64,000 bases of DNA, from contig JAWCCZ010000001.1 in the NCBI GenBank assembly GCA_038861545.1, positions 96,001 to 160,000 on the forward strand, written 5' to 3'. Position 1 is the stretch's first letter. The number at the start of each line of letters is the position of its first letter. The notes under the pieces were generated by a model. That model was given only the letters and a program-made list of their open reading frames with translations. It made no database searches and was not told where the DNA came from. The DNA is from Thermofilaceae archaeon. GTDB lineage: Archaea; Thermoproteota; Thermoprotei; Thermofilales; Thermofilaceae. Below, one piece after another: positions 1 through 64,000 of the stretch. The translations under genes and the position numbers were made by a program.

Positions 1-1
1 C

Positions 2-256
2 AAGCCTATTGGCTTAGCCGTTGAAGAGAGAAGGGGAATGTACATAGGCAGTCTAAGATCTCGAGATCCCCGAGTAGATTTAAACTCGCTTATGCGAGGT
101 CTTGCACCAAAGTTCAACGGAAGCGGTGGAGGTCATCGCCAGGCAGCAGGTTTCAGAATTCCGATGGAAAACCTGGCTCCTTTTCTTTCGGCTTTGGAAC
201 AAACAATTCGCTCTGCGTTTAGCGTAAATACCTCTTTCTCTATTGAAAATATATGA
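2..256 (+). CDS. DHH-family phosphoesterase, C-terminal DHHA1 domain (5'-truncated by window edge)
   Basis: Frame open from position 2; SLRSR...GGGGHRQAAG DHHA1 signature. Confidence 0.8.
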   Translation, partial: KPIGLAVEERRGMYIGSLRSRDPRVDLNSLMRGLAPKFNGSGGGHRQAAGFRIPMENLAPFLSALEQTIRSAFSVNTSFSIENI

Positions 257-1557
257 TTAAAACAGGCTCAAGCTGTAGAGTTATTACACCTCCTCTAGGC
301 ATACCTATGGGAGGTTATGCTAGCAGGCCAGGCCCTGCAATGGGAGTACATGATGATCTACACGCAAGGGCTTTGGTGATAAAGAATGGGGGTGACCTGT
401 GCGCTATACTTTCTCTCGAACTACTTTATGTCACACAGGATGTTGTTAAGGAAGTCAGAGAAATAGCCGAGGAAAAAGTGGGGATTCCAGCAGATGCCGT
501 TATGGTAGCGGCAGTGCACACCCATTCGGGGCCATCAATTATGGGTCTTCACACAGAAGGAAGAGAGGATCTCCTTGAAAAGTACATGGCTTCTCTCTCA
601 GACATTGTTTCTAATACTCTTATCGATGCTGCTCAAGGCTTGGTGGAAGTTAACTTAAGGTTCGGTGAGGGGGGAATTGATGGTTGGACGATTAACAGGA
701 GAAAACCATATTCAGGCCCTCTCGATAATAAAGTTGCAGCGTTATGCTTTGAACAAGGGGGATCGGCTGTTGCAACCATAGTCAATTTTACATGTCACGC
801 TGTTGTACTGGGTCACAGTAATTTACTGATAAGCGCCGATTATCCGGGTTATGTTTCGCAAACCGTTGAGAAGATCTTTGGCGGTGTATGTCTTTTCCTT
901 AACGGGGCTTGTGGTGAAGTAAACCCGTTGACACCGGGTACCATGATCGAGAAGGTTTACGATCGCAGCATGGGTACCTTCAGGGATGCGGAAGAGATGG
1001 GTATATCGATAGCATGCAAGGCTATTGAGGCTTTGCTTAGATCAAGCCGCGTGGAGGATGCAGTGATTAAAGTAGGAAGAGAAGCCGTGCAGCTTGAAGT
1101 GCTCAGTGTACCGGAGGTCCAAGCGAGCGACTTGGATGATGTTAAAGAAGAGCTAGCTAGAGCTGAAAAGGCAGGTGATAAAGCCAGGGTTGAGCAGTTG
1201 AAGCTTAAAGCTGCTTTGACGAGATGGATGTTGAATGTGCAAATAAAGCTAAGAGAAAGGGTGCGTAACGGTTATCTATCTACAGAGGTCCAAGCAATAA
1301 GAGTGGGTGATTTCGTAATAGTGGGTCTTCCTGGAGAACCGTTTGTCGAAATCGGGCTAGCTGTAAAACAGTTTTCACCGGCCGCGCTGACAATGATCGT
1401 TGGCTATGCAAACGACGCAATCGGGTACGTGCCCATGGATGAGGCCTTCGATGAAGGGGGGTACGAGGTAATGCCACCCGCTTGTATCTTAGGCAAAGGA
1501 GCTGCTCAAGCATTAGCTGAAGCTGCCTGGCGGTTACTGCTAAGATTATACGAGTAA
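253..1557 (+). CDS. Neutral/alkaline ceramidase-family amidohydrolase
   Basis: GVHDDLHARAL, HTHSGP, NFTCHA, SADYPG, GLPGEPF and GYANDAIGY motifs; ATGA-type overlap with upstream gene. Confidence 0.8.
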   Translation: MIKTGSSCRVITPPLGIPMGGYASRPGPAMGVHDDLHARALVIKNGGDLCAILSLELLYVTQDVVKEVREIAEEKVGIPADAVMVAAVHTHSGPSIMGLHTEGREDLLEKYMASLSDIVSNTLIDAAQGLVEVNLRFGEGGIDGWTINRRKPYSGPLDNKVAALCFEQGGSAVATIVNFTCHAVVLGHSNLLISADYPGYVSQTVEKIFGGVCLFLNGACGEVNPLTPGTMIEKVYDRSMGTFRDAEEMGISIACKAIEALLRSSRVEDAVIKVGREAVQLEVLSVPEVQASDLDDVKEELARAEKAGDKARVEQLKLKAALTRWMLNVQIKLRERVRNGYLSTEVQAIRVGDFVIVGLPGEPFVEIGLAVKQFSPAALTMIVGYANDAIGYVPMDEAFDEGGYEVMPPACILGKGAAQALAEAAWRLLLRLYE

Positions 1558-1944
1558 AGGTACTACAGTTTACGTGATTCATCGACAGCGTTGTTTATAT
1601 GAATTCATCAATGGTTAGCTGCGGATTTAATAGATATCGGGACCCCCTCTAACCCGTATGAAGGAATGCTACCCAATCACTTTACCAAAGTCGCTGGAGA
1701 AGCTAAAAGGCATCCAGAGTTTAATGCAGAAACTCGAGCAGGCTGAGATAGCTTCCAGATACCTCGCTAAACTGCCTTGACGCTGACTTATAGTCCGTCG
1801 TAGAGAGGGTGAAGCACGTGCCTGCGACAGCAAACTACTTGATGGAGAGCTTAGAGGCGCAATGGATGTGCATGCGACTGTAATAGTAAGTCAGAGAGCT
1901 ATGTTCGTAGGTTAGTCATCTGGAATCCGTTTCTCCGAGTTCTT

Positions 1945-2793
1945 TCACGAGCCTTTGTATACCTTTTCCTTCATCTTGACTTCAACTATCGCGTCGATGG
2001 AAGAGTCCTGGGGAAAGATGAGAAGCATTTCGATGAAGTCTCGAAGTTCCAGGTAGTCGCCATGCTCGCCGAAGCGGTATGAACGACTGGGCTCAGATGA
2101 TATGTGAACCTCTGGGAGTACCCTATGCCACGTCGATAGGAGGCTGTCCACGCTGAACCTTGAAGGGTTTAACTTGTGATGATAGTGGTCATACACAGCC
2201 AGTATTCCGAAAGATTCGGAAACTTCGATTACCTCCGAGACAGTATAGTGCTTCTCATCGTTCTCGAGTGCCATTCTCTTAAGCAACCAGTTGTTTTCCT
2301 CCAATGTCTCGCATAGTCGTTTTAAGGCGCCTCTTTTGTCCCTGTAGGCTCCTCCAATATGCATGACGACTATGCTCTCTCGATCCAAACTGAGTGAGTC
2401 CAGTACTCGGAAGTGGTAACGGAGCCCCGCTAGAGACTTAGCTATCACTTCCTCCTTGGGCTGTTAAGGACGACTAGCTGGGCTGGGGTGTATAGAGATT
2501 CTTACACTATAGCTCTTTACCAGCGAGGAGTTGCTCGCAAGCACCTTCTCGATCTTCTCGAGTCAGGAGTGCTGAGAACTGGAGTGGGATGCGAGCGGGA
2601 TGAAGTCTGAACCCAGCCTGAAGATTGATAAACCCATAACTTTCGACAACTCTAGAAGCCTGGTGAAATCAGCTAGGTTCCGCTGAAAGACCTTGGATAA
2701 GTTTTCTCATTCAAGCTTGTTTAATCTAAGCTTATGGTTCGTGGACAGCCTGTTGTCGCTCGTGGAGCAGAAGATGCCTAACCCTACCCGCAA
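1945..2793 (-). pseudogene. uvdE: UV damage endonuclease UvdE/UvsE pseudogene
   Basis: Hand translation from TTG 2793: LRVGLGIFCST...FRLGSDFIPLASH...RISIHP/QLVVLNSP joins the 167-aa ORF (HIGGAY, ALENDE, YDHYHH, HISS, HGDY, EVKMKEK). In-frame TGA at 2707-2709 and 2563-2565; frameshift near 2482. Confidence 0.85.
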
Positions 2794-2873
2794 GACGGTT
2801 ACACCATGGCAGCATCCGCAACCGCATTTTTCACGACCTTTTATATGTCTTATAACGTTCTGGTAGATAGGCT

Positions 2874-3813
2874 GTGATGAGGTACTCCAAGCCTAAGCTG
2901 GTCTTGAGTGCATGTCTCGGAGTTCGGGCGGTGAGGTACGATAGGAAGATGATTATGGATGAACATGTTGAAAAGTTGAAAAGGTTTGTGGATTTTATAC
3001 CTGTTTGTCCTGAGGTTGAGATAGGGTTGAGTGTCCCCCGCAATTCTCTAATGTTATACAGGGAGGATTCAGCTTATCGATACGATGAGTGGTATTGATT
3101 ATTCACAGCGAATGCTTGATTTCGCGGACCACTTTCTCCGGTCGCTAGGCGAAGTTGATAGTTTCCCCCTTAAGTCAGCTAGCCCTTCTTGTGGGGTTAG
3201 GGACGTAAAGATCTACTGTAAAGGCCGGAGGGTGACTGGTAGAGGAGACGGCTTGTTCGCTAAGGTTGTTTGGGAGAGCGTGACGTCGATTCCAGTTGAG
3301 AGCGAGAAGAGGCTCCTTAATCAGGATATTGGGAGAAACTTCTACACATTAATCTTCACGATCGCCTACGTGAGAGAATCGCTCGACCAGTCTGCAACGC
3401 GTGAGGACATCATTGATCTGCACAGGAGCTTGAAGTATCTGCTCCTGCTCTATAGCTATGCGTACCAAAAGAAGCTGGGCAGGCTGTTGGCTGAAAGAGG
3501 TTGGCATGATCTAGAGGAGCTCGAGAGGGAGTACAGATCGCAAATGATACATGCTTTATCTCACCCGGTCAAGCAAAGCTAATATGTGAACACGTTCTTT
3601 CACCTTTATGGGCACCCGAAGCACAAGTTCAACGAGGATGAAAGGCGGTAAATACTCAAACTCTTAAACAAGTTAGTTGAAGGAAAGGAGGAGTTGCAGC
3701 CTATTCTCATTTACTTTAAAGGGTTTTTGCACAGGTTCGGCAACAAGTACCTTGCTGAGCAAAGTTTTCTGCAACCTTACCCGAAGGAATTGGATGCGCC
3801 TAATGGTATTTAA
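2874..3813 (+). pseudogene. ybgA: YbgA-family (DUF523 + DUF1722) pseudogene
   Basis: SACLG..VRYD, PVCPEVEIGL.VPR, KSASPSCG; reads on to YLAEQSFLQPYPKEL. Frameshift near 3062; in-frame TAA at 3580-3582 and 3649-3651. Confidence 0.85.
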
Positions 3814-3849
3814 GCGCGGTGCTCAGAAGAGTTGTACATCAGTACGCTC

Positions 3850-5172
3850 TTACCTCTCTCGCCTTTGTAATCTTTTCATTACAAGTTCCTTATATCTTCT
3901 AACCTGCTCGTAGTGGTCTATTATCGGCTCGTAGTAGTCCCCTATTCTACGCTTGAGGGGATTGTGCAAGCTTTCGCAGTCATAGTCTCTCAGCTCCGGT
4001 ATGTACCTCTTAATGTAAAAGCAGTTGGGGTCGTACTTCTTCGACTGTTGAATCGGGTTAAAGATTCTAAGAGGTAACGGGTCAACGCCAACAGATGCCG
4101 CCCATTGCCAATTGCCAACGTTCAACACTTCATCGTAGTCCACGAGATGCTTTCCGAAAAACTCTTCCCCGGTCCTCCAGTCCAAGTGTAAGTCTTTCAC
4201 AAGGAAACTGGCTACGATAAGCCTCACCCTGTTGTGGACCCATCCTTCCTTCTTCAGCTGTCTAATTCCTGCATCGACGATCGGGTAGCCTGTCTTACCC
4301 TCGGTGAAACTCTTCAGCAGCTCTTCATCGTAGCTCCACTCGAAATCCCGCAGCTGCGGCTTCAGCTCAAGCTTATTCATCCATGGGTACTTCGCCCAGA
4401 GCGAGTAGTAGTACTCTCTCCAAGCTAGCTGCCTCACGTACTCTCTCGACTGCCTCTTAACCGCTCTGTAAACCTCTCTGACCGAGAGTATACCGAGGCT
4501 CAAGAACGGTGAAAGCTTCGAAGTGCCATCCTCGCACGGGTAGTCCTTGAGGCGGCTGTACCTGGAGAAGTCGAAGGAGCGGAGCCTTTCACGGCCCCAC
4601 GAAGCTCTGAGAAAGTCTTCCCCTAGCATCCCGGCGCCCTGCTTTCGAGCGAACTCTTCAACGTCAGGCTCATCTAACCCGATGAACTTGTCCGCGGGGA
4701 CCTCGGGAGCGATCTTTGTGTCAATTTTCTCGAGCCACTTCCTGTAAAAGCTTGTGAAGTTCGGCCCGGGATCCAGCTGAAAGGGGTTAGATAGAACGTT
4801 GTCTAAAACTTCCCGGTAAGTGACGCCACGCTTCAAGCAAATTTCTCGAACTTGCTTAGCGAGCTCTTGCTCGCTCCACGAGAGAGGTGAAGCTGTGTAT
4901 AGAAAGTCAAACCCGTGCTTGCTGAGCAGCTCATCCATGACATCGCGCGTCTTTCCCATAAACACGTGAACTCGGATCCTTCTGTTCAACTCCCTTAACG
5001 CGTCGAATACGAGAGAGAAAATGCGGTGACTTAAATCGATCCCGCGCTGCCGAAGCATACCTGGATCCACTATATAGATTGCAGCTATCTCGTCTGATCG
5101 GCTGTAAGCTTCGGCCAAAATTCTGTTGTCGGAAAGCCTTAAGTCGCGTCTAAGCCAGTACAAGGCTCTCAT
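3850..5172 (-). CDS. phrB: Class I CPD DNA photolyase
   Basis: WLRRDLRLSDN, TSKLSPFL, GKTGYPIVDAG, GWVHNRVR, NVGNWQWAAS; Trp-triad positions present. Confidence 0.95.
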   Translation of the reverse strand: MRALYWLRRDLRLSDNRILAEAYSRSDEIAAIYIVDPGMLRQRGIDLSHRIFSLVFDALRELNRRIRVHVFMGKTRDVMDELLSKHGFDFLYTASPLSWSEQELAKQVREICLKRGVTYREVLDNVLSNPFQLDPGPNFTSFYRKWLEKIDTKIAPEVPADKFIGLDEPDVEEFARKQGAGMLGEDFLRASWGRERLRSFDFSRYSRLKDYPCEDGTSKLSPFLSLGILSVREVYRAVKRQSREYVRQLAWREYYYSLWAKYPWMNKLELKPQLRDFEWSYDEELLKSFTEGKTGYPIVDAGIRQLKKEGWVHNRVRLIVASFLVKDLHLDWRTGEEFFGKHLVDYDEVLNVGNWQWAASVGVDPLPLRIFNPIQQSKKYDPNCFYIKRYIPELRDYDCESLHNPLKRRIGDYYEPIIDHYEQVRRYKELVMKRLQRRER

Positions 5173-5348
5173 AGCGGGTAGTCTAATAGATTCAAGATGT
5201 GATTAAACCTTATGCTCTGAGAATGCTGCGTTATCGCTGCAGCGTTCTTGCTTGCGCGTCTATGTTGCGCTCGAGGTGTCAGGCTGCGAGCGAAAGACAT
5301 GATTTAATAGCTCAGAAGCCTAGCGGGGGTTGGAGCGAGGTGGAGAGC

Positions 5349-6896
5349 ATGACGCGCTACGATACTATATTGGTCTTAGATTTCGGGAGCCAGTACTCCC
5401 ACCTTATAACGAAGCGGGTGAGAGAGCAGGGAGTATACTCAGAGATTCTTCCTCACGATACTAAAGCAGAGGAGATAGAGCTTCTAAAAACGAGGCTTAA
5501 CGTTAGGGGAGTGATGCTGTCCGGGGGGCCTGCCAGCGTGTTAGATAGGAGTGCTCCAATGCTTGACACCAGGATACTGGACCTGGGACTGCCCGTCCTA
5601 GGTATCTGTTACGGCCACCAGCTGCTAGCCCGTATTGCTGGTGGAAAGGTCGGGCTTGCTGAGAAGAAGGAGTACGGCGCAACGTACGTCACAATCGACA
5701 AGCCTGTGGGGGTATTAAAGGGGTTAGATAGGAGGGAGATAGTCTGGATGAGCCACGGCGACGTTGTATTCGCGGTCCCTGACGGCTACGAGGTCCTAGC
5801 GCACTCCGAAAACTCTCCTATTGCTGCTTTCAGGCACAGGGAGAAGCCGATCTATGGCTTGCAGTGGCATCCTGAGGTGAGCCACACGGAGAAAGGTGTC
5901 CAAATGCTTCGTAACTTCTTATTCGAGGTGTGCCGGTGTAAAGCTAACTGGAGAATGGAGAACGTTATAGACCAAGTAGTAGAGGAGATAAAGGCAGAAG
6001 TTGGTGAGGGTAAGGCAGTTATTGCTCTAAGCGGGGGTACCGACTCCAGTGTGGCTGCAGTTTTAGCGGCGAGAGCTATAGGGGAAAGGTTTACCGCAGT
6101 TTTTGTCGATACTGGGCTTATGCGTGAAGGCGAGCCTGAGGCTGTGAAGGAATTTTTCCAAACGCTGGGGATAAACCTCGTAGTAGTAAATGCTCAGGAC
6201 CGTTTCCTCAAGAGGCTCGAGGGTATAGTCGACCCCGAGATGAAGAGGAAGGTTATAGGTGAGGAATTCATCAGAGTATTCGAGGAGATAGCTGAGAAGA
6301 TCGGAGCGGAGTGCTTGATCCAGGGTACAATCTACCCGGACAGGATCGAATCCGGCTTTAGGAAGCTTTCGGATAGGATAAAAACCCATCATAACGTAGC
6401 AGGGCTTCCCGAGCTTATCAAGTTCAAGAAGATAGTTGAGCCCCTACGGGACTTGTACAAGGATGAGGTTAGGAAAATTGCTGAAATCCTCGGTTTACCC
6501 AGAGAGCTGATCCTCAGGCAGCCTTTCCCCGGCCCAGGTCTTGCTGTGAGAGTTATAGGCGAAGTGACTAAGGAGAAGGTTGAGATAGTTAGAAAAGCTG
6601 ACAAGATCGTAAGGGAGGAGATTGAGAGAAGCGGGCTAGGGGGGCGCTTGTGGCAGTACTTCGCTGTATTGACTAACACGAAGAGTACTGGCGTTAAGGG
6701 TGACGCGAGAGCCTACGGTTATGTTATAGCAGTGAGAATTGTTGAGAGCCGTGAAGCCATGACCGCGAGCTTCGCGAGAATCCCTTATGAAGTGCTCGAG
6801 AGAATCTCCACGAGAATAACTAACGAAATACCCGAGGTCACAAGGGTAGTTTACGATGTAACTCACAAACCGCCGGCAACAATCGAGTGGGAGTGA
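5349..6896 (+). CDS. guaA: GMP synthase (glutamine-hydrolysing), fused GATase and ATP-PPase
   Basis: [50 protein letters not shown]; start moved to ATG 5349 after GAGGTGG. Confidence 0.97.
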
Positions 6897-7002
6897 GCAA
6901 CTCGCTCGACTTTCAGTTTCCTGATGAAGCTGAGAGTATATTTGGGTTCACAAAAACCGTTTATTGAGTAACTAAACAGTTATTGGAACTTCGTCCTGAA
7001 GG

Positions 7003-8388
7003 TTAACTAACGGTCTTTAACCACGGGTAAAGTGAGTAGAGTTTTTCCAGACTTTTCATTACGGCTTCAGATGGATACTCACACGGTTGAAGTTTACCGC
7101 TTAAGAATTCATCGTATGCTTTCAGATCGAGAAGACCGTGCCCGCTGAAGTTGAACAGGATCACCCTTTTTTCGCCGATCCTTTTTGCCTCCAGCGCGAG
7201 ATCTACAACAGCCTTGATCGCATGCGCTGTTTCAGGAGCTGGTATGAACCCCTCAGTGCGAGTGAAGAGCTGAGCGGCATTAAAAACCTCAAGCTGGTTA
7301 TATGCAACCGACTTGAACCTGTTGTGTTTAACGAGCAGGCACAGCGTTGGGGCAGCGCCATGGTATCTTAACCCGCCGGCATGAATAGGTGGTGGGATGA
7401 AGTCATGTCCTAGTGTATGCATCTTGAGCAGTGGTGTTAATCGAGCTGTGTCGCCGTGATCGTAAGTGTAAACGCCTTTCGTCATTGAAGGACACGCTGT
7501 GGGTTCAACCGCCACAAACTGGGTGTCTATTGGAGCTTTACCAGCCATTTTCATGTAGTAGAAGGGATAAGAAACGCCTGCAAAATTACTTCCTCCACCT
7601 ACGCAACCAATAACATAATCTGGAAATCTGTCGAGTCTTTCCAGCTGTTTCATTGCCTCAAACCCCACAATTGTTTGATGAAGTAGTACGTGGTTTAACA
7701 CGCTTCCAAGGCTGTACTTAGCATCATCATGCGTTGCAGCATCTTCTACTGCTTCACTGATCGCAACTCCTAGGCTACCAGGGTGATCTGGGTTTTGTTC
7801 AAGCACGCTGCGACCTGAGTTTGTTCTCGTACTCGGGCTCGGGATAACCTCAGCTCCCCATAACTGCATTAGAACCCGTCGATAGGGTTTCTGCTCGTAG
7901 CTAACGCGAACCATATAAATTGTGCATTTTAACCCGAAAAGGTTTGTCGCGAAGGCCAAAGCAGAACCCCATTGTCCTGCGCCAGTCTCGGTTGTAAGGC
8001 GTTCCACCCCCTCTTTCATATTATAGTAGGCTTGAGCAACTGCCGTGTTCGGTTTATGCGAGCCGGGTGGGCTCATTCCCTCGTATTTATAATAAATTTC
8101 GGCGGGAGTTTTCAGAGCTCTTTCGAGTCTATATGCCCTAAATAACGGCGTTGGTCTCCACAGCCTGTAGACTTCCAGCACGTCGTCTGGAATAGGTATA
8201 AACCGTTCTGAGGACATTTCCTGGCGGATTAACTCCTTGGGGAAGATTGCCTCGAGATCGCTAGGTGACATAGGGTCACCTGTAGGCTTTAGAGGGGGAG
8301 GTAAGGGCTCGGGTAGGTCAGGAAGGATATTGTACCAGTAACGCGGGAGTTCATTTTCATCTATTAGGATTTTATACCCTGGCATCAT
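7003..8388 (-). CDS. trpB2: Tryptophan synthase beta chain, TrpB2 type
   Basis: [11 protein letters not shown] lysine, [33 protein letters not shown]. Confidence 0.95.
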
Positions 8389-8448
8389 ACGCTTAGGTAG
8401 GTGCCAAGGTTATCTTTTTCTGCTCTTAAACATTCATTAATCCGAAAA

Positions 8449-8504
8449 GGTACATTATTATGTAAGATAAACCTTTAAAGTTGATATTTGTATATTTTAA
8501 TACA
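8449..8504. promoter_or_regulatory. Divergent trpB2/regulator promoter with TRP-box-like inverted repeats
   Basis: TACAT-N4-ATGTA (8451-8464), TATA TTTAAAG (8474-8480), TGTAT-N6-ATACA (8489-8504). Confidence 0.5.
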
Positions 8505-9034
8505 TGAAGCTATGGGACGAAGTTGAGAAGGAATTTGATAGAAGCGAATCTAGGAGAAAAGTTGTTATAACGCTTTTAATGCATGGTTTAAGTGTAAAGG
8601 AGAAAGAACGCAGAGGCAGAAGGGTCTCGGGTATATTTCTGGGCGATATACCTGTTCCCTACAAAAGTCTCTCGCAAGTGTGCGGGGTAGACTGGAGGAC
8701 TGTAAAAGAGACGGTAGACGTAATTAGAAAGAATTTCTTCCTTAGAGAGTTTTTCGAGAAAGTGGAAAACGCGGGGCCTTTCTTCAGAGGCGTTACTAAA
8801 CTCTTAGGTTACAGGTGCATAGTTGTAGAGACTGTTAGGGATCAGCCGGGCATTATTGCCTATATCTCAAGTTTGCTTGCGGAGAAAGGTATCAATATTC
8901 TACAGGTAGTAGCAGAGCATCCCTTACTAGTGCGAAGTCCAAAGCTTTATGTGATCATCGAAGGGGAAGTTCCTGGCGATTTCGTACCGAAAGCTTTACA
9001 GCACCAAGCGATTAGAAGCGTCACTGTCTATTAG
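8504..9034 (+). CDS. ACT-domain amino-acid regulator (COG2150/TrpY-like)
   Basis: N-terminal HTH-like YKSLSQVCGVDWRTVKETV; ACT motif DQPGIIAYISSLLAEKGINILQ; divergent from trpB2. Confidence 0.8.
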   Translation: MKLWDEVEKEFDRSESRRKVVITLLMHGLSVKEKERRGRRVSGIFLGDIPVPYKSLSQVCGVDWRTVKETVDVIRKNFFLREFFEKVENAGPFFRGVTKLLGYRCIVVETVRDQPGIIAYISSLLAEKGINILQVVAEHPLLVRSPKLYVIIEGEVPGDFVPKALQHQAIRSVTVY

Positions 9035-10028
9035 ATTCGCTCCTGCTTTCATGATCATTTAACCATGAGTCAATAATAACTGCTGTCTTCCTACCGTTTT
9101 CCATTGCTCTCCATACAGTGCTAGGTCCGGTTGCCACGTCGCCGGCAGCAAATATTCCCTTAACATTTGTCGCCATATTCTTATCCACCTTAATCCTACC
9201 ATCAGCTTCTAGCTCTATACCGAGCTTCTCCAAAGTATCGGGCGGTGTAGGTACAAGGCCCGCCGCAATGAAAAGGGTATCCGCCTCTATGGTTCTTTCT
9301 GTGCCTGGAATAGGCTCAACAGGCTTGGCTCGATCCTCAGTAGCTTTCACATCAATTACTTTTAACCCCTCAACGCTATCCGATCCTACCACTTCGATGG
9401 GTAAGACGCTATCTACCACGCGAATTAGACCTTTTTCTGCGAGCTTTGCAAGAAGCGAACCTGCAGGGGCAATTTTTAACGGTCTGCGGTAAACAAGTAT
9501 TGGCGTTATTCCGAAGTTTCTATACAATAGCTCGCAAACATCCACGGCTGTAAGACCTGCACCGATAATGATAACTTTCTCCCCCGGCTCTTTAGGAATA
9601 CTTTCGTAACCTAGCTTATACAACATGTAGCTGTGAATCCATTCAAGAGCGTGTATTACTTGGGCTTTCTCTTCTCCCTTAATCTCAAGCCTTTTGCTTC
9701 TCCAAGTTCCAGTAGCTATAACTATGGCATCGTATTCTCGCTTTAAACCTATGACTTCTTGTCCAGTAACTTGATGGCCAGTATGGAAGGTAACACCTAT
9801 TTGTTCGAGTTCTTTTATACCGCTTCTAACAGCTTCCTTTGGAAAACGGAAATCGGGTATCACAAATAGTAGCATCCCACCCGGCTCGGGGAATCTATCA
9901 AAAACGTGTACTTCATGCCCTTTACACGCCAGTTCGCCGGCAGTAGCCAACCCGGCTGGACCTGCGCCGATTACAGCTACTTTAAATCCTGTTTCTGGAC
10001 TCTGGTTTTCACATTTGATGAAACGCAT
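9021..10028 (-). CDS. FAD-dependent oxidoreductase, glutamate synthase small-subunit (GltD/SudA)-like, lacking the N-terminal Fe-S domain
   Basis: KVAVIGAGPAGL, PGGML.F.IPDFRFP, IIGAGLTAVD, GIFAAGDVATGP. Confidence 0.85.
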   Translation of the reverse strand: MRFIKCENQSPETGFKVAVIGAGPAGLATAGELACKGHEVHVFDRFPEPGGMLLFVIPDFRFPKEAVRSGIKELEQIGVTFHTGHQVTGQEVIGLKREYDAIVIATGTWRSKRLEIKGEEKAQVIHALEWIHSYMLYKLGYESIPKEPGEKVIIIGAGLTAVDVCELLYRNFGITPILVYRRPLKIAPAGSLLAKLAEKGLIRVVDSVLPIEVVGSDSVEGLKVIDVKATEDRAKPVEPIPGTERTIEADTLFIAAGLVPTPPDTLEKLGIELEADGRIKVDKNMATNVKGIFAAGDVATGPSTVWRAMENGRKTAVIIDSWLNDHESRSESNRQ

Positions 10029-10069
10029 ACCCTTTTTAGGAGGTGGAACGTTTAACCCTTGTGGTTGTC

Positions 10070-10441
10070 ATGAGCTTTAGCGAGATACTTGAAGCCTACC
10101 GCTTGAAGCTTATCGAGGCTATAACCTTCCTTACAGCTTTTATCGAGTTAAAAGAAGACTCCGACCTACTAAGAGCGGCTGCGGTGCTCATTGATGCAAG
10201 CGAGCACGCATATGCTCCTCTGGCCGCTTATGGACAGGCTATACTGGCTGTCATATGCTTTGAGGCTGGGATGAGGTTACGGGAAAAAGTTAGGCAGCTC
10301 AGAGAAAGAGGATTAGAGGAGGAAGATTTAGAGTATGTTTACGACGTTAGGGCTTACCTTAAAAGGATAGCCGATTCGATAGAGAGTGGAGAATACGAAA
10401 AAAGTTACGAGTTGATGCTTAACCGCCATAAAGGTGAGTAA
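10070..10441 (+). CDS. Hypothetical helical protein
   Basis: ORF with ATG at 10070 and coding-like composition; no motif recognised. Confidence 0.6.
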   Translation: MSFSEILEAYRLKLIEAITFLTAFIELKEDSDLLRAAAVLIDASEHAYAPLAAYGQAILAVICFEAGMRLREKVRQLRERGLEEEDLEYVYDVRAYLKRIADSIESGEYEKSYELMLNRHKGE

Positions 10442-10844
10442 TAGGTGCTCCCCCTCTCTCTACTATAATTATGTAGCCCCAGCCGACAGAAGTAATGTAG
10501 GTCCTGCACAATATGTAATCTTATTTGTTCGCAGGCAAGATTCTTCTCCCTTTACCACGAAAACCTAGAAGGTAAACCTTACAACAGCCATATGCATGCT
10601 GTCTCATACCATTTATATAGAAGAACTTAACTTGATAGAGAGTCATTTTTCTTCTTAGCTGAAGGATGACCCTGAGTTTTTAAACTTATAAGTTAAACAT
10701 CTTTCTCTAGTTATTTTATCCAATTTAACGTTTATAAAAATAACTTTGCTATGTACCCCCTATGCTCTGACTCTACTGCACGTAAACTTAACCTAGGGAC
10801 ACAATATTTAAAACGGAAGCTAAGAATCCATCTTCGGTGAAGAC

Positions 10845-12209
10845 TTGACATTTCCCTATCCCGCTGAAGAAGTAATCCTAAGGGCTAAACCCAAGGTCAC
10901 AACAGCACTTGTCCTAACAAATGTCGCAGTATATGCTTTAACAAGCTTAGATTACTCATTTTTACAAGTATCAGATCAATGGCTGTGGTGGGGGGCTTTT
11001 ATACCAGCGTACCTCAGCAACTGGCGTCAAGCATATAGGATACTTACATCAATGTTCCTGCACGCTAACATTGCCCATATTTTCTTTAATATGCTTTTTC
11101 TCTACAACTTCGGTAGACAGGTCGAAGCGACTTTAGGAGGTAAACGCTACTTGCTTTTATACTTTGGATCCGGTTTAGCAGCTGAGGTTTTTCACACAGC
11201 TTTCATTCCCATTGAGGGACCACTCTCAGCTGTCACACCGGCGATTGGTGCTTCAGGAGCTATTAGCGGTGTGCTAGGTGCATATTTGCTGCTTTTTCCA
11301 GGTAGTAGGCTTTCAATGTGTTTTTTCTATCTTCTTTTCCCAATTTGCATCACAACTAACGCTGCTGCTTACTTAATCTTTTGGTTCGCGATGCAGGTGT
11401 TGCAGGGTTACGCTGGAGCGAGCGCAGGCGTAGCTGTTTTCGCTCATGCGGGAGGTTTCCTGGGTGGCATTGCAATGCTACCCTATGTTATCGATAGACA
11501 CAGGCATAGGTTGCTGAGATCGCTCACTGCTTCGCGTAGAGCCTTAAAGTACCTTTTTCTTGGTCATGCAGGATTGAGTTTGCTAAGTAAATTCATTCTC
11601 ATTATCTTGATAGCAGCTACTGCTGCTGGAGGAGTATATTCTGCATTTTCTTCTCATGTGCTAGAAGTACCCATTAAGGTGCTACTTTTCAAGGTAGAGT
11701 ATAGGACATGCGAGTTAGGCGGTGTTTCCTGTGTAGATGGGTATGACGAAGACATCGTAATACTTAAGGTGGACGGCGAGCCTCAACCTGCAACGCAGAT
11801 AACTACCAGCAGCGTAAGAATCCTATACAATAGGCTTAATGCTATCGGCGCTCTATATGATAGATTTTACGCTGGAACAAGTAAGGCTATAGAGTGGAGT
11901 GGGGCAAGAAGGATAATGGGCGTAAATGTTGCGATAGACGTTAAGATGAATGTGATTTACGATGAAAATGGTATTATTGAGCAAAGTAAGGGCACTTTAC
12001 AGACGGATGTGCTAACGTGCACAGCCAGTACATGTACAATGGGGGGAACAGGAACATATACTTTCGATATAAATTCTCTTTATAGCCGTAGAAGGTTAGA
12101 GGCTCTCTCTTCAATAGTAACATTACTCTCCATAGTGTCATTACTCGCATGCATCGTTTCAATCGATAACGTTGTAAGGAAATCTCACGAGCTTGAAATA
12201 GTGGCATGA
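10845..12209 (+). CDS. Rhomboid intramembrane serine protease with long C-terminal extension
   Basis: SMFLHANIAHIFFNM, GASGAISG (catalytic Ser), AHAGGF (catalytic His). Confidence 0.9.
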   Translation: MTFPYPAEEVILRAKPKVTTALVLTNVAVYALTSLDYSFLQVSDQWLWWGAFIPAYLSNWRQAYRILTSMFLHANIAHIFFNMLFLYNFGRQVEATLGGKRYLLLYFGSGLAAEVFHTAFIPIEGPLSAVTPAIGASGAISGVLGAYLLLFPGSRLSMCFFYLLFPICITTNAAAYLIFWFAMQVLQGYAGASAGVAVFAHAGGFLGGIAMLPYVIDRHRHRLLRSLTASRRALKYLFLGHAGLSLLSKFILIILIAATAAGGVYSAFSSHVLEVPIKVLLFKVEYRTCELGGVSCVDGYDEDIVILKVDGEPQPATQITTSSVRILYNRLNAIGALYDRFYAGTSKAIEWSGARRIMGVNVAIDVKMNVIYDENGIIEQSKGTLQTDVLTCTASTCTMGGTGTYTFDINSLYSRRRLEALSSIVTLLSIVSLLACIVSIDNVVRKSHELEIVA

Positions 12210-13363
12210 AGTATATGAAAAGCGAGGCTAGGAAAGTCTTTTCACTTTTCATTGTCTCTTCATCGCTAGCTTCCTTATCCCATTCACTATGGTATACACT
12301 TTTCCCATTGTATCTAGAGCGTCGGGGTTTTCAGCTGTGGGAGATAGGTTTCGCTTCAAGCCTTGCTACAACTCTTTCCTTTATACTAGCGTTGCCTGCA
12401 GGGTTTATAGCTGACATAGCGTCTCTCCGGTCTTCACTTGTTTTAGCTGCTATAGCTCAGACTATAACACTTCACCTGCTTAAGGATGCCTCTACATCGC
12501 TGTTGGTAGTTTCTATAGCGGCCTACACGTTTTTCGCTACTCTTCGGGGGCAAGTCTCGTTGCGTCTTCTTTCGATGCTTGGCTCCCGAGGGTGGGCTCT
12601 CAAATATTCGGCTTTCCTCTTTTTCTCAAGCCTGGCTAGCGTAATAGGGCCTTACTTCTCAGGTTTAATCGTTCAGCAAACCGGTTTCGACGAACTTTTC
12701 ACGATCAGCGAAACTGTGCTGCTAGCATCGACGCCTATTGCTGCAATGGTGAACTTTCATGAATCGAGACAAGAGCGCACTTCAAGGCTGAAGGTAGTTT
12801 GGCGTACAGCACACAGTCAAGAGTTGCTGTTACTAACATTTTCATTAGCACTTCATGATTTTTCGGTTTTCGGTGTGATGTCCTACACAACGCTTTTCCA
12901 ACTCAACGTGCTGAAGCTTACACCGTACGAGATAGGTTCTCTCGCATCGCTGGGTTCCGCAGTCTCTCTTGCATCACAGCTTCTCGCAGGGTATTTCACT
13001 GATAGGATCGGCGCGAAAGCTGCACTTGCTTTCCATTATGTAGGTGTTTCAGCAGGTTACGCGCTAATGGGATTAAGCCGGGATTTCAAAAGTTTAGCCA
13101 CAGCTGTTATCGTGCAGAACATAGCTTTTCCGTTTGACATGCCGGCTCGAAGAAAAATTTTAACTTTCTTAGCACATAATAGTGTAGTAGCCACAGTAAA
13201 TGGTTTCTCAGATGTAGTCGTAGGAGCAGTGACGCTTCCTTCTCCTCTCTTAGGAAGCTATCTGTGGAACATCACGGGTCCCCGTACCATGCTAATATGT
13301 AGCGCTGTTCTCAACTTAACAGCATTAGCACCTTTAGCCATGCTTAGAGAGAGGCAAGGGTAA
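12206..13363 (+). CDS. MFS transporter
   Basis: About 12 hydrophobic segments; motif-A-like GFIADIAS and GYFTDRIG. Confidence 0.85.
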   Translation: MKYMKSEARKVFSLFIVSSSLASLSHSLWYTLFPLYLERRGFQLWEIGFASSLATTLSFILALPAGFIADIASLRSSLVLAAIAQTITLHLLKDASTSLLVVSIAAYTFFATLRGQVSLRLLSMLGSRGWALKYSAFLFFSSLASVIGPYFSGLIVQQTGFDELFTISETVLLASTPIAAMVNFHESRQERTSRLKVVWRTAHSQELLLLTFSLALHDFSVFGVMSYTTLFQLNVLKLTPYEIGSLASLGSAVSLASQLLAGYFTDRIGAKAALAFHYVGVSAGYALMGLSRDFKSLATAVIVQNIAFPFDMPARRKILTFLAHNSVVATVNGFSDVVVGAVTLPSPLLGSYLWNITGPRTMLICSAVLNLTALAPLAMLRERQG

Positions 13364-14120
13364 GCTGAAAGTTACTCAAATCAAGATGTAGAATTGCATT
13401 GTTCTTTATGGGCTCTAAGTCGCACTGAGGTGTCTCTTCGGCTAACTTCGCGACGCTACTCGATACGGCTAGGAAGAAATTATTATCGCTCGCATAGTAG
13501 AGTTCTCCATACTCGAGGAGGGAGGGATCAACCACGTGACGCACAACGATCATGTTACAGCTAACCTGACTATGCGGCTTTACGAGAAGTGCGAGAGTGT
13601 TAGCCATTCTGATAGCATTAGCTGCTTCAAGCTCATTGTGCAGCGATGCCACCGCTTTAACTAAGTCGTAGCTTTCTTCAAGCCTTTTCGCGAGAGCTAG
13701 GGCATAGGCATAGCTATCGACTACACCTTCAAGTTTCCTACTCAGCATACACTCTAGAACGTCCATTGCGATCCTACCATTCTGCGCAACGAACAAAATA
13801 CCGTTGTTGCTTAAGTTGATCGGGTAAGGGTGCGCGGCCGCGGTACCGAGAGGCATATCCTTGCTAGCTTTCCTGACATGGAAAATTGCCGCTAAAGGGG
13901 GAGTAAGCTGCTCTACAAGAGTTTTGGTAGATTGATCACACCAAATTTTTTCAGCGGTTTTGTAAAACAGAACGCTGCTACCAGATACCGCTGCAAGACC
14001 CCAGCCATCGCTATGAGAGTATTTCGCTAGATGGTCGTACTTAGCAGTTTGCATTAAATATTCTAACCAAGGGTTAATGAATGTTCTCTTTAGAGATGCA
14101 ACTGCTAGTAATCGACACAT
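13344..14120 (-). CDS. Class II (Ntn) glutamine amidotransferase, YafJ/EgtC-like
   Basis: N-terminal MCRLL, H.DGWG, HVRKAS, HPY, QNG, VDS. Confidence 0.85.
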   Translation of the reverse strand: MCRLLAVASLKRTFINPWLEYLMQTAKYDHLAKYSHSDGWGLAAVSGSSVLFYKTAEKIWCDQSTKTLVEQLTPPLAAIFHVRKASKDMPLGTAAAHPYPINLSNNGILFVAQNGRIAMDVLECMLSRKLEGVVDSYAYALALAKRLEESYDLVKAVASLHNELEAANAIRMANTLALLVKPHSQVSCNMIVVRHVVDPSLLEYGELYYASDNNFFLAVSSSVAKLAEETPQCDLEPIKNNAILHLDLSNFQLTLASL

Positions 14121-14134
14121 AACCTTACACGCTT

Positions 14135-14695
14135 TTATGCGACGGCTAATTGTTCTTCAAATATTTTTTGAAAAATACCATATGCCTGTTCCCCATAAAG
14201 GCAAACAATTACTTTATTTAGGTTCTCAGCTTTCCAAGCGAAGTTTTTAATGACTTCTGCCATAATCGTCGCGCATCTCTCCAGCGGGTAACCGTAAACA
14301 CCTGTTGAGATCGCAGGAATAGCAATGCTCTTGATTTTCAGTTTCTCAGCTTTCTCTAGGCTTGAACGGATTACTGAAGCCAGTTTTTCATCCCCTTTTT
14401 CTTCACCGTAATAGGGTCCAACAGCATGAATCACATATTTTGCTTTTAACTTGCCAGCGCCAGTTACAGCAACTTCTCCGACTGGTACCGGTCCATACTT
14501 TCTCACATATTGGTCACTTTCATCCTGTATTTCCCAACCACCTTTTCTTACAATTGCTGCAGCAACTCCTCCACCATGCTTTAGATACGAGTTGGCAGCG
14601 TTAACAATCGCATCAGCCTCGATCTCGGCGATATCTCCTTCAACTAGCTCAACGGTGAGCCGGCCACACTTGAAGATTTTACCAAAAGTTACCAT
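14135..14695 (-). CDS. Macro domain ADP-ribose-binding/hydrolase protein
   Basis: GDI, DAIVNAAN.YLKHGGGVAAAI, VIHAVGP, PAISTGVYGYP. Confidence 0.95.
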   Translation of the reverse strand: MVTFGKIFKCGRLTVELVEGDIAEIEADAIVNAANSYLKHGGGVAAAIVRKGGWEIQDESDQYVRKYGPVPVGEVAVTGAGKLKAKYVIHAVGPYYGEEKGDEKLASVIRSSLEKAEKLKIKSIAIPAISTGVYGYPLERCATIMAEVIKNFAWKAENLNKVIVCLYGEQAYGIFQKIFEEQLAVA

Positions 14696-14792
14696 ACGAG
14701 TAGCTAGTCCAATACTAGGTTTAAAACTATTTTAAGTTATGTTGACACTTAGCCGCGAAAAAGGCTTATCTTTTTAAGATTAAGGGGGTACT

Positions 14793-15935
14793 ATGCTTGA
14801 GAAGCTCGCTGAGCTTACCCTGCTTCAAAGAATACATGAGCCTTCTATCACGGTCGTAATTCCATCATATAGAGGTGGGTCAAACCTAATTAAATTAGTT
14901 AAGAGCTTGCTTGAGAGTAATTATAAGCAAGTAGAAGTTGTGGTAGTAGTAGATGAGCCCTCCGGTGAGCTTCTTGAAGAGTTGTCTACATTACGAGGCT
15001 GTAAAATTATTGCTAGAGGATGGAGGCTAGGGAAGGTTAGCGCGCTTAATACTGCTTTAAAACTTTCTCAGGGTGAGCTAGTTGTATTCCTCGATGATGA
15101 TGTTGCAGTTGAGGATCCAGAGTTTCTTCGGAAAATCTCTGAAGCCATGAAAGGTTATGAAGTTGGCGATATCAAGAAAGTTGTGACTGGTCAAGGTTTA
15201 TTATCAAAGCTTATCCACGTGGAGTATATTGCTTATAATTTTTCCAGTAAACTTATGGCTAAGCTTGCTGGAAGGTCAATAGCGATTAACGGGGCCGCGT
15301 TCGTGATGAGGAGAAAAGCTATAGAGGAATTGGGAGGTTTTCTCCCAGTAGTCTCCGAGGACTTTGACATTATGCTTCGGTCTTTCCGCGCTGGTCATAG
15401 GTTTACTTACATTGATTCAACTTATGTGCTCAATTACACACCCACTAGCTGGAGCAAATGGCTGAAACAGAGGAAACGTTGGGCAGTTGGCGTAGCTATC
15501 TTCATGAAGGATTACTTCAAAGAGCTGTGCAGGGCTTTCACTAAGATGCCGCAGGCGCTTATCCCAGGGCTTCTTTTCTCGCTTCCTTCGCTAATAACTT
15601 CAATGCTGGTGGTATTTCTTCGAAACCAGCTTTACGGTAAAGCTGTGTATGTTGTTCTTCTATCATTATCCTCATTACTGGAGAGGCTTATTCCTGCAGC
15701 CGCTGTGATAACTGTAGGTCTCCACTTCATGTACGTGGTGCCAGTGCTACTTACGGCTACATTGCTAGCTAGTCTCCATTACACTGCTGCAAGGATCATT
15801 AAGATGAAATCCTACACCTACCTGTACCCGATCTACTTACTCGTGTACCAGCCGGTTTGGTTTACTATCCTTATGGCGGGATTTTTGAGGGTTTTTCTTC
15901 TTAAAAAATCAGATGTGGACGATTGGGTTGTTTGA
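14793..15935 (+). CDS. GT2 glycosyltransferase, membrane-bound
   Basis: VVIPSY, GKVSALN, FLDDD, SEDFD, QRKRW, C-terminal TM helices. Confidence 0.9.
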   Translation: MLEKLAELTLLQRIHEPSITVVIPSYRGGSNLIKLVKSLLESNYKQVEVVVVVDEPSGELLEELSTLRGCKIIARGWRLGKVSALNTALKLSQGELVVFLDDDVAVEDPEFLRKISEAMKGYEVGDIKKVVTGQGLLSKLIHVEYIAYNFSSKLMAKLAGRSIAINGAAFVMRRKAIEELGGFLPVVSEDFDIMLRSFRAGHRFTYIDSTYVLNYTPTSWSKWLKQRKRWAVGVAIFMKDYFKELCRAFTKMPQALIPGLLFSLPSLITSMLVVFLRNQLYGKAVYVVLLSLSSLLERLIPAAAVITVGLHFMYVVPVLLTATLLASLHYTAARIIKMKSYTYLYPIYLLVYQPVWFTILMAGFLRVFLLKKSDVDDWVV

Positions 15936-15978
15936 GAGAGTTTTAGCTTAACCGAGAGAAATAAGTAATGTCTATGGG

Positions 15979-16944
15979 TTAAACTTTAACTGGATTTAAC
16001 CAGGCTACACTATCAGTGTCACCGATCAACTCTAGCCTTAGAAAATTCTTTACTGGTAATGCTCCTTTAATCTCCAATTCTGTGAAACGACCATTTTCGA
16101 GTTTTCCCTCAACCCTTAGTTCCTCAAACATTATTCGGAAACCATCCTCCCATAGCTCTGCTTCAACCTGTTTTTCCCCGCTAGAAACAAGCTGCTTCAG
16201 CATTTTCACGCTCAAGTAAGCACCCCTAGTGTTACCGGAGAGCATCTTCACGGCTAGAGCACCATCCATCTTCACTCTAGCTAGATTTTCGCTAAACTCA
16301 AAGCTTTTTACTATAACGCCACTGGACGCGTAGAACTTACCTTTCATCAAGGCTTTGAGTATGCTGTCCGGATCCAGGTTATCAGCGTCTATTTTAACCC
16401 AGCCGCCAAGCGCATCCACAGTGTAACGGTGAACATCATCGACCGCCAACCCGTAACTGAATACGCCATTTGAGAGAGCGTAATCCCAGTGCGATCCACT
16501 ATAGCCTCGTGATATCTCGACCTCGCAACCATGGTTGTAAACCTCGATACCATGGTAACCCTTAACAGTTATAAGGTCATTACCACTCAGCATCGACCAA
16601 TATGGGTGGGCTATGAACGCAAAGCAATCGTTTTCGCGGCTCCAATCTAAGAGGTCTGTAATGCTCCGTCGAGCCTCCTGTGGAGGTGGTTCACTTAAAC
16701 CTAGTATAACTACATGGTACCGAGAGGCCGTTTTCTCGGATCCAACATCGACTTCGATGCCTGTAATTGTAACAACCTTTGAATGCGGCACTGAAGTTAC
16801 TTTGTTATGGTCGGTTATTGAGACAATCTGGTAACCAGCTGAGCCGTAGAACTCGACAACGCGTTCAGGATCAAGCCTACCGTCCGACTTAGTTGTGTGT
16901 GTATGAAGAGATGCTTTAACCCACGTGGTCTGGGGGAGTTTCAC
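15979..16944 (-). CDS. PHP-domain metallohydrolase (CehA/McbA-like)
   Basis: LHTHTTKSDG, ITDHN, GIE, IAHP, GIEVYN, DDVH; likely start GTG 16944. Confidence 0.85.
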   Translation of the reverse strand: MKLPQTTWVKASLHTHTTKSDGRLDPERVVEFYGSAGYQIVSITDHNKVTSVPHSKVVTITGIEVDVGSEKTASRYHVVILGLSEPPPQEARRSITDLLDWSRENDCFAFIAHPYWSMLSGNDLITVKGYHGIEVYNHGCEVEISRGYSGSHWDYALSNGVFSYGLAVDDVHRYTVDALGGWVKIDADNLDPDSILKALMKGKFYASSGVIVKSFEFSENLARVKMDGALAVKMLSGNTRGAYLSVKMLKQLVSSGEKQVEAELWEDGFRIMFEELRVEGKLENGRFTELEIKGALPVKNFLRLELIGDTDSVAWLNPVKV

Positions 16945-17025
16945 ACAACTTTCGCGGGAGGGTGGAATATCAATGTAGCGCGTGACGCGAAACGCTTTAC
17001 AAGAAGCTTTTGTAAAGCTTTTCAT

Positions 17026-17586
17026 ATGAATCGGCAAGAAGCGTTAAGATTCCTGACAGGTTATCTTAAGGACGAAAGAATGGTTAAACATTGTATAGCC
17101 GTAGGTGCTATTATGCGGGACGTAGCGAGAAAGCTTAAGGAGGATGAAAACCTTTGGGAGCTTACAGGCTTGCTCCATGACATAGATTACGATGTTACAA
17201 ACCGCGATATGACTCAGCACGGACTAGATGCAATTCACATTTTGAAGGGCTTACTTCCCGAGGTTGCGATAGATGCTATAGCTTCTCACAACGAGCATAA
17301 TGGGCACACACCTGGTAGCCCAGAGGCGGAGAGGCTAACTCATGCGCTGAGGTCATCCGATCACGCGAGCGGGCTCATAATAGCTACCGCTTTAGTCATG
17401 CCTAATAAGAGGCTGGCGGAGGTAAAGCTTGACTCGCTCATGAAGAAGTTCAAGCAGAAGGATTTCGCGAGGGGGGTAGACAGAAGTCGATTAAGGGAAT
17501 GTGAGCTGCTAGGATTAAGCTTGGAGGAATTCCTAGCTATTTCTCTAGAATCAATGAAAAAAGTAGCCGGAGAACTTGGACTCTAA
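17026..17586 (+). CDS. HD (HDIG) domain metal-dependent phosphohydrolase
   Basis: KHCIAV, GLLHDIDY, HG, IASHN, KKFKQKDFARGVDR; start ATG 17026. Confidence 0.9.
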   Translation: MNRQEALRFLTGYLKDERMVKHCIAVGAIMRDVARKLKEDENLWELTGLLHDIDYDVTNRDMTQHGLDAIHILKGLLPEVAIDAIASHNEHNGHTPGSPEAERLTHALRSSDHASGLIIATALVMPNKRLAEVKLDSLMKKFKQKDFARGVDRSRLRECELLGLSLEEFLAISLESMKKVAGELGL

Positions 17587-18609
17587 CTAAGTTATAAACG
17601 CTTCCGCTAACGTAATAGATCCAGAGGATTTCGGTTCAAAGCATAACCTGATGAAAGGGGATCCAACTTCGAGTGTCCAATAAATCGCTTTATTTGCCTG
17701 TACTTCAAACGAGTCGATGTTTCCCCATTCTCCCTTAAGCGTATACGCCTCGGCGCTTAGCCTTCCACAGGCGTCTGCCTTGAAGGCCAGCGTCACCCTA
17801 GAGCCGGCACACGGGATCGGGTGTGATGCAACGCTATCCTCGATCACTCCCTCCAGTGTTTTCTCGGATGCGTATCGGTAAAGCTTCATCGCTATAGATG
17901 GCCGAGGATCCCCTTCGAGCACGCGAATCTGCCAGGGATGAAGGTCGTCCCAAGCCCACTCTCGATCAATGGGCCCTCCATCGATGTCGAGGAGAATACC
18001 CATCGACTGGACCGGACGCATTGGGGTTATCCCACAGGAGTAAGGGGGGCCTTCATGCACTAGTACACCTTCGCCGGAGTCCATCAGAGCGCTAACCCCT
18101 CGAAGCTTATCGTCAATGAACCAGAGTGCGAGCGTGCTGTGCACTTTCACCGTATAAATATGCCTTCGCACGTGGTAATCTTCAGGTAAACAGGGGAGTT
18201 CAAAACTGAGAGGCGCGGGCCAGGCACCAGCGAACGATCTCAGTTTACCTTTATGGTATAGGAAGTGGACTACCCCGCCTCCAAACAAATCTTCAGCCTC
18301 AAACCCGAACCAAAGCATCGGGCTATCCTCTTTCCACGGAGGTAGCCTAGCTGATAGCTGAAATACCCCGTACTTAAACACTGAACGGGAGCGAAGTGAT
18401 AGGGTGGTTAAACCGGGAGGTCTAACAAGACTTGCATGTTCAAACTCCGTGTAAGTTCTCTCTTCCCATGATACTTTCCAGTATTTCCTTGGATCGTCAG
18501 GTCTAAACCGTTCACGCCCGTTCGCTAGGCTTTCTCTAACCCAACAGTAAAACAACTTACTCGAATCTTCCTCTAACGCGTACCCGAAGCGGATTGGTAA
18601 TTTTTCCAC
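17587..18609 (-). CDS. Hypothetical protein with a probable concanavalin-A/GH16-like jelly-roll
   Basis: FKYGVFQLSARLP and HIYTVKVHSTLALWFIDDK resemble GH16 strands; no ExDxxE motif. Confidence 0.45.
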   Translation of the reverse strand: MEKLPIRFGYALEEDSSKLFYCWVRESLANGRERFRPDDPRKYWKVSWEERTYTEFEHASLVRPPGLTTLSLRSRSVFKYGVFQLSARLPPWKEDSPMLWFGFEAEDLFGGGVVHFLYHKGKLRSFAGAWPAPLSFELPCLPEDYHVRRHIYTVKVHSTLALWFIDDKLRGVSALMDSGEGVLVHEGPPYSCGITPMRPVQSMGILLDIDGGPIDREWAWDDLHPWQIRVLEGDPRPSIAMKLYRYASEKTLEGVIEDSVASHPIPCAGSRVTLAFKADACGRLSAEAYTLKGEWGNIDSFEVQANKAIYWTLEVGSPFIRLCFEPKSSGSITLAEAFIT

Positions 18610-18630
18610 AGCGGATTTACCAAAAGCTTG

Positions 18631-19797
18631 CTATTCTATTTTGCGCACTAACTGAGGCCACGGTGGACTTCTGGATTTAATCAACCTATCCAGAAGTTTA
18701 TCGTATTCGATGGGGTTTAGGGGGATGCGAACTGGCTTATGCTCAACCGCTGACATTATGATCGCGTTTACAAGTTCTACGGATTTCAACCCCTCTTCAC
18801 CGGGCACCTCCGGCTCACGCCCCTCTATAAGCGCTCGAGCGAAATCCCTGTACACGGCTTCATGGCCCATGAAAGATTCCTCTGCCTTTATTTCCTCGAT
18901 TGAGAAGACGAGCTTCGGTGCGCCGGGCTTTATAGATGCGTAGATAGCCTTTCTGATTGGCGGCTCGTTCCTATATGCATACACGCTCTGCAGGTTCATT
19001 AACCCTAGCTCACCAGGCTTAGGACTTGTTTCTACTAATAGCATACCTCTATCTCCTCTTATTTCCACGTTGAACATGTCTGGGTAATCCAGCGTGGAGA
19101 GCTGAAGCATTGCTTGGCACTCGTTCTCGTAAACCGCTACCGCGCTTATTAAATCTTCAACTTCAATGTCGTGTCCTACCGTACCCCCGTACGCAAAGAC
19201 TTCAAAAGGCATTCTACCCATTAGCCAGATAAAAATATCGATAAAGTGCACGCCTTGGTTTATCAGTACACCTCCCCCTTCGCTTACCCACTTTCCCCTC
19301 CATTGAGCGCTATAGAAGTAAGCCATATCCCTGTAAGTTACGTATCTCATATACCCCCTGTACAACTCGCCCAATGCTCCTGAAGCTATTAGGCTCTTAG
19401 CGCGTCGGAGCCTAGGCTCGAACCTGTACTGAAATACAACACCGAGCTTAACCCCTCGTTTTCGCGCTTCAGTAATCATGCTGAGGCACTGGCTTACTGT
19501 GGCGGCCATAGGCTTTTCAGTTAAAACATGGATCCCCCGTTTCAGTGCCTCGATAGCGACCTCATAGTGGGTTGGATGAGGGGTACAGATGGATATCACG
19601 TCGAGTTCCTCCCTGTCTAGTAACTCCTCGAAGCTTCTATAGGCACGCACACCGTAAAGGGAAGCGAGCTCCCTAGCTTTTTCCTCTACGGCATCTGCCA
19701 CGGCCACAAGCTGATACTCCCCCAGCTTACTAGCCACTTCTGCATGGTGCCGGCCAATGACTCCGGCTCCTATGATTCCCAGTTTGATTTTCTCCAT
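18631..19797 (-). CDS. Gfo/Idh/MocA oxidoreductase
   Basis: GIIGAGVIG, CTPHPTH, HVLTEKP, GGGVLINQGVHFID. Confidence 0.92.
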   Translation of the reverse strand: MEKIKLGIIGAGVIGRHHAEVASKLGEYQLVAVADAVEEKARELASLYGVRAYRSFEELLDREELDVISICTPHPTHYEVAIEALKRGIHVLTEKPMAATVSQCLSMITEARKRGVKLGVVFQYRFEPRLRRAKSLIASGALGELYRGYMRYVTYRDMAYFYSAQWRGKWVSEGGGVLINQGVHFIDIFIWLMGRMPFEVFAYGGTVGHDIEVEDLISAVAVYENECQAMLQLSTLDYPDMFNVEIRGDRGMLLVETSPKPGELGLMNLQSVYAYRNEPPIRKAIYASIKPGAPKLVFSIEEIKAEESFMGHEAVYRDFARALIEGREPEVPGEEGLKSVELVNAIIMSAVEHKPVRIPLNPIEYDKLLDRLIKSRSPPWPQLVRKIE

Positions 19798-19849
19798 TGT
19801 CTCGGTTTATTGCTTAGCTCGTTAAAATGGTTTAAGGCGCATGCTTGCA

Positions 19850-20139
19850 GAATACCATGTAAGCTGGTGGGAGACCTTGGGAGTGCTAACAAGTTCTTAA
19901 AGAGCGCGTTAAGCCAGCCTGAGTAGCTAAAGGAAGCGGGCGGAAAGCCCTTAAGCTTGGCGATTTTCTATGTAGAAGATTACTACCAAAGCTATGTAAG
20001 TCTTTTCCCCGCCTAGGCTGGTTACGGCTATCCAAAACTGTAACCATTTCTTTGCGAGTAAAGCTAGAAGAGGTGAAAAGCTAACATAATAGTTAAAACA
20101 GCCGAAAGCCTCTGACACATTGAGCAGGGAGAATAGCAC
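19850..20139 (-). pseudogene. PAP2-family phosphatase N-terminal remnant
   Basis: VTSLGGEKTYIALVVIFY, then after a frameshift SGWLNALFKNLLALPRS (K-x6-RP-like); rest of gene absent. Confidence 0.5.
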
Positions 20140-20149
20140 ACGCTATGAT

Positions 20150-20320
20150 GCTGGCTTCCCAATTAGGTAGGGCCAACGGCCTTTTGAACCACCGTCCTCG
20201 GGGTGGCTCCCTTGGGTTGCCTTTGAGTTATGAGCCCCGCGGGATACCTGGCTTCCCCACCCCGCTGCTCCGTGGTAGCGGGGGGTGGATTTCCCGGCCG
20301 CGGCCCTGTGAGGCATACCA
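20150..20320 (-). ncRNA. Candidate structured non-coding RNA of unknown class
   Basis: GC-rich island with nested helices and G-U pairs favouring the minus strand; BRE-TATA GAAAAGG-TTATAT at about 20337-20349. Confidence 0.45.
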
Positions 20321-20459
20321 GTTTTTCTTAGAGGAAATATAACCTTTTCTCAGCCAGTGCTACTTAAGTGAATTTAGGGTAATCTTTCGCGTTATTTTGG
20401 ACTTTACTTATACCCATGACACATAAATACGGATGCTTAATACCATGGACAAGTTCAGC

Positions 20460-20666
20460 TTATGCGTTGCTGCCTAGTTGTCTAACAAGCCATTCCATGT
20501 AAACATCGAATACGTTGGCTAGGTATACTAAATCATTCTGCTCTAATTTTCTCATTATTCTCTTAATATTTCTTTCTTCAATTTTAGAAAATTTTGGATT
20601 TTTTCTTAAAACTTTAAGCATTGATTCTATTAACTCGTCTTTAACCCTAACATCTTCCTGTGCCAC
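20460..20666 (-). CDS. Small hypothetical protein
   Basis: 68-aa charged helical ORF with GTG start and an AT-rich TATA-like element upstream. Confidence 0.6.
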   Translation of the reverse strand: MAQEDVRVKDELIESMLKVLRKNPKFSKIEERNIKRIMRKLEQNDLVYLANVFDVYMEWLVRQLGSNA

Positions 20667-20810
20667 GGTAGCTTTTTGACTAGTTTTTAATTAAGGTATT
20701 TTCTTCAATGTTTTCCTGCTTTGGCATGTGCGCCACGCGCTGAGCTGCTCTCACTAAAGCTGCTGATCTAACCCGCTACATATTTCTAGTGGCGCTATCT
20801 TCCAATTCTT

Positions 20811-21076
20811 ATGGAGTTCTACGAGCTGATTAAACAAAGGAGAAGTATACGAACTTACAAGCCAGGCCCCGTTGAAGAAGATAAGCTGCTGAGGATTCTG
20901 AAAACGTACTGGAAAGTTGATGTCGCAATTGCGATGGAGCATATTGTGTTAGCCGCAGCAAACGAGGGTCTTAGAACCTGCTGGATTGGGCTTTTGACGA
21001 GAAAGTTGTGAAGGAGGTGCTGGGGATTCCGGAGCACATACGCATTATCACCGTTACGCCTCTTGGTTATCCGGCT
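20811..21076 (+). pseudogene. Nitroreductase pseudogene
   Basis: RRSIRTY...LRIL fused directly to VDVAIAMEHIVLAA..GLRTCWIG, so the APSAGNRQPW segment is deleted; frameshift near 20990 into FDEKVVKEVLGIPEH..TPLGYP. Confidence 0.85.
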
Positions 21077-21107
21077 GGGGAAGGGGGTCTTGTCTTTGAT
21101 TGGAAAC

Positions 21108-21974
21108 ATGAGAATCGCGATATGCAATGAAGTTATTAGATCACCTTGGACCCACGTCGTAGCTGTAATCTCCGAGTTAGGTTACGAAGGTGTAGAAATA
21201 GCTCCGTATACCTTAGCCAATGACATTAGAGAGCTGAATCAATCTGAAAGAAGGAGAATAAGGGAAGAGGCCGAAAGCCACGGCTTGAATATATGCGGTT
21301 TACATTGGCTGCTTGTTTCTCCACCGGGTTTACACTTAACTCACCCAGATTCGCGCGTCAGAGAACGAACCGTTGCATACCTAGGTGAACTAGCTAGGCT
21401 CTGCAACGAGCTAGGTGGGAACGTGATGGTGCTTGGTTCGCCGAAGCAGCGTAGCACCTTGCCGGGACAAGGTAGGAATGAGGCATGGATGCTACTTAGG
21501 GAAGGTCTACGCAAAGCTTCTAGGTTAGCTGAGGATCACGGTGTTGTAATTGCACTTGAACCGCTAGCGCGTAATCTTACTGATATAATTAATTCTGTGA
21601 GAGAGGCTCTGAAGATGCTCGAAGAAGTTGGTTCACCGGCTCTGAAGATCAACCTTGACGTCTACAGCATGACCGATGAAGAAAGACCTTACATCGATAT
21701 AATTGAAGATGCCGGTTCTCATCTAGTTCACTTCCACGCGAACGACACGAACGGCCTCGCCCCAGGGACGGGGTCAGCCAACTACCTGGAGATACTGCTA
21801 GCTCTCAAGACTGTAGGATACAAGGGTTGGCTATCAGTTGAAATATTAACCCCTATAGACGACCCAGTGAGCGTAGCTAAAGCCGGGCTCATTAATCTCC
21901 GGGAACATATGTTTTTAGCAAACACGTATAGGGGAGGTTGCGATCCTGATAACAGTTTTCGAACCTTTAGGTAA
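21108..21974 (+). CDS. Sugar phosphate isomerase/epimerase (D-tagatose/psicose 3-epimerase-like TIM barrel)
   Basis: GYEGVEIAP, ALEPL, LDVYSM, HFHAND, PGTG, GYKGWLSVE; start ATG 21108. Confidence 0.88.
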   Translation: MRIAICNEVIRSPWTHVVAVISELGYEGVEIAPYTLANDIRELNQSERRRIREEAESHGLNICGLHWLLVSPPGLHLTHPDSRVRERTVAYLGELARLCNELGGNVMVLGSPKQRSTLPGQGRNEAWMLLREGLRKASRLAEDHGVVIALEPLARNLTDIINSVREALKMLEEVGSPALKINLDVYSMTDEERPYIDIIEDAGSHLVHFHANDTNGLAPGTGSANYLEILLALKTVGYKGWLSVEILTPIDDPVSVAKAGLINLREHMFLANTYRGGCDPDNSFRTFR

Positions 21975-22480
21975 CGAAAAGATCAACCCTCTCTCGATCA
22001 TAACCAGCCTTGCGGCTGAGAGGCTGCGTTAACTAGGCTACTAGGCGCGCAGCTACGTTGTCAGTTTCATTTTCATTCAGGAGGGCTAGGCCCGAGCTGA
22101 TCCACCTGCTGGAGGAACTTAGACCAAAAGTGTGCGTAGCTCTCGGCTTGAACACTAGGTAAACTTACGTTAGGGTTAAAAGAGTAGCGATCAAATCAAG
22201 AATGCGTCGGAACCCGACAGCGACGGTGAGTAACCCCTCGATGAACAGATAGATCCTTGCAATTCCCGCTTACTTCATTATGTTGCCTACCCGGAGGATT
22301 CTGGAGAGATTAAGGCATGAAAGCATCTCTGCATCTTTCCCACACAGCGGGAACCTACCTTTATAATTTCGTAGTGCATGCCCTGCTACGGTAGCGGATC
22401 AAATGGATTACCCTGCTAAAGCGGGCTTCAACCACCTACCCTACATGCCAGAGCTACAAGTCAGGGCGTGCTCATAACTG
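21937..22480 (+). pseudogene. pcp: Pyroglutamyl-peptidase I pseudogene
   Basis: Multi-frame translation: ILITVFEPLGNEKINP, ELRPKVCVALGL, VKRVAI, EPDSDGE*PLDEQI, AYFIMLP, AGTYLYN, AGFNHLPYMPE; several stops and frameshifts. Confidence 0.8.
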
Positions 22481-22693
22481 TCAAAGAACCCTTAAGGAAC
22501 TTTAGTGGTTCGTTAAAATGTTTTGCCTCTCGAAAACTCGAAGCTAACCCTCATACCGTCAGAAAAAGATTGGTTGCTTAACCTGGGCTTTTTAAAATTA
22601 AATACCCTCATCCATTCTAGAAATCTAGTTATTCCACGTTTGACTGTACCCCAATACAGTATGTTAATGAGAACTCATTATTATAACGGCGAA

Positions 22694-23221
22694 TTAACCG
22701 CGTTTCAAGCATAATGAAATAAACTCTTCAAGAGCTTTCTCACACTCTTTCAGTTTTTTCTCCACTTCTTCGCTTGCTCGCATTTCAAGCCAATCAGAGT
22801 TATGTACATGCTCGTACCATCTATTTAAAGCTTCTAATATTTCTTCTAATTCTTCAGCTTCTTCTTGAGTTAAATTACCTTTATCAATATTTTCTTTTAT
22901 TTCACTAAGGAATTCGTTACACTCCTCAAGTATCTCTTTATACTCTCTTTCTTTTATTGATGCCAACGCATTACGAAGCTGAGAGGTGTCAACTTCGCTA
23001 AGGGGTTTCCCCTCCAATACTATTGCTGTACCCCATTTCCTAATTTCGTCAAGCACTACGCTAAGAGTCTCCCGGACTTCTTTCGTATCAGGTAGTACGC
23101 AGAGGGAAAGACGCGGGTACATACCTCCCAACCTTCTTAATCTCCTCCAACACCCGACTTTGATCTTAGATGGCTTCTCCGGGATTTCGTAGAGAACAAC
23201 CAGGAGTTTCCACTCTTTCAT
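22694..23221 (-). CDS. ChrB N-terminal-domain-like regulator
   Basis: LLVVLYEIPEKPSKIKVGCWRRLRRLG..LCVLPD plus a helical REYKEILEEC..F..EI domain; start ATG 23221. Confidence 0.75.
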   Translation of the reverse strand: MKEWKLLVVLYEIPEKPSKIKVGCWRRLRRLGGMYPRLSLCVLPDTKEVRETLSVVLDEIRKWGTAIVLEGKPLSEVDTSQLRNALASIKEREYKEILEECNEFLSEIKENIDKGNLTQEEAEELEEILEALNRWYEHVHNSDWLEMRASEEVEKKLKECEKALEEFISLCLKRG

Positions 23222-23273
23222 GGCATATATCTTACGCTTCTTGCATAAGGGTTTGACGGTTGGAAAGAAAACC

Positions 23274-23302
23274 TTAAATAAAAACCTGTAACGAGCGTTA
23301 CA
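23274..23302 (+). promoter_or_regulatory. TATA box plus perfect palindromic operator TGTAACG-AG-CGTTACA
   Basis: TTAAATA at 23274-23280; 7-bp perfect inverted repeat at 23287-23302, between the TATA box and ATG 23310. Confidence 0.7.
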
Positions 23303-23309
23303 ACCTCTC

Positions 23310-24020
23310 ATGAAGCTACTAACACCGCAGGTCTTTGAGGCTTTAAAGAGCGCATTGACAATCGAGGTGCTAACCGATCTAGGTGAACTGGCTAAAACTG
23401 CCTCAATCCTGGATCAACACTTCGATAGATTAAAACTGCTAGGGCTTCTCGAGGCTAGACCTCTCACTGTGAACTTTCAATGCAGTGAAAGAGAGGTCCG
23501 TATCGGATGTGGCGACGGCGTAATGAGCGATTCCGAGATTGAAGCTATGAGGGAATACGGAGAGATCGTGTGCAGGACGAAAGAGGAAGTGCTTGCAAGC
23601 GATTTGGAACTTATCTTCGTGAAGGGGCTGAGTTTCGTGGAGGAAGAGAAGGTGGGAGATCTGCCGCGTGGTGTGCTGCCTGTTAGCACCCTGATCGAGC
23701 TTTCCTACCTGCCTCGGAGCAATACAGTAATCTTTCCCTACAAATTCACGCGATTAAGACTGGATGAGCATAGGGAGCTTCACTTCGTTTTAACAAAGAG
23801 CTTTTTGAAGAAGAAGCTGAGAGCTGTTCACCCAGTCTATGGCACTGTATACGTAGGAAACATTGCAGGCGTAGAAGTGAACATTAAAGAGCTCGTACAC
23901 TCAGGCTATCCTCAACTCGGTGTTGTTGTCTCTCGAAGTAAGCTTGGGAATAAGCTCAGTATTATGCGCGTTCTGGGAGACGATGACTTACGTGAACTTC
24001 TTTCATCCTTAGGTGATTAG
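23310..24020 (+). CDS. Hypothetical protein
   Basis: 236-aa ORF with its own promoter, overlapping the next gene; family not recognised. Confidence 0.65.
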   Translation: MKLLTPQVFEALKSALTIEVLTDLGELAKTASILDQHFDRLKLLGLLEARPLTVNFQCSEREVRIGCGDGVMSDSEIEAMREYGEIVCRTKEEVLASDLELIFVKGLSFVEEEKVGDLPRGVLPVSTLIELSYLPRSNTVIFPYKFTRLRLDEHRELHFVLTKSFLKKKLRAVHPVYGTVYVGNIAGVEVNIKELVHSGYPQLGVVVSRSKLGNKLSIMRVLGDDDLRELLSSLGD

Positions 24021-24963
24021 CGTGTCAGGGAGATTTCTAGCACTGGTAGATGTGGAGAGAATAATTGATTACGTTTTATCAAAGAGAGGTAACGATGGAG
24101 GATACCTATCTTTCCAGTACATGAATATGTTCGAGTCATCGGCCGAAGATACTTTCTATGCTCTCTCGATATTATCCGCGCTTGACATTGAACCGCCAGG
24201 CGCGGAGAATACCATTAATTTCCTGCAACACCTGCAAGATCCGGTGAAAGGGTATCGAAGCGTTGAAGTAGCCTATTACTCGGTATTAGCCTTAAGCACT
24301 CTTGGAGCCAAGCCTAGGGATCCTCAGGGCGCAGCCCGCCTCCTTGTCGAGGTTCTTGAAAAAATCCTTCGTGAGCAGAATGACCAGGCCTGGTTTGTTC
24401 TCGACGAGCAACTTCTCATTGATGAGAAAGGGGTCCTCCGTTCAAAAGATGCCACTTCCCTCCTTACGCCGGCGGATGTAACCCCACGGCTACACCGTTT
24501 ATCCATGATTGTGTGCTCGCTGAGCGCGCTCAATGAGTTTCTAAATGATCACGCTGATACCGTTGCGGAAGCGCTCCTTCAGCAGCGATGCGATGGTGGA
24601 GGCTTCGGCTATCCAGCACCACTGCTCGAGTCGACCTACTGGGCTATCAAAGGCTTGGAGGCTGTGGCTAGCTTAAAGCCTTTTCCCGAAACAATAAGAT
24701 GGGTTTTAATGTGTGAAAACGACGACGGGGGGTTTAGCACAACACCCCATTCAAGGAATTACTTCATCGAGAACATATACTACGGGCTCCAAACTCTCAG
24801 AACGCTAGGCTCGTTTCCAAGATATACAAGCAGCCACGTGAAGTACGTTTCTAGCCTTCAGAACGCGAACGGGGGATTCCGCCGCGCGCCTACACATGGT
24901 GCATCAAGCCTTGAATACACGTATTATGCCGTACATTCTATGAAACTCCTCAATCTTCTCTAG
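24013..24963 (+). CDS. Prenyltransferase/squalene-cyclase-repeat (alpha/alpha barrel) protein
   Basis: Repeats RGNDGGY, RCDGGGFG, CENDDGGFS and LQNANGGF, each followed by TFYA/TYWA/IYYG/TYYA. Confidence 0.85.
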   Translation: MISVSGRFLALVDVERIIDYVLSKRGNDGGYLSFQYMNMFESSAEDTFYALSILSALDIEPPGAENTINFLQHLQDPVKGYRSVEVAYYSVLALSTLGAKPRDPQGAARLLVEVLEKILREQNDQAWFVLDEQLLIDEKGVLRSKDATSLLTPADVTPRLHRLSMIVCSLSALNEFLNDHADTVAEALLQQRCDGGGFGYPAPLLESTYWAIKGLEAVASLKPFPETIRWVLMCENDDGGFSTTPHSRNYFIENIYYGLQTLRTLGSFPRYTSSHVKYVSSLQNANGGFRRAPTHGASSLEYTYYAVHSMKLLNLL

Positions 24964-25352
24964 AGTTCCCCTTTAATACAAAGGGGACATTAACGAAACC
25001 TAAGGTGCCGTTACCTCTCACTTAAACGAGGTCATGAACGTATCTCCAATGTCGACTGCAGCAATCACCGAATACTCTCCTCGCATATCCTCCCATAAAA
25101 ACGGTGGTAACACAAATGCCGCTGAGGCTATGAAAGCCGCTGCAACGCTATGCTCCAGCTTTAATCTTTTGAGTCAAAGCGACGTCAGAGATCCTTTAGG
25201 AGCGAGAGCAAGGCTGCTAGTACCTGAGGGGATGATGCCATAGCGTCGCTTAGCATAGCTACTCGACTCTATTATGGAGGGAGATTTTTCGGTAATATCG
25301 TAGAGCATGTATGTTACTCTCAGTTACTTGGAGTCGTCTAGTAAGCCTTAAA

Positions 25353-25961
25353 TCAACTTCTCAATAGACTTATGACAATTTCTTCGATACCTGAACGGAT
25401 CATAGTGACAGCGAAAACGGCTATTAGAAAAGCTAGGATTCTAGCCAACGCAAGCAAGGTGTTTCGACCGGCTTTTTCTAGGATTAAGTTACTTTTCAAA
25501 AGTATCGCGTAAGCGATCCCGGTATTTAAAGCAATACTGACAAGAGTTGGTAAAAGGCCATACGTGGAGTTAAGATAGATAACAGTATATATGCTGCCTG
25601 GGCCGGCTAGAAGAGGAGTAGCCATAGGGACTACGGCAATTTCCTCGCTTCTAAGCTGTTCGGCCTCTATACGACCCAGGGTTTCTCCCAACGCGATTAG
25701 TAAAAGTAGTATGCCTCCAGCTATCTTGAAATCGGTGAAGGAGGAGCCGTACCAAGAGAAAACATGGTAACCAGCTACAGCAAAAACTGTTAAAAGTATA
25801 GATGCTACAATCACAGATTTTGTGAATGCTTTAGCTCTTTCCTCGCTGGACATTTTCCCAGTAATACTGTAGAATAAGGGGATATTTCCCACTGAGTCAA
25901 GCACTACAAATAACATCGCAAAGGAATACCAGAAATCTTCTAGCGTTGAAAACATATACAA
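25353..25961 (-). CDS. MarC family membrane protein
   Basis: LFVVLDSVGNIP, FKIAGGILL, IAVVPMATPLLAGPGSI. Confidence 0.92.
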   Translation of the reverse strand: MYMFSTLEDFWYSFAMLFVVLDSVGNIPLFYSITGKMSSEERAKAFTKSVIVASILLTVFAVAGYHVFSWYGSSFTDFKIAGGILLLLIALGETLGRIEAEQLRSEEIAVVPMATPLLAGPGSIYTVIYLNSTYGLLPTLVSIALNTGIAYAILLKSNLILEKAGRNTLLALARILAFLIAVFAVTMIRSGIEEIVISLLRS

Positions 25962-26295
25962 GCCAGTTCGTTGTTCTCTGTTTTAAATTTTCTCTAATTA
26001 CGCTATACAAAACGTAGTATAGTATGAAGTATTTTACTGTGTGATATTATAATTGCAGCTTGGGTTTTTAGGTGTAAGGGTCATTGCAGTTAAAAGCGTT
26101 TCTTGGTTTTAAAGGCTTCTCCGAGTAAGCAGAAGAAAGAGGGTCTTTAAGAAGCCATGGTAGCCTCTACCATTTGATTTTACACGTTAATGAGATCAAT
26201 CTTTTCTCCTTTTTCGGTATCATTACCTTAAAGCGAGTACATTTCATCTATGGAATATTAGTTATTTTTAAAAGGCATGTCTTGCTATTTAACAA

Positions 26296-26904
26296 GTGGA
26301 GAGAAACCCCGCGAAACAGGTGGGTCGAGGCGTAATTTCACTTGTAGCATGGATTTTAGTTTACATAGTGACTTCAGCAATAATTTTTACAACAATCCCG
26401 GCTTTTATCCCACAAGTTGGCGCGGCTATCTCAGAATACTCAATGTACATGGGAGTTGGTTTAGCCCTGCTCTTCGGTTACATGATCGTGAAATCTATTG
26501 CCTCCATAACTTACTGGTCTCTGAGGATAAAATACCCGCACAGCACGGCAGCAGCTGTTAGAAGTTTGATCCAAGTACTCGGCATTGGCGCGCTCGCTGC
26601 TAGTATTGCCGGGGGGACCGCAGGCGGTGCGGCAGGCGTAGCTTTAGGTGGTTTCATGGGAATGGTCGTCGGTTTTGCAACTCAGCAGGTTCTTAACCAG
26701 GCCATCGCGGGATTGTTTGTGCTGCTGGTTAGGCCCATTAAAATCGGTGAGAGGGTAACTGTAGCTGGAGAAACCGGTATTGTTGAAGATATAGCAACAT
26801 TGTTTACTACCCTTAGAAAGGAGGACGGAACCCTTGCCCTAGTACCTAACAACATGCTGCTAGGTTCTAAGGTGTACGTACACGAACAAGTGCCACGAAC
26901 GTAG
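26296..26904 (+). CDS. Small-conductance mechanosensitive channel (MscS family)
   Basis: GFATQQVLNQAIAGL..L..RPIKIGERV, G.VEDI, VPNN. Confidence 0.88.
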   Translation: MERNPAKQVGRGVISLVAWILVYIVTSAIIFTTIPAFIPQVGAAISEYSMYMGVGLALLFGYMIVKSIASITYWSLRIKYPHSTAAAVRSLIQVLGIGALAASIAGGTAGGAAGVALGGFMGMVVGFATQQVLNQAIAGLFVLLVRPIKIGERVTVAGETGIVEDIATLFTTLRKEDGTLALVPNNMLLGSKVYVHEQVPRT

Positions 26905-26912
26905 AGTGATGC

Positions 26913-28694
26913 TCAGAAATCCATTGCATTCATTATCTGCTCCGGGAGCATTAATCCAAGCCCTTGAAGGGTGACTTTACTCAGCTCTACCTGTGCTCTT
27001 AAAAGTTCTCGAAATTCATCCATAGAGATGTAGGAGGTTGGTTCCAGTTGCCGCAGTCTCTCCTGGCTTATACCTGGCACTTCGGCAGGAACAAGAACTT
27101 TTTCGCCCCATATAGGGTGAGTTTTCCACTTTACAGAGTCCCTAGCTGCTTGAAGAAGGAATAATTCAGTTTCTTCAATTTTAGGGCTTGTGCCCCCCAC
27201 CGGTTTAAGGACTCCTCCACTTACTTCGAGAGCTGGCTCCGGTACTCGTAGTATTCTGTTATATATTTTAACTTCAGTCCACCGGTATTGAGCTATGATT
27301 CTACCCGTGGTATTAAGCATGTATACGTCTACTCTATGACCTCTTTTCTCCCATTTTTTAAGGAGCTCATAGAAACGTATAACGTGAGCATCGTCACCCA
27401 CGCCGACAGTAAACTCGGAGTATCTTGGTACAAACCTCACTCTACCTATGAGTTCCCTTGCTTGAGCAGGATGACCAACAGTTCTCCCATCGGCTAGGGC
27501 TTTAGCTATGAAAGCTGAATCATTCAACTTAACCCACGCATAGTCCGTAAAGTAACCAGGAGACAGAAAAACAGCCATATTGAGAGGTCCATCTGAGTCA
27601 ATTTGTCCATCGAAGTAACCGGTATCCTCTAAGTGTATCACAGACCTAGCGTTTCTATTTGGAGAATCAAAATAATGGAAAATTTCTCCCTTGAAACTCG
27701 GGTGTCCAGTTTCATCGAACTCCGTGTTTTCATGCAAAGCTCTTGAGCTTATGCAAGCATTCCACAATGCTTCCTGCTCAGGTGTCAGGTCCTCGGTTTT
27801 AACCCAAGCGCCTCTTTCGGAGCCGTATACCCTATCCTCGTCAATTGCTATAATATCATCATTTCTAATTTTCTGGTCTCTCACGTAATCTAGAGGATTT
27901 ACACCAAATTTCTCGATGTATACTCTTACGTTTCGCGGCGTCCATACGTAAAGACCGTGTGTGGTTTTTCCCGAGCCCGTTAAGCCCCATATAACCATCG
28001 TTACCCTTTTCCACTTCCCGGAGATCGTGAGAACATCAAATTCTCTCAGAGCAGCGTGTTCTCCAGTGCAGCCTTTTTTATATACGTGGTAGATCCAATG
28101 TCTTAAAGCACCTTTTTTGATCTCTCCTTGGTATGATGAAAGCGTTATGATTGTGAGATTATGGTTAGGGAAAACTAGTATGGCCATGAGCCTACTGGTT
28201 CCCGGTACGAGAGGGTTTCCAAGATAGTGCGGGATTACGAATAGCTCTACGTCCGGTTTCTCATCACTAGGCGCTGGAAAAACTAGCTTTTTCCAGCGGT
28301 AGGCTAAGTCAGGGAATTGGGGGTCAACATATACCGTCGTATGCATCTGAACTTTGCTACCAGGTCTTCCGTAGTAGCCGTCCACTTTTATGAGAGGTCC
28401 TTGCGCTAGAATATGTTCAAGAACTCGGCGCATAAGTAACTTGTGCTCCGGCTTCAACTCGTTTACATCGTTAACCACTACGGTGTTAGCGGCTGAACGG
28501 CTCCAGATGTTAGACGCCCAGCCTAACGCCTTATTCTTATAATGCGTAGCATACAACTTAGCTCTCTCCAAGAGATCTGGAGGATTATCGAGCAGTGGTA
28601 TCATTCCAGCTTTTGATTTGTATTCGATGATTCGCTTGAATGCACTCCTAAAGGCATCCGGGCTTAGCTCAGCTGTAGAGGGTATGAGGTTCAT
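26913..28694 (-). CDS. Phosphoenolpyruvate carboxykinase, divergent ATP-type
   Basis: YQGEIKKG, HAA, WGLTGSGKTT, RNDD, GSERGAWVKT, HENT, NARS, YMLNT. Confidence 0.8.
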   Translation of the reverse strand: MNLIPSTAELSPDAFRSAFKRIIEYKSKAGMIPLLDNPPDLLERAKLYATHYKNKALGWASNIWSRSAANTVVVNDVNELKPEHKLLMRRVLEHILAQGPLIKVDGYYGRPGSKVQMHTTVYVDPQFPDLAYRWKKLVFPAPSDEKPDVELFVIPHYLGNPLVPGTSRLMAILVFPNHNLTIITLSSYQGEIKKGALRHWIYHVYKKGCTGEHAALREFDVLTISGKWKRVTMVIWGLTGSGKTTHGLYVWTPRNVRVYIEKFGVNPLDYVRDQKIRNDDIIAIDEDRVYGSERGAWVKTEDLTPEQEALWNACISSRALHENTEFDETGHPSFKGEIFHYFDSPNRNARSVIHLEDTGYFDGQIDSDGPLNMAVFLSPGYFTDYAWVKLNDSAFIAKALADGRTVGHPAQARELIGRVRFVPRYSEFTVGVGDDAHVIRFYELLKKWEKRGHRVDVYMLNTTGRIIAQYRWTEVKIYNRILRVPEPALEVSGGVLKPVGGTSPKIEETELFLLQAARDSVKWKTHPIWGEKVLVPAEVPGISQERLRQLEPTSYISMDEFRELLRAQVELSKVTLQGLGLMLPEQIMNAMDF

Positions 28695-28744
28695 ACAGTC
28701 TCTAGTGAAATTGGAAAAGAGGAGTATTTAAATAAAATTTAACG

Positions 28745-30043
28745 CTACCAATGGCTACGGTATCGAAATCTCATGTAAAACACATACCAGGCCGCGCCAA
28801 ATAGAATTATTAATGAGCCGGCAGCTATAGCCCAAGCCCCTGTGCTCAGCATTAGAACAACGCTAGTGGCTAATCCAGTTAAAGCATGCAGGGGCCTAAG
28901 AGGAGCCTTAAACGGAGCCTCAATTTTCTTCCTGTAAAGTCTAAGGTCAGCTAAGTTGGTGAGAACGTGAGAGGCTAGGACTAGGAAACTGGTAAGTGTT
29001 GCAAGCCCTGAAACATCTACGGTTAACGCTAAGATTACCATTATGCATCCCGAGAAGAGAATGGAGTAAACGGGAGTTCTCAACCTTGGGTGCACCTTGG
29101 AGAGAATCACTGGTATCTCTTCGTTTCTAGCCATCGCGAAGAAAACCCTAGACTGTCCCATAGCAGATGTCAATACTACGCTGAATGTAGCAAGTAAACC
29201 ACCTATACCGATAATCCAGACGATTCCTAGATCTTTCGCTACCTCCCCTAAGGGGGCAGGGCTCTCACTAAGTCTTTCCCACCCAGCTATACCTACCGCT
29301 GTTATGGTTACAAATAAGTAGATGAGTGTAGACGTGCCCAAAGCAATAAGTATAGCTCGCGGAATGTTTTTCTCCGGATCCTTTACTTCTTCAGCCATGG
29401 TACTTATTCTCGGAAAGCCTATGTAAGCGAAATAGAATAAAGCAGCAGCGCTTACCATCGCTGCGGGACCTTTAGGTAGAAATGGTGAAAAGTTACTCGT
29501 TTTAACTTTGGGAAGCCCTATTATAGAAAACAGCATTAGCGTTAGTACTTTCCCCGCTACGATAACATTGTTAAACGAAACCGATAACTTTGCACCAGCT
29601 ACATTGAATATTACAACGATCAGTATTAAAAGCATGGATGATACCCTATAATTTAACCAAGGGACAAAAAGCGAAAGGTAGTAACCGAAGCCTAGGCTTC
29701 CAGTAGCGCCTAACACGATGTTACCGAAAACCCACATCCATCCCATGACGAAACCGGCCAAAGGATGCAGCAGCGTGTGCCCGTACTCGTATACACCACC
29801 AGCTTTCGGCAAAGCAGCACCCAGTTCAGAGAAGCTAAGTGCTGTAAAAGAAGCACTTAAACTCGATATAATTACTGATAATATAACGCTAGGACCGGTT
29901 ATTCCAGCCGCTATACCTACGAGGACAAAAATACCAGCACCGATTATTGCTCCTAAGCCGATAAATATCGAGTCAATTAAGCTAAGTTCTCTCTTCAATA
30001 CAGGCTTTGGAATGGTCGAATTCACAGAATACCCAGGAATCAA
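28745..30043 (-). CDS. APC-family amino acid permease
   Basis: GAIIGAGIF, ELGAALPKAGG.Y, FAYIGF, AEEVKDPEKNIPRAI. Confidence 0.92.
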   Translation of the reverse strand: MIPGYSVNSTIPKPVLKRELSLIDSIFIGLGAIIGAGIFVLVGIAAGITGPSVILSVIISSLSASFTALSFSELGAALPKAGGVYEYGHTLLHPLAGFVMGWMWVFGNIVLGATGSLGFGYYLSLFVPWLNYRVSSMLLILIVVIFNVAGAKLSVSFNNVIVAGKVLTLMLFSIIGLPKVKTSNFSPFLPKGPAAMVSAAALFYFAYIGFPRISTMAEEVKDPEKNIPRAILIALGTSTLIYLFVTITAVGIAGWERLSESPAPLGEVAKDLGIVWIIGIGGLLATFSVVLTSAMGQSRVFFAMARNEEIPVILSKVHPRLRTPVYSILFSGCIMVILALTVDVSGLATLTSFLVLASHVLTNLADLRLYRKKIEAPFKAPLRPLHALTGLATSVVLMLSTGAWAIAAGSLIILFGAAWYVFYMRFRYRSHW

Positions 30044-30329
30044 GTAGAATATAAAAAGTATAAGAGCTAATCCACGAACTTAATGAGTATCCTTGTGCTA
30101 GTCATACTTGAAAGTACAAGTAATTGGCTAGCACTCAGATAGTTTATCCTTATAAATCCTGTCTAACCATTAATTACTTACCTAACATCGACACCTTACA
30201 CGGCTTATGTATAAACTTGAGGTATACGAGTTTTATTTGTATTCAAATTTTTCGCTTGCCCGTACCATTATAAAAGATAAAAATTTATTAGATTAGATTA
30301 AAGAGCTCTGAGATAGTTAACGTTTAATC

Positions 30330-30782
30330 CTACTTTAGCTCAGCTGAGCCCCAGTGGTAGAACACCAGAGGTTTTTCATTCCTAAGCTTGTAGCCGTCAA
30401 TAACCTGCCCAATAACAAGCACATGGTCTCCTATTTCAAAAGTTTTCTCTAACTTACACTCGAGAACAGCAATAGCATCCGCTAGCACAGGCGCGGTGAT
30501 ACTCTTAGCTTCAAGCATCCTAATTGTGCCAACTTCAAACTTGTCGAGGTTCTACCCTGAAACTGAGCCGAAAACCCCATACGCAGCGCTTTCCAAGCTC
30601 TTGCCTACTATATTAACAGCGAACATAGCGACCATTAGGAGTGGAGGGTTTACTGAGATCCATGATACCCATGCAGCAGTCATTCCACCCCTTTTTCCAG
30701 GCTTATTTGGATCACCGGCAGTTACTATTGTAAGCGGCTGTGGTAGGGCGCTGAATGCTTCTTTAAAGTCCAGCTTTGTCAT
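30330..30782 (-). pseudogene. Flavin reductase-family pseudogene
   Basis: GGMTAAW..ISVNPPLL, FAVN, SG*NLDKF, APVL..AIAVLEC, GDH; in-frame TAG at 30552-30554 and an apparent deletion between VAM and FAVN. Confidence 0.85.
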
Positions 30783-31472
30783 AGGTAACTGGTTAAATAT
30801 AAAAAAAGCTTTACGGCGCTAATTTGTGTGCTAACCAGTTAAAACGGGTATTACGATACCCCTGTAGTAGATAAACTCATCCTCTTCCCTACCCTTCTTC
30901 AAGTAATATTTCTAAAATCACTGTTAAATTAGACTAACTTTACCAATGGAGTTATTTCTTTTATTATATGAAAAGGGTTTCAAAAACCGAACTCGATGGT
31001 CTGTAAGCTAATGGTTATCCCGTCGGTGTAAGTCTTTTAAAAGTGGCGTAAAGTATTAGTGTCTGCAGCATGTAAACCAAAGCGGCTGCGTAGAGAGGAG
31101 CGTCGATCCAAATATCCAGGAGGCGTCCTTATCCTAGCCCGCTCATCGCTTTTCACGAGGCTCATTTGCAGTGTTTAAATTAAGGGATTTAACATATTAA
31201 CTAGAGTGCTTCTGAGGGTAAAGAAAGCTGCTGCTAAAGTGAAACTCAGGCTCATTGCCGTTACTATGAAAAGTGGTACGGAGACAGCATAGTAGCTCCA
31301 GTGATTAGTACATTTGAGCTACTCCTAGAAACTCTAGTTCAGCAGCCTTAACTGTTTTTTACAAAGTAGTAACCGATATTCTGGACAGCGATTCCACTTC
31401 CAAAGGATAGGAGTGCGCTTATTCGGCTAGTTTTAGTGTTATATTAGAAAGCTAAATTAAATTTATCCTGCC

Positions 31473-31706
31473 TTAATCCCCAGTAAGGGGTAAAGCAGCT
31501 AACATAAGCAAACTCGTAGCTGCAAGCAAGAATAGTTTATAGATTTCTAACGTTCCTTCGAAGATACCAGATAGCGATAGTAAAGAAGGGGTTGAAAATA
31601 TTCCAATACTAGTACAGGCTAACGAGATTATTTGGTAGACTGAGAAAGCTTTAGTCATTTTCAAGCTATCTCCAGCTGAATCCGCAAAGAGTGGTGTAAC
31701 TGACAC
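31473..31706 (-). CDS. Short hydrophobic ORF or membrane-protein fragment
   Basis: Two hydrophobic stretches in 77 aa, within a decayed region. Confidence 0.3.
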   Translation of the reverse strand: MSVTPLFADSAGDSLKMTKAFSVYQIISLACTSIGIFSTPSLLSLSGIFEGTLEIYKLFLLAATSLLMLAALPLTGD

Positions 31707-31749
31707 ACTTACAGCAGCGTCAAGGAAATATGTGATATACTGAAGAAAG

Positions 31750-32474
31750 TTGGAGTCGGTTATGGTTGAAATATTTGAAAAATACGAAAAGATTCTGAGA
31801 AAAGTGAAGAAAATTGGCTCGGCGAGTATTACCGGTGCCGGTAAAGTTATAGGAGGATCCTATGAGACGGTATCTATAGCCGGAAGTGGGTCCATAGACG
31901 GCTACCTTGATGCTGAGGAGGTAAAAGCTACTGGATCCGCTGTTTTCCGGGGTAACGTAAGTGCAAGCATAGTTTCGTTTGCCGGTGCAGCGAAAATAGA
32001 AGGAGATTTAAAAGCTGAGTACGTGAAGGCTGTTGGGTCTTTATCTCTGAGGGGGTCTTGAGAGCTGATAACATAATAGTCGCCGGTTCTTTAAATTTTA
32101 AATCAATGCAAAGGGGATCGTTAGCATCTCTGGAGCATTTGAGGTGAAGAGGGAGTTGAAGGGGATGAAATCGGGCTTAAGCTTTCAAATGATTCCAATG
32201 CTTTTTCATTAAGGGATTAAAAGTAAAGGTACTGAGAGCCGAGAGCAGTATTTTAAATCTTCATAGGTTTTTCAGTTTAAAGAATAAGCGGCCAAGACTT
32301 CGCGTTAACAGAGTTGAAGCCGCTAAACTAGTTATTGAAGATGTTATTATTGAAGATTACGTAAAGGCTGAGCAGGTTATAATAATGGGCAACGGGGATA
32401 TTAAAGGACATGTGGAGGGCGAAATAATAAAAAAAGTAGGAGATGACCATTCCACGCCTGCATTGCACAGTTAA
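31750..32474 (+). pseudogene. Beta-helical bactofilin-like (YhbE/YhbF-like) pseudogene
   Basis: About 17-aa repeats (V/I)xxxGSxx(I/F)xG; continues after frameshifts (G5 run at 32051-32055 and later) as VLRADNIIVAGS, INAKGIVSISGAF, VKAEQVIIMGNGDIKGHVEG. Confidence 0.65.
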
Positions 32475-32511
32475 TTTAACCTCCGCAGGGTAGAATTAAT
32501 GGTGGAATTAT

Positions 32512-32781
32512 ATGAAGACTAGAAGCGTATGTTACCGTTTCAGGGTTGTTGTACCTAGACGAGACTACAAGCGCATCAAGTGGATCGAGGATGTCATTAA
32601 AAGCGGAGTAGCGAGCTCTCTCTATATGAGTGTGGATACTCTTTTCACTGAACGAAGAGATCTAGACGTGATCGAAGTAGCTTTCACTGTTGAATCTGTT
32701 GAGCAGAGAAGAGAGTTGGAAGCCCGGCTAGCAAGCAGTCTTAGGGGGAGTATCGGGTTTTTCGTAGTCCGCAAGGTTTAA
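32512..32781 (+). CDS. Small hypothetical protein
   Basis: 89-aa ORF, convergent overlap with next gene. Confidence 0.55.
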   Translation: MKTRSVCYRFRVVVPRRDYKRIKWIEDVIKSGVASSLYMSVDTLFTERRDLDVIEVAFTVESVEQRRELEARLASSLRGSIGFFVVRKV

Positions 32782-33083
32782 GCATGGCCTAGTATTTCCG
32801 ATACCAGTCTCTCCGCTTCCTTAAGCGTACCCACGTCTTTAAGCCTAATAATAAGCTTACTTGGTGCTACATATGTTAGCGAGTTTCCCTCGTACTCGAA
32901 TTTCACTAAAGCGTCACCAAGCTTTAACTTAACCTTAGCTTTTTTCCTAAGAGTGGTTAGAACGTCCTTTTCCTTGCTAGGTTTAATGAGCGCTAAGTAT
33001 GTTCCGCTAGTTTGACACACTACATCAAACTTTTCAAAGAATTCGTATACTTGTTCATTAATTGAGGTACCTGCGTGATCCAC
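32778..33083 (-). CDS. Small hypothetical protein
   Basis: 101-aa ORF, divergent from ybjQ across a TATA-containing spacer. Confidence 0.55.
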   Translation of the reverse strand: MDHAGTSINEQVYEFFEKFDVVCQTSGTYLALIKPSKEKDVLTTLRKKAKVKLKLGDALVKFEYEGNSLTYVAPSKLIIRLKDVGTLKEAERLVSEILGHA

Positions 33084-33138
33084 AGCTAAACTTTTAACTT
33101 GAAGATAAAAATTTTAAGCACCATTATGAAATTCAACC

Positions 33139-33471
33139 ATGCTGTTATCTACGACTCACACGCTACCTGGCTATAAGATAGTCAGGAATCTCGGTATAGT
33201 GACCGGTATAAGTATTCGAACTCGAGGGATGCTCGGGCGGTTTATCGCTGGTATCGAGGCAATGGTCGGGGGGCGCTCTGAATCCTACATAGCCGAGCTT
33301 AAGAAAGCGAGAGAGGAGGCTATTCAGGATATGGTAGCGGCCGCGAGTAGGTTGGGTGCAAATGCCATTATCGGTATAGATTTCGAAACAAGCGAAGTTC
33401 TAGAGGGTTTTATAATGATAACCGCTACAGGTACAGCGGTAGTAGCTGAGCCCGAAACACGCAGTGCTTAA
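33139..33471 (+). CDS. YbjQ/UPF0145 family protein
   Basis: TTHTLPGYKI..LGIVTG, VGGR..SY, AREEA, LGANAIIGI, TATGTAV. Confidence 0.92.
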   Translation: MLLSTTHTLPGYKIVRNLGIVTGISIRTRGMLGRFIAGIEAMVGGRSESYIAELKKAREEAIQDMVAAASRLGANAIIGIDFETSEVLEGFIMITATGTAVVAEPETRSA

Positions 33472-33532
33472 TAATCTCTGAAGGAAATAAGAGTGATGCT
33501 GAAGGGTACCAAATCGGATCGGTGAAGAATAC

Positions 33533-35404
33533 TTATTTTTCTGAGTCAGCCTTGCGAATCCAGACTATCATTGATCCGGGTTCTCTGTTAGCCCACGCGT
33601 AGTAGGGAATAGCCGTAAAATCTGTTTCCCAACGCCTAGCTTTTACCTCGTTTAGTCGTGCGTAAAGCTTACCTTCCCATGCGCCGGCATCGGTTGCCCA
33701 AGCTTTTCCTTTAACAACAGTTATTCCTCCTAATAAATCGGCCCTATATTCGGCTTTAAGAGTGTCAGGTATTACAGCTAAGTCCCAAACATCATGACCA
33801 GGGTTGTCGACTTGTTCCAAACAGTAGATTAGGGGACCGTACCGTAGCGCAGCTCTACCGGTGTTGCATATAACATGCGGATGGGATTCCAGTAACATAG
33901 GTCCCATGTCAAACTTAATTCTAAGCAGGTCTCCCTCACTCCACTTTTTCTGTATTTTTGCATAGGAGCCTGAATGAACATGATTGAATTTTTCCCCATT
34001 TACCTCTATTTTTACGTTATAAGTCCAGCTGGGTATTCTTACGAAAATCGAAAAGTCGTCAATGTTTTGGGGTTTCACCTCTATTTCTATGAGTCCACTC
34101 CAAGGATACTCTGTACGCTGGATAAGCTCCACCGATCCTTCATGCATTTTAATATGTGCACTACTAGCCGCGTAGAGATGAACCCAGATACTCTGTTTAG
34201 AGGTTGTATAAATCATCCCAGGGACACACGCTATGAGCCTGGCGATGTTGGGTGGACAGCAAGCACACTCAAACCACGGCTGCCTTCTATGTTTACCCCT
34301 ATCTGCGAGAGGATTGACGTAAAAATAGAGATCTCCGCTTAGCGATATACCAGCCAAAGCGCCGTTATAGAGAGCAAGTTCCATAATGTCTGCGAATCTA
34401 GCTTCCCCACTCATCAACAGCATTCTCCAGTTCCACATAACGTTTGCGACAGCTGCGCAGGTTTCTGCATAGGCTCTCTCATTAGGTAATTCGTAAGCCT
34501 CCCCGATAGCTTCTCCTTCATGACGGGAGCCGACACCGCCAGTTACATACATTTTTCTTTCAACTAAATCGCGCCACAATCTCTCGAGCGCTGCTCGTAA
34601 TCCCGGATCTCCGTTTTCCATATAAACATCTGCAACCCCACAGCAGAGGTATAGAGCACGAACAGCATGACCAACGAGCTCCTGCATTTGCTTAAAGGGA
34701 ATATGATCTAGGTGGTATGGGCTACCTCCGATAAGTCCTCGCCCCCTTCTCTCAATAAAGATCCGCGCCAGTTCTAGGTATTCTTGTTTACCTGTCTCCC
34801 TGTATAGTTCAACTAAAGCCATTTCCACTTCGGGGTGTCCATCTACGCTTTCTGCTCGACTCGGCCCAAAAACTTCATAGATGTGATCGGCCAGCTTCAC
34901 TGCAGTGTCCAGAAGATCTCGCTTTCCGGTTGCACGATGTCGCGCTATTGCCGCTTGGAAGAGATGTCCGGCGCAGTACATTTCATGAAGATCGCGCAGG
35001 TTACTCCACCTGTCTTTTTCCCGCTCAAACGTGAAGTAAGTGTTAAGATATCCGTCAGCACCTTGCGCCTCTACTACCTCCTTTACCACTGTATCAACTA
35101 ACTGCTTCACATCTGTGCGCTGCTCATAAGCTAACGCGAAGGATGCCGCCTCTATCCACTTATACACATCGGAGTCATTAAAGACGAGTCCCTTAAAAGG
35201 GCCTTTAATTTTACCTGCAGCGCGTCGGAAATTATCAAGCCTACCGGTTTCCTCTAATAGCTTATATTGGGATGGAATAGTGACTTCAACTAAGGTGCGT
35301 AACCTTGGTGCCCAGAATGCATCGTTAAGCCTTACATTTTCTATCGGAACAGGGCTTAATAATTTGTGAGGAGTATTTTCAACGTTAACTATTACCGTTG
35401 GCAC
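33533..35404 (-). CDS. Glycoside hydrolase family 127 (beta-L-arabinofuranosidase-like)
   Basis: DSDVYKWIEA, HEMYCAGH, GHPEVEMALV, GHAVRA, AYAETCA, ACCPPN. Confidence 0.93.
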   Translation of the reverse strand: MPTVIVNVENTPHKLLSPVPIENVRLNDAFWAPRLRTLVEVTIPSQYKLLEETGRLDNFRRAAGKIKGPFKGLVFNDSDVYKWIEAASFALAYEQRTDVKQLVDTVVKEVVEAQGADGYLNTYFTFEREKDRWSNLRDLHEMYCAGHLFQAAIARHRATGKRDLLDTAVKLADHIYEVFGPSRAESVDGHPEVEMALVELYRETGKQEYLELARIFIERRGRGLIGGSPYHLDHIPFKQMQELVGHAVRALYLCCGVADVYMENGDPGLRAALERLWRDLVERKMYVTGGVGSRHEGEAIGEAYELPNERAYAETCAAVANVMWNWRMLLMSGEARFADIMELALYNGALAGISLSGDLYFYVNPLADRGKHRRQPWFECACCPPNIARLIACVPGMIYTTSKQSIWVHLYAASSAHIKMHEGSVELIQRTEYPWSGLIEIEVKPQNIDDFSIFVRIPSWTYNVKIEVNGEKFNHVHSGSYAKIQKKWSEGDLLRIKFDMGPMLLESHPHVICNTGRAALRYGPLIYCLEQVDNPGHDVWDLAVIPDTLKAEYRADLLGGITVVKGKAWATDAGAWEGKLYARLNEVKARRWETDFTAIPYYAWANREPGSMIVWIRKADSEK

Positions 35405-35480
35405 AGGAATATATTTAGGCTTATAATAAAAGTTATACCGATAAAGCTAAAACTCAGACCTTTAGTTTAAGCTGAACAGT

Positions 35481-36245
35481 ATGAGCGATCAATGGGAGAA
35501 ACTTGTAGACGAGGCTAGGTCCACGCTTAGGAAATTCGAGGAACTGCAACTTGAGCTAAAAGATTACGAAAGGAAGCGCAGCGAGATAGTCCGCATGTAT
35601 TCTACAGGCCAGGTTTCCAAGGAAGTGTTCGATAATCTTGTATCAGATTTACGGGTGAAATTATTCCCTTTAGTTAAAAGCTACTTCGAGCTGAAAGGTA
35701 AACTTAGAGATTTAGAGAGCCAACTGCAGCTCACTGTAACCAAGCTCAGCGTCGAAACCAAAGCTGCCGGCGAACCCTATAGAGGTAGCTTTGAAATCGA
35801 AAGGGAACAAAGGATAAGACAAGCTTTAAACAGGCTCGGGGGAACACTTGAGAACGTAAGGGCAGCTTTAAAGGCGACGAACCCGGAGAACGAGCTGCGG
35901 CTTTTCGATGTCATACTTGATGAACTTGATAAGGGTGAAGGGAATACATGGAAACCAGCTATTAAGGAAGTTCTAGATGCCTGGTCGCGCATCCGCCTAA
36001 CTTATGCAAGTAGATCTGAGGAGATGGAGCGCCAAATTGAGCAACTCAATGACTCACTAAGGGAACTGGAGGTACGGTTCTTGGTAGGGGAGTTTGATAG
36101 GGCTGAGTATGAGACCCGGCGATCGGCCTTGGAGAGAGAAATAAGTGAACTGCGATCTCAATTAGAGGGTTTACAGGAGAGGCTAGAAGATCTAGACCTT
36201 ACAGCAGCTAGGTGCAGGAGGTTTCTTGAAGGGTGGTTAACTTGA
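35481..36245 (+). CDS. Soluble CdvA-like coiled-coil protein
   Basis: All-helical E/K/R/L-rich sequence with two motifs, RMYSTGQVSKEVFDNL and ELEVRFLVGEFDRAEYET. Confidence 0.7.
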   Translation: MSDQWEKLVDEARSTLRKFEELQLELKDYERKRSEIVRMYSTGQVSKEVFDNLVSDLRVKLFPLVKSYFELKGKLRDLESQLQLTVTKLSVETKAAGEPYRGSFEIEREQRIRQALNRLGGTLENVRAALKATNPENELRLFDVILDELDKGEGNTWKPAIKEVLDAWSRIRLTYASRSEEMERQIEQLNDSLRELEVRFLVGEFDRAEYETRRSALEREISELRSQLEGLQERLEDLDLTAARCRRFLEGWLT

Positions 36246-38905
36246 AGATTCTGAAGCTGATTATCGGAACATTAGTGGGGTTAGCGCTGCTGACCGTTAC
36301 TATTCGATGCGAAGGTGGTGTAGGTGTTAGGGAAGTTGCGTTTTTTAACCCTTTACCAAGTACCTATAAGGGCATAGTTAACTTAAATCTTAACTTTGCG
36401 GAGGGAGAAGCATATAATGGCACTATTAGAGTGTTCGATGAGTTGGGCAGAGAAGTACCTTTTCAACTACTAGACTGTAGCCTATATACTTCAGGTTATT
36501 ATCGCAGCTGTAAACTTATGATTTTAGCAAATGTTCCAGGAATGGGGGTTTCTAAGTACACGGTAACATATCTTTCCTCACCCCCTCCCCTTAACGTTAG
36601 CATACAAGGTTTAATTGTTACTTTGAGTAACCTAACGTTAACGTTATTCAACGTGACGGGGTCTTATGTTGTTAATTTAACCGACGCGATTACGATAAAG
36701 GGTCCCGGCTACACGGCCATATTCAGTAATTTATCACTTGCACAGCTGAAGTTCGACGGTGTAGCGGCAAATTTGGTATACTACGACTGGCCATTTACTG
36801 GCTTCGTGCTAGCATCAGGAGAAAAAATTATAGCGAACGGTTATGATCTGAAAAACTGTAGTGTTTCGCTTGTAGTAAACGGGTCGTTAGTTTCAGTTGT
36901 AAAGCAAGTATGTCGCGGCGGAGGCTTTGAGCTTAGGCAAAACTTTACATTTACCGGTGTTACCTCAACTGTTAAAGTGGATTCATTACTTAGATTAACG
37001 GGTAACGGGACTCTATATTACCCTTACCTTAGGATCCCGGCGCTCGGAATAAACGAGGTTCAGGCCAATGAAATTTTATATACTCTAGAGCGTGCACGGA
37101 GCTTTGTTCCAGCGCCCAGATGGTTAGCGCTTAAAATCAACGATAAGTGGCTGGGAGTTCTAGTTAATTACACCTCGATACGCCTTAGTCAATACTTGGG
37201 AGAGCTTAATTCTACACTTAGAAACTTGTACGCTAACGAGACTAGACCGGCCATTAGATCAAAATACTTAGCGCAGATTAAGACGTTATCTAATATGTCA
37301 AGGCTTTTCCTAGCACGTGAAAGACTACCCGAGGCGAATCTAACAGCTTTACTTCTCGAGGCTGAACAGGTGAAGAGTTCGATGAACTATCATATTCTAT
37401 TATCAAATTTAACTTCGCTCATAGAAGAGCCTGAAGGGATTTCTCGCAGATTAATATTAGTTCCTGGAAGCGATTCCTTAAACGTAATTTACCAGGTTAA
37501 CCGAACTCCTCTTGAGATTAGAACGTCAGTATTGCTAGGCGTCTTCGAAGACCCAGATTCATGGGCCCGTTCACTTTTGTATAGTGATGCTATCGGTGTA
37601 ACCGCCTTCTACGCGCCGATAGCATCTCGCCTCACTGTTCCAGCTACAGCTTTTGTAGACGACATACTTCTTATTAGAGTCGATATCGTCCCAGCCCGTA
37701 CTTTGAAGAATGTAACTATTGAGTTAATTTATCCCAGAAACGCCTTCAAACTTCTAGAGGGCGCTGAAAACATTAATGTTACGGCTATTTCGGCACCTAA
37801 GTCATATGAATGGATTCTACAAGCTATCTATGAAGGTGTGTGGACTGTTAGTGTAAATGTCACTGGAGGGGGTGGATCACTGCTCGCTAGCAGAGAGGTC
37901 AATGTATCTCTTCCCTCACTAGTTCCAGGCTTTCAATTAGTTTCAAGGAGCTTTAATTTAACCGTTACATGCGTGGATCTTAACGGTAAACCCCTTAGCG
38001 GTTATGCTTTGAATCTTTATGACAATTCGACAAAGAAACTAATTTTCAGCGAATTTGTGAATGAAAGTGGACGCGCAAGTTTTCTAAACATAACCAGCGG
38101 AGTGTACGTCCTGGAAGTAACAGATGGCATATACAGCTCGATGAAAGAGTTATACGTTCTGTCTAACAGGAATGTGACGGTAACAATAGCTCGGGCTGAC
38201 TTAAAAATCTCAGTCGAACTCGAGGACGGGACTCCTCTCGTTCAAACTCCGGTTTATGTTAGAGATATTAATGGAAGCTTAGTATGCATTGGATTCACGA
38301 ATAGTAGCGGTGTCCTAACGTGTAAAGCTCTGCCACTTGGAGATTATACAATTTCGGTTCGCTGGCGCGGTGGAATTGCAGGCTATACAAGTGTCACGCT
38401 ACGTAATGATTCATCTGTTACTATAAGAGGGGTTGTTAGGCGGGTAACCGTAGCGGTATCGTTGGCTGGAAAGCCAGCAACTGGCGCTATAGTTGAAGTT
38501 TATACAGTTGGTGGATCTCCAGTAAGTACTGCGACTATAGATGAGAACGGCCTAGCTACATTCTACCTGCTACCAGGACCATATAAGTTCGTAGCTACAA
38601 AGGGTCAGTATACTGCGGGTAGGACCACCGACATTAGAGCCGAGCGTTTTGTTGAGCTGAAATTAGAGGTGTCCTTAAACTTATGGTTGCTCATCGTGGT
38701 CACCGTAGTTTTATGGGTTTTAACGGTCTATATATGGTATAGAAGGACTAGCTATATTTACAGAGAAAAAGAGAGGTACAGGCGTCTTCTCCAAAGATTA
38801 GAGGAACTTTACAGTAGAGGGGAAGTCGAGGAAAAATACTACTTAAAGCTCAGACAAGAATACGAAGAAAAATTAAACAAGCTGAGCCGGGTTGACCTCG
38901 TATGA
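36233..38905 (+). CDS. Single-pass surface glycoprotein with carboxypeptidase-regulatory-like (Ig/transthyretin) repeats and a cytoplasmic CdvA-like tail
   Basis: Signal peptide; about 29 N-x-S/T sequons; three V.D..GKPL...G......L..G.Y repeats; TM LWLLIVVTVVLWVLTVYIWY; tail LEELYSRGEVEEKYYLKL. Confidence 0.8.
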   Translation: MVNLKILKLIIGTLVGLALLTVTIRCEGGVGVREVAFFNPLPSTYKGIVNLNLNFAEGEAYNGTIRVFDELGREVPFQLLDCSLYTSGYYRSCKLMILANVPGMGVSKYTVTYLSSPPPLNVSIQGLIVTLSNLTLTLFNVTGSYVVNLTDAITIKGPGYTAIFSNLSLAQLKFDGVAANLVYYDWPFTGFVLASGEKIIANGYDLKNCSVSLVVNGSLVSVVKQVCRGGGFELRQNFTFTGVTSTVKVDSLLRLTGNGTLYYPYLRIPALGINEVQANEILYTLERARSFVPAPRWLALKINDKWLGVLVNYTSIRLSQYLGELNSTLRNLYANETRPAIRSKYLAQIKTLSNMSRLFLARERLPEANLTALLLEAEQVKSSMNYHILLSNLTSLIEEPEGISRRLILVPGSDSLNVIYQVNRTPLEIRTSVLLGVFEDPDSWARSLLYSDAIGVTAFYAPIASRLTVPATAFVDDILLIRVDIVPARTLKNVTIELIYPRNAFKLLEGAENINVTAISAPKSYEWILQAIYEGVWTVSVNVTGGGGSLLASREVNVSLPSLVPGFQLVSRSFNLTVTCVDLNGKPLSGYALNLYDNSTKKLIFSEFVNESGRASFLNITSGVYVLEVTDGIYSSMKELYVLSNRNVTVTIARADLKISVELEDGTPLVQTPVYVRDINGSLVCIGFTNSSGVLTCKALPLGDYTISVRWRGGIAGYTSVTLRNDSSVTIRGVVRRVTVAVSLAGKPATGAIVEVYTVGGSPVSTATIDENGLATFYLLPGPYKFVATKGQYTAGRTTDIRAERFVELKLEVSLNLWLLIVVTVVLWVLTVYIWYRRTSYIYREKERYRRLLQRLEELYSRGEVEEKYYLKLRQEYEEKLNKLSRVDLV

Positions 38906-41900
38906 AGGGTTTTGCCTTATTATTGGTAATACTTGCTTTCACAGTAATAGTTGTAGCTGAGCCTCAAACCCGATTCTTGGTGGTAGTGAAGGAGTATCCG
39001 AAAAACGAACCGGTTAAGGGAGTAATGCTCAATATGACTCTTCAAGTCGATGCAAAAACCTATAGATTCAGTATAATTACAAATCAAGTTGGAGCATGGG
39101 GTACTCAACTGGCAAGTGTACCGCGCGAGGTATATCTAGTGGATTTATCGTTTTCTCCTGCTAACTACACAGGATACTCATATCTCAATCCCTCTATCCC
39201 AATCCGAGTAGCGGATTCTCTAATCGAGGAACTTGACTACAGGGCTATGTTTGATCGTAGTTTGAATACTACTCTTTTCACTGGGTTAAGAATCCCGTTG
39301 CAGATAACTCAAGAGGGAAACCTGACAATTTTACGATGTGTTATATGGCTTACTCCTGGAAAACTTGTTAACGTTAGCATGTTAGACCCTATGACTCGTA
39401 AACCAGCAATGTTAACCATAAAGCCTGGTGTTCCAGTTACAGGGAGGCTTTTCTGGAGCACATACCTCCTACCCATCGGATACCCTGTTCTACTTACAGC
39501 CACTACTCCAATAGCTGGAGCTAAAGAGCTGAGGGTCTGGATAACTAATGACACAAAAACTCTTCCATGGACATATTATGCAGCCGAAGCCCTAATAGAA
39601 AACCAGTTGAGAGAAGTTATGGATTTGTTAAGGCAGCTTGAGTCGATAGGGTATTACACTGAAGACATGAGGTTAGACGTAGACGCCCTTAAAGCAGTTG
39701 CTCAGCAAACCCTCTTTCTCTTCAAACAAGGCAATTATACTTCGGCAATCGGAGCGACTCTGAGTCTTGTCAATGGAGCATCTTCGCTGAAAAGCCGGGT
39801 CAACAGCCTTTTTAGTTACTCTCACCTTGCAGCTTTAGGAATAATCATACTCACTCTAGCATTTGCTCACACTTTCTCGCTTCTAATGTTTGAACGTGGA
39901 CGAAAGCTACATGTTTTAAGGTTCATACTATTGTTAATTCTTCTTTCATTTTCTACTGCTACGTCATCTACGATTAGACTGGCAGCAGCTAGTTTACTGG
40001 GAACCTTAGGCGTACCGCTAGCTATTCTTGATGTACCTACTCTGATAGCTGCGACCGTTGTCATGGGTTTTTTAGCCTACGCGATATTCTTACTGCTTTC
40101 CTTCGTAGCCGGCCCGGTAAGAGGGTTCTGGCTTTATCTGGCTGTCCGGTACATTAAAGCAAAGCGTCTAAGATCAATATTAATTCTGGCTACTATGATC
40201 TTAGTTATAGCTTCAACTCTAGCGGTTTCCGGTTTTACGCTTGGGTCTACAGTAATTAGAAAAGAATGGTTGGGGGCTGGGTTTAAAGGGTTAGACGTCG
40301 AAGTAAATCTAATAAGAAAACCATACGGTTTAAATAGCTCAGAGATTGAATGGCTTATTTTCTCGACAGATGCTGTAGATATAGGACGTATGGCAATCAT
40401 ACCGGAGCGCTACCCAGGCGTTCTATTGGCTACACGTGAAGGCACAGTAGGATCCTCAATCATAACTAATTTAGTAGCTATTGACATAAAATTCGCTATA
40501 AAGAACTTCAACTTGTCGGCTCACGTCGTAGAGGGGAGACTACCACGCGACGGCGAACCAGAAGTAGTAGTTTCTAAAACCTTATCCAACATCCTAAGAG
40601 TTGGCGAATCTATATGGATTTTCTTCGCTCAGCCAAGCGTGCAAGGTCCGCCTATACCGGCAGGGCCTGTATGGGATGCACCAGTAAAGGTAGTGGGGTT
40701 CTTTGACCCATTATCGCTTAATTCAACTTTGGATCCGGAGCTTAGACCACTTTTCGGCGATTATCCCAGTGTAACCCTCATGTTAATAGCACCCTATAAC
40801 CCACTGGCTAATCGTCTTTCTACGAGTAGGGTTTGGCTTATCTCGGAAAACTCTACGGCTGTAGACCTGACCGCTCGGTTAACGTTAGCATCCTTGCCTG
40901 CCACGGTACATATCTTACAGGGGAAAAGAGTGATTACCTACGAACGCGCAACCCAGTTTTCCTTTAAAGGTACAGAGACTATCCTATTGCTAACTATCGC
41001 TGCCTTGATGAATGCTGCTGCTATGCTAGGCCACGCAGAGGATAGACGCAGGGACATGTATGTAATAGCTACTCTGGGGGCTAACCCCAAAAACCTGTTT
41101 TACGCTATGATGACAGAGGCTACCATAATTGGCGTAGTCTCGTCCTACATAGGCTGGGCAGTGGCCCCATTAATTATATATGTTTCTAGTCTTTTAGTTA
41201 TGCTGACAGGTGCTACACCAATAAGTTTTACACCGCTACCAGTGGAAAGCCTATTCTACGCAACTGCAGTAGGTTTAGCCGTCGTTGTGATCTCGGCTTA
41301 TATACCTTCTCGAAGAGTAAGTGGACTCTCCCGAATGGGTAGGGAAGAGAGGAAAGTAATATCGTCCAGCGAACTGAAGTTAGTTGACGGGATGGCGGTA
41401 TACGAGCTTCCGATAAGAGTCTCTGTCTTTGAAAGTGAGGCCTTATACAGGTATCTGAAGGAAATACTACCTAAGAAAGATATACTGAACGAAGAGCTCT
41501 ACCTTGACGGAACATTCGCTTTTGCGTTCGCGTTCTTCCCACCGCACATGAGGGGGTCTATGGTTACCTGCAGACTAAGAACTACTAAGAGGGGTGACAG
41601 TTTAACGCTTTTGCTAGAAGTTCCAGAGGAATTCAGGAGATACATGTACCTTAGCGATGTAATTTACGCTTTAGAGAACAAGCTCTTAGATTATTCCAAA
41701 TGGAGGGACAGCCAGTTCAGGTATCAGATATTGAGATATGCACCTAGAAGGGAGGCTCCAACTCTTGATTCATTGCTCGAAAGGGGTAGGGAAGCCATGA
41801 TCAAAGCACGCGAGATGGAGCTAAAGCTGAGGAGACTCGATGAAATGAAAGCAACGATCTCGGCTAGCTTATACGCTGACTACGAGAAAAAGTATAAGAG

Positions 41901-42156
41901 ACAACATAGTTTACTTATAAGAGAGTTACTAACTTTGTCCCTCAGGCTTGAGTCCTTCGTCAGTCAGTTAAGGGATGAGATCAGGAAGTTGGAAATTGAA
42001 ATTGAAAAACATAGAGTAGCATATGAACTAGGAGAGATGAAAGAGGAAGAATATAGGAAGATTATTGAACCATTGAAGGCTCAACTTGATGAATATAAAG
42101 ATAGAATTAGAACTATCGAGGAAATCAATGAGTTCTTAGCTTCTCGGCGTAGATAG
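38902..42156 (+). CDS. FtsX/MacB-type permease with large ectodomain and C-terminal CdvA-like coiled coil
   Basis: LAVRYIKAKRLRSIL, VVEGRLP...EVVVS..L...LRVGE, EDRRRDMYVIATLGANP...MMTEA, AYIPSRRVS; tail HRVAYELGEMKEEEY; ATGA overlap. Confidence 0.85.
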   Translation: MKGFALLLVILAFTVIVVAEPQTRFLVVVKEYPKNEPVKGVMLNMTLQVDAKTYRFSIITNQVGAWGTQLASVPREVYLVDLSFSPANYTGYSYLNPSIPIRVADSLIEELDYRAMFDRSLNTTLFTGLRIPLQITQEGNLTILRCVIWLTPGKLVNVSMLDPMTRKPAMLTIKPGVPVTGRLFWSTYLLPIGYPVLLTATTPIAGAKELRVWITNDTKTLPWTYYAAEALIENQLREVMDLLRQLESIGYYTEDMRLDVDALKAVAQQTLFLFKQGNYTSAIGATLSLVNGASSLKSRVNSLFSYSHLAALGIIILTLAFAHTFSLLMFERGRKLHVLRFILLLILLSFSTATSSTIRLAAASLLGTLGVPLAILDVPTLIAATVVMGFLAYAIFLLLSFVAGPVRGFWLYLAVRYIKAKRLRSILILATMILVIASTLAVSGFTLGSTVIRKEWLGAGFKGLDVEVNLIRKPYGLNSSEIEWLIFSTDAVDIGRMAIIPERYPGVLLATREGTVGSSIITNLVAIDIKFAIKNFNLSAHVVEGRLPRDGEPEVVVSKTLSNILRVGESIWIFFAQPSVQGPPIPAGPVWDAPVKVVGFFDPLSLNSTLDPELRPLFGDYPSVTLMLIAPYNPLANRLSTSRVWLISENSTAVDLTARLTLASLPATVHILQGKRVITYERATQFSFKGTETILLLTIAALMNAAAMLGHAEDRRRDMYVIATLGANPKNLFYAMMTEATIIGVVSSYIGWAVAPLIIYVSSLLVMLTGATPISFTPLPVESLFYATAVGLAVVVISAYIPSRRVSGLSRMGREERKVISSSELKLVDGMAVYELPIRVSVFESEALYRYLKEILPKKDILNEELYLDGTFAFAFAFFPPHMRGSMVTCRLRTTKRGDSLTLLLEVPEEFRRYMYLSDVIYALENKLLDYSKWRDSQFRYQILRYAPRREAPTLDSLLERGREAMIKAREMELKLRRLDEMKATISASLYADYEKKYKRQHSLLIRELLTLSLRLESFVSQLRDEIRKLEIEIEKHRVAYELGEMKEEEYRKIIEPLKAQLDEYKDRIRTIEEINEFLASRRR

Positions 42157-42391
42157 TAATTTTTAAATATATTTTACCGAAAACTTTATTAATTTATTCT
42201 TTAATCATATTTTTAACTATCACGCGTTTTAACTATTTGTTTAAGTCTTTATGTATTAAAGTACATTAAAATTCTCTGCATCTATAGAGATTCTTAAGTT
42301 AATTGTGCCAGTAATGTAGCGGGTTTTAGTCCACTATGCAGCTCTCGGAGAGCAGTGCTTTCCACCGCGTGTGACATTGTCAAGTTCTCGG

Positions 42392-43513
42392 TTAAAGGTT
42401 TTTTATCAAAGTGTGCGCGAAGACATCAAAGACCCAAGCAGTATCATTGGGTCCAGGAGATGCTTCAGGGTGGAACTGCACCCCCAAAATTTTTCGTTCA
42501 AGATTGATTATACCCTCGACTGACTTGTCGTCAGCGTTAATAAACCATATCTCGACCCCACTTTCTTTGAGACTGTTCATGTCAACTGCGTAGCCGTGGT
42601 TCTGAGACGTGACGAAGCAGCGCCCGGTTTTTAAGTCGATACAAGGTTTATTAGAACCCCTATGACCGTAACGTAGCTTGTATGTAGAGGCTCCTAACGC
42701 AAGGGAAATTATCTGATGTCCTAAACATATTCCTAGAAGAGGATATCGGTATTCGACAAGCGCTTTCACTTTCTCGACTAAATCGTTTAGTAGCTCAGGG
42801 TTGCCAGGTCCATTGCTGATTACAATGCCAGCAGGGGCTAATTCATCCACTTTATCAGCTGGAGTATTGTAAGGGAGAAGCATGACGTCGAAACCTTTAG
42901 CCAGTAATGAGCGCAAGATCCCATGTTTTACGCCACAGTCGAGAACTGCTATGAGGCTCCTGCCCCCTTCACCATAGAAAACAGGCTTTTCTACAGAAAC
43001 TTTCTTAACGAAGTTTACTTTATCATAGTTCATACTTTTTATGATTTCGAAAAGGTTAGTCAAATCTAAATCCTCATCTTCCTCGTACACAGCTAGAGCT
43101 CCGACGGTTACTCCTTCTTCTCTAAGCTTCGCTGCCAACCCTCTAGTGTCTACTCCCCATATCCCCGGAACTTCTTCCTGCTCGAGCCACTCCACGAAAC
43201 TTCTATTCAACGCCCAGTGACTCGGCTTAAAGCAAGGCTCGTGCACCACTACTCCCTCAACTTTGATGCCACTTGACTCAAAATGCAAAGGTAATCCATA
43301 CTTGTCTGAAATCTCATAAGGAGGAACCCCATAGTTACCGATTAACGGGTACGTGAAAACCAAGATTTGGCCAGCGTAAGATGGATCGGTTAATGATTCC
43401 GTGTAACCAACCATGCTAGTAGTGAAAACCACTTCTCCAACTACTATGCGGGGAGCTCCAAATCCTCGACCCCATATAACTGTTCCATCTTTTAAAACCA
43501 GGACAGCTTTCAT
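42392..43513 (-). CDS. carA: Carbamoyl-phosphate synthase small subunit
   Basis: GEVVFTT.MVGY.ESLTDPSY.GQI, SNGPGNP, GICLGHQ, GHRG.N, SQNHGY, QFHPEASPGP. Confidence 0.97.
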   Translation of the reverse strand: MKAVLVLKDGTVIWGRGFGAPRIVVGEVVFTTSMVGYTESLTDPSYAGQILVFTYPLIGNYGVPPYEISDKYGLPLHFESSGIKVEGVVVHEPCFKPSHWALNRSFVEWLEQEEVPGIWGVDTRGLAAKLREEGVTVGALAVYEEDEDLDLTNLFEIIKSMNYDKVNFVKKVSVEKPVFYGEGGRSLIAVLDCGVKHGILRSLLAKGFDVMLLPYNTPADKVDELAPAGIVISNGPGNPELLNDLVEKVKALVEYRYPLLGICLGHQIISLALGASTYKLRYGHRGSNKPCIDLKTGRCFVTSQNHGYAVDMNSLKESGVEIWFINADDKSVEGIINLERKILGVQFHPEASPGPNDTAWVFDVFAHTLIKNL

Positions 43514-43522
43514 GGTACCACC

Positions 43523-46500
43523 TTATAACGGTTCAACACTAAACTCGCTGCAGTCCAAGTACTCCTTCAGGGACCTTGTTAACATAAGCGCTAGTTGAGC
43601 ATCGAGCACGAGAGGTACTCCAAAATCAGCGCACATTCTTCTAGTGGTGTAATCCCACTCTCCATCGCCTAGAGCTATCGTCAAATCCACGTGACCACTT
43701 TTTATAAGCTCAACTATACTGTCAACCAATTCGCTATCAGAGCTCGGTGAAGAATTAATCACTACCGGCTCGTACCCTAGCTCCGTTAAATTCTTCACCA
43801 GATCGCTTAAAAGTTTTTGAGAGTTTCCATCAGATAAAATTAATACCTTAGAGTTCTTTCCCGGCAGCTTGTTGGGCTGCGCCGCTAGCCACGACTTCAA
43901 GAAGGCATCGTAAAGTGAACGACCCAGAGCAGCCACCTCACCAGTTGACCTCATCTCAACGCTTAATAGTGGATAAGCCCCCCGAATACGAGTCCATGAA
44001 AACTGAGGAGTTTTTACGCCCCAGCGCTGAGCTGGAGGCTCGTAAAACTCATATGGAAAATTAAGTTTCCCACCTAGAATAACCTCGGCTACGTTTTCCA
44101 TTAAGTTCATACCTTTTACCTTGGATGTGAAAGGCATAGATCTAGAAGCTCTTAGATTACATTCTATTACATACACTTCGTCGTCCTTAACTAGGAATTG
44201 AATGTTTACAGGACCTTTTACGGATAAAGCTCTACAAATCGCCAGTGTATACTTTTTAATTTTCCCTATAGTAGTCGGCGACAGCGAGAAAGGCGGTATA
44301 ACCATAGTAGCATCTCCTGAGTGGACACCCGCTGATTCAACATGTTCAATAACAGCGCCAATTAGGACTTTCTCTCCATCGGAAACACAATCTACTTCTG
44401 CCTCTTTTGCTTCTTGGACGAATTTGCTAACTACAAGACCTTTAACGAGCGAGTTACGGTTTACTTCACTTAGGTACTCCATTAATTCTCTTTCATCATG
44501 GAGAACGCGCATACCTAATCCTGAAAGCACATATGAGGGCCTGATTATAACTGGAAACCCTACTTCTCGGCAGAATGACCTCACTTCCTCTGGGTCCTCA
44601 GTTTCTTTCCAAGGGGGCTGAGGTATACTTAAGCTGTCAAGCAGTGAGCTGAACTTTCTTCTATCCTCTGCCGTATCAACGGCTGTTCCACTAGGTCCAA
44701 GAATCTTGACGCCTTGTTTTTCTAGAGGTAAAGCTAGGTTATTCGCTATTTGACCTCCAACACAAGTTACAACTCCGGCAAGGTTTTCAAACTCGCATAT
44801 GTCTAGAACCCGCTCAAGTGTTAACTCCTCGAAATAAAGGCGGTCGGCTATATCCCAATCAGTAGATACTGTTTCTGGGTTGTAGTTCACTACTACCACA
44901 TCTCCATTCCATCTTCTTTTAAGCGATTGAACTAACTGGACTACGCACCAATCAAATTCAACAGATACTCCGATACGAAAAACGCCAGCGCCGAGCACCG
45001 CAATTCCACTGTTAGAGGGTTTTACATCATGTTCAGAGCCGCCGTATGTAACATAGAGGTACTTAGTCTTCGCTGGCCATTCAGCAGCAAGCGTGTCAAC
45101 GCACTTCACAACGGGGAGAATATAATGTTTTTTCCTGAAAGCTCTTACTCTTTCCTCCCCTACCTTCATACATGCAGCAATCTGTTTGTCAGAGAAGCCA
45201 AGGCGTTTAGCTTCCTTGATTAGCTGGATAACCTCTTCGCTCTCGGTTAAACGGCCTAAAGCCTTCAGCTTTCTCTCCACCTTAACTAGGTTTTCGATTT
45301 TATGCAGGTACCATGGATCTATACCTGTAAGCTCATAAATTTCGTTAAGCGGCATCTCAGCTTTTATGGCATCCACGATGTCAAAAATCCTGTAAGGCCT
45401 TGGTTCGGAAAGTGCTTTTCTCAGCTCATCCAATGATCGCTTTTTCTGACTCACAGTATTCGCGACAACTCCCTCTAGGCCAAGATCGAGCATCCTAACG
45501 GCTTTCTGTATCGCTTCTTCGAAGCACCTACCTATGGCCATGACTTCACCAATGCTGCGCATTTCAGTTCCTATTAACTCGTGAGCCCTTGGAAACTTAG
45601 AGAAATCCCAGCGGGGCATTTTCACTACAATATAGTCAAGCGCTGGCTCAAAATGCGCAACTGTTACTCCGGTCACGCTGTTGACTAATTCGGGAAGCGT
45701 GTAGCCGAGCGCGATTTTAGCCGCAACGTAGGCTAAGGGGTAGCCTGTCGCCTTGCTCGCAAGGGCGCTGCTTCTAGACATCCTGGGGTTTGTCTCTATA
45801 ACGTAAAATTCTTCAGACCTCGGATTCAAAGCCAGCTGCACGTTGCATTCGCCAACGACGCCAACAGCCCTTGCGACTGCAAGTGATGCGTTTCTCAACG
45901 CCTGGTATTCTCTGTTCGTAAGCGTCTGGGAAGGCGCTACAACTATAGAATCCCCTGTGTGAACCCCCATTGGGTCTACGTTCTCCAAACAAGCAACAGC
46001 AACAGCATTGTCAACGGCGTCTCTAATAACTTCGAACTCTATTTCCTTCCACTTCTCCAGATAGCGCTCAACGAGGACCTGCTTTACAGGCGATTGAATA
46101 AGCGCTTTATCCACGCGCTCAATTAATTCAGCCTTATTACGAGCAACGAATGAACCAGCACCACCCAAGTTGAATGCAACTCTTACCATTACAGGGTAGC
46201 CGATCTTTTCGGCGACTTCTAATGCTCTCTTCCTTGAATTCACAGCTTCAGAGGGAGGTACAGGAATCCCGTGTATGAGCATTGTCGCACGGAAGAGGTC
46301 TCGGTTACTGGCTCTGACTATGCTTTCCACTGGTGTACCGAGCACTTTGACACCATACTTGTCGAGAACCCCATGTTTCGCAAGCTCAACGCCACAGTTT
46401 AAAGCAGCCTGTCCTCCAAATCCCAGTAAAATGCAATCGGGCCTCTCTTTCTCGATGACTTTTTCAACGAATTCGGATTGGACCGGCAGCAGGTAAATTT

Positions 46501-46684
46501 TATCTGCCATTTCCTTTGAAGTCTGAATCGTAGCTACATTCGGGTTTACTAGAACCACTTCGATATCTTCTTCCTTAAGAGCTTTAATGGCTTGAGAGCC
46601 GCTGTAATCGAACTCTGCAGCTTCGGCTATTTTGATAGCACCTGACCCCAGCAGGAGCGCTTTCTTTACAGTGAACCTTGACAT
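43523..46684 (-). CDS. carB: Carbamoyl-phosphate synthase large subunit
   Basis: GSGAIKIAEAAEFDYSG, GVHTGDS, SRSSALASKATGYP, IGVSVEFDW, GVHSGDA, MRSTGEV; start ATG 46684. Confidence 0.97.
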   Translation of the reverse strand: MSRFTVKKALLLGSGAIKIAEAAEFDYSGSQAIKALKEEDIEVVLVNPNVATIQTSKEMADKIYLLPVQSEFVEKVIEKERPDCILLGFGGQAALNCGVELAKHGVLDKYGVKVLGTPVESIVRASNRDLFRATMLIHGIPVPPSEAVNSRKRALEVAEKIGYPVMVRVAFNLGGAGSFVARNKAELIERVDKALIQSPVKQVLVERYLEKWKEIEFEVIRDAVDNAVAVACLENVDPMGVHTGDSIVVAPSQTLTNREYQALRNASLAVARAVGVVGECNVQLALNPRSEEFYVIETNPRMSRSSALASKATGYPLAYVAAKIALGYTLPELVNSVTGVTVAHFEPALDYIVVKMPRWDFSKFPRAHELIGTEMRSIGEVMAIGRCFEEAIQKAVRMLDLGLEGVVANTVSQKKRSLDELRKALSEPRPYRIFDIVDAIKAEMPLNEIYELTGIDPWYLHKIENLVKVERKLKALGRLTESEEVIQLIKEAKRLGFSDKQIAACMKVGEERVRAFRKKHYILPVVKCVDTLAAEWPAKTKYLYVTYGGSEHDVKPSNSGIAVLGAGVFRIGVSVEFDWCVVQLVQSLKRRWNGDVVVVNYNPETVSTDWDIADRLYFEELTLERVLDICEFENLAGVVTCVGGQIANNLALPLEKQGVKILGPSGTAVDTAEDRRKFSSLLDSLSIPQPPWKETEDPEEVRSFCREVGFPVIIRPSYVLSGLGMRVLHDERELMEYLSEVNRNSLVKGLVVSKFVQEAKEAEVDCVSDGEKVLIGAVIEHVESAGVHSGDATMVIPPFSLSPTTIGKIKKYTLAICRALSVKGPVNIQFLVKDDEVYVIECNLRASRSMPFTSKVKGMNLMENVAEVILGGKLNFPYEFYEPPAQRWGVKTPQFSWTRIRGAYPLLSVEMRSTGEVAALGRSLYDAFLKSWLAAQPNKLPGKNSKVLILSDGNSQKLLSDLVKNLTELGYEPVVINSSPSSDSELVDSIVELIKSGHVDLTIALGDGEWDYTTRRMCADFGVPLVLDAQLALMLTRSLKEYLDCSEFSVEPL

Positions 46685-46820
46685 AGACGAACACCAAAGA
46701 CGAGAAAACAACGAAGGATTGATGTTAACCATTGATGTTTTTCCGTTTCAATGCTGAGCAAGACCCTAGCCAGGCCTGCTCAGATCCTGTTTAAAAAAAT
46801 TTCGTTTAACTAAAATTTAT

Positions 46821-47645
46821 TCAATAGATAAATCTTTGTAAAAATTTCCTTGCTAGAATTAAACCTTCTTCATACTTGAAAAACGGGTCCTCTTGTTCAA
46901 TACTTATCGCGTAATTGTAACCATGCCTCCTCAACACAGAAAAGAATTTACTCCAATCTAGTTGCCCAAAGCCCGGCAACCTATGGGGGCACCAGCCTCC
47001 AGCCGTAATTCCTACTTCACGAATACGCTCCCAATTTATTTCTGCATCTTTGGCGTGAACATGGTAAATACGTCGACCAAACTCGTCTGCTGTCTTAATA
47101 GGATCAATCATTTGGCAGATAAGGTGGCTGGGGTCGAACTCTAGCCCAAGGTTAGGCGATCTAAGCTCTTCAAATACAATGCGCCAGATGTCTGGTCTAT
47201 ACATGACATTGCCGGGGCAGTTTTCAATAGCGATTTTTACTCCGTAGTCCTCAGCTTTCTTCAATATCGGAGGCCAAACTTTCTTTGCCTCCTCGATGCT
47301 CTCATCAATACCTCCAGGGTGAGTGCCAAGCCAACCGGTGACCACAGTTTTCTCTAGCTTGTACGTAGCTTCAAGCAGTCTGACAAAGTGTTCAGTATGT
47401 ATTTTTCGGACAGATGCATCAGGATGAAGGGGATTTCCATAAAAGCCGAAGGCACTAATACATATTCCGCTTTCTCCCTCAAGATCTAAGAGTAAACGGG
47501 GGTTGTTGAGGATTTCACTAAGGTCAATAAACTTTGAGTCGGGCGGCAGAGCTATACTTATTGACTGGAAGCCATGAACACGAGCCCACTCCATAGTAGT
47601 TTTCAAATCTCCGAGCTGTCCACTAGTTAAGAAACCCAACATCAT
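46821..47645 (-). CDS. Sugar phosphate isomerase/epimerase (AP endonuclease 2 TIM barrel)
   Basis: GNPLHPD, IAIENCP, GLEFDPSH, HVHAKD, RLPGFG.LDW, ISIEQED. Confidence 0.9.
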   Translation of the reverse strand: MMLGFLTSGQLGDLKTTMEWARVHGFQSISIALPPDSKFIDLSEILNNPRLLLDLEGESGICISAFGFYGNPLHPDASVRKIHTEHFVRLLEATYKLEKTVVTGWLGTHPGGIDESIEEAKKVWPPILKKAEDYGVKIAIENCPGNVMYRPDIWRIVFEELRSPNLGLEFDPSHLICQMIDPIKTADEFGRRIYHVHAKDAEINWERIREVGITAGGWCPHRLPGFGQLDWSKFFSVLRRHGYNYAISIEQEDPFFKYEEGLILARKFLQRFIY

Positions 47646-47734
47646 GCTGCTTCAGGAAGAAACGTTAAACTATCTAATAAGCCTGCGTGCGGTTAACCGC
47701 TAGCTTTATTCAAGGCTGTTTTTTACTCTTATTT

Positions 47735-48184
47735 GTGACGGTTAAAGTCTACGTTGGTTCCGATGAATCTTACCATATTGCTAAATTCGTGGCTAACTAT
47801 CTTCGATTAAAAGGCTTCGAAGTTATCGAGGCTGGAGCTTTGAGGAAAGATAAGCCCGTACCATGGCCGGATGTCGCTTTTGAGGTTGCCGAAGCTGTAT
47901 CGAGCGGCGTGGCCGCCTTTGGGGTATTAGTATGTTACACCGGTACAGGAGTTTCAATAGCGGCCAATAAGGTCAATGGGGTTCGGGCAGCGCTTTGTGT
48001 CGATGCACAAACCGCACGGGGGGCTAGGCTGTGGAATGATGCTAACATACTTGCGCTAAGTGCTAGATTAGCGAGCGAGGAATTGGCTAAGGAAATAATT
48101 GATGCTTGGCTTTCGGTCAACGAACCAGATCCCAGCGAGGTCGACAACATTAGGAAGGTTGAACGTTATGAAAGGGAGACCTGA
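47735..48184 (+). CDS. RpiB/LacA/LacB family sugar-phosphate isomerase
   Basis: GSD, CYTGTGVSIAANKV.GVRAAL, ARLWNDANIL; start GTG 47735. Confidence 0.9.
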   Translation: MTVKVYVGSDESYHIAKFVANYLRLKGFEVIEAGALRKDKPVPWPDVAFEVAEAVSSGVAAFGVLVCYTGTGVSIAANKVNGVRAALCVDAQTARGARLWNDANILALSARLASEELAKEIIDAWLSVNEPDPSEVDNIRKVERYERET

Positions 48185-48247
48185 GCATAAAAATTATTGT
48201 TTTTGGATTTAGTATGTATTTTTTAACTTCAATTGTAAAGGGTTGAT

Positions 48248-49033
48248 GTGAAAGTAGTAGTGACAAACGATGACGGGATCGGGTGCCCCGGGTTACGAGT
48301 ACTCTACGAAGCGGTTGCACCACTCGGGGAAGCAATAATAATAGCTCCGGTAGAGGCTAGGTCAGCACGCGGCGGCGTCCTCACGCTGGAAGAGCCTATA
48401 CGGGTCTACGAGATGAAAACTCACGGTGTTGTCGCGTATGGCATCACTGGTTCCCCTCGGGACGTCGTTCATGTCGCTAGAGAGGTACTTGGCGGCGTAG
48501 ATATACTGGTAGCAGGCGTTAATGTGGGAGAGAACACCAGCATTCAAAATATCCTTGTCTCAGGCACGGTAGGTGCAGCCGCAGAGGCTGCGCTATTTAG
48601 CATACCCGCGGCCGCGTTTTCCGCTGACGTGGATAATCCCTTGGCTTTTCTTGATGAAAGGTACACTGATTTTGTAACTAAGGTGATAAGAGCAGTTGTT
48701 ACCTACATGGCTTCAAGGAAACTGCCGGCAGGAATCGATCTAATTAACGTAAATATCCCCCGCGTATTCAAGGGCTTAGTGAAGGTGGCGCCCCCGGCTA
48801 GATTAAGGTACATTGAGCGACTAGAGAGACGAGTCGATCCACGAGGGAGACCATACTTTTGGCTTTATGGCGAGGCCGCAGTACCTGAGCAAGGTACAGA
48901 TTCCTATGTACTTTTCGTCGAGAAGGGTGTATCTTTGACGCCTTTAAGCCTGAACTTGGGAATCAATACAACTTACCTACTTCAAGATTTAGCTGTAGAG
49001 GTAGAGAAGGTAATTCGTAATGCGAAAATTTAA
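48248..49033 (+). CDS. surE: 5'/3'-nucleotidase SurE
   Basis: VTNDDGI..PGL, GVNVGEN, SGTVGAA, DPRGRPYFW, SLTPL. Confidence 0.93.
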   Translation: MKVVVTNDDGIGCPGLRVLYEAVAPLGEAIIIAPVEARSARGGVLTLEEPIRVYEMKTHGVVAYGITGSPRDVVHVAREVLGGVDILVAGVNVGENTSIQNILVSGTVGAAAEAALFSIPAAAFSADVDNPLAFLDERYTDFVTKVIRAVVTYMASRKLPAGIDLINVNIPRVFKGLVKVAPPARLRYIERLERRVDPRGRPYFWLYGEAAVPEQGTDSYVLFVEKGVSLTPLSLNLGINTTYLLQDLAVEVEKVIRNAKI

Positions 49034-49058
49034 ACCAGCATAAATTCCTCTCGCGACG

Positions 49059-49919
49059 ATGAGTACCCACTACAAGATTGAAAAATTATTGTTAGCCTCG
49101 ATACTCGGAAACGCAGTAGTATGCAGTGTGAAAATTCTCGGAGGTTTAATTTCTGGTAGCACAGCTTTGCTTGCTGACGGTAGCGATTCTCTACTCAACG
49201 TAGTAAGCGGCGTAATAGCTTACAAATCATTTTGCGAAGCTGGGAAGCCTCCAGATGAAGAACATCCCTACGGTCACTCAAAGTTCGAGATTTACGGCTC
49301 TATGCTAATACTTGTTTTTATGGTTGCCACATTCTCCTTCGTGGGTTTCATAGCCGTTGATAGGCTTTTACATGGACTTCCCGAGACGATTAACCCGATT
49401 GGAGTATTATTTGCGAGTATATCGTTAAGTATGAATTTTATAGTTTCTGGTTTACTAAAATTATGGGGGCGAGAAAGCCCAGTAGCTGTAACTGAATCCC
49501 GTCACGTAACTTTAGACGTAGTGGAAGGAATCGTTACGCTAGCGGGTGTGTCGCTGGGGGCTACCCTTTCCTCCGCATATGATGCGGTTGCCGCGTTTAT
49601 ACTACTAGTTTTAGTGACAATTTTTGTTTCAAGGACTCTTCGCGAGCTGAGGAAGGAAGTGTTAGATACAAGCCCGCCGAGTGTGTTTATCCAAGATATC
49701 GAAGAAGTTTTGAGCAGCATATCAGGAGTTGTGGGTTTTCACGATCTGCGAGCCAGGGTGTCTGCTGGACGAGTTTACGCAGATGTTCATCTAGTAGTTG
49801 AGGGGAACGTTAGCGTAGAGAAAGCCCATGAGATCTGTGATACAATAGAAAGAAAGCTAAAAGATAGATTTAATGATAAAATCGATATAATCATTCATGT
49901 TGAACCTATGAATAGTTAG
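49059..49919 (+). CDS. Cation diffusion facilitator (FieF-like)
   Basis: SGSTALLADG, PPDEEHPYGHSKFE, HDLRAR, AHEICD, IIHVEP. Confidence 0.92.
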   Translation: MSTHYKIEKLLLASILGNAVVCSVKILGGLISGSTALLADGSDSLLNVVSGVIAYKSFCEAGKPPDEEHPYGHSKFEIYGSMLILVFMVATFSFVGFIAVDRLLHGLPETINPIGVLFASISLSMNFIVSGLLKLWGRESPVAVTESRHVTLDVVEGIVTLAGVSLGATLSSAYDAVAAFILLVLVTIFVSRTLRELRKEVLDTSPPSVFIQDIEEVLSSISGVVGFHDLRARVSAGRVYADVHLVVEGNVSVEKAHEICDTIERKLKDRFNDKIDIIIHVEPMNS

Positions 49920-50058
49920 CTTTTAAATGATTTTACTACCTCATGATAATATTATTATATTGTAATAAGAAAAATAATTAACTAAAATTTTTAAATATTC
50001 TAACCTAATTTTATCATGTCAGGCGATATGCTTAAAACGGCTTGATACGGGTACGCGT

Positions 50059-50340
50059 GTGAGTATTCCCCAAATCCCCGAGGATGTAAAGAGATTTCTA
50101 GAAGAAGCTAGGAAAAGGGGGTATTCTGTGAGGAAAATCGCTGTAGCTAAGGTCCCCTTCGAAAAGTATTACTTTTTTGAGAATGGTGAGTACATAGGTG
50201 AAGTTGGAGAGGAGATCGCACTCGAAACTGACATAATAATGTGCCATGATGACTTGTGTGTACTATTTGTTGAAGATGAACCCGTGCTTGTTATGGAGAG
50301 AACTGGACAAAAGGGAATAAAGGAATTTAAAGAGCTTTAG
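50059..50340 (+). CDS. Small acidic hypothetical protein
   Basis: 93-aa ORF with TATA-like CTTAAAA about 25 nt upstream. Confidence 0.65.
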   Translation: MSIPQIPEDVKRFLEEARKRGYSVRKIAVAKVPFEKYYFFENGEYIGEVGEEIALETDIIMCHDDLCVLFVEDEPVLVMERTGQKGIKEFKEL

Positions 50341-50407
50341 CTCTAAGTTTAGTCTTTTTCACTAAATCAAACCAAGGTTAATATTTAAGCTAGGGCACTG
50401 CAACTAT

Positions 50408-51844
50408 GTGGGCCGGTTAAAGGACAAGTTACTTGGGGTCTTTGACATAGGAAAAACCAATAAAAAGTTCACGTTGTTTACTATGGATTTACACCCCTTA
50501 GAGACGGAGACCACCAGGATAGGTGAGATTAAAATTGGTGACCTTTTATGTGACGATGGAGAATCAGTAGTGCGCTGGGTTAAAGCCGTGTTATCTAAGT
50601 GGATTGGAAAAGTATCTGCTGTAGCTGTTTCGACTCATGGGGCTACTCTAACCTTTGTTGGGGATCAAGGGAAGTTGCTATTGCCTATAATTTCATACAA
50701 CTTTGACCCTGGCGAAGAGATAAAAAAGGAGTTTTATAGAATACACGGATCACCAGAAGAACTTTATATAAGAACCGGCACACCTCCACTTGGACAACTA
50801 CTTAATGCCGGGATTCAAATATTCTGGGTGTCTAAAAAGTTCCCAGAGACTTACAAGCGGGTAAAAAGGGTACTCTTATACCCAGGGTATTTAACAAGAG
50901 TTCTATCCGGATTCGACTCAGTTGAGTTCACATCCTTAGGCTGTCACACATATCTTCTTGGTTTACCTGATATGAAATGGAGTAGCGTAGCTGAGGACCT
51001 TAATGTTCCAGAGCGCTCACCTGAACTGATGAATGTATGGGATATGCTCGGAAAAGCTGAGGGAATAGTTTTCGCTCCGGGCATTCATGATTCGAATGCC
51101 GCGCTGCTTCCCTACCTCTTAGAGTACAGTGGCGATTTCATACTGGCTTCGACGGGTACTTGGTGTGTGCTGATGTATCCGGGAGCTCAATTTACTCCTT
51201 CACGCGACGACCTGTACCGGGATACGCTTTATTACGTCGACGCATTAAAGAGACCAGTTAAGGCTGCAAGGTTTAAGGGAGGTTACGAGTTTAATCACTA
51301 TGTTAACATTATCAGAGAGCGTTTTAACGTAAACCCTTTAAGCTTCAGACTCAACAGGGAGAAAGCATCGGTTCTGCTTAGAAAGAATAGTGTATTTTTC
51401 ATCCCTACACTAACTCCTGGAACTGGGCAATTTCCTTTTTCAAAGCCACGTATAGTCGGTGAAATAGAAGACGCGGAGAGCGCATACTATTATCTTAACC
51501 TTTCTCTTGCCGTTCAAACATGGTATGGTCTGAATCTACTGGCAGGTAAAAGGAATCCCCGAGTATTCGTTCAGGGTGGTTTCGCTAAGAATGACATATA
51601 TCTAGCTTATCTAGCTACTCTTTGGAAGGGGAAAATTATTGTAGCCGAGTATGCTGAAGCCACAAGCTTAGGCACCGCTGTAACAGCCCTTTGCGCACTG
51701 GAAAGCGGCACGGATCCCCGAAAGTTAAGCTTAGGTTTCCCAATGATAAGCGGTGAGGTAGTACAACCCCTCGAGATAGAGGATCGGTATATTGAAGAGT
51801 ACGTGGATAAATTTTTAGCCCTATGTACCTCTGAAGCGTGCTAA
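50408..51844 (+). CDS. FGGY-family carbohydrate kinase (fuculo/rhamnulokinase-like)
   Basis: FDIGKTNKK, STHGA, TSLGCHT, GIHDSNAAL, STGTW, GGFAKN. Confidence 0.88.
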   Translation: MGRLKDKLLGVFDIGKTNKKFTLFTMDLHPLETETTRIGEIKIGDLLCDDGESVVRWVKAVLSKWIGKVSAVAVSTHGATLTFVGDQGKLLLPIISYNFDPGEEIKKEFYRIHGSPEELYIRTGTPPLGQLLNAGIQIFWVSKKFPETYKRVKRVLLYPGYLTRVLSGFDSVEFTSLGCHTYLLGLPDMKWSSVAEDLNVPERSPELMNVWDMLGKAEGIVFAPGIHDSNAALLPYLLEYSGDFILASTGTWCVLMYPGAQFTPSRDDLYRDTLYYVDALKRPVKAARFKGGYEFNHYVNIIRERFNVNPLSFRLNREKASVLLRKNSVFFIPTLTPGTGQFPFSKPRIVGEIEDAESAYYYLNLSLAVQTWYGLNLLAGKRNPRVFVQGGFAKNDIYLAYLATLWKGKIIVAEYAEATSLGTAVTALCALESGTDPRKLSLGFPMISGEVVQPLEIEDRYIEEYVDKFLALCTSEAC

Positions 51845-52690
51845 TTAAATATCTTCAGTAAATTCGTTGCTGTGGAGATGCTGGGGTGTTAACACCTTAA
51901 ACGCTTCAGCGTATTTATAATTTGCTAATTTACCCATTACTCTCATATAAGCCCTAAGTAGTTGCTCAAAAACCGGTGAATTACTCATCTGAGTTTTATG
52001 AGAGATAACAGCTTTCAGCTTCGCATCAATGTAATCGGTCACATCGACGAATGTATTTGGCTTCCTAGTCCAGTAAAAAGCTATGTAGCGGGGGCCATAG
52101 GGGCTTAACCCCTCTTCTAACCCCCCTGGCAGGGAATGGGGTAAAGGTGAAAAGTACGCGGCTTCTGCTGCTAGAAGGCCTGTAGCGCGATGATCCGGAT
52201 GAGCCTCGTAAGTTAGCCATGGGTCCGGCGTCATAATCATATCAGGCTTATACTTCCTTATGAGTCGTATCAACTCCCAGCGGACCTCTAGGGTTGGCAG
52301 AAGTTCAGTATCCCTATAGTTTAACCATATTAGCTCCTTTACTCCTAAAACTCTGGCCGCTTCCTCTTGCTCTTTCCTCCTTAGAGCTGCTAGCTTCTCA
52401 GGCCACATTTTAGGATCAACTGTTCCAAGCCTCCCATCGGTTAATGTAATGTAAATGATGGTTACACCTTTTTTCGCCAGCTTAGCTATAGTGCCGCCAG
52501 CAGCGATATCGGTATCGTCTGGATGAGGTTGAATACACAACACTCTCTGAATAGAGTCAAACGCGTCCTTAATATCTGGTGCGAAAAACTTTACAGCAAA
52601 ATTCCATACTTCATCAGGCTTTAGCGTTTCTATCATTTCTTCGATGTTCACAGACGGTGTAGGCTTTTGCTGCTCAAAAACTTTTGTCAC
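51845..52690 (-). CDS. PIG-L family deacetylase, diacetylchitobiose deacetylase-like
   Basis: CIQPHPDD, GGTIAKL, TDGRLG, RRKEQ, PDPWLTYEAHPDH. Confidence 0.88.
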   Translation of the reverse strand: MTKVFEQQKPTPSVNIEEMIETLKPDEVWNFAVKFFAPDIKDAFDSIQRVLCIQPHPDDTDIAAGGTIAKLAKKGVTIIYITLTDGRLGTVDPKMWPEKLAALRRKEQEEAARVLGVKELIWLNYRDTELLPTLEVRWELIRLIRKYKPDMIMTPDPWLTYEAHPDHRATGLLAAEAAYFSPLPHSLPGGLEEGLSPYGPRYIAFYWTRKPNTFVDVTDYIDAKLKAVISHKTQMSNSPVFEQLLRAYMRVMGKLANYKYAEAFKVLTPQHLHSNEFTEDI

Positions 52691-52741
52691 TACATGGACG
52701 TAGAACCGTTAAGCTTAACCCAGTTAAACAGTAACTATTGT

Positions 52742-53428
52742 GTGAAGGTTTGCGTTCTTTACTCCGGCGGAAAGGACTCCAACCTAGCTTTACTTAAAGC
52801 AAGCGAGCGATACGAGGTTACATGTTTAGTTACGATGATCCCTTTTTCAGTAGAAAACTGGCTATTTCATTATCCCAATGTGCATTTAACAAGTTTTCAA
52901 GCTGAAGCGCTTAGCTTGCCGCTAATTAGTCAACCTTGTCCAGATAATAGAGATGTCAATTTATTAGCATTGGAGAGCGCGATTAGAGTTGCAATGGAAA
53001 CCTATGGTGTGGAGGGAGTGGTGACCGGAGCTGTGAAGTCAATGTACCAGATGAGAAATTTTAGAACCGTTTGCGAGCGTTTAGGTCTTACATGTATAAA
53101 TCCTCTATGGATGAAGAATGAAATATCGCTTCTTCACGAGGTTGTGGAAAGTGGAATCATAGCCATTTTTACAAGAGTTGCAGGCTATCCACTAAATAAG
53201 TCTCTACTGGGAAAACAGATCGATGAAAAAATTATCAAACTTTTTGTTTCGCTAAAGTCATATGTTAACCCCTCAGGCGAGGGGGGAGAGTACGAGACAT
53301 TTGTTCTAGACATGCCGCTTTTCAAAAAACGCATTCAACCACTAAAGTGGAGAATCGAAGGAGACGACTATGATGCTTCCTTATTTATTGAGGAAGCCTT
53401 ACTTATCGATAAAACTATAACTTCTTAA
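52742..53428 (+). CDS. dph6: Diphthine--ammonia ligase
   Basis: [36 protein letters not shown]; start GTG 52742. Confidence 0.9.
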
Positions 53429-54395
53429 CTGGTATATCGATTTTCAATTTCTTGGCAAGTTCCTTATACCTGTTTCTCACTGTGACCTCAGTGACTTGAG
53501 CCGCCCTAGCTACCTCTTTCTGGGTTCTCACTTCACCTCTGCGTAGAGCCGCAATGTAGATAGCAGCAGCGGCTAAGCCGGCTGGGTCTTTCCCAGCGGT
53601 TATTCCAACCTGCTGGGCCTGTTTTAAGATTTCTACTGCATCTCTTACTGTAGCAGCGCTCAGCTTAAGCACGCTGCCTATTCTGGGAGCAAAATCTACT
53701 GGGGTGGGAAGGGGTACTCTAAGCATAGTTTCTCTTAACAGCAGCCTGTAACACCTGGCAACGTCTTTCCTGCCGGACCTGGTATATTTCGCAATTTCAT
53801 CAAGCGTCCTAGGCACTTTCATCTCCCTACAGGCGGCGTATACTGCTGCGGCTACTACGGATTCAATTGACCTACCGCGAACTAAGCCGCTTTCTAACGC
53901 CCGCCTGTAAACCTCCCTAGCTCTATCTAGAACCCTTTTCGGAAGACCTAGCTGAGCGCCTAACCTGTCAAGCTCTTGCTGAGCTTGTCCCAAGTTTCTC
54001 TCAAGGCTTGACTGAGCGCGAGCTCTCATATGCCATCGACGCAACCTGAACATCTCAACCTTTTTTCTCAAGCCCAGCTCGCGGCCCGCGGCATCTTTAC
54101 TCCTCCAATCGATATCCGTCGCTAATGCATCAGGTGTGAATCTTGAAAGAGGAGCGCCAGTTCGGCTACGCTTTTCTCTTTCCTCGCTGTCGAAAGCTCT
54201 CCACTCAGGGCCTTTATCTATTTCCCTTTCACTTATAACATAACCGCAAACTGCGCAAATGACTTCGCCCCTGACCGGATCATAAATGAGTTTGTCACTT
54301 TCACACTGAGGGCAACGTTTGACTTCCTCTATAGGGTAAAGCTTTTTTATAAGCTCTTCACTAAAACTATTATTATTCGAACTCATCGACTCCAC
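53415..54395 (-). CDS. tfb: Transcription initiation factor IIB
   Basis: CPQC...CAVCG Zn ribbon, [38 protein letters not shown]. Confidence 0.97.
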
Positions 54396-54475
54396 CCGAA
54401 ATCCTTTTAAAGGCTTTTAAAGCTGATTATTTAAACTTTTTCATGCTTATTTTCAAGTTTTAACTGTATCTAAAT

Positions 54476-54736
54476 TTAAGATCCTTCGAATACTAAGGCA
54501 ACGTTCTCTATTATTCTTAAAACTCTCAACACGTCATCAATCAATACTCTCACTCTAACTACTGGATCATTGCACCAGCAAAACACTTCAGTGGTAATAA
54601 TGTTCGACTCATAAGTTGTAGATACCTTTGAACAGGGTCTCGACTCATTATCAGGGATTAAAGCAGCAGTTATAGACTTTCCCTCCTCTCGCTGAGTAAC
54701 ATGGAGACGAAGAACAATATTAACTGAGGATATCAT
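54476..54736 (-). CDS. pcc1: KEOPS subunit Pcc1
   Basis: ALIPDN and RVLIDDVLR motifs; conserved position after rps15 and the DHH gene. Confidence 0.7.
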   Translation of the reverse strand: MISSVNIVLRLHVTQREEGKSITAALIPDNESRPCSKVSTTYESNIITTEVFCWCNDPVVRVRVLIDDVLRVLRIIENVALVFEGS

Positions 54737-56127
54737 CTTCCACTTACCTCTTTAGAGATTAACGTTAAGAATCGATCCATACTATTTGCCGGTACCGTAG
54801 CACCTCCCGCATTTTCATGACCACCCCCTGTACCTCCTGCTTCGCCGGCGAGTCTTGAGAGGAGCTCGCCAACGTTTAATTTTGTATGTCCGCATTTTCT
54901 TACCGAAACCTTAACTCCTTCCGGCGAGTCAACAAAGACGAACAGTAATTTATCACCTTTTATTGAAAGAGATAAGATGGACGCTATAGCTCCACTTATC
55001 TTCTCATTAAGGAAACTTTTACCCCTTAAATCAGCGATTGCGTAACCAGTGCTCTCTTTAAGCAGGTTTTCCTCTTTCACACACTTGAAAGCTTTAGCCA
55101 ACATAGCTCTATACTGTCCTGCGATTTCAACAGCTCGCAATAATGTTTCTCCCCTTGCACCCAATCCAACAGCTAAAGCCAAGTCGTGAAACCCTAACCT
55201 ACCGCTCGCGTTTAAAAGCTGTGCATACTCCCTAGCATCATGCAGTGGGCTGTCTTCAGGTTCTGAAAGTACAACGTAAGTAGCTCCATATATTCGTTCA
55301 GCCTCAGTAACTGAATAACCCATACCAATAAGTCGTTTTATGAGTTCTGAAGCCAGCTTCTTACGTTCATCAATGTTTAAATCGTTTAAAGTTCTAAATT
55401 TTTCTCCGATTGTAGGTTCGATGCCTATGCTTTTGAGGAACGATAATGCACCCCCCTCGTCTCCCGTGATTCCAGGGAGAAAGGGATCAAGCGTATAGGC
55501 TAGGGACTTAACTAGCGGCCTTTTTACACCAGTGATTCTGAGTTCTATGCGTTCCTCAAGCAATTTAGCGTTAATCCCTTCTCTAACAATTTCCTCATTT
55601 AAACCGGTTAACCTGAACCGCTTACCTACGTCTTGACGATCCCCCAGAGCACCAACCACTGCTAACGGCGCGTATTTTACTGCGCGTTCCCCCTCCAGTT
55701 CTTTAGCTAAGAGATAAGCGAGCCCTGAGCTGCTAATTTCAAATGACCCATTAATCTTGAACCTGTGAGGATTTACCTCGATTACTTCTTCGCTTTTCTC
55801 TTCAGGCAAATGGTGATCAAGCACGAGAACCTTAGTTTTAAGTCTTGAGAAAGCTGGAAGAGCAGAGCTACCCATGTCTAAGGTTAAGATAAGGGGGTAC
55901 CCTTGGGCTACCCTTTCTAAACGCGACAAAGCTGTCTGAGTCGGGTGCTCAAGAATTAACACATGGACAGCAAAGCCCTTAGCGATTAATGTAGAGGTAA
56001 CTATCGAAGCTGCTGAAAGTCCATCCGCATCGTAATGGGAAATTAGCAGAGCGCTTCGCCCCCCCGCGCTTTCTACAACGTCAGCCGCTGTAGAAAGCGC
56101 CTTCTCGAAATCCCTGTAGCTATCCAC
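54733..56127 (-). CDS. DHH-family RecJ-like phosphoesterase
   Basis: SHYDADG, DMGS, LDHH, GALGDRQD, LLNASGR, GGGHENAGGA. Confidence 0.92.
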   Translation of the reverse strand: MDSYRDFEKALSTAADVVESAGGRSALLISHYDADGLSAASIVTSTLIAKGFAVHVLILEHPTQTALSRLERVAQGYPLILTLDMGSSALPAFSRLKTKVLVLDHHLPEEKSEEVIEVNPHRFKINGSFEISSSGLAYLLAKELEGERAVKYAPLAVVGALGDRQDVGKRFRLTGLNEEIVREGINAKLLEERIELRITGVKRPLVKSLAYTLDPFLPGITGDEGGALSFLKSIGIEPTIGEKFRTLNDLNIDERKKLASELIKRLIGMGYSVTEAERIYGATYVVLSEPEDSPLHDAREYAQLLNASGRLGFHDLALAVGLGARGETLLRAVEIAGQYRAMLAKAFKCVKEENLLKESTGYAIADLRGKSFLNEKISGAIASILSLSIKGDKLLFVFVDSPEGVKVSVRKCGHTKLNVGELLSRLAGEAGGTGGGHENAGGATVPANSMDRFLTLISKEVSGR

Positions 56128-56164
56128 GGTAAGGTAAGTACAAAGACCTCTTTAACAGTTTGTC

Positions 56165-56611
56165 TTAGGCAAAGATACTGATTCTCTCCGGTCTGTACTC
56201 CCAATCCGGCGGCAACCTGCCTTTTCTCTTATAGTACTTAGCTAGCCTACGTATCTTGGACTCTATTAGTTGTAATCCCCTTTTCGAGTGGTAATCTTTC
56301 GGGTGTTCCTCTAAATGCCTCCTCACCCTAACAGCTCTTCTCATCAAGTTCATTAAATCCTCGGGGACATCGGGTTCTAAACCTCTCTCCCCGAGGATCC
56401 TCATAATTTTCTTTCCAGTAATTGCTTTGGTTAAGGGTATCCCGTATTGATCTCTAAGCATTAACCCTATCATCGATGAGGAATAACCTTTCCTGTAAAG
56501 CGTTGCTACTAATTCTTCGATTTCTCCAGGCTTAGCCGTAACCCACTGTGGTCTTGCCAGCTTCACTGGTCGGGTTGAGTGGGATCTACCCTTCTCGTGA
56601 CGTTTATTCAC
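56165..56611 (-). CDS. rps15: 30S ribosomal protein S15 (uS15/S13e)
   Basis: [40 protein letters not shown]. Confidence 0.97.
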
Positions 56612-56632
56612 AAGGGCTGTTAACTACTACTA

Positions 56633-57343
56633 CTAAAAAACTTGCGTTTTCCTTCGCTCGGCTATGTACCTTCCTCGCCTCCTTATTTCTGCCACCTTTA
56701 ATTCAATGGCTTTTCTAGCCGCTTCACCTCTCACTTCCTCGTATCCACGCAAGAAAGCCGAGTAAAGAAGGGGAGATAGTGAAGGGTGAGTGCTTTCAAG
56801 TGAGCGCAACATTAAGTGAACGTCTACTCCTTGTTCTTCAAGGTCGTTGCTAAATGATCCGAGTCCGAAGTCAATCAGGAATGCCTTACCCGATAAGGCT
56901 ATTACATTAGATGTAGTAAGATCCCCATGCACGATTCCTCTGCTATGCAATAGAGCTGTATAGAAACCCAGTCTATTAAATAGAGCATCAGGTTGTTCCA
57001 ATTCAGAGAGAACATCTTTTAGTTTCACACCGGGAATGTAGTCGAATAAAATCAAATACAGCTCTGGATCAACAAAAAGTAGAGAAGGAGTAGGTATACC
57101 TAGCTTTCTAGCTTCGCCTACGAGTTTCGCTTCAAGAACAGTTCTGCTTTCTCTTAAAGCCTTATCCAGCCTTTGCTCCCTATACGGTTTTGGGAGTCTA
57201 TACTTGGCAACAGCATCGAAATGCATCCATTTACATCTTAGGACTATGGCTTCGGCACCTATACCCAATAGTTTGAGAGGTTCAGCACCCATTTCCACTA
57301 GGAGCTTCCAGGTAGTGGCGATAGGCCCTGAAGGATTTTCCAC
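56633..57343 (-). CDS. bud32: KEOPS kinase/ATPase Bud32
   Basis: GAEA, KYRLPKPYR, EAKL, VHGDLTTSN, IDFGL, RRRGRY. Confidence 0.95.
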   Translation of the reverse strand: MENPSGPIATTWKLLVEMGAEPLKLLGIGAEAIVLRCKWMHFDAVAKYRLPKPYREQRLDKALRESRTVLEAKLVGEARKLGIPTPSLLFVDPELYLILFDYIPGVKLKDVLSELEQPDALFNRLGFYTALLHSRGIVHGDLTTSNVIALSGKAFLIDFGLGSFSNDLEEQGVDVHLMLRSLESTHPSLSPLLYSAFLRGYEEVRGEAARKAIELKVAEIRRRGRYIAERRKTQVF

Positions 57344-57434
57344 GCATCCAAGGTATTAAACTTCTATTTTAACCTTCCAAAATATTAAAAAACAAAGTTT
57401 TTTAAAGGGAAAACATTACACGCGCGTACTTTAG

Positions 57435-58025
57435 GTGGACTCAATGTTTAAACTTGTGGAGTGCGAGGGAGTCGTAAGAGTACCGCCCTCTCTCATGAAT
57501 CTTCCCCTTAACGAGGCGGTTCTCCAAGTGCTTAGGAATGAGTATGGGAGTCAAGTACTAAAAGATCTGGGAATTATTATCAGCGTTATAGACGCTAACG
57601 CATCTGAATATGGAGTAATGGTACCAGGCGATGGCGCGCTCTACCATAAAGCACGCTTTACTTTCCTAGTATATCAACCGATGCTCCAGGAAGTTGTCGA
57701 AGGCGAGGTAGCCGTGGTCGAGTCCACGGGCCTACTTGTTAGGCTTGGACCTATTGAAGGCTACATCCATAAAAGCCAGATAATGGATGAGGTAGTCTCG
57801 TACAGCAGGGAGCAAAATGTAGTAATAGGTGAAAAAAGTGGAAAAGTTCTTAGGAAAGGCGACATGGTGAGAGCCAGAATAGTAGGCGTAAGCTATGGTA
57901 GTCGAAAGCAGGCTTTAAGAGTCCAGCTTACAATGAGGCAGTACTGTTTAGGTAAGATAGAATGGATAAAAGAGGAGCTTAATAAAAGGCTAGCTAAAGC
58001 GGAGGCTAAAGGTGGAGAAGGTTGA
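57435..58025 (+). CDS. rpo7: RNA polymerase subunit E' (Rpo7)
   Basis: VRVPP, PGDGA.YH, EVVEG.V, HKSQIMD, LTMRQ..LGK.EW. Confidence 0.95.
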   Translation: MDSMFKLVECEGVVRVPPSLMNLPLNEAVLQVLRNEYGSQVLKDLGIIISVIDANASEYGVMVPGDGALYHKARFTFLVYQPMLQEVVEGEVAVVESTGLLVRLGPIEGYIHKSQIMDEVVSYSREQNVVIGEKSGKVLRKGDMVRARIVGVSYGSRKQALRVQLTMRQYCLGKIEWIKEELNKRLAKAEAKGGEG

Positions 58026-58231
58026 GAAGGAGAAAAGCCCCGCTTAAAGCGTGCATACGATGTAAGGCGCTTTCCCCTCCCGAGGTTCGGGTTTGCCCAA
58101 ACTGTGGATCTAGGGACTTCAGTGACGAGTGGGAGGGTATGGTAATAGTATTCGACGTGGAGAAGTCAGAAGTTGCAAAGAAGCTTAACATATCACAGCC
58201 TGGACGTTACGCAATTAAAGTAAGGGCATGA
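58022..58231 (+). CDS. spt4: Transcription elongation factor Spt4 (RpoE'')
   Basis: KACIRC...CPNCGS..FSDEW.G...SEVAK...PGRYAIKVR. Confidence 0.95.
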   Translation: MRRRKAPLKACIRCKALSPPEVRVCPNCGSRDFSDEWEGMVIVFDVEKSEVAKKLNISQPGRYAIKVRA

Positions 58232-58773
58232 ACCAGTTAAGGCTTAAGAGCGAGTATAGGAATACTCTGCGACTACCTACAGGCTTAGCGTTATACAAAC
58301 CTCCTCAGAAAGCTGTTGAAATACTTAGGGAAGTATCGGAAATATTGAAGCCACCCCTTGTAATTAGCGTTGGCGATGTTGTAACGACTAACCTTTTACT
58401 TGGTGGGCTGAAACCGGCTGTCGCAATTATCGACTTTAAAAGTAAAAGACACGAGTATAACCCGGCATGCTGCACAAAGCTAACTAAAGGTTACATTATC
58501 CTTACGTGTAAGAACGATCCCGGCACTCTTTCGCAGGAGGCTATTAATACGGTTGAAAAGGCTATAAAAGAAGCTATCGAGGGGCGAAACGTGATGGTCA
58601 TTACTAAAGGTGAGGAAGATTTGCTAGCGCTCCCGGCGATTATTACAGCTCCTAAGGGGTCTTTCGTTATATACGGCTTATGGCTTGGAGCAGCGGTAGC
58701 AGTAATAAGCCACCCCCGCATCAGCAGTGCAGTTGAGAGATTCATTAGAATTGCATTCGAGTCCATCTACTAA
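58228..58773 (+). CDS. GTP-dependent dephospho-CoA kinase (DUF359)
   Basis: SVGDVVT, IDFKSKR, N.PG, GEEDLLALP, YG; conserved synteny. Confidence 0.88.
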   Translation: MNQLRLKSEYRNTLRLPTGLALYKPPQKAVEILREVSEILKPPLVISVGDVVTTNLLLGGLKPAVAIIDFKSKRHEYNPACCTKLTKGYIILTCKNDPGTLSQEAINTVEKAIKEAIEGRNVMVITKGEEDLLALPAIITAPKGSFVIYGLWLGAAVAVISHPRISSAVERFIRIAFESIY

Positions 58774-58812
58774 ACGCGCGCTTTTTATAGGGTTGCAGAA
58801 CTGGGGCTCAAC

Positions 58813-59130
58813 GTGGCAAAAGAGATGGATTTGGAGATCCTGGAATCTAGAAACAACCGGCTAGTTGAACGGAAAGAGTTGATTGTAAAAGTTAGTCATT
58901 GGCCTGAAGGCACCCCCTCGAGGCAGCTTATCCGGGAGCGTATAGCTAGAGTCCTAGGTGTAGACCTCGATACAGTATACGTTAGGAAGATAGTAACAGA
59001 GTATGGTTCTTGCGAAAGCTTAGCTAGAGTTCACGTTTACGACACAATAGAGCGAGCATTAAAGTTTGAACCCGTACATATAGTTAAAAAGAACCGAGGT
59101 GAAAGTAAAGGAGGTGAGGGAGGTGGCTAG
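58813..59130 (+). CDS. rps24e: 30S ribosomal protein S24e
   Basis: NRLVERKE, H...TPSR, TEYG, VY, EP.H. Confidence 0.93.
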
Positions 59131-59314
59131 TGTTCACAAAATCTACGAATTTGATTATTCCTCGGGAACGGTGAAGCTGAAGAATAAGAAGTGTCCGCGC
59201 TGTGGCTCCGTAATGGCTTACCATAAACAGCCTGAAGAGCGTTATCACTGCGGTAAATGTGGCTATACAGAGTTCGTCCGCGCGCGGAGGAAAGGTGGCC
59301 GTGGAAAGGGATGA
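59123..59314 (+). CDS. rps27ae: 30S ribosomal protein S27ae
   Basis: [12 protein letters not shown]...[12 protein letters not shown]; GTG 59123 after GGAGGTGA. Confidence 0.95.
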
Positions 59315-60296
59315 ACCTCTAGTACTGGGGATTGAGAGTACAGCTCATACGCTTGGGATCGGCGTAGCAACACCTAGAAGTATTCTCGTATCTGCGGACT
59401 CGACTTACCAGCCTCAAGTAGGAGGTATACACCCGAGAGAAGCAGCAGAGCATCACAGCAGAAGCGCTGGGAAAGTCTTAGCGGAGGCTTTAAGGGAAGC
59501 AGGGCTAAAAATAACTGATGTCGACGCCATTGCCGTGGCCCTCGGCCCTGGAATGGGACCATGCTTAAGAGTTGGAGCTACTTTAGCGCGGTATCTCGCG
59601 GTTAAGTTTTCTAAACCTTTAGTACCAGTGAACCACGCAGTAGCCCATGTGGAGGTGGCTAGGCTTTCGACAGGCTTTAGGGATCCTTTAGTGGTCTACA
59701 TCGCTGGGGGGAATACCCTTATCACAACGTTCGTGGAGGGTAAGTATAGGATCTTTGGCGAAACGCTAGATATCCCTTTAGGCAACTGCCTAGATACTTT
59801 CGCGAGGGAAGCTGGGCTCGGTTTTCCGGGAACTCCCAGGGTTGAGGAACTTGCAGCGAAGGGGGGACGATTGCTAGAGTTGCCGTACATAGTTAAAGGG
59901 CAGGATCTCCAATTCTCCGGTCTACTTACGAAAGCTCTTAAACTCCTAAAGGAAGGAGCTAGACTGGAGGACATTTGCTATAGCGTTATAGAAACAGCTT
60001 ATTCCATGCTTGTTGAAGTAGCTGAAAGAGCACTAGCCCTTACTGGGAAAAAGGAGGTTACGCTAACCGGCGGCGTAGCTAGGAGCAGAATCCTCTGCGA
60101 GAAACTCAGGAAGATGAGTGAAGTACACGGAGCAGTGTTCAAGCCCGTGGAGCCCAGGTACGCTGGCGACAACGGAGGTATGATTGCGTACACGGGTGCG
60201 CTTGCCTACTCAAGCGGAGTCACCATAGAAATTGGAGAGAGCCGTGTAAGGCCCATGTGGCGTCTAGACCAAGTTGAAATCCCTTGGCGAGGTTAA
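59301..60296 (+). CDS. kae1: tRNA N6-adenosine threonylcarbamoyltransferase Kae1
   Basis: [51 protein letters not shown]. Confidence 0.97.
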
Positions 60297-61501
60297 AGCT
60301 CATTCGCGTGTCTGCGAACTTTTTCAATGGCTTCAGCGATGTCATCCATATCTTCTTTTGAGGCTAGGAATACCCACTGCGGGATAGTTATCGCCTCCTC
60401 AATAGCCTTTTCAGCAATAGGGTACCTAACTTTCCTTATGATCCTTCCGAGAGGTCCGGGAGTTAGCGTCATGTTTAATGGCTGATGATCTATTGTAGAG
60501 CAGGGAACTCCTTCAGCCCTCAAAGCTTCAGCTATTCTTTCGACTGTTGCACCTCCAAAGCAATTAATATTCACTTTAAAACAGTACGGCCAAGGTTGAT
60601 GTCTTGTCAATCTCTGGTCGACTTTCACCGGCTTAACGCCATCAATCTCAGTTAACCGCTTAGAAAGGTACTCGCTGTTATTTTGTCTCTTTCTCAACTG
60701 CTCGTCGAATCTCTCAAGCTGAGCAAGCAGGATCGCGGCTTGGAACTGGGTCATCCTGAAGTTAAACCAGTTAATCCAATGGAATACGCCTGCATCGTAA
60801 ATCTCTCCTCGAACTCTGCCGCAATCCTTAATCGCATGACAGCGAGTTGCATACACTTTACTATTGGTAATAATTATTCCCCCCTCTCCTGCTGTCATAA
60901 ACTTCCCCTGCTGAAAACTGAAACAGCCCATATCACCAATTGAGCCAGCAGGTTTACCTCTCCACTCAAAGCCATGTCCTCTCGCGCAGTCCTCTATTAG
61001 GATTAAATTATACTCGTAAGCCAGCTTTGAAAGAGCATCCATGTCTGGAGCGGCACCATAATTGTAGACTGCTACAATAGCTTTCGTGTGCTCGGTTAAG
61101 CATCTTTCCACGTCGTTAACATCCATACAGTAAGTCTCAGGGTCGACATCTACGATAACCACAGTAGCCCCAACCATTAAGGCTGCACTACCTGTTGCAG
61201 AGAAAGTGAGCGCAGGCACTATTACCTCATCTCCAGGGCCTATGCCAGCAGCTAAAAACGCTGTTAAAAGCGCGGCAGTACCGTTAAATACGCAAATACC
61301 GTACCTGCAACCGTGTCGAATAGCGAACGTCTCTTCAAACTTTCGCTCCCAAGGACCACTTTCTCCCACACCTCCGCCCCAGTACCCGCTTTTCAGAACT
61401 TCCTCTATGGCTCTTAGCTCCCTTTCATCATAAACTGGCCAATCAGGCCATTTCTTCCATTTTCTTACAGGCTCCCCGCCTTTAATGGCAAGAGACACCA
61501 T
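60293..61501 (-). CDS. DegT/DnrJ/EryC1/StrS PLP aminotransferase
   Basis: NGTAAL, GPGDEVIVP, IEDCA, FSFQQGKFMTAGEGG, NFRMTQFQAA. Confidence 0.92.
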   Translation of the reverse strand: MVSLAIKGGEPVRKWKKWPDWPVYDERELRAIEEVLKSGYWGGGVGESGPWERKFEETFAIRHGCRYGICVFNGTAALLTAFLAAGIGPGDEVIVPALTFSATGSAALMVGATVVIVDVDPETYCMDVNDVERCLTEHTKAIVAVYNYGAAPDMDALSKLAYEYNLILIEDCARGHGFEWRGKPAGSIGDMGCFSFQQGKFMTAGEGGIIITNSKVYATRCHAIKDCGRVRGEIYDAGVFHWINWFNFRMTQFQAAILLAQLERFDEQLRKRQNNSEYLSKRLTEIDGVKPVKVDQRLTRHQPWPYCFKVNINCFGGATVERIAEALRAEGVPCSTIDHQPLNMTLTPGPLGRIIRKVRYPIAEKAIEEAITIPQWVFLASKEDMDDIAEAIEKVRRHANEL

Positions 61502-61699
61502 AAAAAGACGTTAAGCGGCATGCTAAAGTAGTTTATGTCTGTAAGTAAGTGCCCCATACATTTTCTCTGCTTTAGGGTTTACTGAATGAGTGTCAAAAAC
61601 GTTTTACTAATTATATATCAGCGTGTAAAACTTTTACCATGCACTTAAGGGCGCTGGAAATGTATCTTGACAGGCTTACTTGGTATTATAATTTCACAG

Positions 61700-61855
61700 T
61701 TATTAAAAATTAGGAAACCTGGCATGTTTGTGTCCATGGGTGTGGAGAAATATGCTATGAAAAGAAGACTTAGAAAGCCATTCTAGAGAGCTAACCAGAC
61801 ATGGCATTAATATGCAGCTGGAACGAGTAATATGAATGCTACTACTATTTGGAAA
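61700..61855 (+). pseudogene. Glycoside hydrolase GH99/GH71-like C-terminal relic
   Basis: KIRKPGMFV, frameshift, then YEKKT*KAILES*PDMALICSWNE*YE, resembling the PDxVLIxSWNEWHE motif. Confidence 0.45.
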
Positions 61856-61920
61856 CTAATAGGCGAAAACGGTAAAAAGTAGGTAGCAAGACACTTTAGT
61901 GACTTCGAACAAATAACCCT

Positions 61921-62955
61921 ATGAAAGCCGTCGTACTGTATGGTCCAAGGGATTTAAGATTGGAGAGTAGACTTGAGCCTATACCCAGGTCAAGCGAGGC
62001 GTTAGTTAGGGTAAAGGTCTGTGGTATTTGTCGCTCTGACTACCATTATTGGAAGTACGGCCGTATCGGAGAGTTTGTAGTTAAAGAGCCTCTAATCCTG
62101 GGCCATGAGGCGTGCGGGGTAGTGGAGGAGGTTGGAGAAGGGGTTGAAAGCTTAAAGCCAGGTGATCCAGTAGTAATTGAACCTGGTGTTCCTTGCGGGG
62201 AATGCTGGTACTGCAGGATAGGTAGGTATAACTTATGTTCCAACGTAGTTTTCATGGGTACACCGCCGGTTAATGGTGCGTTTGTCGAATACGTTGCCTG
62301 GAGAAATGATTTCCTTTACAAGATGCCTTCAGGAATGAGCTTTGAAGAGGGCGCGATGATTGAACCACTCGCTGTCGCATTACAGGCTGTTAACCGGGCT
62401 GGCTTGAAGTCAGGCTTCAGCGTAGCAATCTTTGGAATGGGAACTATCGGAATGGTAACGTTGGAAGCTGTGAAAGCGGCTGGAGCTGGCAAAATTATTG
62501 TAGTTGATGTAGACGAGTGGAAACTTGATTTAGCGTTAAGGAACGGCGCTGATGTAGCTGTTAACGCGCGAAAGGAGAATCCCGTAGAAACTGTGCGGAA
62601 GGCAGCTGGAGGGGAGGGTGTTGATTATGTTTTCGAGGCTTCGGGAGTAGAAAGGGCGTCTTATCAAGCAGTGAAAAGCGCGCGGAGAGGGGGTGTGGTA
62701 ACCCTCATAGGCCTTTACACGAATGATGAGTTCGAGTACCCGGTGCTTGAAACGATAATCAAGGAGGTTGATATTAGGGGTGTTCACCGCTACGCAAACA
62801 TGTTTCAACCTGCTATCCAGCTTGTGAGTAAGGGTATAGTAAAAGTCAAGCATCTAGTGACTCACAAGCTATCCCTCGAGCGGATAGAAGAAGGGTTCAG
62901 GATTATGGATGAAGGGAGAGAGAAATACGTGAAAATCCAAGTAGATGTTAGTTAA
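61921..62955 (+). CDS. Zn-dependent polyol (sorbitol/xylitol-type) dehydrogenase
   Basis: CGICRSD, ILGHE, C..C..C.......C, IEPLAV, G.GTIG, HRYAN. Confidence 0.9.
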   Translation: MKAVVLYGPRDLRLESRLEPIPRSSEALVRVKVCGICRSDYHYWKYGRIGEFVVKEPLILGHEACGVVEEVGEGVESLKPGDPVVIEPGVPCGECWYCRIGRYNLCSNVVFMGTPPVNGAFVEYVAWRNDFLYKMPSGMSFEEGAMIEPLAVALQAVNRAGLKSGFSVAIFGMGTIGMVTLEAVKAAGAGKIIVVDVDEWKLDLALRNGADVAVNARKENPVETVRKAAGGEGVDYVFEASGVERASYQAVKSARRGGVVTLIGLYTNDEFEYPVLETIIKEVDIRGVHRYANMFQPAIQLVSKGIVKVKHLVTHKLSLERIEEGFRIMDEGREKYVKIQVDVS

Positions 62956-63473
62956 TGATTCCTTAAACTTAACTTATTTCCCCATTTGTTTTCGAAAACA
63001 ATTTCCTCGATAGGTTTCCTAGGCCTAGGGGGTGGAGCTTCATCTGGAATGCCTACTGGTGTCAATGCTACAATTCTGTATTGTTCTGGAACTCCGAGTA
63101 CCTCTTTAACCTTAGCTTCATCGAAGGCTCCAATCCAACAGGTGCCATAACCAAGCTCCGTGGCCTCAAGTATTAAGTGCTCCATTGCAGTCATAGTATC
63201 TCTATCATGCCATCTGGGCGATATATTTGGATCGCTTATTGCTATAATTATAGCTCCTGCGTCAGCTATAAACATTTGTCTAGAGGCTGCTTCAGCTATT
63301 CGTTTTTTGATATCCAAGTCCTTTACAACTACGAAATACCAAGGTTGCCGGTTTCCAGCGGAGGGCGCTAAGTGGGCAGCTTCTAGCATCTTTAAAAGAT
63401 CTTCCTCTTTTACGGGTTCAGGCCTGTACTTCCTGATACTCCTCCGCTTTGCAATTATTTCTAAAACTTGCAT
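62952..63473 (-). CDS. Nitroreductase family protein
   Basis: RRSIRKY, APSAGNRQPW, LGYGTCWIG, RPRKP. Confidence 0.92.
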   Translation of the reverse strand: MQVLEIIAKRRSIRKYRPEPVKEEDLLKMLEAAHLAPSAGNRQPWYFVVVKDLDIKKRIAEAASRQMFIADAGAIIIAISDPNISPRWHDRDTMTAMEHLILEATELGYGTCWIGAFDEAKVKEVLGVPEQYRIVALTPVGIPDEAPPPRPRKPIEEIVFENKWGNKLSLRNH

Positions 63474-63551
63474 GAAGTTTTTTAAGTTTAGCCTTAATAA
63501 ATCTACTCTATACTAGATAGTGTTTTATACGAGGTGCAAAGCGCGTTTTTG

Positions 63552-64000
63552 ATGAAAGCCGCAATTATCGGATGCGGAGGGATGGGAGAAGCCCACCTGC
63601 GGGATTTAATCAAGTTCCGGGAAAAGAACCCCGATCTGGAAATAAAGTACCTAGTAGATGTGAATAGAGAGCGGACCGCGCAGTTAAAGGCGAAATACTG
63701 TTTAAACGAAGCCATACTTTTAACTGATTATAGAAAGGTCCTTGGTAAAGTGGACGCAGCTATCGTGGCGACGCCGCATGCTGAGCACTACCAACAGGTA
63801 ATGGAGCTTATCGCGAGCGGGGTGAATGTTCTGGTTGAGAAGCCCATGGTCTGCAGTTTAAGGCAAGCAATTGACATCTACGAAGCTTGGAAAAAGAGTG
63901 GGTTAGTTGTAGAAGTAGGTTACCAACGGCATTTCGAGCCGCCTTTTATGGCCGCAAAGGATGTTGTCTCTAAAGGCGGGCTGGGTAAACTTCAGATGAT
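63552..64000 (+). CDS. Gfo/Idh/MocA oxidoreductase (3'-truncated by window edge)
   Basis: Hand translation from ATG 63552: MKAAIIGCGGMG.AH...VATPHAEH...VLVEKPM...VGYQRHF. Confidence 0.88.
   Translation, partial: MKAAIIGCGGMGEAHLRDLIKFREKNPDLEIKYLVDVNRERTAQLKAKYCLNEAILLTDYRKVLGKVDAAIVATPHAEHYQQVMELIASGVNVLVEKPMVCSLRQAIDIYEAWKKSGLVVEVGYQRHFEPPFMAAKDVVSKGGLGKLQM

Follow-up and report, generated by a model that had tools for sequence, protein, structure and literature searches.

Three overlapping genes of a Thermofilaceae archaeon encode a soluble coil protein, a surface glycoprotein and an FtsX/MacB-fold membrane protein with CdvA-like helical modules

Among proteins of the FtsX type, ADOP (TIGR03434) is an orphan family that keeps the FtsX signature. 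Polymerisation of the coiled-coil protein CdvA is abolished by mutating A90, L94, I100, I149, M153 and I156 (PMC12818579). A CdvA-related pair, arCOG03733/arCOG03734, and a diverged CdvA orthologue of Thermoproteales have been described (PMC11188069, Makarova et al. 2024; PMC10120694, Zhao et al. 2023 preprint); for the Zn-ribbon CdvA-like pair, a part in division has been proposed (PMC11188069). Neither an FtsX fusion nor the triad of genes reported here appears in PMC11188069 and PMC10120694, from which the words 'FtsX' and 'permease' are absent, and no description of an ORF1-ORF2-ORF3 operon was found in the literature searched.

In the window analysed, a stretch of 64,000 nucleotides of a Thermofilaceae archaeon, three overlapping genes with the same orientation occupied positions 35481-42156 of the forward strand (+, as for all coordinates given below). 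They constitute a single operon, since their starts and stops overlap and the flanking genes are unrelated. ORF1 and ORF2 overlapped by 13 nt with the GTG start of ORF2, or by 4 nt (TTGA) with the TTG start at 36242 used in the public annotation, and the overlap between ORF2 and ORF3 was ATGA; the flanking genes, GH127 upstream and carA/carB downstream, lay on the opposite strand. Coordinates and annotation agreed in this respect with the layout proposed by the first-pass annotation. A 76-nt intergenic region with A/T-rich boxes (35405..35480), read directly from the sequence, separated the divergent GH127 gene from the ATG of ORF1 and is likely the promoter of the operon, and the transcript likely ends at a T-rich stretch 3' of the ORF3 stop (42157..42200), which was also read directly. 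No ABC ATPase gene was present in the window or in any of the 16 loci examined.

ORF1 (35481..36245) encodes a soluble, all-helical protein of 254 aa with two CdvA-type hairpin motifs, in which no TM helix, PRC barrel or CdvB-binding (E3B) peptide was found. The first hairpin motif (35577..35636, aa 33-52) lies around G43, a residue kept in 10/11 orthologues, and the second is contained in a C-terminal CdvA-like region (35943..36218, aa 155-246), where R199, G203 and E204 were invariant (eight orthologues, alignment A1).

ORF2 (36233..38905; 890 aa, or 887 aa from the TTG at 36242) consists of a signal/anchor helix, an ectodomain (36314..38671, aa 28-813), a C-terminal TM helix (38678..38746, aa 816-838 by hydropathy, continuing from 816 to 861 in the structure model) and a 52-aa cytoplasmic tail (38747..38902, aa 839-890) that folds into a helical hairpin turning at G863. 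All 29 N-x-S/T sequons fell in the ectodomain, which comprises a galactose-mutarotase-like beta-supersandwich with a helical insert (about aa 30-460), a single Ig/MG-like domain (aa 462-562) and three prealbumin-like (CarboxypepD_reg/SpaA) domains. Sequons, ectodomain folds and the C-terminal TM helix support a heavily N-glycosylated surface protein that is C-terminally anchored, as had been proposed. The length of the ectodomain varied threefold among orthologues (460 to 1559 aa) whereas the TM helix and tail were conserved, with the equivalents of Y860 (Y/W), G863 and Y870 kept in 11/11.

ORF3 (38902..42156, 1084 aa) encodes a giant membrane protein whose assignment to the MacB/FtsX type, already made from the sequence, was supported by its FtsX domain (PF02687, E 1.6e-10) and its MacB/LolC fold. 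An N-terminal glycosylated ectodomain (38959..39801; sequons at 44-278), formed according to AF2 secondary structure by a beta-sandwich (aa 22-213) and then a helical stalk (223-300), and additional transmembrane helices (39808..40116, aa 303-405) precede the MacB/LolC-type core (40117..41334, aa 406-811). The core runs in the order TM1, Porter/Sabre-like outer domain (445-690) and TM2-TM4, and carries the FtsX signature (E713...G726...E739) in TM2-TM4. A family-specific cytoplasmic alpha/beta domain (41365..41736, aa 822-945), without a Pfam match, and a complete CdvA-type three-helix coiled coil (41764..42150, aa 955-1083; helices 955-984, 988-1042 and 1048-1083) follow. No PRC barrel or E3B peptide was found in ORF3. 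The highest conservation corresponded to the cytoplasmic domain and coil (26-52% identity vs. 14-34% in the outer domains).

This architecture would also fit, as a possible but doubtful alternative, a conventional type VII ABC extractor or exporter (MacB/LolCDE-like) that borrows an ATPase encoded elsewhere, with ORF2 as its surface partner or substrate (cf. EnvC, MacA or a lipoprotein) and with ORF1 and the coils only regulating or dimerising ORF3. Besides the MacB/LolC fold with its Porter/Sabre outer domain, the coupling-helix FtsX signature (E713, R715, D718, G726, P729 and E739) was invariant or nearly so in the family, but orphan FtsX families such as ADOP keep the signature too, and ADOP was the best NCBIfam match of ORF3 (E 4.8e-9; score 34.9, vs. 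a cut-off of 622). An orphan MacB-type ATPase (C5_60848_61594), with no adjoining permease and with 71% identity to an FtsX-adjacent ATPase, is encoded elsewhere in the genome, where 11 of the 13 FtsX-domain genes had no adjacent ATPase, so that use in trans would be general. Against a borrowed ATPase, the lack of a linked one held for all 16 loci in three lineages, no ATPase fusion was found among roughly 25 clusters of the family, and conservation peaked in a non-ATPase domain and the coil, at the cytoplasmic C-terminus after TM4.

The motif that the first-pass annotation had described as common to the three products was located where it had been placed, but its written consensus was approximate: as a literal regular expression it matched none of the ORFs in the genome and in a loose version about 5% of them, so the motif string taken alone is not significant. 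What stood of the claim was the likeness in profile and fold, and the profile evidence for a relationship among the coils is significant. In 11-12 orthologues, with identities as low as about 25%, the motif Gly was kept in at least 10, and the aromatic/hydrophobic positions flanking it were mostly kept. In searches of the genome (4638 ORFs), the profile of the ORF3 tail gave ORF1 as its next match (E 4.6e-7), and the operon-verified CdvA profile gave ORF1 as the best one (E 1.8e-7), with ORF3 also listed. With CdvA from cdvA-cdvB-vps4 operons as the hhalign reference, the ORF3 tail reached a probability of 96.5% and ORF1 one of 93.4% (E 2.6e-7). The ORF2 tail, which resembles the first CdvA motif, matched it at 31.6% (E 5e-4; reversed control E 0.19), and its profile aligned onto the first hairpin of ORF1 at 49% (E 1.7e-4; reversed control E 0.16), this tail match being by itself short and weak (31-49% hhalign probability). 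CdvA (PF18822) was also the best Pfam match of ORF1 (20.6 bits), ORF2 and ORF3, under the 30-bit cut-off for the proteins of the window and just above it in orthologues (30.1-32.5 bits); it ranked first for 8/8 ORF3 tails, 6/8 ORF1 and 4/8 ORF2 tails. CdvA was the best match in a PDB sequence search as well.

It is very improbable that the motif is a coincidence of ordinary coiled coils, with three independent proteins whose order was conserved only by inheritance. The undistinctive literal motif would agree with it, and so would the weak Pfam CdvA matches that 10 of the 14 control genomes gave at E <= 1, but at E <= 1e-5 matches were obtained in Sulfolobus only. Likewise, the reversed profile of the ORF3 tail still reached 58%, but forward hhalign scores of the ORF3 tail and ORF1 were about twice those of the reversed controls, with E-values five orders of magnitude better, and column-shuffled profiles gave at most 18. 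In addition, the structural match to CdvA exceeded other helical matches, and the ORF2 tail was far better conserved than the ectodomain. These results support coils that are specifically CdvA-like in sequence profile and fold.

The gene order was kept in 13 of 16 distinct related loci, the window not counted, and the triad spanned Thermofilales, a sister family of the class and Bathyarchaeia; it persisted in different classes despite changed flanks and was lost as a unit, contrary to what independent proteins would suggest. Orthologues of ORF1 and ORF3 co-occurred in an identical 12 of the 41 genomes of the order, in accordance with the expected co-conservation, and none of the loci lay in a nutrient ABC operon. 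Thus, the outcomes named beforehand as speaking against the module (generic coils, genes not co-conserved, nutrient ABC operons) were not those observed.

The module was missing from the other 29 genomes of the order, several of them complete; these include 8/8 genomes of one genus (g9), five of which are 99% complete in one or two contigs. In Bathyarchaeia-type genomes it occurred alongside true CdvA (48-76 bits), two of them having FtsZ as well. This distribution bears on whether the operon encodes a division- or budding-coupled envelope remodeller, an archaeal analogue of FtsEX in which ORF1 and the ORF3 tail make up a CdvA-type polymer that replaces FtsE/FtsZ/FtsA as the cytoplasmic input, and ORF2 is the surface effector. 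A division scaffold, CdvA, has a coil homologous to the one found here, no FtsZ or ESCRT-III was detected in this genome, and bacterial FtsX-type proteins act in division, with 8hd0, 8i6o and 8idb among the structural matches. We nevertheless consider such a role unlikely, because many close relatives do without the module, which elsewhere accompanies true CdvA and FtsZ; ORF1 and ORF3 also lack the PRC barrel and the E3B peptide. Moreover, the genome already encodes, at other loci, a PRC-barrel CdvA-like orthologue (C1_25960_26634) and an arCOG03733/arCOG03734-type pair (C5_100876/C5_100499), so the premise that this lineage is devoid of CdvA-type proteins is outdated (PMC11188069, PMC10120694). 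The envelope module with CdvA-like coils was retained from the earlier interpretation, the division reading being weak.

As the best explanation, to which we assign a probability of about 0.5, the operon would encode an envelope-spanning complex with CdvA-type helical modules holding it together beneath the membrane. In the CdvA filament, the head-to-tail polymerisation contacts are the two hairpin tips; in the complex, these tips would attach both ORF1 and the ORF2 tail to the tail of ORF3, hetero-oligomerisation of the CdvA-like helices being plausible. ORF1 would be a cytoplasmic adaptor or scaffold that gathers ORF2-ORF3 units into clusters; ORF2 presents a sugar-binding-type beta-supersandwich on an Ig-like stalk, its TM helix leading straight into a single CdvA-motif-1 hairpin; and the MacB-type module may relay the state of the scaffold to the surface domains or act in the opposite direction. 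The results above show the folds, the coil homology, the operon, its joint inheritance and the lack of a cis ATPase; we infer from them the physical contact, stoichiometry, signalling direction and cellular role of the three proteins. By way of output, surface components (S-layer, glycan-binding) are likely to be positioned or remodelled, and nutrient import or the core division apparatus are not likely roles.

As compared with described systems, the module shares with MacB, LolC-LolE, FtsX, YbbP and HrtB (type VII ABC 'mechanotransmission' membrane domains) the FtsX signature, the FtsX four-helix bundle with a sizeable outer domain separating TM1 from TM2, and large extracytoplasmic partners, whereas ORF3 has no fused or linked ATPase, adds an N-terminal ectodomain and TM helices, and ends in a novel alpha/beta domain and a CdvA-type coil. 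The orphan duplicated ADOP permeases of Acidobacteria are likewise an expanded FtsX-type family without linked ATPases but, unlike ORF3, they carry a pair of FtsX domains and lack a CdvA-type tail. Likeness to the ESCRT-I headpiece steadiness box (Vps23/Vps28/Vps37) was at the fold level only, with Z values common for helical hairpins, and no further ESCRT-I features were found in the module. The arCOG03733/arCOG03734 pair and the Thermoproteales CdvA orthologue also have CdvA-like coils and come from the same lineages, but are soluble Zn-ribbon or PRC-barrel proteins encoded away from the triad. The six polymerisation residues of CdvA itself (PF18822; S. islandicus 9s9g/9s9h/9s9i, PMC12818579) fall within the two motifs flagged by the first-pass annotation. 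Equivalents of L94, I100 and M153 were largely hydrophobic among 11-12 orthologues (without exception in ORF1 and ORF2, and apart from a few Q/T residues in ORF3), whereas three of the six positions, half of the filament-contact residues, were charged. CdvA-like polymerisation is not assured, given these charges and the absence of the PRC barrel, which CdvA needs for lateral contacts. Lacking also the E3B peptide and a cdvB/vps4 partner, the module differs from CdvA in that its coil is fused to a membrane protein in ORF3, stands alone in ORF1 and is a single hairpin in ORF2.

The three genes of the module lie at 35481-36245 (ORF1, a soluble helical protein of 254 aa), 36233-38905 (ORF2, a surface glycoprotein of 890 aa) and 38902-42156 (ORF3, a membrane protein of 1084 aa), all co-oriented, in a genome of 1.63 Mb that is 92% complete. 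The overlapping arrangement described in the first-pass annotation was borne out. ORF2 and ORF3 overlap in ATGA, and ORF1 and ORF2 overlap by 13 nt with a GTG start or in TTGA if translation begins at the TTG at 36242, as the public annotation has it. A 76-nt A/T-rich spacer is present 5' of ORF1 and a T-rich run 3' of ORF3; a divergent GH127 gene and the convergent carA/carB genes flank the triad. The GH127 gene (33533-35404, minus strand) was considered as a part of the module and discarded, since it is kept at this position only in close relatives (L029-L031) and is absent from distant loci.

ORF3 contains a single Pfam FtsX domain (residues 694-809). The region of approximately residues 406-816 in its AlphaFold2 model (built from 21 homologues, mean pLDDT 82.4) was grouped by Foldseek with LolC/LolE, MacB, the S. 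pneumoniae 5xu1 transporter, YbbP, HrtB and BceB (E from 2e-9 to 1e-4), and displayed the arrangement of type VII ABC membrane proteins, a four-TM FtsX domain whose TM1 and TM2 enclose an extracytoplasmic domain; the FtsX signature at the TM2-TM3 coupling region was conserved. The Pfam domain and the matches to LolC/LolE and MacB thus agree with the FtsX/MacB-type permease recognised initially. N-terminal to this core we found a glycosylated beta-sandwich (22-213), followed by a stalk of helices and by additional TM helices, the sequons of the protein being confined to two predicted outer regions. C-terminal to TM4, an alpha/beta domain (822-945), for which Pfam gave no match and the ESM Atlas no usable one, precedes the long helices 955-984, 988-1042 and 1048-1083. 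ORF2 (model pLDDT 80.6) has an ectodomain that includes one Ig/MG-like and three prealbumin-like domains and carries 29 sequons; its TM helix begins at residue 816 and runs unbroken to 861, and the tail is predicted to turn at G863 into a second helix (867-889), giving a hairpin. An S-layer stalk protein of the SlaB type was considered for ORF2; SlaB (8qox_B) appeared at Foldseek rank 46 (E 4e-9), a match for which generic Ig-like repeats would account. In a representative of the ORF3 family with 1675 aa (P0064), the N-terminal ectodomain weakly matched GH15 (glucoamylase-like), which agrees with an ORF2 ectodomain whose fold is of sugar-binding type.

The three products share helical motifs of the type found in the division scaffold CdvA. 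Scores of the window proteins against the Pfam profile of the CdvA coiled coil (PF18822) were below its gathering cut-off of 30 bits (20.6 for ORF1, 20.5 for the ORF3 tail alone and 16.3 for the ORF2 tail), and four ORF3 orthologues reached or exceeded it (30.4, 30.3, 32.5, and 30.1 bits). PF18822 ranked first in all eight ORF3 tails analyzed (best E 1.7e-6), in six of eight ORF1 orthologues and in four of eight ORF2 tails; among control genomes, only Sulfolobus was matched by this profile at E <= 1e-5. Against a CdvA reference alignment of seven proteins, six of them from loci with cdvA beside ESCRT-III and Vps4 genes, hhalign gave 96.5% for the ORF3 tail (E 7.4e-10), with the two motifs aligned in register over 121 columns, and 93.4% for the C-terminal half of ORF1 (E 2.6e-7), with only 31.6% for the short ORF2 tail against CdvA motif 1. 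Between the products themselves, values were 78% for ORF1 vs. the ORF3 tail and 49% for the ORF2 tail vs. ORF1 motif 1. Reversed-profile controls gave 58% (ORF3 tail) and 8% (ORF1), and column-shuffled ones less than 1%; forward scores of 66, 54, and 29 compared with 35, 27, and 13 for the reversed profiles and 18 or less after shuffling. This indicated that coiled-coil periodicity accounts for part of the CdvA signal, not for most of it.

Searches against the 4638 ORFs of the genome pointed in the same direction: ORF1 was the next match of the ORF3-tail profile (E 4.6e-7) and ranked first with the true-CdvA profile. Among PDB sequences, the ORF3 C-terminal profile matched S. islandicus CdvA best, and the three-helix coiled-coil fold seen in the CdvA crystal structure was present. 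Taken together, these results supported the suspected CdvA-like kinship of the coils. The alignments of ORF1 and of the ORF3 tail cover the coil part of CdvA alone. The motif proposed at the outset stood as a profile, for which evidence was strong, whereas its written consensus was approximate; the literal regular expression was not discriminating and was dropped as evidence. Two other families were considered. SHOCT (PF09851) was matched in two of eight ORF3 tails (best E 0.0034) and one of eight ORF2 tails (E 0.0086), always far below its cut-off, and was outranked for the tails by CdvA and GvpG; GvpG matches were recurrent but weaker than those of CdvA.

S. islandicus CdvA consists of a PRC domain as well as a coiled coil of three helices, the coils touching head to tail, and its polymerisation is abolished by mutating A90, L94, I100, I149, M153, and I156 (PMC12818579, a structure paper of 2026). 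In the ORF3/CdvA alignment these six positions map exactly to the two noted motifs. When 11-12 orthologues were compared for each protein, the positions matching L94, I100, and M153 were largely hydrophobic, with a few Q/T exceptions in ORF3. Positions equivalent to A90 and I149 were mostly charged (E/K/D and then R/K/E in ORF1; a mixture of R/K/T/I followed by E/Q/D in ORF3; R/K at the A90 equivalent of ORF2). The I156 position was mixed in ORF1, whereas ORF3 had polar residues there. As judged from residue patterns, this charge distribution is compatible with heterotypic docking, in which the ORF2 tail would sit on ORF3 at its motif-2 end, whereas ORF1 would associate with itself. The candidate pairs are R855 of ORF2 (R/K in 11/11 orthologues) with E1035 of ORF3 (acidic or Q in all 12), at the A90 and I149 equivalents respectively, and E35 with R194 for a head-to-tail contact between ORF1 copies.

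Full-length orthologues of ORF3 were found in 12 of the 41 genomes of the order, distributed over four families, and those of ORF1 (E < 1e-84) in precisely these 12. The module was absent from all eight genomes of genus g9 of this order, several of which are closed. Distant members (~30% identity) retained the order ORF1-ORF2-ORF3 with unrelated flanks. The order also holds in a sister family within the class and, beyond it, in genomes of other classes in the phylum, among them a locus labelled Bathyarchaeia (L075). Excluding the window, 13 of 16 distinct related loci held the full triad, one was cut by a contig end, one had no ORF1 nearby and one presented ORF3 alone; the three genes thus behaved as the co-conserved set that had been anticipated. 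Length of the ORF2 ectodomain varied from 460 to 1559 aa, with the TM helix and tail conserved. Conservation along ORF3 peaked in the alpha/beta domain and in the coil (26-52% identity vs. 14-34% in the outer domains), and its whole C-terminal module was present in only ~25 of 1.84 billion cluster representatives.

Two ORF3 orthologues from outside the class (L060:9584-13201 and L066:9054-12653) extended beyond the coil through a linker of basic character and a zinc ribbon with four Cys, the L066 gene having neither ORF1 nor ORF2 alongside. Hairpins resembling the ORF2 tail (E 1e-7 to 1e-12 with the tail profile) also ended smaller proteins of 170-591 aa in Ca. Methanodesulfokora washburnensis (L074) and Bathyarchaeia (L076-L081), with no ORF3-like gene adjoining; on sequence grounds, the TM helix and hairpin together look like a module that can be reused. 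In the genome under study, a 530-aa protein (contig C5:51789-53381, plus strand) has a signal peptide, a glycosylated ectodomain, one TM helix and a cytoplasmic tail matched by the ORF3-tail profile (E 4e-4), with a Y-E-R-Q-I-A-P-L-K stretch resembling that of ORF3. The genome thus encodes a further membrane glycoprotein whose tail is CdvA-like, here with no FtsX gene adjoining.

Membrane domains of type VII ABC systems (MacB/FtsX) are understood to relay ATPase-driven movements across the membrane. No ABC ATPase was found in the 64-kb window or in the 16 related loci, the nearest ABC_tran match to ORF3 being 48 kb off; no ATPase fusion was detected in the ORF3-family members scanned, and all scanned representatives bearing the C-terminal module had an FtsX domain and none an ATPase. 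An ordinary nutrient ABC operon was rejected as a reading, as none of the 16 loci contained an ATPase or a binding protein. Two of the 13 FtsX-domain genes of the genome have an adjacent ABC ATPase. A MacB/LolD-type ABC ATPase of 248 aa (C5:60848-61594, plus strand), 71% identical to the FtsX-adjacent ATPase C3:20764-21492, has no membrane permease within 2.5 kb and is a candidate shared partner for orphan FtsX proteins; an ATPase may therefore act in trans on ORF3. Six paralogous FtsX giants of ~1500 aa (C1:469279-473721, C7:20178-24650, C6:37167-41789, C1:397986-402521, C1:240885-245393, and C2:216643-221223), each adjoining a 630-670-aa multi-TM protein that ends in W-x-W/L-P-W/F/Y and with no ABC ATPase nearby, constitute a separate expanded orphan-FtsX system.

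With respect to division, this 92%-complete genome is without FtsZ, ESCRT-III was not detected in it, and CdvB searches gave neither a Snf7 match nor a match to a profile from six cdv operons. A crenactin-like gene is present (~C1:4274), the sole actin-family gene of the genome; directly upstream, a 75-aa protein (C1:3529-3756, plus strand) displays a single SHOCT/CdvA-like motif (KGEINEEEFHEY). On the same contig, outside the window, a 224-aa protein (C1:25960-26634) combines an N-terminal PRC-barrel-like domain with a CdvA-like coil (motif LDESYIAGEISKETY); it was the second-best genome match of the true-CdvA profile (E 4e-6) and probably represents the diverged orthologue of CdvA that has been reported for Thermoproteales. 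A Zn-ribbon CdvA-like pair is formed by a Cys-rich (Zn-ribbon-like) protein of 263 aa with two CdvA/GvpG-like motifs (C5:100876-101667, i.e., L003:1309-2100, minus strand) and an adjoining 126-aa coil protein (C5:100499-100879, i.e., L003:932-1312, minus strand). The PRC-barrel protein and this pair match families proposed for Thermoproteales division (PMC11188069, PMC10120694), the pair fitting the description of arCOG03733/arCOG03734 (PMC11188069). The triad itself is missing from most relatives, and of the five more distant carrier genomes searched, four also have true CdvA and two have FtsZ; on these phyletic grounds, a substitute for missing division machinery was rejected. The triad is thus an accessory system in which the coil of CdvA is reused, and not the division machine that is missing. 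What the parts are, and how they are related, had been correctly identified at first, whereas the reading as a core division apparatus is, from the phyletic spread, probably wrong.

On a bolder and unlikely reading, with a probability of about 0.15, the module would be a trans-envelope transducer that works independently of an ATPase. ORF1 and the ORF3 tail would form a CdvA-type polymer that directly drives or positions the MacB/FtsX module, coupling a cytoskeleton-like assembly under the membrane to remodelling of surface glycoproteins or the S-layer, or to their placement at defined sites (division, budding, attachment). What gives the operon its interest is an FtsX/MacB module conserved across Thermoproteota classes without a linked ATPase and wired instead to a CdvA coil, matching pieces of which are carried by both operon partners. 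If these pieces dock, the CdvA/steadiness-box hairpin would be a general heteromeric connector in archaea, MacB-type transducers would have a new mode of being powered or gated, and there would be a handle on how wall-less archaea organise surface glycoproteins from the cell interior. The presumed interacting parts are small soluble helices, which makes the hypothesis easily tested. No description of the triad operon was found in the library searched (FtsX + CdvA, CdvA-like, CdvA + Thermofilum).

Compared with known systems, the module differs from type VII ABC transporters (MacB/LolCE/FtsX) in that no cognate ATPase is fused to ORF3 or encoded alongside it, and from the ADOP duplicated orphan permease (TIGR03434) in having one FtsX domain and a score of 34.9 bits vs. 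a cut-off of 622.3. Unlike the CdvA protein (NF041007/arCOG04054), ORF1 and the cytoplasmic part of ORF3 have no PRC-type segment, and both proteins end with the coil, without a C-terminal E3B peptide. Helical hairpins of the module may also resemble those of the ESCRT-I steadiness box (Vps23/Vps28/Vps37 headpiece), the similarity being one of fold, with a Z that such hairpins commonly reach. The transducer of the bolder reading would follow the logic of FtsEX, as an archaeal counterpart made from Cdv/ESCRT-I-type parts.
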